Made by a program: the position numbers and the translations under genes
Notes under the pieces: generated by a model
What the model saw: the letters and a program-made list of their open reading frames with translations, nothing else
Databases searched by the model: none
Told to the model about the DNA's origin: nothing
Source of the DNA: Bodo saltans
Taxonomy: Eukaryota
Assembly (NCBI GenBank): GCA_001460835.1
Contig: CYKH01002023.1
Span: 1-23,432 of the forward strand
Direction: 5' to 3'
DNA: 23,432 nt
In this document: in pieces, positions 1-23,432 of the stretch
Position numbering within the stretch: the first letter of the stretch is position 1
Layout of the letters: each line of letters starts with the position of its first letter

Positions 1-123
1 AAAACGAACCTATCTGAGCGGAAAAGAAGCTATTTGAGCATTATGTTGAGAGGTGTTTTTGGAAGTTTCACATACATGAGCAGCAAGTGTGAAAGATTTG
101 GCGGAGCGTGTTACAATGAGCTG

Positions 124-189
124 GAGAGTTTTTTTTTCCTTTTGAGGTTTGGGTTGCTGACTTTGGCTTCTTGTTTCGCTTTTGTAGAG
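124..189 (+). promoter_or_regulatory. pyrimidine-rich tract plus AG upstream of the SAR1 ATG (candidate spliced-leader trans-splice acceptor region)
   Basis: The tract gtttttttttcctttt and ggcttcttgtttcgcttttgtag, with an AG at 186-187, lie 11 nt before ATG 198. Confidence 0.45.
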
Positions 190-197
190 AAGAACTG

Positions 198-785
198 ATG
201 GGTTGGTTTTCGTGGTTCTGGGACATGTTGTCCTTCCTTGGCCTCAACAACAAGACTGGCAAGATCTTGTTTTTGGGACTTGACAATGCGGGTAAGACCA
301 CGCTTCTTGGCAAGTTGTCCACGGATCAAGTCCACCAGCACCGCCCAACGTTTCACCCGAATGTCGAAGAGCTTACCCTCGGTGGCATTAAACTCAAGAC
401 AATCGACATGGGTGGCCACATTCAGGCTCGCCGCCTGTGGAAGGATTACTTTACCAAGGTTGATGGCGTTGTGTTTCTTGTCGATGCCGCGAACGGTGAA
501 CGTTTCGAGGAAGCAAAGAAGGAACTTGACATGCTTCTCCAGACTGAGGAGCTTGCCAAGACCCCATTTGTGATTTTGGGAAATAAGATTGACCTCCCAA
601 ACGCCATTTCCGAACCTGGCCTGGTGCAAGTGATGGGTCTCACTGGTCTCCTAACTGGAAAACAAACGAAGGTTGCTCCTGGATCTGGAGTGCGTCCGCT
701 TGAAGTTTACATGTGTAGTGTTGTCAAAAAGGTTGGGTACGGTGACGCTTTCCGATGGCTGTCTCAGTACTTGCAAAATGCGTAG
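198..785 (+). CDS. SAR1: Sar1 small GTPase (COPII coat assembly)
   Basis: Translation [16 protein letters not shown]...[11 protein letters not shown] (G1 P-loop), DMGGH (G3) and NKID (G4). The amphipathic N-terminal helix is typical of Sar1 rather than Arf. The track ORF 171..785 starts at TTG, so the first ATG at 198 is used. About 195 aa, the usual Sar1 size. Confidence 0.9.
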
Positions 786-904
786 GAGGTTTATGTGCGT
801 AATTCTGCTATTCAAAAACTCTTTCTTTCTTGTGTCTTGTGTCTTATTTTTGAGTGCCACTTCGAATGTCGATAGTTTTTACTTTTTGCTAATGAAGTCG
901 AAAA

Positions 905-1393
905 ATGATCGATCTCAATGATATTTCGTTCACACTTCCGGTGCAGATTGTAACGCACGACATTCCTGCACGCTGTAATTCTGCAACCCCGTTGAAGACG
1001 GCCAACGTGAGACGAATTCAAACACCTCTATCCACTGTTTCTCCTCAGTGCCTCCATGCTTCTCTAGACGCATTGGCAACGGAACTGAACGACAGCGATA
1101 GCGGTCGCGTTGGTTTCATTTGTAAGAGCCTTAGTGCTATTGCCGATGAGATTGAGCGCCTTCCGTTCGCTGTCAATGCGAGCGAGCTCTCCTTGCTGTT
1201 GGCGAAGATTACTCAACTCTTCGCTGCTGCTGAGGGTAAGGAAAACTGCGAGCATACTATCGCCAAGAAGGTGCGAAAAATTCAAACACCACAACTTGAC
1301 CTTCGATCCTTCAGAACTAAAACTCCCCTTTGTCCTCGTGATATTCAACGTGCGGAGGATGAACCAACACCCCGAAGATTTCTTTTCCCATAG
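905..1393 (+). CDS. hypothetical protein, 162 aa, no recognisable domain
   Basis: ATG-initiated ORF filling the Sar1-to-coiled-coil spacer. It sits 120 nt after the Sar1 stop and 104 nt before the next ATG, the same spacing as the rest of the array. A pyrimidine tract at 873-889 and an AG at 896-897 lie just upstream. The predicted protein has amphipathic helical segments (ALATELNDSDSGRVGFICKSLSAIADEIERL). Reality uncertain: it could be UTR sequence. Confidence 0.45.
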   Translation: MIDLNDISFTLPVQIVTHDIPARCNSATPLKTANVRRIQTPLSTVSPQCLHASLDALATELNDSDSGRVGFICKSLSAIADEIERLPFAVNASELSLLLAKITQLFAAAEGKENCEHTIAKKVRKIQTPQLDLRSFRTKTPLCPRDIQRAEDEPTPRRFLFP

Positions 1394-1460
1394 ATCACAC
1401 GAAACATTGTTCTTCTGATACGCAACTTTAAAAGCTCGATTGTTTTCAACGATGGATTGA

Positions 1461-1488
1461 CTCTTTTTCGTCTTCGCTTCTTCACTAG
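1461..1488 (+). promoter_or_regulatory. pyrimidine tract plus AG (candidate trans-splice acceptor) before the coiled-coil gene
   Basis: ctctttttcgtcttcgcttcttcactag, with AG 1487-1488 and the ATG 9 nt downstream. Confidence 0.45.
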
Positions 1489-1496
1489 ATCTTGAG

Positions 1497-3257
1497 ATGC
1501 CACCCAAGGGAAAGAAGAAGGGACAGTCCAAGGAGGAGCTTGAGCGCATTGCTCGAGAGCAAGAAGAGCTGCAACGGATTCAAGAACTGTTGCAGCGAGA
1601 GAGTGAGGCTGAAGACCGCCAGCGACGAGAAAATGAACGACGCGATGCTGAGGAGAACGAGGAACGTAAGCGTGCCAAGAAAGAAGAGCAAATGCGATTG
1701 ATGGCGGAGAAAGATTCTCGCATTTTGCTGCTGACGACTGAACTGGATTCCCAAAAGACATTATTCTCTTCTGAGAGATTTGAGCTGGAAGCAGAGCTTG
1801 AGCGCATGCTTCAACTGAAAGACTCCTTGCTGAATGAAGTCAGTGTATTGCGAGCAGAGGGTGACGACATCCAGCGGAAGCTCCTTGAGGAACGAAACGA
1901 AGTCACTTACGCGCTGGATTCAGCAAACCAGGACAACAAGAAGCTGCAAACTGAACTTTCTGCTCTTGGCGATGCAAACCGAAAAGAGATATCTGAGTTA
2001 GACTCGAATCTTCGTGAAACCCAGCAACAGCTCGAAGTCCTTTCGGCAACACATAAGCGTCTCGACTGGGAAAGCTCTTCACGAATCAAGAACTTGGAAC
2101 GCGAGTTGGAGAAAAGTAAAGCACTCATCAATACTTTGCAGGAAGCTCTGCAAGAGCGAAACGAAGAAGATCGCAGGAACGTCACCCTTCTCCAGATGCT
2201 GAACCACCAGCTTGATGAAAACAAGCAGCGATCTCAACAGCTTCTCGAAGAAGAGCGCGAGAAAACTCAAAAGGTCAAGAAAGAGCTCCTCACTGTCGAG
2301 ACTCTCGTGAAACAGCTCCAAGAGGAAAACGATTTGCACCGTCGTGAGAAAGAGGCGTTCAAACGTCAGTCAGAGAATGATTTGCAGGACTACAAGTCAA
2401 AGCTTGAGCAGATGAAGTTCGACATGAAGTACTTGCACACAGAGCTTCACAGCTTCAAAGCGATGTGCTCAAAACACCAACAAGAGTCAACGCAAGTGAA
2501 GGCTTCAGCTGCAACCGAAACTAGCAACGCTCGCATCGAAGTTGATTCTGTGAACAAGAAAGTGGATGAGCTAGAAAGTCTCATTCGCCGCAAGGACCGT
2601 GAACACTTTGACAAGGTGACATTTCTCAATGCTCAAATTTCAAACAACCGCACCATTATCTCTCAACTTCAACACAAGCTCTCTCGAGAACGCGACGAGC
2701 ATGTTGCTGATTCTTCTGCAGTTGCAACCGAAGTTCAGGAAAAAGCACTGACAATTCAATCATTGCACTCTGACTTGGAGAAGAAAAAGTCAAGTGCATA
2801 CGAAAACGAAGCAAAGCTCTCTTCAGATATTTCAATTTTGAAATCTACTGTGTTTCAACTCCAAGCAGCTCTAGTTGAGCGCGAGAAGCAACTTGAGACT
2901 TCACGTGCAGCTCAAAATGAAGAAATTCGTCGCTTGCGCTCGAAACTCGATGAGCATTTCATTCCTCATCGCAATGAAGAGAACGGCGTGACAGTGGACG
3001 AGAAGTCCGTCGAAACTGCATTGAGCGAGAAAGTTAGCTTCTTGACTCGAGAGTTGGAGCTTCGCAACAAGGTTGCTCTTGAAAATGAACAGCGCATGAA
3101 AGGCCAGGTTTCAAATCAAAATCAAATTATTGACAGCCTTCAAGAAGAACTTCACAAGACAAAGTCTGAGTGGCGTGCAGAGGTAAAGCTGCTTGATGAT
3201 GAGATTGGTCGATTGAAAAAGACTCTTGACGTTCATTTTATCCCTTACCAGAAGTAG
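1497..3257 (+). CDS. coiled-coil protein, 586 aa, with a Lys/Glu/Arg-rich N-terminus
   Basis: ATG at 1497 is preceded by pyrimidine tract 1461-1486 and an AG at 1487-1488. The protein is almost entirely heptad-like E/K/R/L/Q sequence (MPPKGKKKGQSKEELERIAREQEELQRIQELLQRESEAEDRQRRENERR...). No enzymatic motif. Confidence 0.75.
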   Translation: MPPKGKKKGQSKEELERIAREQEELQRIQELLQRESEAEDRQRRENERRDAEENEERKRAKKEEQMRLMAEKDSRILLLTTELDSQKTLFSSERFELEAELERMLQLKDSLLNEVSVLRAEGDDIQRKLLEERNEVTYALDSANQDNKKLQTELSALGDANRKEISELDSNLRETQQQLEVLSATHKRLDWESSSRIKNLERELEKSKALINTLQEALQERNEEDRRNVTLLQMLNHQLDENKQRSQQLLEEEREKTQKVKKELLTVETLVKQLQEENDLHRREKEAFKRQSENDLQDYKSKLEQMKFDMKYLHTELHSFKAMCSKHQQESTQVKASAATETSNARIEVDSVNKKVDELESLIRRKDREHFDKVTFLNAQISNNRTIISQLQHKLSRERDEHVADSSAVATEVQEKALTIQSLHSDLEKKKSSAYENEAKLSSDISILKSTVFQLQAALVEREKQLETSRAAQNEEIRRLRSKLDEHFIPHRNEENGVTVDEKSVETALSEKVSFLTRELELRNKVALENEQRMKGQVSNQNQIIDSLQEELHKTKSEWRAEVKLLDDEIGRLKKTLDVHFIPYQK

Positions 3258-3359
3258 AATTCCATTGGACTACATGTACGAAAGATGTTAGATGTACCAA
3301 GAGCAGCATCTTCCGATAAAATATTAAGATAGTGATGCCCTCATCTTCCACGAATCATG

Positions 3360-3387
3360 TTCTTGTTTTTGTTTTTTTTCATGACAG
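3360..3387 (+). promoter_or_regulatory. pyrimidine tract plus AG before the LKR/SDH gene
   Basis: tcttgtttttgttttttttc, then acag at 3384-3387. Confidence 0.45.
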
Positions 3388-3416
3388 TCCTAGAAAGCCA
3401 TAAATCAGATATCGAG

Positions 3417-6302
3417 ATGCTTCGTCGCAGCGTTTGCCGCTCAGCAATTGCCGGCAACGGGATCATTGGCGTTCGTCGTGAAGACAAGAACGTTTGGGAG
3501 CGTCGCGTACCACTTACACCGAAGCATGTTGAGCATCTTCTTCAGCATGGCGTTGTCAAGAAAGTCATTGTACAGCCGTCAACTATTCGCTGCTATGACG
3601 ATCGCGCGTACGCTGAGGCTGGCGCGGAGATCAAGGAGGATCTTTCTGAGGCTGCTACAATTTGCGCAGTCAAAGAGGTTCCTGGTCAGCTGTTGATTCC
3701 AGAGCGCTCATACATGTTCTTTTCTCACACCATCAAGGCTCAGTCGTACAACATGCCACTGCTTGACACGATCTTGCAAAAAAACGTTCGACTCTTTGAC
3801 TACGAGAGGATCGTGAACACCGATGGACGTATGGTCAAATTTGGACCGTACGCCGGGTTTGCAGGAATGATCGACACGCTGCACGCACTGGGCCTTGCCT
3901 TGCTGACTCGAGGATATGCGACTCCTTTCCTTCACCTTTCGATGTCGAAGGAGTACAGCAGTCTCGATGTTGCGCGCGCTGATCTTCGTGAGATCGGTGA
4001 ACAAATTCGCAAGCGTGGACTCCCCTCTGAGTGCTGCCCACTCACGATTGCCATTACTGGCGCTGGCAGTGTCAGCAATGCAGCGCAACAGATTTTGCAC
4101 CTTCTCCCCTGCAAATATGTTGAGGTCGAAGATTTGCCCAAGATTTGGAACCAACGCACCAAAGACCACCATCATGTGTATGTTGTCGTTGTTCGCTCGA
4201 AGGACATGGTTGTTCCGATTGACCCTGCTCGTCGCTTCTCGTCGAAGGACTACTATCAAAACCCGAATGACTACAAGCCAATTTTTCACGAGAAGGTTGC
4301 GCCGTACATCCGATGCCTTGTGAACGGCATGTACTGGGAGCCTCGATTCCCTCGGCTGTTGACAACAACTCAAGCACGAGAGCTTGCCAAGGATAACCGT
4401 TTCCCATTGCTTGCTCTTGGAGAGATTACTTGCGATGTTGGCGGGTCTATTGAGTTTTTTGTCAAAGCTACGACAATTCAGAATCCATTTTACGTATATG
4501 ATATTCAAACAGATGCTGTCATGGAGATGCATCAGTTCAATGGCAAAGGTGTGATTATTCTTGGTGTTGATCACATCCCCGCAGAATTCCCGAAGGAGTC
4601 ATCCACAGACTTCGGTGATGGGCTTGTTCCTCTCATCGAACGTGTTTCAGTCAGCGATGGGTCTGCGAGTCTCGAACAGCAAAGTGAGCAAATGGGTCCT
4701 GAGATATTCAATTCTATGATCACCTGCAAAGGACAGTTAACTCCGAACTTCAAGTACATTGCTACTCTGCGGGCCCAGAAGGAAAGTCAAGCGGAGAGTA
4801 AGCGCAAGGTGCTTGTGTTTGGAGGTGGTATGACCTCAGGCCCATGCGTACGACACTTGCTGCAAGACGGCCGCAACATCGTTACGCTTGTGGACAAAGA
4901 TCAGTCAAACCTGAACAAAATTGCTGCTACGTTCGGCAAGAACCTTGGTCTTGAAGATGGCAGTGGCGGCCTTCGTCATGCTGTCGCTGATGCAGGTAAG
5001 GTTGATTCTTACATCACTTCGCTGATCAAAGCATCTGATGTTGTTGTGTCAATGCTGCCGGCAACAATGCACGCCAAGATTGCGGAGACCGCAATCGCGT
5101 GCAACGTTCCCATGGTCACTGCGAGTTACGTCGCGCCTGAAATGGAGAAACTCCGCAAGCAAGCGGAGGCTCAGAACGTCGTTATCGTTAACGAAATGGG
5201 ACTTGACCCTGGTATTGACATTATGACAACTGCCAAGCTGCTCAATGAAATCCGTCGCGACGGAGGAGTTGTAACCAGTTATGTCTCGCTCTGTGGAGCA
5301 CTACCTCAACCTGAAAACTCAGATGGTCCTATGGGCTACAAATTTTCGTGGAGCCCTCGTGGCGTCCTTTCGGCAGCCACTCGCCCCGCCCGCTTTTACG
5401 CTGGCAAGCAATGGCATGAGATTCCAGGTGACTTGCTTTATCACTTTATTCAGCCCCTTGTTGGCTTCAAGGGTCTAGATCTCAACTGGATCCCGAACGG
5501 CGATGCTGAACGATACTTGAACAGCTACCAGCTCGGTGGGCCGGAGGTCGATACAATTATTCGAGGAACACTGCGCTACAGTGCGTTCGCACCTGTTATT
5601 TACGCGCTGCGACCCTTGGGAATGCTCGATGCATCGACACCAGTGGAAGAGTTGACAATGAAGTCCTCCAAGTTCCTAAGCTATCCTTCACTCCTAAGAA
5701 AGATGATTGGTTCAACAAACCGCGATCAAGTGGTGAATGATCTCGCTGCGTTTTTGACGAAACGCATTTCTGAGGACCGCGCCCGTGCTCATGCCACCGA
5801 GACTTGGAAAGCACTTCAAAACGTCAAGATGAGTTCCGATGTCAGCCCGTCCGCACTTGTCACTCTTGAGCGAGAAGTATCCATTATCATGAGCACATTT
5901 GCTCGGCTTGGCCTGTTGGATGAGAACTCTATCGTTCCCAAAACTAACGACGGATTTGTGATCGATTCTCTCTGCACAACGCTGCAAGCATTGATGGGCT
6001 ACCGTTCTCACGAGCGCGACTTCACTATGATGATTCACCGCATTCGTGCATTCTTCCCGAAGACTGGAAAGAACAAGGTGTACAAGGCTACTCTGTCTCT
6101 CCGCGGACAGGATCTTGCCAATACCGCAACAGCGATCACTGTTGGACTTCCAGTTGGCGCCACGGCCCAGCTGATCCTCAACAATGGGCTTGCAGGCAAG
6201 AACGGTTTGATTAGCCCTACAGATGAGCGAGTGTACCTCCCGATTCTTGCCGAACTTGACCGCCAAGGAATCCGCATGCATGAGGAGTGCCGTGAAGAGT
6301 AA
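3417..6302 (+). CDS. bifunctional lysine-ketoglutarate reductase / saccharopine dehydrogenase (alpha-aminoadipic semialdehyde synthase-like)
   Basis: N-terminal half GVRREDKNVWERRVPLTPKHVEHLL...AITGAGSVSNAAQQ matches the alanine-dehydrogenase/PNT-type LKR domain. C-terminal half KVLVFGGGMTSGPCVRHLL...VTASYVAPEM...MGLDPGIDIM matches the saccharopine dehydrogenase NADP-binding and C-terminal domains. The track ORF starts at ATG 3357, but codons 1-8 (MFLFLFFF) are the pyrimidine tract itself. The first AG after the tract is at 3386-3387, so ATG 3417 is the likely start (MLRRSVCRSAIAG, presequence-like); ATG 3381 is an alternative. Confidence 0.85.
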   Translation: MLRRSVCRSAIAGNGIIGVRREDKNVWERRVPLTPKHVEHLLQHGVVKKVIVQPSTIRCYDDRAYAEAGAEIKEDLSEAATICAVKEVPGQLLIPERSYMFFSHTIKAQSYNMPLLDTILQKNVRLFDYERIVNTDGRMVKFGPYAGFAGMIDTLHALGLALLTRGYATPFLHLSMSKEYSSLDVARADLREIGEQIRKRGLPSECCPLTIAITGAGSVSNAAQQILHLLPCKYVEVEDLPKIWNQRTKDHHHVYVVVVRSKDMVVPIDPARRFSSKDYYQNPNDYKPIFHEKVAPYIRCLVNGMYWEPRFPRLLTTTQARELAKDNRFPLLALGEITCDVGGSIEFFVKATTIQNPFYVYDIQTDAVMEMHQFNGKGVIILGVDHIPAEFPKESSTDFGDGLVPLIERVSVSDGSASLEQQSEQMGPEIFNSMITCKGQLTPNFKYIATLRAQKESQAESKRKVLVFGGGMTSGPCVRHLLQDGRNIVTLVDKDQSNLNKIAATFGKNLGLEDGSGGLRHAVADAGKVDSYITSLIKASDVVVSMLPATMHAKIAETAIACNVPMVTASYVAPEMEKLRKQAEAQNVVIVNEMGLDPGIDIMTTAKLLNEIRRDGGVVTSYVSLCGALPQPENSDGPMGYKFSWSPRGVLSAATRPARFYAGKQWHEIPGDLLYHFIQPLVGFKGLDLNWIPNGDAERYLNSYQLGGPEVDTIIRGTLRYSAFAPVIYALRPLGMLDASTPVEELTMKSSKFLSYPSLLRKMIGSTNRDQVVNDLAAFLTKRISEDRARAHATETWKALQNVKMSSDVSPSALVTLEREVSIIMSTFARLGLLDENSIVPKTNDGFVIDSLCTTLQALMGYRSHERDFTMMIHRIRAFFPKTGKNKVYKATLSLRGQDLANTATAITVGLPVGATAQLILNNGLAGKNGLISPTDERVYLPILAELDRQGIRMHEECREE

Positions 6303-6440
6303 ACCAGGAAAATTAACCATGTTTCTGCATTTCCAGAGCGTTGACGCATAGCTACTAATTACTGATGACTGCAAATGATCGGAACAACGAACCACTTCTC
6401 TTCGTTTTGCTTAGCTTGACGTGATTGGTGGTTACCACAA

Positions 6441-6466
6441 CCTTTTTTCTTTCTCGTTTCGAAAAG
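6441..6466 (+). promoter_or_regulatory. pyrimidine tract plus AG before the LysM-repeat gene
   Basis: ccttttttctttctcgtttcg, then aaaag, with the ATG at 6474. Confidence 0.45.
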
Positions 6467-6473
6467 AATTGAA

Positions 6474-8924
6474 ATGAGGCGCACAGCAAGCCGGCAGTAT
6501 TACTGGTCTCGGTACCGTCTACCGGCCGCACCGCCCAAGATGGATGGCCCTGCGCCAGTTGCTGCACCGCAAAACATGAATAGCACCGATACCAATGAAT
6601 ACATTGACCCCATCGATGACAAGTTCCCAAGAAGTATTCGTGGCGACATGACAAGACCTGACGTTCCAACAGAACAATATGTTGACAGTTGGTACATTTG
6701 CGATAGCATGACTCATCATCGAGGGGACTTTCGCCCGTGGTCGAGTACTGCTCCTGCAAATGCATTCCGATTCCGCCCGTTTAATGAGTTTGATGCAAAG
6801 GGACGCGAGTACGTTGCGAAACTACGTTCATACGACAACTACGATGCGCAAAAGTCCGTGGGAAAAGGTCAAGGTGGATTTCCTTTTAGAGAGCCGTACC
6901 TCACTGCAATGAATCCCGAGAACGCAACCACCCCGTCACCAACGCTCAGCACAACTTTGAATCGGGCAATACGAGCGAGTCACATGCATCAAAAGGAGCT
7001 GTCACCTCTCGAGGAGCAGCGTGATGTTGGCCGTGTCGAAACGGTCTACCCTGGAGCCGGCAAGTTGGCAGTGGATTCCTCAAGATTTCCTTACAATTGG
7101 AAGACCGAGGACTTCTATGAGTATGAGGTTGCCAAAGCGAGATTGAAGCGCTTTGTTATTGAGAATCAAGATGGTGCCGATGTCAACAGCTCCGAAGTGA
7201 CGTACAAACTTGTGCTGGAAGGTTTGTGGGACCACCACGTGCAGAAGCTAGCGGATGACGTGGCGATGTTCTTAAAAGATGTTGGTCGCCAAATTGTGGA
7301 AGAGCGACTCGTATCCATCAGGAAGCAGATTGAAGAACTAAGAAGCGGCCATTCAAGCATCGATCCAGAGCTTTTGGCTGCGTTCAATAGCCACACTATC
7401 GGGCCATTCGGTACTTCCGATGAATACTCGCGCGAAGAAGTTGCGGCTTTCCTTCAGAAAGAGCTAACCCTTCTCGAAGAGCAGTGTGTGAAGCTGATCA
7501 ACCGATGCAACGTCCCCGTCCCTGGGGCTATGAACCTGTACGACCCACAAACATCCTGGCCTTTTGTTGAAACGCTGGAGCCATGGGTTCGCATGGCTGA
7601 ATATTGGACAAGCTCTTCAGACACTTCGTTTACCGAGCTTGAGATGTCCACTGCGCATGCTGAATTCCGTCGGTACTTCCGAGTCGTTGTGGTGAAGATG
7701 CCATTCCAAAGCAGCGAGTTTGAGAAGCGTATGTATGACATCAGGCATTGGCTTCATCGACAGACGTCAGTTGAATTTCAAACAATTTACAAGCGTAACC
7801 ATGTCCATGACTCGGCCAAGTTTCCAACGGAGCATGATCCACTGCACGCTACAACACACGAACACCACCGAATGTTTTCATTTGCTCTGGATTGGAACTC
7901 AGCTCCAAGCCACTTTTCTTCCACGGCGACCGTGCAACCTGGAGAAACGTGGGATTCGATCGCTGTACGCCTCGGTACCTCGGTGGAACAGTTGCAACGT
8001 GTGAATCCAGACTGCGAAGCGCTTCAGGTTGGCCTCACACTAGTCGTTCCGGCAAGCTCAACTCGGCGCACAACGGGATCGCGAGGGTCAACTGAACAGT
8101 TGCTTCCCTTGACAGACATCAATGGTGTGCGACGACTTTCGAATTGGGCTGACGCAGCGGCCGCGTTAGGATGCACCGTCGAAGAGCTACAGCAAGCGAA
8201 TGGTGCAGCTGTTACTGTTTATGACGGTGAGGGCAACTGCTTCCACTCAACAACGGCTCAGCTTGTGATTCCTGAGAATGCAGTGGAACATGACGGCGCA
8301 TTTGAGTTTGCCAAGGCGGAAGAGATTTTCGAGTCCGACTCGTGGGAATCCATTGCAGCTCGGTTGGGTTGCACCGTTGTGGATCTCAAATCTAGCAATT
8401 CTGGCGTTGAAACGCTCGTAACAGGTGGAGTGGTGAATGTCCCTCTTTCTGCAAAGAATCCCAGGAGACTATTCAATCCACTGCTGCGTCCTTCTGCCTC
8501 GATTGATGAGGTCATTCCTCGAACAATTGGTGAGCAGGCGTCTGTGCCAGATATCGATCGTCTTCCCAAGAATGCAGGAGAGTTCCCCCATGAATACCAC
8601 ACACCCTCGAGCAAATTCCCAATGACGCCGAAAATGGAAGACTTCGTTGCAGACGATTGGCTTTCGTACACAGCTCGTTTCTTGGACAAGGAACTTTCAA
8701 CGAGCGCGTCTGCAGAGCCCATGTTTACGGTGAATCGGTTGTGGCCCATGCTTCAAGTCCCAGGAAAGGTAGATGCCACTCCTTTCGAGGAGGATCAAAC
8801 TTGGATGTCCCACCATATCCCAGTGCACCAAATGGAGTTCCACCATCACGAGAAGGAGAACCAAGATCTTCCGTTTGCTAACCATGAACAATTTGCTAAG
8901 TCAATTGAATGGACAGCGCCTTAG
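6474..8924 (+). CDS. 816-aa protein with three C-terminal LysM-like repeats and a His-rich tail
   Basis: ATG 6474 is preceded by pyrimidine tract 6441-6460 and an AG at 6465-6466. Residues about 486-526 (TVQPGETWDSIAVRLGTSVEQLQRVNPDCEALQVGLTLVVP) match the LysM consensus at nearly every conserved position. Two weaker copies follow (SNWADAAAALGCTVEELQQANG...AQLVIP and SWESIAARLGCTVVDLKSSNSG...VVNVP). The N-terminal 480 aa have no recognisable domain. Confidence 0.7.
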   Translation: MRRTASRQYYWSRYRLPAAPPKMDGPAPVAAPQNMNSTDTNEYIDPIDDKFPRSIRGDMTRPDVPTEQYVDSWYICDSMTHHRGDFRPWSSTAPANAFRFRPFNEFDAKGREYVAKLRSYDNYDAQKSVGKGQGGFPFREPYLTAMNPENATTPSPTLSTTLNRAIRASHMHQKELSPLEEQRDVGRVETVYPGAGKLAVDSSRFPYNWKTEDFYEYEVAKARLKRFVIENQDGADVNSSEVTYKLVLEGLWDHHVQKLADDVAMFLKDVGRQIVEERLVSIRKQIEELRSGHSSIDPELLAAFNSHTIGPFGTSDEYSREEVAAFLQKELTLLEEQCVKLINRCNVPVPGAMNLYDPQTSWPFVETLEPWVRMAEYWTSSSDTSFTELEMSTAHAEFRRYFRVVVVKMPFQSSEFEKRMYDIRHWLHRQTSVEFQTIYKRNHVHDSAKFPTEHDPLHATTHEHHRMFSFALDWNSAPSHFSSTATVQPGETWDSIAVRLGTSVEQLQRVNPDCEALQVGLTLVVPASSTRRTTGSRGSTEQLLPLTDINGVRRLSNWADAAAALGCTVEELQQANGAAVTVYDGEGNCFHSTTAQLVIPENAVEHDGAFEFAKAEEIFESDSWESIAARLGCTVVDLKSSNSGVETLVTGGVVNVPLSAKNPRRLFNPLLRPSASIDEVIPRTIGEQASVPDIDRLPKNAGEFPHEYHTPSSKFPMTPKMEDFVADDWLSYTARFLDKELSTSASAEPMFTVNRLWPMLQVPGKVDATPFEEDQTWMSHHIPVHQMEFHHHEKENQDLPFANHEQFAKSIEWTAP
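7929..8441 (+). other. three tandem LysM-like domains within CDS 6474..8924
   Basis: Repeated W-x-x-I-A-x-x-L-G-x-(S/T)-V-x-x-L-x-x-x-N ... L-V-(I/V)-P pattern, seen three times at about aa 486-526, 553-600 and 619-656. Confidence 0.5.
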
Positions 8925-9036
8925 CGGTGATAGTAAGCATCAAAAAAAAAGAAGTGAATTTGTCATGAGATTTGCAGTGCTGATATGATTGATACGCATT
9001 GGATCTCGTTACCTTTGATTGTCAGACACACAAGAC

Positions 9037-10461
9037 ATGGTTTCACTAAGAATAGATCCTCTGCTCCTATTTGTTGTGGTGGCGTCGCTGTGGTGTGGAG
9101 GAGCGCTGTGGTTTTCCACGAATGATATCACATTTCAAGACGCTCTGTTCATGGGAGTGTCCGTGGTGACCTCGACTGGCCTCTCTCCTATGGACTACAC
9201 AGCACTTCCAGCCTCATCACAGGTTGTGCTGCTCGTTGCAATGATCTGTGGTAGCAATATTCTCTTGTCTGCACTGCCCAGTGTGGTAATGTTAGCAACA
9301 TTAAATAGGCGCCTCAAAAGCCCCACACAGCGGGACGATCGTGACATTGCGCAGGGACGAGCTGAACATGAGCGCAACGTGGCTTTGCTTATTATTGGCT
9401 CGTGCATCGTTGCTTGGGGTCTACTTCTACTCATTGTGATGATGGCGCTGTTGACCCGATTTTCTGTGGCGAGATCGTTGTTCTTGAGTGTTTCATGTGT
9501 GAACAACGTTGGCCTTTCTTTGTCCAAGACTGATTTCTTAGAATACCGCGGGGACTTAATCCTTGTCGCAATCTTCGCTGTTGTGATGCCTCTTGGGAAT
9601 ACACTGTTCCCAGTTGTATTGCGTTCTCTCCTGGTCGGCATACGCTCATTCTTCCAACTGATGATATTGAGGAATGATACTCGAGTGTGCTGGAGAGCTT
9701 GGCACCTCGCCGCTGACGACCTGCTTCGAAATCCGCGATTGCTTTGCTGCCATTTATTCAACTCAAGAGACACCCTGGCACTTGTTGTGATGTGGTGCGC
9801 CATAACTATAGTTGAATTTGTGATGTTCATCCCGGAGTACAACACCTCAGTGTTTCCTGCTCACGGCAGCATTACATCGCAGATGCTGCTGGCTTTCTTC
9901 CAAACAGTTGCGGTTCGAACAAGTGGGTTTGCTATCTTTGACATCACTTTGTTTCGTGCAGGTCATTTGGCAGTTTGGATGATTGCCATGTATGTGACTG
10001 CGTATCCTGTGGTGCTGACCGGCTCAACACGGCGGAGCCATTTGCAGGGCTCACCTGAACTCGGTAGTGCTGCGACTGCTGGGCGTGATCTTGTTTGGGT
10101 GTACGTTAGTGTTGTTGTGATACTTTTTGCCCAGGATCGGCGAATTGGAACCACTCAGCTTGATCCTTCATTTTTTCTTCGCTCATGCTTCGAATGCGTA
10201 AGTGCATTTGGCAATGTTGGGCTTTCACTTCCGCGGTCGAGTGGAGTCGTTTCGTTTTCTTCAGAGCTTAACTTGATGTCGCGGCTTGCCATCACAGTGT
10301 TGATGTTAGCCGGAAAGATGAGATGCCTTCCATCGAAGTTTATGGTAGATGTTGAGGCGAAAGACGATACTTCGGAAGATGAGGAACTGGAGCTTTTCGT
10401 GGCTTCTCCTGTGACTCGCGTGCAAGGCTTCCCCCTCCCACCTGAACCCTCAGTTGCTTGA
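9037..10461 (+). CDS. Trk/HKT/Ktr-family cation (K+) transporter
   Basis: Four membrane-pore-membrane units with the family pore-loop motifs: FMGVSVVTSTGLSPMD, CVNNVGLSLSKTD, QTVAVRTSGFAIFD and CVSAFGNVGLSLP. Each carries the selectivity-filter Gly. The track ORF 9019 starts at TTG, and the first ATG is 9037. Multiple hydrophobic helices throughout. Confidence 0.85.
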   Translation: MVSLRIDPLLLFVVVASLWCGGALWFSTNDITFQDALFMGVSVVTSTGLSPMDYTALPASSQVVLLVAMICGSNILLSALPSVVMLATLNRRLKSPTQRDDRDIAQGRAEHERNVALLIIGSCIVAWGLLLLIVMMALLTRFSVARSLFLSVSCVNNVGLSLSKTDFLEYRGDLILVAIFAVVMPLGNTLFPVVLRSLLVGIRSFFQLMILRNDTRVCWRAWHLAADDLLRNPRLLCCHLFNSRDTLALVVMWCAITIVEFVMFIPEYNTSVFPAHGSITSQMLLAFFQTVAVRTSGFAIFDITLFRAGHLAVWMIAMYVTAYPVVLTGSTRRSHLQGSPELGSAATAGRDLVWVYVSVVVILFAQDRRIGTTQLDPSFFLRSCFECVSAFGNVGLSLPRSSGVVSFSSELNLMSRLAITVLMLAGKMRCLPSKFMVDVEAKDDTSEDEELELFVASPVTRVQGFPLPPEPSVA

Positions 10462-10482
10462 GTCCATCAAAGCCCATTAAAA

Positions 10483-10534
10483 TGTTTCGAATGTTTTTGC
10501 GCTCCGCTGAAACTGTTCTCTCTTATTGCACTTC
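10483..10534 (+). promoter_or_regulatory. pyrimidine-rich tract plus AG before LSM7
   Basis: tgtttcgaatgtttttgcgctccgct...ctgttctctcttattgcacttcag. The ATG is 19 nt downstream. Confidence 0.4.
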
Positions 10535-10552
10535 AGTATCCTCCATTTGAAA

Positions 10553-10840
10553 ATGGCAGCAGAGGCAGCGCACATTCTGAAAAAGAAATCGTCGATCTTG
10601 GCCCTAGAAAAATATCTTGACAAGAGGATAACAGTTGTGCTCGAGGACGAGACAGAATGCAGGGCAATTTTGAAAGGATTTGACAATAACATGGGGCTCG
10701 TGCTGGCTGACGCAGAGCTCTGGATGCCAGGTGCCCCACAACCCCACCGAAAAATTGGGACAACAATCATCCGAGGACGAGCGGTTGCGGAGATCTTGTC
10801 GAGTGACGCAGCGATGTTGGCTTCCAATCCTTTTCAGTGA
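10553..10840 (+). CDS. LSM7: Sm-like protein LSm7
   Basis: Sm1 motif LEKYLDKRITVVLEDETECRAILKGFDNNMGLVLADAEL and Sm2 motif RKIGTTIIRGRAVAEI. The N-terminal KKKSSIL and C-terminal NPF motifs resemble LSm7 orthologues (human KKKESILDLSKYIDK...NPF). The track ORF starts at TTG 10526, and the first ATG is 10553. Confidence 0.7.
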   Translation: MAAEAAHILKKKSSILALEKYLDKRITVVLEDETECRAILKGFDNNMGLVLADAELWMPGAPQPHRKIGTTIIRGRAVAEILSSDAAMLASNPFQ

Positions 10841-10882
10841 GAACAGCTTTCCCATATTCTACTTGCTTACTCTCTCTGTATC

Positions 10883-10940
10883 ACTATTTCTGTGATGTGT
10901 GGTCCTCTTTTCTTTTCCTTGCATTACTCGTCACGCCCCA
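10883..10940 (+). promoter_or_regulatory. pyrimidine tract plus AG before the 4-TM protein gene
   Basis: ctatttctgtgatgtgtggtcctcttttcttttccttgcattactcgtcacgccccag. The ATG is 20 nt downstream. Confidence 0.45.
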
Positions 10941-10959
10941 GAGAAAGAAAGTATCGGAG

Positions 10960-11475
10960 ATGGCGGAATCAGAGGTGAGCGAGTTTCCGTTCCGCGCACC
11001 TCGCCTTTCGCTACTTGTGCTGTTCTGGCATCCAGTCGTCAATGCCTTAAGTGCTTTCAATTGGCTCTTCTTCGTTTCAGATGAAACCAACTTGCTAGGG
11101 TCTCAGCTGAGTCGCGCCCATATTGCTTTCAATGTCATCGGAGCACTGACGTACCTCCTGATTAGCGCAGTGCTCATATTTTGGCCATACCGCTTTGGTG
11201 CTTTCATGCTTGGCAAAACGCGACGAAATCGGCTTGTGCTCGGCGCCATCTTAGTCTACTTCACACACATTCTTCCGTGCTGGATGATTGAGTTTTCGAT
11301 TATATGGAATTATGGATGGTTCACGGTGGTGCAGGGAACTTCCTTCATTCTCTTGACGATGTCATTTCTCGTGGAAACCCTCGTAGTGTGGCTTGGATAC
11401 GTATGGCAGATGGCTGGTTTCATGCAGCAGAACTACGGCAATACAGTTTTCGGGCGCGGAAGCTCAACAAAGTGA
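10960..11475 (+). CDS. small hypothetical membrane protein with about 4 TM helices
   Basis: The track ORF begins at GTG 10837, overlapping the LSm7 stop. The first ATG at 10960 follows pyrimidine tract 10883-10937 and an AG at 10939-10940. Four hydrophobic stretches are present (LSLLVLFWHPVVNALSAFNWLFFV, IAFNVIGALTYLLISAVLIFWPY, LVLGAILVYFTHILPCWMIEFSIIW, FTVVQGTSFILLTMSFLVETLVVWLGYVW). Confidence 0.6.
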   Translation: MAESEVSEFPFRAPRLSLLVLFWHPVVNALSAFNWLFFVSDETNLLGSQLSRAHIAFNVIGALTYLLISAVLIFWPYRFGAFMLGKTRRNRLVLGAILVYFTHILPCWMIEFSIIWNYGWFTVVQGTSFILLTMSFLVETLVVWLGYVWQMAGFMQQNYGNTVFGRGSSTK

Positions 11476-11572
11476 TCCAGTTAGATTTTCACTAGAGGTT
11501 TTTGTACAAATAGAAGCAAACAACTGAGTTCGATTACTATTTCTGGACGAAACTGAGCGACCGATATGTGTC

Positions 11573-11604
11573 TTTTTTTTTTAAAAAAAAAAAATTTTTT
11601 TTTT
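11573..11604. repeat. homopolymer block T10-A12-T10
   Basis: tttttttttt aaaaaaaaaaaa tttttttttt, read directly. It lies in the 147-nt spacer between the 4-TM gene stop and ATG 11622. The T10A10 and A10T10 halves are each self-complementary. Confidence 0.9.
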
Positions 11605-11621
11605 GGTGAAAAAGCCTGGAT

Positions 11622-14468
11622 ATGTCTGACGACTACCGGTTTGCTGATGAGGTTGCCAAGAGAAGCAACAAAGAGCTTGGCGCTTATGGTGGTGACGTTG
11701 TACCGGGCATCATGACTCGCACTATTACTGGAGTTGCGCGAGGAGAAGAGTTGTTTTCCCGCCCCGAGCTGCACCGGCCTTGGCGAACGCCGACAACTCA
11801 GCGCCATGCTGAAGTTGTAGTGGCGAAGGAGCAAGAGATTGAAGTTCTGACAAGAAAGTTAACAGAACTTCGATCACAGGTGGCAACTGGCAATAGAGAG
11901 ATTCAACGAATTCAAAGTGCCAACAAGATTCAACTGAAGACCGAGCTAGATGCGAAGGACAGGATTATTGTAGATCTAAAAGACAAAATCGAGCTTGCCG
12001 CTCGAGATCTCGTCGAGACGAAGGCAAACTACGAAAGTCAAATCAAGGCGCTTAAGTCACAGCAAGATATTGACATGGGGAAGGTGCAGTCGAAACTGAA
12101 GCAGGCATCTGACTCTGCTGGCGAACTCAGTGCCGTGTACACAAAGCAGATCGATGATATCAAAGCTGCCGCAGCCCGGGAAGTCGACCTTATCCAGCGT
12201 CTTTGCAATTCTCGTACTGCAGAGCTGAGCGATGAACTAAAGATTTCGAATGAAGCGCTTCGAAAGTGCCAAGAGCGCCACCTTGTGTCGATTGGAGAGT
12301 TACAGGCCGAAATGCGCCGTAACGAATCTCGTGTGATGGAACAACTACGCGAACAAGAGAAGCGTTTCGAGGCAATGCGCACTTCACTACAGTCAGAGAG
12401 ACAAACCGTTGAGTTCCAGCGAGACAAGGTGAGTACCGAGAAGGCTGACAGCCAAGACCGCTTACGCTCAACTGGCGAAGATCTGAAAATTACCGAACAA
12501 CGCTTCCGAGATTGGAACGCCCGCATTCTCTCGGACTTGGACCAGATCTTTGAGTACTACTCCGCCATGATTCGCGAGGTTGAGAAAGAGTCACCGTTAC
12601 CCTCGACTGACGTGTTGCCCCAGCAGAGGGTGACCGATGTGTACATCCCCCCTCGTCTGTCCTCTGAACCTGTCACACGGGTGTCCATGGATCGAATCAT
12701 CGAACGGCTCTTCCAACTGACCCTTATGAAGCAAAGCCACTCGAGTGCTTCTCAATCACTCCTGCGCAAGATCCGAAACATGGAAGTTGACTTTGCATCA
12801 AAGAGCGAGGCAACACATCGTACTGCCGATGAGAAGGAGCTCCAATTGACGCGCCTTCTCACTGAAGTTGTGGAGTCACGTGGACGACAAGAGCGCCTTG
12901 AGAAGGCAATAGCCGAATCCCAAGTTCAGTTTGCTGATTTAGAAAGCAGGCTCTCAGCTGCCACCATCCGACTGCAGTTCTTCAACGACGACCTCGCTTC
13001 AGCCTTGTCGAGCCCAGCTGCTACAGTCGCACCTCCCACGAAAGACGTGACATTTGTGCTCGTTGCAGTCGAGGGAGGCAATATTCTGTGGGAGAGCGAC
13101 CCTCAGGCTGCAAGCACTTCACTCATGATGATGAACAATGCCATCCGCGCTAAGATGGCTCAGTATGGCGCGTACGAGTGCTTTAGCGACGGAACAACGA
13201 TGATGCTGGCATTCCACGATCCGATTGCCGCCTGTCGATTTGCCCTTGAGAGTCAACTTTGGCTTATGGAGTTACCGTGGCCCGCGTCGATCACAGCGCA
13301 TTACAACACGTGCGACACGTTCCACGAAGATGAAAAGGGCAACCGCTTCTTGATCTTCCGTGGGCTACGCGCAGCGATGGCCATTCACTCTGGCGACGTC
13401 GAGATGGAGCCTACTGGCCTTCCTGTTGGCGTTGGCGAGAGCCGCGTTCACTACTTTGGGCGTACGGTCATTCAGTCTCTGCACCTTGCCAGCATGGCAG
13501 TCGGCGGTCAGATTGTGGTGTCCAATCAGGTGTGGCAGCGTGTGAAGACGCGAACTGATGACCTCGGCAAACCTGCCGTCACAGACCTTGGAGACCACAG
13601 ATTGACTGTTGCCCTTCGAGGGGGAAGCGACGGTCCCACAACGAGTGAGGTGATCACTCTTGTGCAGCTTCAGCCCGCTCAGCTTGCAGCACGCAAGTTC
13701 GATCGCCAGTCAATGTTCGATGCTAGGAAGCATCTTCATGTCGCAGACAGTACTGGCATCACTCCGCAACTCTCGCACATTCGCCGCTCGACGCTTACAG
13801 ATGAGGTGACATCGCTGCGGTCTCGTCAATCAGTTGTTACCAAGGCCATGGAAACGCTGCAAGATGAGTCATCGGCGGTAGGAACGAACCTTGACGCACT
13901 GGTTGTGAAGATTCGAGATGCTCGTGCAGGAACTCACATCTTCAACGCTGCTGATTTACAGACCCAAGCCACAACAGTCGACCGCTTGGTGTCCAAGTTA
14001 GACGTGGTCAAATCTGACCTTGGTCGTGCCTTAACCTCGAACGAAGACCTTCGCCAGAAGTGCAAAAGTTTAGAAGATACGTTGGCTCTACACTCCCGAG
14101 TGACGATGTCCGAAGATGACTTTAGGCGAAGAATTGAGATCGCGAATGAGCGCTGCAACCAACAAGTCTTCGAGGCAAACCAGCAAAGTGAGTCGAAGCT
14201 GCAACAGTTACGTCAAGCACTTGCGCAGTTTGAACAGCAGAACACGGAGTTGCGTCGGCAACTTCACGGGCCATCCCATCTTCAACCGCTTGGCGAACAT
14301 CCAACTCAGTCGCTGGCACAGTCAGGCCGAGCAACCTCAACAACAAAGCGAACGGCAAGCACAAAGCCTGTTCGCACAGCATCTTCGGCGACGGAGAGTC
14401 GCAGCGGAAACTCCCCAACCTTTCCGGACAAACTGAAGAAAACAGTGAGCACTGGACGAAATCATTAG
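11622..14468 (+). CDS. coiled-coil protein with a central class III adenylate/guanylate-cyclase homology domain, probably catalytically degenerate
   Basis: ATG 11622. Coiled-coil sequence is present at aa ~70-330 and ~720-890, and the tail is Ser/Thr-rich. Residues ~475-685 align with the cyclase homology fold: VTFVLVAVEGGNILWE against canonical VTLxFTDIEGSTALWE, FSDGTTMMLAF against GDAFMVAF, and LRAAMAIHSGDV...HYFGRTVIQSLHLASMAVGGQIVVS against RVGIHSGxV...WGNTVNLASRMES...I. Confidence 0.75.
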   Translation: MSDDYRFADEVAKRSNKELGAYGGDVVPGIMTRTITGVARGEELFSRPELHRPWRTPTTQRHAEVVVAKEQEIEVLTRKLTELRSQVATGNREIQRIQSANKIQLKTELDAKDRIIVDLKDKIELAARDLVETKANYESQIKALKSQQDIDMGKVQSKLKQASDSAGELSAVYTKQIDDIKAAAAREVDLIQRLCNSRTAELSDELKISNEALRKCQERHLVSIGELQAEMRRNESRVMEQLREQEKRFEAMRTSLQSERQTVEFQRDKVSTEKADSQDRLRSTGEDLKITEQRFRDWNARILSDLDQIFEYYSAMIREVEKESPLPSTDVLPQQRVTDVYIPPRLSSEPVTRVSMDRIIERLFQLTLMKQSHSSASQSLLRKIRNMEVDFASKSEATHRTADEKELQLTRLLTEVVESRGRQERLEKAIAESQVQFADLESRLSAATIRLQFFNDDLASALSSPAATVAPPTKDVTFVLVAVEGGNILWESDPQAASTSLMMMNNAIRAKMAQYGAYECFSDGTTMMLAFHDPIAACRFALESQLWLMELPWPASITAHYNTCDTFHEDEKGNRFLIFRGLRAAMAIHSGDVEMEPTGLPVGVGESRVHYFGRTVIQSLHLASMAVGGQIVVSNQVWQRVKTRTDDLGKPAVTDLGDHRLTVALRGGSDGPTTSEVITLVQLQPAQLAARKFDRQSMFDARKHLHVADSTGITPQLSHIRRSTLTDEVTSLRSRQSVVTKAMETLQDESSAVGTNLDALVVKIRDARAGTHIFNAADLQTQATTVDRLVSKLDVVKSDLGRALTSNEDLRQKCKSLEDTLALHSRVTMSEDDFRRRIEIANERCNQQVFEANQQSESKLQQLRQALAQFEQQNTELRRQLHGPSHLQPLGEHPTQSLAQSGRATSTTKRTASTKPVRTASSATESRSGNSPTFPDKLKKTVSTGRNH
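13044..13676 (+). other. cyclase-homology domain (class III nucleotidyl cyclase fold) inside CDS 11622..14468
   Basis: See the alignment above. The first metal-binding Asp of the F-T-D-I-E motif is Ala here (V-A-V-E-G-G). The second Asp (S-D-G) is retained. The Asn/Arg transition-state pair is apparently not conserved (GRTV...LASM). Confidence 0.55.
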
Positions 14469-14601
14469 ATCATAGACAAGTGATACGCCTACATCCCAAT
14501 CAAGAGAATAAACTAGAGACATTGTCAAAGTGACGATTTGCAAATCAAACAACAAAACATAAGTCATCAGTAGTGACTGCGCTGCAATTGCATTGGTATT
14601 T

Positions 14602-14631
14602 GCGATTTTCTTTCTTGATGTTGTCAAAGAG
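14602..14631 (+). promoter_or_regulatory. pyrimidine tract plus AG before the thiolase gene
   Basis: gcgattttctttcttg, then caaagag. Confidence 0.4.
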
Positions 14632-14638
14632 ATTCTCG

Positions 14639-15982
14639 ATGAGCCGCCTTTCAACGATTGCAAGCCAGCTGGGTATTTCGATTCCTAGCGAGCAGCGAGC
14701 AGTCATCGTGACGGGAGCAAGGACTCCGTTTACTCGTGGCTTTGGTGAGCTGCTTGCGCTGGATACTATCGACCTCGGCGCAGCGGCAGTGAAAGGCCTC
14801 CTCGAAAAGACCAAGTTGGACCCCAACCTTATCGATCATGTTGCATGGGGTGGTGTGATTCTTCGCAACGGATCACCCAACACCGGCCGTGAAATCATTG
14901 TTGACCTCAAACTCCCCCCTTCTATTTCAGCACACACTGAGTCAATGGCTTGCATCTCTGGACTCAAGGCTGTCCTCAGCGGAGTGTTAATGATTGAGTC
15001 TGGGAACGCCTCCGTTATTGTTGCAGGAGGCTCCGACTCTGTTTCGTGCACTGAGGTGCCACTCGCAAGGGATGTTTCTCAGAGTCTTGCCCTCTACACA
15101 AGCGGAAAGATTTCGGCCTCCAAGTTGCTTTCCGTTGCTGGGCTGCCGTGTTCGTGGATGCCGCAGCAACCAGGTGTTGCTGAGCGGTCTACGGGAAAGA
15201 CTATGGGCTATCATGCGGACGTTATGGCAGAACTCTGTGGTGTCAAACGTGGCGACCAGGATAAGTTCGCAATGGCATCGCATGCCAAGGCCGCTGCTGC
15301 AATTTCACAAGGGCTGTTTGACGATGAGATTGTTCCAGTGACCACGAAGGTTGTTCCACATATGCCCTCAAAGCTTGTGAAGAAGGACACGTTGGTCCGC
15401 ATGACCCAAGATGAGAAAAAAGCTGCCACACTGAAGCCCGCTTTCCGCAAGGCAGAAAAAGGAGGTACGATCACTGCTGCGTCAGCATCGCCGCTGACTG
15501 ATGGTGGTGCCGCTGTCCTGTTGATGTCAGCGCGGCGCGCGAAGGAACTTGGTTACGCTGCCGACGTTGCAATCCGCAGTTGGGCCGCATCGGGCATTCA
15601 ACCGGAACCAAATCTACTCCTTGCCCCTGCCCTTGCCTTTCCCACAGCTCTCCGCCGCGCCGGCCTGACGCTTAAGGACATCGATTACTTCGAAATCCAC
15701 GAGGCATTTGCAGGCCAAGTACTTGCCACCACCCAGTGCTTGGCGTCTGCTGAACTATGCAAGAAGTACCTGGGCCTCGATAGTGCTGTTGGCGACATCC
15801 CACTTGACCGTGTGAACATCTACGGGGGCAGCGTCAGCATCGGTCATCCGTTTGGAGCTACGGGCGCACGCATTGTCACCAACGCTGCGCGAATCTTGCG
15901 CAACAAACAAGCAAAGTATGTCCTCATTTCTATCTGTGCTGCTGGTGGCCTGGGGATGGTTACTATTGTCGAACGAATTTAG
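14639..15982 (+). CDS. 3-ketoacyl-CoA thiolase / acetyl-CoA acyltransferase (mitochondrial trifunctional-enzyme beta-subunit-like)
   Basis: N-terminal VIVTGARTPF. Active-site Cys context TESMACISGLKAV. C-terminal NIYGGSVSIGHPFGATGARIV (His) and LISICAAGGLGM (second Cys). The track ORF starts at GTG 14573, with in-frame ATGs at 14618 and 14639. The pyrimidine tract 14602-14617 and AG 14628-14631 favour 14639 (MSRLSTIASQLG..., presequence-like). Confidence 0.8.
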   Translation: MSRLSTIASQLGISIPSEQRAVIVTGARTPFTRGFGELLALDTIDLGAAAVKGLLEKTKLDPNLIDHVAWGGVILRNGSPNTGREIIVDLKLPPSISAHTESMACISGLKAVLSGVLMIESGNASVIVAGGSDSVSCTEVPLARDVSQSLALYTSGKISASKLLSVAGLPCSWMPQQPGVAERSTGKTMGYHADVMAELCGVKRGDQDKFAMASHAKAAAAISQGLFDDEIVPVTTKVVPHMPSKLVKKDTLVRMTQDEKKAATLKPAFRKAEKGGTITAASASPLTDGGAAVLLMSARRAKELGYAADVAIRSWAASGIQPEPNLLLAPALAFPTALRRAGLTLKDIDYFEIHEAFAGQVLATTQCLASAELCKKYLGLDSAVGDIPLDRVNIYGGSVSIGHPFGATGARIVTNAARILRNKQAKYVLISICAAGGLGMVTIVERI

Positions 15983-16020
15983 AAATTGTTGATTGTTTCG
16001 AAGCGCCGTCAAGACAGGGG

Positions 16021-16085
16021 GTTAGTTCTGATGTTTTCCCCGAGACAACTGCTATTTGTGATGTTTATTTCTGTTGATTGTTGAA
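16021..16085 (+). promoter_or_regulatory. pyrimidine-rich tract plus AG before the 1168-aa gene
   Basis: gttagttctgatgttttcccc...ctatttgtgatgtttatttctgttgattgttgaag. Confidence 0.4.
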
Positions 16086-16104
16086 GATTTTGCGATGTCA
16101 CACC

Positions 16105-19100
16105 ATGCGTAGTTTTCAACGAAGACCACGATCAACGCTCCGGGTTACAGCGCCCGCGCCGCTTGTAATTGAGACGCAGGTGCTGGACAGAGAGCGCAGT
16201 CAGCATACGAGCTGGTTTTCATGGATGCTGTTCTGTTTTCGTCCTGCTCGAGTAGTTTCTGTTGCACCTACGCCTGCTCGCCCAATCCGTCCCCACGTTT
16301 CGCATGTTTCCACCAGCCCATTGGCGTGCATTGTTGCGTTCAACCAGTCGCGATGGATGGCGATTGTGGTTGCTGCCACCACAATCCCACGAGTGCCGAT
16401 CGACCCCGTGGTGAGATGGTACTCTTCCCAAATCACAAAACGAGTCCTCAGCTCTGAGACAGTCCTTCAGTTACTAAGAAGTCCAAAATTTGACCATCAC
16501 TTCGCACTTGTCCAGAGCTGCTTCCTGAACGCAAAACAAGTTGTCGTTGATGGTGCCCATGCTATGTCCATGTTAGGGTGTCTTCCTGCGACGGAAAGGC
16601 AAATAATTCTATGTGAGCATCTGTTGAATGATCCCTCGTCAACAGTTGCAGGGCTGCTCCCTGGCGCGACGAGGTTGCTGAGCGATCCAACGAACCTGCG
16701 CACCTGGCATGATGCCCTTCGCATGATGGAGACCCTCCACTCATCTACAACTGTATGGCGCGACCCTGATCTGGCGCTCCGCTTGATGTTGTGCCTGAGC
16801 CGAAGTCCTCCTGCTCACACATCGAGCCGGGTTCATCAGAATGCACTCTTGGAGTCTACTCCGCAACTTCATGCAGTCGCAGTTAGCCGACAGTTTTGCC
16901 GTGAAAGCCTTTGGCTGCTTGCACTATGTAGTTGCCCTCTGAACCACGCGGTTAGAGATGAGCTCAACGTTCGTGCTCGCTTCGAAATTGGCGACTGGGT
17001 TGGTGCACTCGAGGCGGCTACCACTTCGTCCTCGAGTGCGTTGCGGTCCACGGCAATAGAGCTTCTCATTCGGAACGAGCAAACTGTTTTGGCATGTGTT
17101 GCCATACGTCAAAGTGACAGAGATTCAACAAAACTCTCGCCGGCTTCGATTGCATTGTTACTTGCTCAGCTAGCACGCCGAAAGCGCACGCACGATGAGT
17201 CGCAGTGGTACCGGCTAGTGATCGATGACATGATTAACATCCTCCATCAACGTGAACATGTGGGCAACCCCGCTGTGGACGTGGCGGCGGCGGTGGCACT
17301 TGGTGCCTGTGGCTCATGGGAGCGGGTCCTGAGACTGTGCGCTGGGCATTCTGGTAGCATTCCCATTGTCATGACGCTGCTGGTTGCCGCAGCTGGTGGA
17401 GGTGCACCGTGGGAGGTCCTGCAACGTCACACAGTTTCACTCATGAAGACATCATCGCCTACTTCCGCGTCAACATGTGAAATGCTTGTGCGGTGTGCGC
17501 TCGAGGCCGGCGCGTGGCAGGAAGCGGTTCAGATGTATGTGAATAACCATCAGGCATACAAATTACCGGTGGAGGTCCTCGACCATCCTTCTCTTGTCTC
17601 TCATGTCAGTGTTCCGTTCTCGAGCACCACATATTCTTTCGTTGGGCAATGGAGGGAAGCCCTTGAGGCAGAGCGCAGGGCTGGTGTGATTTCCACACTG
17701 CAAACATCAGCGGGGCGCTGCCTTGCTGCAAATGAGCATTGCTGGCAAGTCGCTCTTAGCATAACACAGACGACCGAAGAACGCCTGCGCGTTGCTCGCA
17801 ATCTCCTGGAAACATCGCTGTGGCAGGTTGGACTTGAACTTTTGACTGCAGCGCTTCCAACTGAAACACCCACCGTTCGAACTCTGTTTTTACACTCTGC
17901 TGCTCGTACGTTGAGCTCCCGGAACCCCAAGGCGTCGCTGGATTTACTTGCGACTCACGACAGTGAGTGCCTTGGGAGTAAGGGGCGAGCAGCACTGCTC
18001 CTGCAAACTGTTCTCAAGAGTCCCAGCAACGGTGCAATGGATGCCCTTGTCCCTTGGCTCTCTTGGAGCGATGCAATCATATGCCTGCAACGTCACCGAG
18101 AGCGACCTTCGACCGCTGTATTTTTGAACAGCGTGTTAACGTACTACCATCATCAGCCAGCGAGGCAAACAAAATTGATGGTCGCGCTTCGATTGCTCTC
18201 ATCACGACGCGGTCGGCGGTTGCCATCGGAACGCTCCTTCACGTTATTATTCGAGGCGCAGCGAACCCGTGCGTTTGCATCGTTATCCGCAACACCGATA
18301 CCTGCCGTTGAGACGGAGGAACATGGCCTTCCGCAAGATCTCGAGGCGGGACCAGCGTCAGGGCTGAGGGCATGGTGGGCTGCATTGGAGCTTCTTTCGC
18401 GGCCTATTTCAGCAACGACCAAGCGACCATGGCAGCACCTTGGGGATTGCCCTGACGATCTATTGATTCATGCTGTCACCACACGGCGTCCTTCGCAAGA
18501 CGCCGCAGGGCTTTGTGTATCCGGTTTGTCTGCTCGTGGTCGATGGGAGTTAGCTACCCGCATGATGCAGTCTCTAGCGAGTCAGAAGACATTTCCTGAC
18601 ATGGAGAGCCTCGTCGAGTTAATCGAGTCGGCGGTCCGGCTGCCATCTGATGCTCCACTGCTTCATTGTGTCGACGCACTTCGTCAATGTACGCCCCCTT
18701 CTGTGTTTAACAACGTGCTTCGTGCAGTTGCTGAGCGAAGTGCAAATGAGCGAGGTGCGACGTGGGCTGGGGCACTTCAAGTGCTATCCACTGTGGCACT
18801 TGCTGGGGTACCATACGTTCCTTCATCAGTGGTGCAGAGGATCGCTGAGCTTGCCCCGTCGAAGGCGGCACGAGCTGCTATGCACTTGCTCGACGCGAGG
18901 AGCAGCTCACAACAAACATCACCGATGGCGATGGACGCAGCAGCTATTTGCCATGTTGTTTCAGCAGCCGCGACAGCTCAGTTGGAACCAATCGTTGAAG
19001 TGTTCGAGATGCGGCGAGGGTCCTTCACAGGTGCGATGTCAACCTTGCCATTCACGTTCGATGGATCTTCAAACAAAGTCATACGACGACTCGCGACGTT

Positions 19101-19611
19101 GCCGATGCCGTCATTGTGGTACATTGCTCTGGAGGCTTGCATGTCAAAAGCAACCACTCGAAGCTACAATCGAGCATTCTTGTTAACTGCTGTTGGTTGT
19201 GATGACGGAGCGACACTGACCAAAGTCGCTCTTGCTATGGGAGGTCATGTCGGTGCCAGTCAGTCGCTGCTGGCACCCAAATCAGCATTGCCAGCTTTTC
19301 AATCTCGTGGGAGCGGCTACTCCCCTATGACATGTTGTGCTGTGAGCTGCGCGCTGGCGCACAAATTTGGAAAATGGGAGCTGGCTCTGCAAGTTCTGCC
19401 AGCCAATGATGAACTCAGTCGCACTGCTAGAGTGGCGATTACCCACTGCACTGGACATTTTGATGACGCACTGAAGGAGACCTTGCAGTTGTACCGTCAG
19501 GAGCTCAAGAAGAAGCCACGAGCTCCTCGAACTTCACAAAGAGAGGCACTTCGTATCCTTGCGTGCTCAAACGATCTGACCGATCGTAATCCACTGTGGT
19601 GGATACTGTAA
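16105..19611 (+). CDS. large (1168 aa) Ala/Leu-rich helical-repeat protein, possibly PPR/TPR-like, with an Arg-rich N-terminus
   Basis: The track ORF starts at TTG 16078, and the first ATG is 16105 (MRSFQRRPRSTLRVTAPAPL, mitochondrial-presequence-like). There are repeated about 35-aa helix-turn-helix-looking units, e.g. CEMLVRCALEAGAWQEAVQMYVNNHQAYKLPVEVL. No catalytic motif is recognised. Confidence 0.6.
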   Translation: MRSFQRRPRSTLRVTAPAPLVIETQVLDRERSQHTSWFSWMLFCFRPARVVSVAPTPARPIRPHVSHVSTSPLACIVAFNQSRWMAIVVAATTIPRVPIDPVVRWYSSQITKRVLSSETVLQLLRSPKFDHHFALVQSCFLNAKQVVVDGAHAMSMLGCLPATERQIILCEHLLNDPSSTVAGLLPGATRLLSDPTNLRTWHDALRMMETLHSSTTVWRDPDLALRLMLCLSRSPPAHTSSRVHQNALLESTPQLHAVAVSRQFCRESLWLLALCSCPLNHAVRDELNVRARFEIGDWVGALEAATTSSSSALRSTAIELLIRNEQTVLACVAIRQSDRDSTKLSPASIALLLAQLARRKRTHDESQWYRLVIDDMINILHQREHVGNPAVDVAAAVALGACGSWERVLRLCAGHSGSIPIVMTLLVAAAGGGAPWEVLQRHTVSLMKTSSPTSASTCEMLVRCALEAGAWQEAVQMYVNNHQAYKLPVEVLDHPSLVSHVSVPFSSTTYSFVGQWREALEAERRAGVISTLQTSAGRCLAANEHCWQVALSITQTTEERLRVARNLLETSLWQVGLELLTAALPTETPTVRTLFLHSAARTLSSRNPKASLDLLATHDSECLGSKGRAALLLQTVLKSPSNGAMDALVPWLSWSDAIICLQRHRERPSTAVFLNSVLTYYHHQPARQTKLMVALRLLSSRRGRRLPSERSFTLLFEAQRTRAFASLSATPIPAVETEEHGLPQDLEAGPASGLRAWWAALELLSRPISATTKRPWQHLGDCPDDLLIHAVTTRRPSQDAAGLCVSGLSARGRWELATRMMQSLASQKTFPDMESLVELIESAVRLPSDAPLLHCVDALRQCTPPSVFNNVLRAVAERSANERGATWAGALQVLSTVALAGVPYVPSSVVQRIAELAPSKAARAAMHLLDARSSSQQTSPMAMDAAAICHVVSAAATAQLEPIVEVFEMRRGSFTGAMSTLPFTFDGSSNKVIRRLATLPMPSLWYIALEACMSKATTRSYNRAFLLTAVGCDDGATLTKVALAMGGHVGASQSLLAPKSALPAFQSRGSGYSPMTCCAVSCALAHKFGKWELALQVLPANDELSRTARVAITHCTGHFDDALKETLQLYRQELKKKPRAPRTSQREALRILACSNDLTDRNPLWWIL

Positions 19612-19636
19612 AGAATTTGTTTGACTTACTCTGCAG

Positions 19637-19686
19637 CATTTGTTTTTCTGATTACCCCCTCAACATTTTACTCGATTTCTTTTCAG
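19637..19686 (+). promoter_or_regulatory. pyrimidine tract plus AG before the EF-hand gene
   Basis: catttgtttttctgattaccccctcaacattttactcgatttcttttcag. The ATG is 13 nt downstream. Confidence 0.5.
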
Positions 19687-19698
19687 TTGTTGGAAGGA

Positions 19699-20481
19699 AT
19701 GAGCACAGTTCGCAAGAGTAACCGCAGGCCAGGAGTGGGTGATACTGCCAAGATTAGGCAGTTGTTCAACGCTTATGATACCAACCACGACGGAGGCATC
19801 TCCTTCACGGAGTTGGCCAACATGCTAGAGAAGATGTCCATTCGTATGAACGCCGAAGACCAGAAGAAGTTTTTTGATATGATCGATGTTGACAAGAGTG
19901 GCACGATTGAATTCGGTGAGTTCTTAGACTGGTACACCACCCTTATGGACCTCGTCGAGGAGTCAGCGCAGAAAACACTGTCATCCCTTCAGAAGTCTAC
20001 CACCTTCTCGCGTAGTGAACTCGAGACCATTTATGAGAACTACAAGCGCGTGAGTGCGTCGGTAGTGGACGACGGTGCGATTGATCAGGAGGAGTTTAAG
20101 CAGATGATGATTGCAGGTGGCGTTGCGAGCTGGAACTCCTTCCTTGTCGACGGATTGTTCCGCCTGTTCGACGAGGACAACAGTGGCACCATTACCTTCG
20201 AAGAGTTTGTACGAATCCTATCGATCCTGCACAACAAGACGAACAACTCCCAGGAAGACAAGCACAAGCTGCTCTTCCAGTTGTACGATATTGACAAGGA
20301 CGGCAAGATCTCAGTTTCTGATATGTGCAAGATTCTCAACGATTGTCTTTGTAGCAACAACATGGAGCTAAATGAGAGCGATGTGATGAAGATTGTAAAG
20401 TCCACCTTTGCCCGAAATGGTTGCGGCGAGCTCATGGGCCTCGATGATTATCTGCGGGAGGTCAAGGCGCGCGGTTTGTAG
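19699..20481 (+). CDS. EF-hand calcium-binding protein (calcineurin-B / CBL / NCS-like C-terminal half plus an extra N-terminal EF pair)
   Basis: Canonical 12-residue loops: DTNHDGGISFTE, DVDKSGTIEFGE, DEDNSGTITFEE, DIDKDGKISVSD. The spacing FRLFDEDNSGTITFEEFVRILSIL...KLLFQLYDIDKDGKISVSDMCKIL follows the calcineurin-B/recoverin pattern. The track ORF starts at TTG 19621, and ATG 19699 follows pyrimidine tract 19637-19684 and an AG at 19685-19686. Confidence 0.8.
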   Translation: MSTVRKSNRRPGVGDTAKIRQLFNAYDTNHDGGISFTELANMLEKMSIRMNAEDQKKFFDMIDVDKSGTIEFGEFLDWYTTLMDLVEESAQKTLSSLQKSTTFSRSELETIYENYKRVSASVVDDGAIDQEEFKQMMIAGGVASWNSFLVDGLFRLFDEDNSGTITFEEFVRILSILHNKTNNSQEDKHKLLFQLYDIDKDGKISVSDMCKILNDCLCSNNMELNESDVMKIVKSTFARNGCGELMGLDDYLREVKARGL

Positions 20482-20659
20482 ATATGATGCAGCAAGCATC
20501 ACGACCAGCAGCACCTGAGCGCTCGTACGAACGTTTGTGAATGTACCTATCTGTGATCAGACATCCCTTGTGTCTGCGCACCGTCCTTAAAAAGCATTGT
20601 GAAATCTTGACTGATGTAACGCTACTGATTGTGTCTGCATAGTCACACGATTGCTGCAC

Positions 20660-20700
20660 ATCTTGCATATTTTGTTTTTGTTCTTTTTCTGATAATGTAG
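20660..20700 (+). promoter_or_regulatory. pyrimidine tract plus AG before MVP
   Basis: atcttgcatattttgtttttgttctttttctgataatgtag. The ATG is 25 nt downstream. Confidence 0.45.
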
Positions 20701-20724
20701 TTACTATCGCTCTACCTCAAGACA

Positions 20725-23253
20725 ATGTCCGACGTTATTCGCCTCAAGCAACACCAGTACATCCACGTGCTGGACAACAACACAAACGTGACGACTCTGC
20801 ACGTTGGCCCAAAGGTGTTCACTCGCCAAGACCATGAGAAAGTCCTTTTCGCCCCAAAGGCGTGTGTCCAGATTCCTCCCCGAAGCTACTGCCGCATTCG
20901 CAACCCGGCACTTCGTGCGGCCGATGGATCTGCCGAGAAGGACGCCTATGGTCAAGTGAAGCTGCGCATCGGCGACGAGGAGATTCGCTTCGAACAGGAA
21001 CCCTTCCCATTGATGCCAGGTGAGGTGCTAATGGAGGCCAACAACGACCCTGCCATCAAGAAACTCGCTGTGATTCCCAGCAACACCGCCCTCAAGCTCA
21101 TCGCCACACGCGATTTTACCGACAGTGTTGGCGTTGCGCACGTTGCAGGTGACGAGTGGCTGTTTGAAGGACCTGACACTTACATCCCTCGCGTTGAGGT
21201 TGACGTCCTCGAGACCATCAAGGCCCAAGTCATTCGCCCCAACACCGCCCTCCGCCTCCGTGCCAAGAAGCGCTTCAACGACCGCACCAAGGTTGGTCGT
21301 GAGGTAGGAGAGGAGTGGTTGGTCAAGTCGGAGGGTGCCTACCTCCCAACGGTGGAAGAGGAGGTTGTCGGGTTCGTCAACGCCAAAGTCCTCACAGACA
21401 AAGACGCCATTCACGTCGAAGCCCTCCGCTCATTTACCGACATCTTCGGTAAGAAGCGCCGAGCAGGTGAGCAGTGGCTCGTCACCAACAAGAGTGCCGC
21501 GACCCACATTCCCGATGTGTATGAGAAAATCCTCGCTGATATCAAGGTCACCACCCTCAACAACCGCCAGTACTGCGTTGTCCTTGACCCCTTTGACCAG
21601 GCCGCCGGCCGCAACTCCGTCGGTAACAAAGAGATCCGTCGCGGTGAGGTCAGTTTCTTCTTGCACCCTGGAGAGCGTCTGCGCAACGGCATTGAAAACG
21701 TTCTTGTCCTCGGTAAGGACGAGGCACTCCTCCTTAAGGCCGTGGAAGCGTTCGATGACGCCACTAACAAGGGAGCTCGCAAGCCTGGAGAGAAATGGAT
21801 GATCTACGGACCCGCTGAATATGTCCCGCCTGTCCAGGTTGAGCTCCTTGAGCGCCGCCAAGCAATCGCCCTTGATAAGAACGAGGGTGTCTACGTTCGT
21901 GATGAGACCACTGGTGAGGTGCGTGCCGTCGTTGGCCAAGCCTACATGCTCAAGGAGAACGAGACACTTTGGGACAAGGAGCTTCCCCCGATTGTGGAAG
22001 ACCTCCTCCTTCGCCCCAACGGCATGAAGCACACCCTGAAGGATGATGCCGCTGCCCCCAAAGGCCCTGCCCGCATCAAGAATCGTGTCGTCCGCTTCAA
22101 CGTTCCTCACAACGCTGCCGTTCAAATCTTCGACTACAAGAAGAAGGCGCCCCGAATTGTCTTTGGACCTGACCTAGTGATGCTGGCGCCAGATGAGCAG
22201 TTCACTGTATTGTCCCTCAGCGGCGACAAGCCAAAGATCCCCAACGTAGTCAAGAGCATTCAGCTGATGCTCGGTCCTGACTTCTCTAGCGACACTATCA
22301 TCGTTGAGACCTCCGACCACGCTCGCCTTGCACTGAAGCTCTCCTACAACTGGCACTTCGAAGTTGACCGCACCAGCGAGACCGCCAAGGCAAAGATTTT
22401 TGCAGTGCCTGACTTTGTTGGTGATTTCTGCAAGGCGATTGCCTCTCGCGTTCGTGGCGCTGTCGCTGCTGAGGACTTCGATAGCTTCCACCGCAACTCC
22501 GCGAAGATCATTCGTGCAGCAGTGTTTGGCATCAACGAGCAGGGCAAGGTGGGTAAGAGCTTCAAGTTCCCCGCCAACGGCCTCGTGGTCACCAACATTG
22601 ATATCCAGGCAGTTGAGCCCACCGACTCCAAGACGCGTGATAGCCTCCAAAAGTCTGTTCAGTTGGCGATTGAAATCACGACCAAGTCCCAAGAGGCAAC
22701 CGCCCGCCACGACAACGAGCGCAAAGACCAAGAGGCCAAGGGCAAGCTTGAGCGCCAAAAGCTTCTGGACAAGATTGAGGCCGAGAGGGCCAAGACAGAG
22801 TGGCTGGAGCTTCAGGCCCAAAGCGAGGCTATTCAAGCCAGCGGTCAAGCTGTTGCAGAAGCGAAGGCCCGTTCTGAGGCCGCCATTATCGAAGCTGACT
22901 CCGAGCTTAAGCAGGCTCAACTTCGTGCCCAGGCGTTCAAGATCTCTGCTGAGTCGGAGCTCAAGCAGCTGAAGTCTAAGCAGAATGCTGAGGTTGAATA
23001 TATCCGCCGCAATAATGAGCTTGAGTTGAAGAAGGCCCGCGAGCTTGCTGAGATTGAGGCCACAAAGCTTGCCCAAATTATGGAGGCCATCGGCACCGAC
23101 ACCGTTATCGCCATCGCCCAAGCAGGCCCAGAGATGCAAGCGAAGCTCCTTGCAGGTCTCGGCCTCAAGGGGTACCTTATTACCGACGGCAACTCCCCCA
23201 TCAACCTGTTCAACGCGGCCCAGGGGATGATCGGAGTGCCACCCCCGCAGTAG
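20725..23253 (+). CDS. MVP: major vault protein
   Basis: N-terminus [61 protein letters not shown] matches the MVP repeat-1 signature (YIHVLD.N.NV...GP......E.VLF). Multiple MVP repeat modules follow, then a C-terminal coiled-coil cap-helix region ([29 protein letters not shown]...). 842 aa. Confidence 0.9.
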
Positions 23254-23432
23254 GACGTCGAGGGATGATGATATCAATGAACGCACAACAACGAAGGAAA
23301 AATTGCAATCTCGCACGAACATCATTCAAATAGGCTTGATAGCCTTCTGTCCGCATCCACGCTTTCTCACACACATCTTCTAAACATTCATTCTTTTTCG
23401 TTCGCACACGAGCAAAGGACCATAGAGGCATC

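What the first reader, a model, noticed from the sequence alone, without database searches (positions are those of the whole stretch)
13044..13676. Cyclase-homology domain with a substituted metal-binding Asp, embedded in a long coiled-coil protein
Residues about 475-685 of the 948-aa protein align well with class III adenylate/guanylate cyclase catalytic domains (VTFVLVAVEGGNILWE against VTLxFTDIEGSTALWE, FSDGTTMM against GDAFM, AIHSGDV against IHSGxV). The first metal-coordinating Asp is Ala, and the Asn/Arg pair of the GNTVN...ASRM region is not conserved, while the second Asp is kept. Kinetoplastid cyclases are usually receptor-type membrane proteins with an extracellular domain and one TM helix. 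Here the domain instead sits between two long coiled-coil regions with no TM helix. This looks like a soluble or cytoskeletal pseudo-cyclase, or the regulatory half of a heterodimeric cyclase, and could be a scaffold for cAMP-signalling components. The domain is well supported by sequence, and the inferred function is speculative.
Basis: partly seen in the sequence, partly recalled or inferred. Interest (0 to 1): 0.65.

Follow-up and report, generated by a model that had tools for sequence, protein, structure and literature searches.

The report
Dead cyclase domain in coiled-coil protein
A 948-residue soluble Bodo saltans protein, annotated "guanylate cyclase, putative", has a real cyclase-fold domain between two coiled coils, but all six catalytic residues are replaced, so it is almost certainly a non-catalytic protein, conserved across kinetoplastids and diplonemids.

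Summary
ORF 11622-14468 (+) encodes a 948-aa protein identical to Bodo saltans CUG92242.1 ("guanylate cyclase, putative"). Residues about 470-700 are a genuine class III cyclase homology domain (CHD). Support: PDB 1fx2 E 3.6e-11, AlphaFold pLDDT 87, Foldseek 1fx2 E 1e-14 and TM 0.72-0.75. Pfam PF00211 falls just below its cut-off (20.5 against 21.9 bits). All six canonical catalytic positions are substituted: A482, F521, T525, H610, I617, H621. The "kept second Asp" is a register error. D523 aligns with the Glu of KT-E-GD in relatives, and T525 occupies the metal-Asp position. The flanks are long helices with heptad periodicity, and there is no TM helix. Collinear orthologues occur in trypanosomatids (T. 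rangeli, Leishmania, Strigomonas, Phytomonas), a prokinetoplastid and diplonemids. None of 18 keeps the first Asp. The catalytic columns drift while 11 fold residues are invariant. The best conserved part is an N-terminal motif, RGEELFxRPExxRPWR. The closest active relatives are not trypanosome receptor cyclases. They are a broad soluble CHD clade, 31-36% identical, that includes cytoskeleton-tethered amoebozoan cyclases. The most likely reading is a homodimeric coiled-coil scaffold with a dead CHD dimer as its central node. An active heterodimer is ruled out. No literature on the family was found.

The parts
11622..14468 (+). Complete gene for the 948-aa protein, identical to Bodo saltans CUG92242.1 / UniProt A0A0S4JP59 ('guanylate cyclase, putative').
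   Evidence: ORF list and translation. Exact-sequence look-up. Collinear orthologues in conserved synteny.
11727..11846 (+). N-terminal signature motif, aa 36-75: TGvaRGEELFsRPELhRPWRTpttQRHAevvvaKEqEIE. It is the most conserved segment of the family.
   Evidence: 15-orthologue alignment. R24, G25, P32, R36, P37, W38, R39, E54 and E58 of alignment A4 are invariant from Bodo to diplonemids. There is no significant Pfam or PDB match.
11790..13010 (+). N-terminal helical, coiled-coil-like region, aa 57-463. It is interrupted by a non-helical segment at aa 322-349.
   Evidence: AlphaFold2 full-length model has helices 57-165, 169-321 and 350-463 (pLDDT is low overall). Heptad periodicity exceeds the 99th percentile of shuffles in several blocks, 42% of residues are charged or Gln, and 3% are Pro+Gly.
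12585..12668 (+). Non-helical break in the N-terminal rod, aa 322-349. It contains the motif YIPPRL, conserved in kinetoplastid members.
   Evidence: alignment block 318-360.
12969..13010 (+). Conserved linker RLQFFNDDLASALS, aa 450-463, joining the coiled coil to the cyclase domain. It may be the counterpart of a cyclase transducer element.
   Evidence: R-L-x-F-F-x-D-D-L is conserved from Bodo to diplonemids. The comparison to the cyclase transducer element is from memory and was not tested.
13029..13721 (+). Class III cyclase homology domain, aa 470-700, catalytically degenerate. It includes a short insertion at the position of the trypanosomal delta-subdomain (PWP motif, aa 552-554).
13065..13484 (+). 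Span holding the six substituted catalytic codons:
- A482 (13065-13067), first metal Asp.
- F521 (13182-13184), substrate Lys.
- T525 (13194-13196), second metal Asp.
- H610 (13449-13451), substrate Asp.
- I617 (13470-13472), transition-state Asn.
- H621 (13482-13484), transition-state Arg.
   Evidence: Alignments. Coordinates.
13764..14264 (+). C-terminal helical, coiled-coil-like region, aa 715-881.
   Evidence: AlphaFold2 helices 715-768, 776-826 and 831-881, with pLDDT 63-85. Strong heptad signal at 720-745, 770-800 and 840-865.
14265..14465 (+). Ser/Thr-rich, poorly conserved, probably disordered tail, aa 882-948.
   Evidence: pLDDT below 40 with no secondary structure. 33% Ser+Thr. 0-30% identity to orthologues.

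Best explanation
The gene encodes a soluble, rod-like protein in which a class III cyclase homology domain (CHD) has lost catalysis and is kept as a structural module.

Shown:
- The domain has the CHD fold.
- All six residues needed for metal binding, base recognition and transition-state stabilisation are replaced.
- The loss is shared by all orthologues across Kinetoplastea and Diplonemea.
- The catalytic columns drift freely while the fold core is invariant.
- The flanks are long heptad-bearing helices, with no TM segment.
- The most conserved element is a short N-terminal motif, RGEELFxRPExxRPWR.

Inferred:
- The two flanking coiled coils and the conserved RLxFFxDDL linker bring two chains together in parallel. 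The two dead CHDs then form the usual head-to-tail CHD dimer as a globular node in the middle of a long homodimeric rod.
- The N-terminal motif anchors the rod to a partner conserved in Euglenozoa, probably a cytoskeletal or flagellar structure.
- The CHD node and the C-terminal rod offer docking surfaces.

The protein makes no cAMP or cGMP, so the database name 'guanylate cyclase, putative' is a misnomer.
For: - CHD fold.
- Six substitutions.
- Orthologue states: 0 of 18 keep the first Asp and 5 of 18 keep the second. The Lys column holds 1 Lys (Papus) and 1 Arg (Sulcionema). The substrate Asp is kept in 0 of 18, the Asn in 1 of 18 and the Arg in 0 of 18.
- Column entropy: the six catalytic columns sit at the 41st-98th percentile of variability. 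R509, E519, F531, W553, G581, R583, G591, Y611, G613, G629 and Q630 are invariant.
- Architecture.
- The linker and the N-terminal motif are conserved as far as diplonemids.
- Active-type relatives of the same CHD clade are fused to cytoskeleton-binding modules. Balamuthia KAL6077383 has two CH domains, then coiled coil, CHD and coiled coil, and it aligns collinearly with profile positions 378-812. P0088 has p25-alpha plus CHD, and P0065 has CHD plus LIM.
- Conserved synteny and purifying selection on the whole ORF: 39-79% identity across metagenomic kinetoplastid relatives.
Against: - No experimental or localisation data could be retrieved for any orthologue.
- The T. brucei, T. cruzi and L. 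major gene IDs were not identified. No orthologue is present in PDB cryo-EM models.
- Homodimerisation and the CHD-CHD interface are inferred, not modelled. The full-length AlphaFold model is poor (pLDDT 52) and monomeric.
- H610 and H621, at two pocket positions, are fairly conserved in kinetoplastid members (9 of 18 and 11 of 18). This could mean the pocket has a new ligand-binding role and is not functionless.
- The coiled-coil call rests on a home-made heptad score and predicted helices, not on a calibrated predictor.
Confidence: 0.55

Rival explanations
1. Natural dominant-negative decoy. The dead CHD heterodimerises with the CHD of canonical adenylate cyclases (receptor-type or soluble). 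This leaves both interface sites incomplete, damps cAMP production, or parks cyclases at a particular place.
For: - Class III CHDs are obligate dimers. A partner lacking both residue sets kills both sites (established knowledge).
- Dominant-negative CHD heterodimers are documented for trypanosome ESAG4, insect sGC beta3 and mammalian AC8 (discussed in PMC9481589).
- B. saltans has receptor-type ACs (PMC9481589).
- The CHD fold and surface are under strong constraint.
Against: - The domain is only 24% identical to trypanosome RAC CHDs and belongs to another CHD clade.
- It is bracketed on both sides by its own long coiled coils, with a conserved linker. This favours pairing with a second copy of itself.
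- The orthologue is present in lineages with very different cyclase repertoires, from trypanosomatids to diplonemids.
Confidence: 0.15
2. Non-catalytic ligand sensor. The remodelled pocket, with H610 and H621 in kinetoplastids, binds a nucleotide, metal or other small molecule. Binding is passed through the linker into the coiled coils, as in signal-regulated cyclases run in reverse.
For: - H at the former Arg position in 11 of 18 orthologues and H at the former substrate-Asp position in 9 of 18.
- The CTE-like linker is conserved.
- Degenerate second sites of heterodimeric cyclases (forskolin site, sGC pseudosymmetric site) bind regulators (established knowledge).
Against: - The His pair is absent from Papus, the diplonemids and several kinetoplastid members.
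- The other four pocket columns are among the most variable of the domain: the Lys position is at the 98th percentile and the Asn position at the 95th.
- The phosphate-binding loop after the first Asp is also degenerate, GGN or GAA instead of GST.
Confidence: 0.15
3. It is still an active guanylate or adenylate cyclase, as the database annotation says, using non-canonical or migrated catalytic residues.
For: - The public name is 'guanylate cyclase, putative'.
- An acidic residue (D523) lies two positions from the lost metal Asp, and E484 is retained.
- Pseudoenzymes with migrated residues are known (PMC10211241 abstract).
Against: - All six canonical residues are replaced, including both metal ligands.
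- D523 corresponds to a Glu already present next to the intact Asp in active relatives (KTEGD), so it is ancestral and not a migrated ligand.
- No alternative acidic pair is conserved across the orthologues. The first-Asp column reads A, S, C, T, R, F, G or V.
Confidence: 0.03

Closest known systems
Trypanosoma brucei receptor-type adenylate cyclases GRESAG4.1 and GRESAG4.3 (PDB 1fx2, 1fx4)
   Same: - Same class III CHD fold. These are the best solved-structure matches by sequence (E 3.6e-11) and by fold (Foldseek E 1e-14, TM 0.72-0.75).
- An insertion at the position of the trypanosomal delta-subdomain.
- A shared C-terminal QL-x-P-x-x-L-x-x-R-x-F segment.
   Different: - No extracellular domain and no TM helix. 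Coiled coils lie on both sides instead.
- All six catalytic residues are replaced.
- Only 24% identity, so this is not the closest CHD clade.
Soluble and cytoskeleton-tethered CHD proteins with intact D-K-D-D-N-R, such as Balamuthia mandrillaris KAL6077383 (CH-CH, coiled coil, CHD, coiled coil), Cochliopodium minus EP01091_P021251 and diplonemid multi-CHD proteins (Hemistasia)
   Same: - Closest CHD sequences outside the orthogroup: 31-36% identity, E 1e-32 to 4e-39.
- The Balamuthia protein shares the collinear arrangement of coiled coil, CHD and coiled coil.
   Different: - These keep all six catalytic residues and score 76-92 bits per CHD on PF00211.
- They lack the N-terminal RGEELFxRPExxRPWR motif, as far as was seen.
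Half-site subunits of heterodimeric class III cyclases (mammalian AC C1 and C2, sGC alpha and beta)
   Same: CHDs that have lost part of the catalytic set yet stay essential as dimer partners (established knowledge).
   Different: Each of those keeps one complementary half: the Asp pair, or Lys/Asp/Asn/Arg. The window protein keeps neither half, so it cannot complete a site with any partner.
Globin-coupled oxygen-sensing adenylate cyclases of Leishmaniinae (OAC / HemAC)
   Same: Soluble kinetoplastid CHD proteins. They were recovered as weak homologues, e.g. Strigomonas P0008.
   Different: OACs have a globin domain and an intact catalytic set, DEKDDNR in P0008. The window protein has neither. 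Reviews of trypanosomatid cyclases describe only RACs and OACs (PMC7719234, PMC6027212).

Membership tests
Class III nucleotidyl cyclase catalytic domain (CHD, Pfam PF00211) | CHD fold | tested here: met
   AlphaFold2 pLDDT 87, pTM 0.86. The 50 best Foldseek PDB hits listed are all class III cyclases. The best is 1fx2, E 1e-14, TM 0.72/0.75.
Class III nucleotidyl cyclase catalytic domain (CHD, Pfam PF00211) | Significant sequence match to the family profile | tested here: inconclusive
   PF00211 gives 20.5 bits against a gathering cut-off of 21.9, E 3.8e-4. Trypanosomatid, Papus and diplonemid orthologues get no PF00211 hit at E<=0.001. But phmmer to 1fx2 gives E 3.6e-11, and blastp to canonical CHDs reaches E 4e-39.
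Class III nucleotidyl cyclase (as an enzyme) | Two metal-binding Asp residues | tested here: not met
   A482 and T525 occupy these positions. The first Asp is absent in 18 of 18 orthologues and the second is present in 5 of 18.
Class III nucleotidyl cyclase (as an enzyme) | Substrate-specifying pair: Lys/Asp for ATP, Glu/Cys-type for GTP | tested here: not met
   F521 and H610. This is neither the AC nor the GC pattern.
Class III nucleotidyl cyclase (as an enzyme) | Transition-state Asn and Arg | tested here: not met
   I617 and H621.
Class III nucleotidyl cyclase (as an enzyme) | Cyclase activity | not testable with these tools
   Needs an enzyme assay.
Kinetoplastid receptor-type adenylate cyclase (ESAG4/GRESAG4 type) | Large extracellular N-terminal domain plus a single TM helix before the CHD | tested here: not met
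   No Pfam domain N-terminal of the CHD. The N-terminal 460 residues are helical rod. Maximum 19-residue hydropathy is 1.35, with no window above 1.6.
Oxygen-sensing adenylate cyclase (globin-coupled) | N-terminal globin domain | tested here: not met
   No globin hit in Pfam at E<=10.
Half-site subunit of a heterodimeric cyclase | Keeps one complete complementary residue set: the Asp pair, or Lys/Asp/Asn/Arg | tested here: not met
   Neither set is retained.
Unnamed euglenozoan orthogroup of coiled coil, pseudo-CHD, coiled coil (T. rangeli XP_029241608, Leishmania KAG5487564, Papus, Sulcionema, Artemidia) | Collinear architecture, the N-terminal RGEELFxRPExxRPWR motif, the RLxFFxDDL linker and a CHD lacking the first Asp | tested here: met
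   Full-length profile hits are collinear.

The most novel reading that the evidence does not exclude
Euglenozoa carry a third, so far undescribed class of cyclase-homology protein alongside receptor and oxygen-sensing cyclases. It is an ancient, catalytically dead CHD dimer mounted on a cytoskeletal or flagellar coiled-coil rod. The CHD would have a new role, either as a ligand-sensing node (the His pair in the old active site) or as a docking or decoy platform that organises or restrains cAMP-signalling enzymes at a fixed cellular position. The N-terminal RGEELFxRPExxRPWR motif would be a new anchoring module.
Probability: 0.2. Interest if true: 0.7.

Novelty: new variant of a known kind. 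Interest (0 to 1): 0.45.

Why it matters
cAMP signalling in trypanosomatids is unusual. They have dozens of receptor cyclases, a cAMP-independent PKA and few known effectors. Reviews list only receptor-type and globin-coupled cyclases (PMC6027212, PMC7719234).

A single-copy CHD protein retained since before the kinetoplastid-diplonemid split, yet with no catalytic residues, is a clean example of a class III cyclase pseudoenzyme. It is also a candidate structural or regulatory element that has been overlooked. Pfam does not detect the domain in the parasite orthologues, which are labelled 'hypothetical protein'.

Practically, the B. saltans annotation 'guanylate cyclase, putative' and UniRef names such as 'adenylate cyclase' for the Leishmania orthologues should not be counted as evidence for cGMP or cAMP synthesis capacity. 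The finding has limited immediate impact until localisation or phenotype data are linked to it.

Tried and rejected
1. I looked for a characterised T. brucei, T. cruzi or Leishmania orthologue in the literature. Seven looked for a description of the family or its orthologues, including its public accessions. I also read cAMP and cyclase papers. None mentions such a protein. None of the CARP1-11 proteins matches the orthologues in length.
2. I guessed from memory that the T. brucei orthologue lies next to LSm7 at Tb927.5.4030. A search for neighbouring gene IDs returned unrelated genes, so I dropped this.
3. I searched PDB with the T. rangeli orthologue and with the family profile, to see whether an orthologue is modelled in flagellar or other cryo-EM maps. 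Only 1fx2 and 1fx4 were hit.
4. I searched PDB and Pfam with the N-terminal motif profile. Nothing was significant. IF1 ATPase inhibitor (E 0.04), RIMB1_N, Cnn_1N and CCDC92 (E about 0.004) are probably coiled-coil noise.
5. The full-length AlphaFold2 run with 5 sequences gave pLDDT 52 and an unfolded CHD. It is usable only for helix boundaries.
6. The afdb50 fold search, which might have named the T. brucei entry, was not available.
7. I rejected the idea that D523 is a migrated metal ligand. Active relatives already have Glu there, beside an intact Asp.
8. I rejected the idea that the domain derives from the kinetoplastid RAC clade. It scores higher against amoebozoan, diplonemid and bacterial STAND-type CHDs.
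Full report
**What is at the locus**

The window carries densely packed genes, all on the + strand. ORF 11622..14468 (+) encodes a 948-aa protein. An exact-sequence look-up shows it is Bodo saltans CUG92242.1 / UniProt A0A0S4JP59, annotated 'guanylate cyclase, putative'. Its neighbours are CUG92238 to CUG92246: saccharopine dehydrogenase, a LysM protein, a TrkH-like transporter, a 171-aa membrane protein, thiolase, an EF-hand protein and major vault protein. The stated coordinates 13044-13676 correspond to aa 475-685.

**Is the cyclase domain real?**

Yes.
- phmmer against all PDB sequences hits only the two T. brucei receptor-cyclase catalytic domains at a significant level: 1fx2 at E 3.6e-11 over aa 471-696, and 1fx4 at E 1.3e-9.
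- A five-orthologue profile improves this to E 3e-13.
- Pfam PF00211 matches aa 470-642 at E 3.8e-4 with 20.5 bits. That is just under the curated cut-off of 21.9.
- An AlphaFold2 model of aa 455-700, built on a 21-sequence alignment, has pLDDT 87.2 and pTM 0.86.
- Its best Foldseek matches in PDB are 1fx2 and 1fx4 (E 1e-14 and 7.5e-14, TM 0.67-0.75), followed by other class III cyclases.

**Catalytic residues**

Three independent alignments agree on how the canonical hexad maps. They are phmmer to 1fx2, MAFFT with 20 CHDs and hmmalign of 269 CHDs.

| Canonical role | Window residue |
|---|---|
| First metal Asp (FTD-IE) | A482 |
| Substrate Lys (K-T-x-G-D) | F521 |
| Second metal Asp (G-D) | T525 |
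| Substrate Asp (Y-D-Y-x-G) | H610 |
| Transition-state Asn | I617 |
| Transition-state Arg | H621 |

S-D-G-T-T aligns with T-E-G-D-A or T-V-G-D-S. D523 is therefore the counterpart of a Glu that active relatives already carry next to an intact Asp. All six residues are lost, not three.

**Architecture**

There is no TM segment: the maximum 19-residue Kyte-Doolittle mean is 1.35. A full-length AlphaFold2 run is poor overall (pLDDT 52) and is used only for helix boundaries. It places continuous helices at 57-165, 169-321 and 350-463, and at 715-768, 776-826 and 831-881, with a disordered Ser/Thr-rich tail. A simple heptad score exceeds the 99th percentile of shuffles only in these flanks and never in aa 470-715. 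The description 'CHD between two coiled-coil regions, no TM' holds. The caveat is that no calibrated coiled-coil predictor was available.

**Family and distribution**

A word-indexed search found four close relatives, at 99, 67, 56 and 39% identity. All come from SRA or metagenome assemblies, and all sit in conserved gene order: LysM, LSm7, a protein of about 170 aa, this gene, then thiolase and/or a protein of about 1,050-1,180 aa, then the EF-hand protein.

An exhaustive profile search of 1.84 billion representatives gave 174 hits below 1e-30. Full-length collinear hits include:
- T. rangeli XP_029241608 ('hypothetical protein')
- Leishmania (Mundinia) KAG5487564 and relatives
- Strigomonas fragments
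- the prokinetoplastid Papus ankaliazontas
- the diplonemids Sulcionema specki and Artemidia motanka

A Phytomonas fragment was also found. Pfam does not detect PF00211 in the T. rangeli, Leishmania, Papus or Sulcionema members.

**Orthologue states**

In 18 orthologues the first-Asp column reads A, S, C, T, R, F, G or V, and never D. The second Asp survives in 5. The Lys column holds one Lys (Papus) and one Arg (Sulcionema). The substrate Asp survives in none, the Asn in one and the Arg in none.

By column entropy, the six positions lie at the 41st-98th percentile of variability within the domain. Eleven fold residues are invariant: R509, E519, F531, W553, G581, R583, G591, Y611, G613, G629 and Q630. 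The zero entropy of the comparison set is by construction, because that set was selected for DKDDNR.

So the fold is under purifying selection and the active site is not. The loss predates the kinetoplastid-diplonemid split, assuming the diplonemid sequences are orthologues. Their collinearity and shared N-terminal motif support that assumption.

**Other conserved elements**

The best conserved part of the whole protein is an N-terminal motif, TGxxRGEELFxRPExxRPWRxxxxQxxAxxxxxKExEIE. It is invariant at R, G, P, RPWR, E and E in all 15 full-length members. It has no significant Pfam or PDB match.

A linker, RLxFFxDDL, lies directly upstream of the CHD and is also conserved as far as diplonemids. 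From memory it resembles the cyclase transducer element that couples coiled coils to CHD dimers. That was not tested.

**Relatives with active sites**

The window CHD is 31-36% identical to CHDs with an intact D-K-D-D-N-R set. These come from Amoebozoa (Cochliopodium, Balamuthia), diplonemid multi-CHD proteins (Hemistasia, 5 CHDs) and proteins with STAND-TPR, CHASE2 or response-regulator architectures, whose source organisms were not looked up. Identity to trypanosome RAC CHDs is only 24%.

Balamuthia KAL6077383 has two calponin-homology domains, then coiled coil, CHD and coiled coil, collinear with profile positions 378-812. Another relative fuses p25-alpha, a tubulin-binding module, to CHDs, and another has LIM domains. 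This clade has therefore been tethered to the cytoskeleton repeatedly.

**Mechanism**

What is shown: the domain has the CHD fold, it has no catalytic residues, the protein is rod-like and soluble, and the N-terminal motif and linker are conserved.

What is inferred: class III CHDs act as head-to-tail dimers, and here each CHD is clamped between coiled coils on both sides. The most economical model is a parallel homodimeric rod with a dead CHD dimer as its central node. The rod would be anchored through the N-terminal motif to a partner conserved in Euglenozoa, and would work through protein-protein contacts. I put this at about 0.55 overall. The narrower claim 'not a cyclase' I put at about 0.95.

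Rivals:
- Inhibitory decoy for canonical cyclases, 0.15. There is precedent for dominant-negative CHD heterodimers, and B. saltans has receptor-type ACs (PMC9481589). But the CHD belongs to a different clade and has its own coiled coils.
- Remodelled ligand-sensing pocket, 0.15. H610 and H621 are conserved in 9 of 18 and 11 of 18 orthologues, but the His pair is absent in basal members.
- Residual catalysis, 0.03.

Each interface site needs the Asp pair from one subunit and Lys/Asp/Asn/Arg from the other, and this protein supplies neither.

**Known or new?**

The sequence and an automatic 'guanylate cyclase' label are public. The papers on trypanosomatid cyclases that I read describe only receptor-type and globin-coupled enzymes. 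One states that all isoforms share the receptor topology (PMC6027212, PMC7719234, PMC4561360). No paper in the searchable library cites the accessions. No orthologue is in PDB.

I could not reach TriTrypDB or TrypTag, so a localisation record for the T. brucei orthologue may exist. I rate this a new variant of a known kind, namely a class III cyclase pseudoenzyme in an undescribed euglenozoan coiled-coil orthogroup. It is of moderate interest: the sequence-level conclusions are solid and the function is open.

Noticed in passing
window 10553-10840 (+): A 95-aa LSm7-type Sm-like protein gene lies between the TrkH-like gene and the 171-aa membrane-protein gene. Its exact sequence is in the collection only from Logan and JGI sources (JGI name 'U6 snRNA-associated Sm-like protein LSm7'), not from NCBI. 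The flanking NCBI proteins have consecutive accessions, CUG92240 and CUG92241. The gene therefore appears to be unannotated in the B. saltans GenBank record.
   Followed up: partly
P0111 (Balamuthia mandrillaris KAL6077383.1, 828 aa); not in the window: An amoebozoan 'adenylate cyclase' with two N-terminal calponin-homology (actin-binding) domains, then a coiled coil, a CHD with all six catalytic residues, and another coiled coil. It looks like an actin-tethered soluble cyclase, and it is the closest active-type protein with the same arrangement of coiled coil, CHD and coiled coil.
   Followed up: partly
P0036, P0038, P0040 (Hemistasia and related; 1,535-2,037 aa); not in the window: Diplonemid-type proteins carry five tandem CHDs. 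Domains 1, 3, 4 and 5 keep D-K-D-D-N-R. Domain 2 is consistently degenerate (R-R/L-D-x-x-A). This suggests intramolecular pairing of active and inactive CHDs.
   Followed up: no
P0088 (798 aa) and P0065 (1,989 aa); not in the window: Other relatives in the same CHD clade are fused to p25-alpha (tubulin polymerisation-promoting protein) domains, or to C2, RasGAP and LIM domains.
   Followed up: no
window 16105-19611 (+): A 1,168-aa ORF with no Pfam match. A protein of similar size (1,044-1,054 aa) lies one or two genes downstream of the pseudo-cyclase gene in two related contig sets (L001/L002 and L006). It is followed by the EF-hand (calcineurin-B-like) gene in L001/L002. No function is known.
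   Followed up: no
window 3357-6302 (+): The bifunctional lysine-ketoglutarate reductase/saccharopine dehydrogenase ORF starts with an odd MFLFLFFFMTVLESHK. Cluster relatives from JGI are 1,002 aa against 981 aa here, so the annotated start may be wrong.
   Followed up: no
window 1497-3257 (+): A 586-aa ORF with a Lys/Glu-rich N-terminus has no Pfam match. Its exact sequence is not in the protein collection, unlike the eight other window ORFs submitted as coordinates in the same look-up. The public gene model may differ.
   Followed up: no
window 11727-11846 (+), aa 36-75 of the 948-aa protein: Single members of the N-terminal motif alignment give weak Pfam matches to RIMB1_N (5 of 15 members, best E 0.0036), Centrosomin motif 1 (Cnn_1N, 2 members, E 0.0039) and CCDC92 (3 members, E 0.014). 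These are probably coiled-coil noise. They are noted because Centrosomin and CCDC92 are, from memory, centrosome or basal-body proteins.
   Followed up: partly
P0039/P0185 (1,150-1,243 aa, SRA assemblies); not in the window: A longer relative matches the N-terminal region (profile 15-367). Its CHD match is split into two pieces (548-648 and 815-911) by an insertion of about 165 residues. It may be a paralogue or an insertion variant of the family.
   Followed up: no
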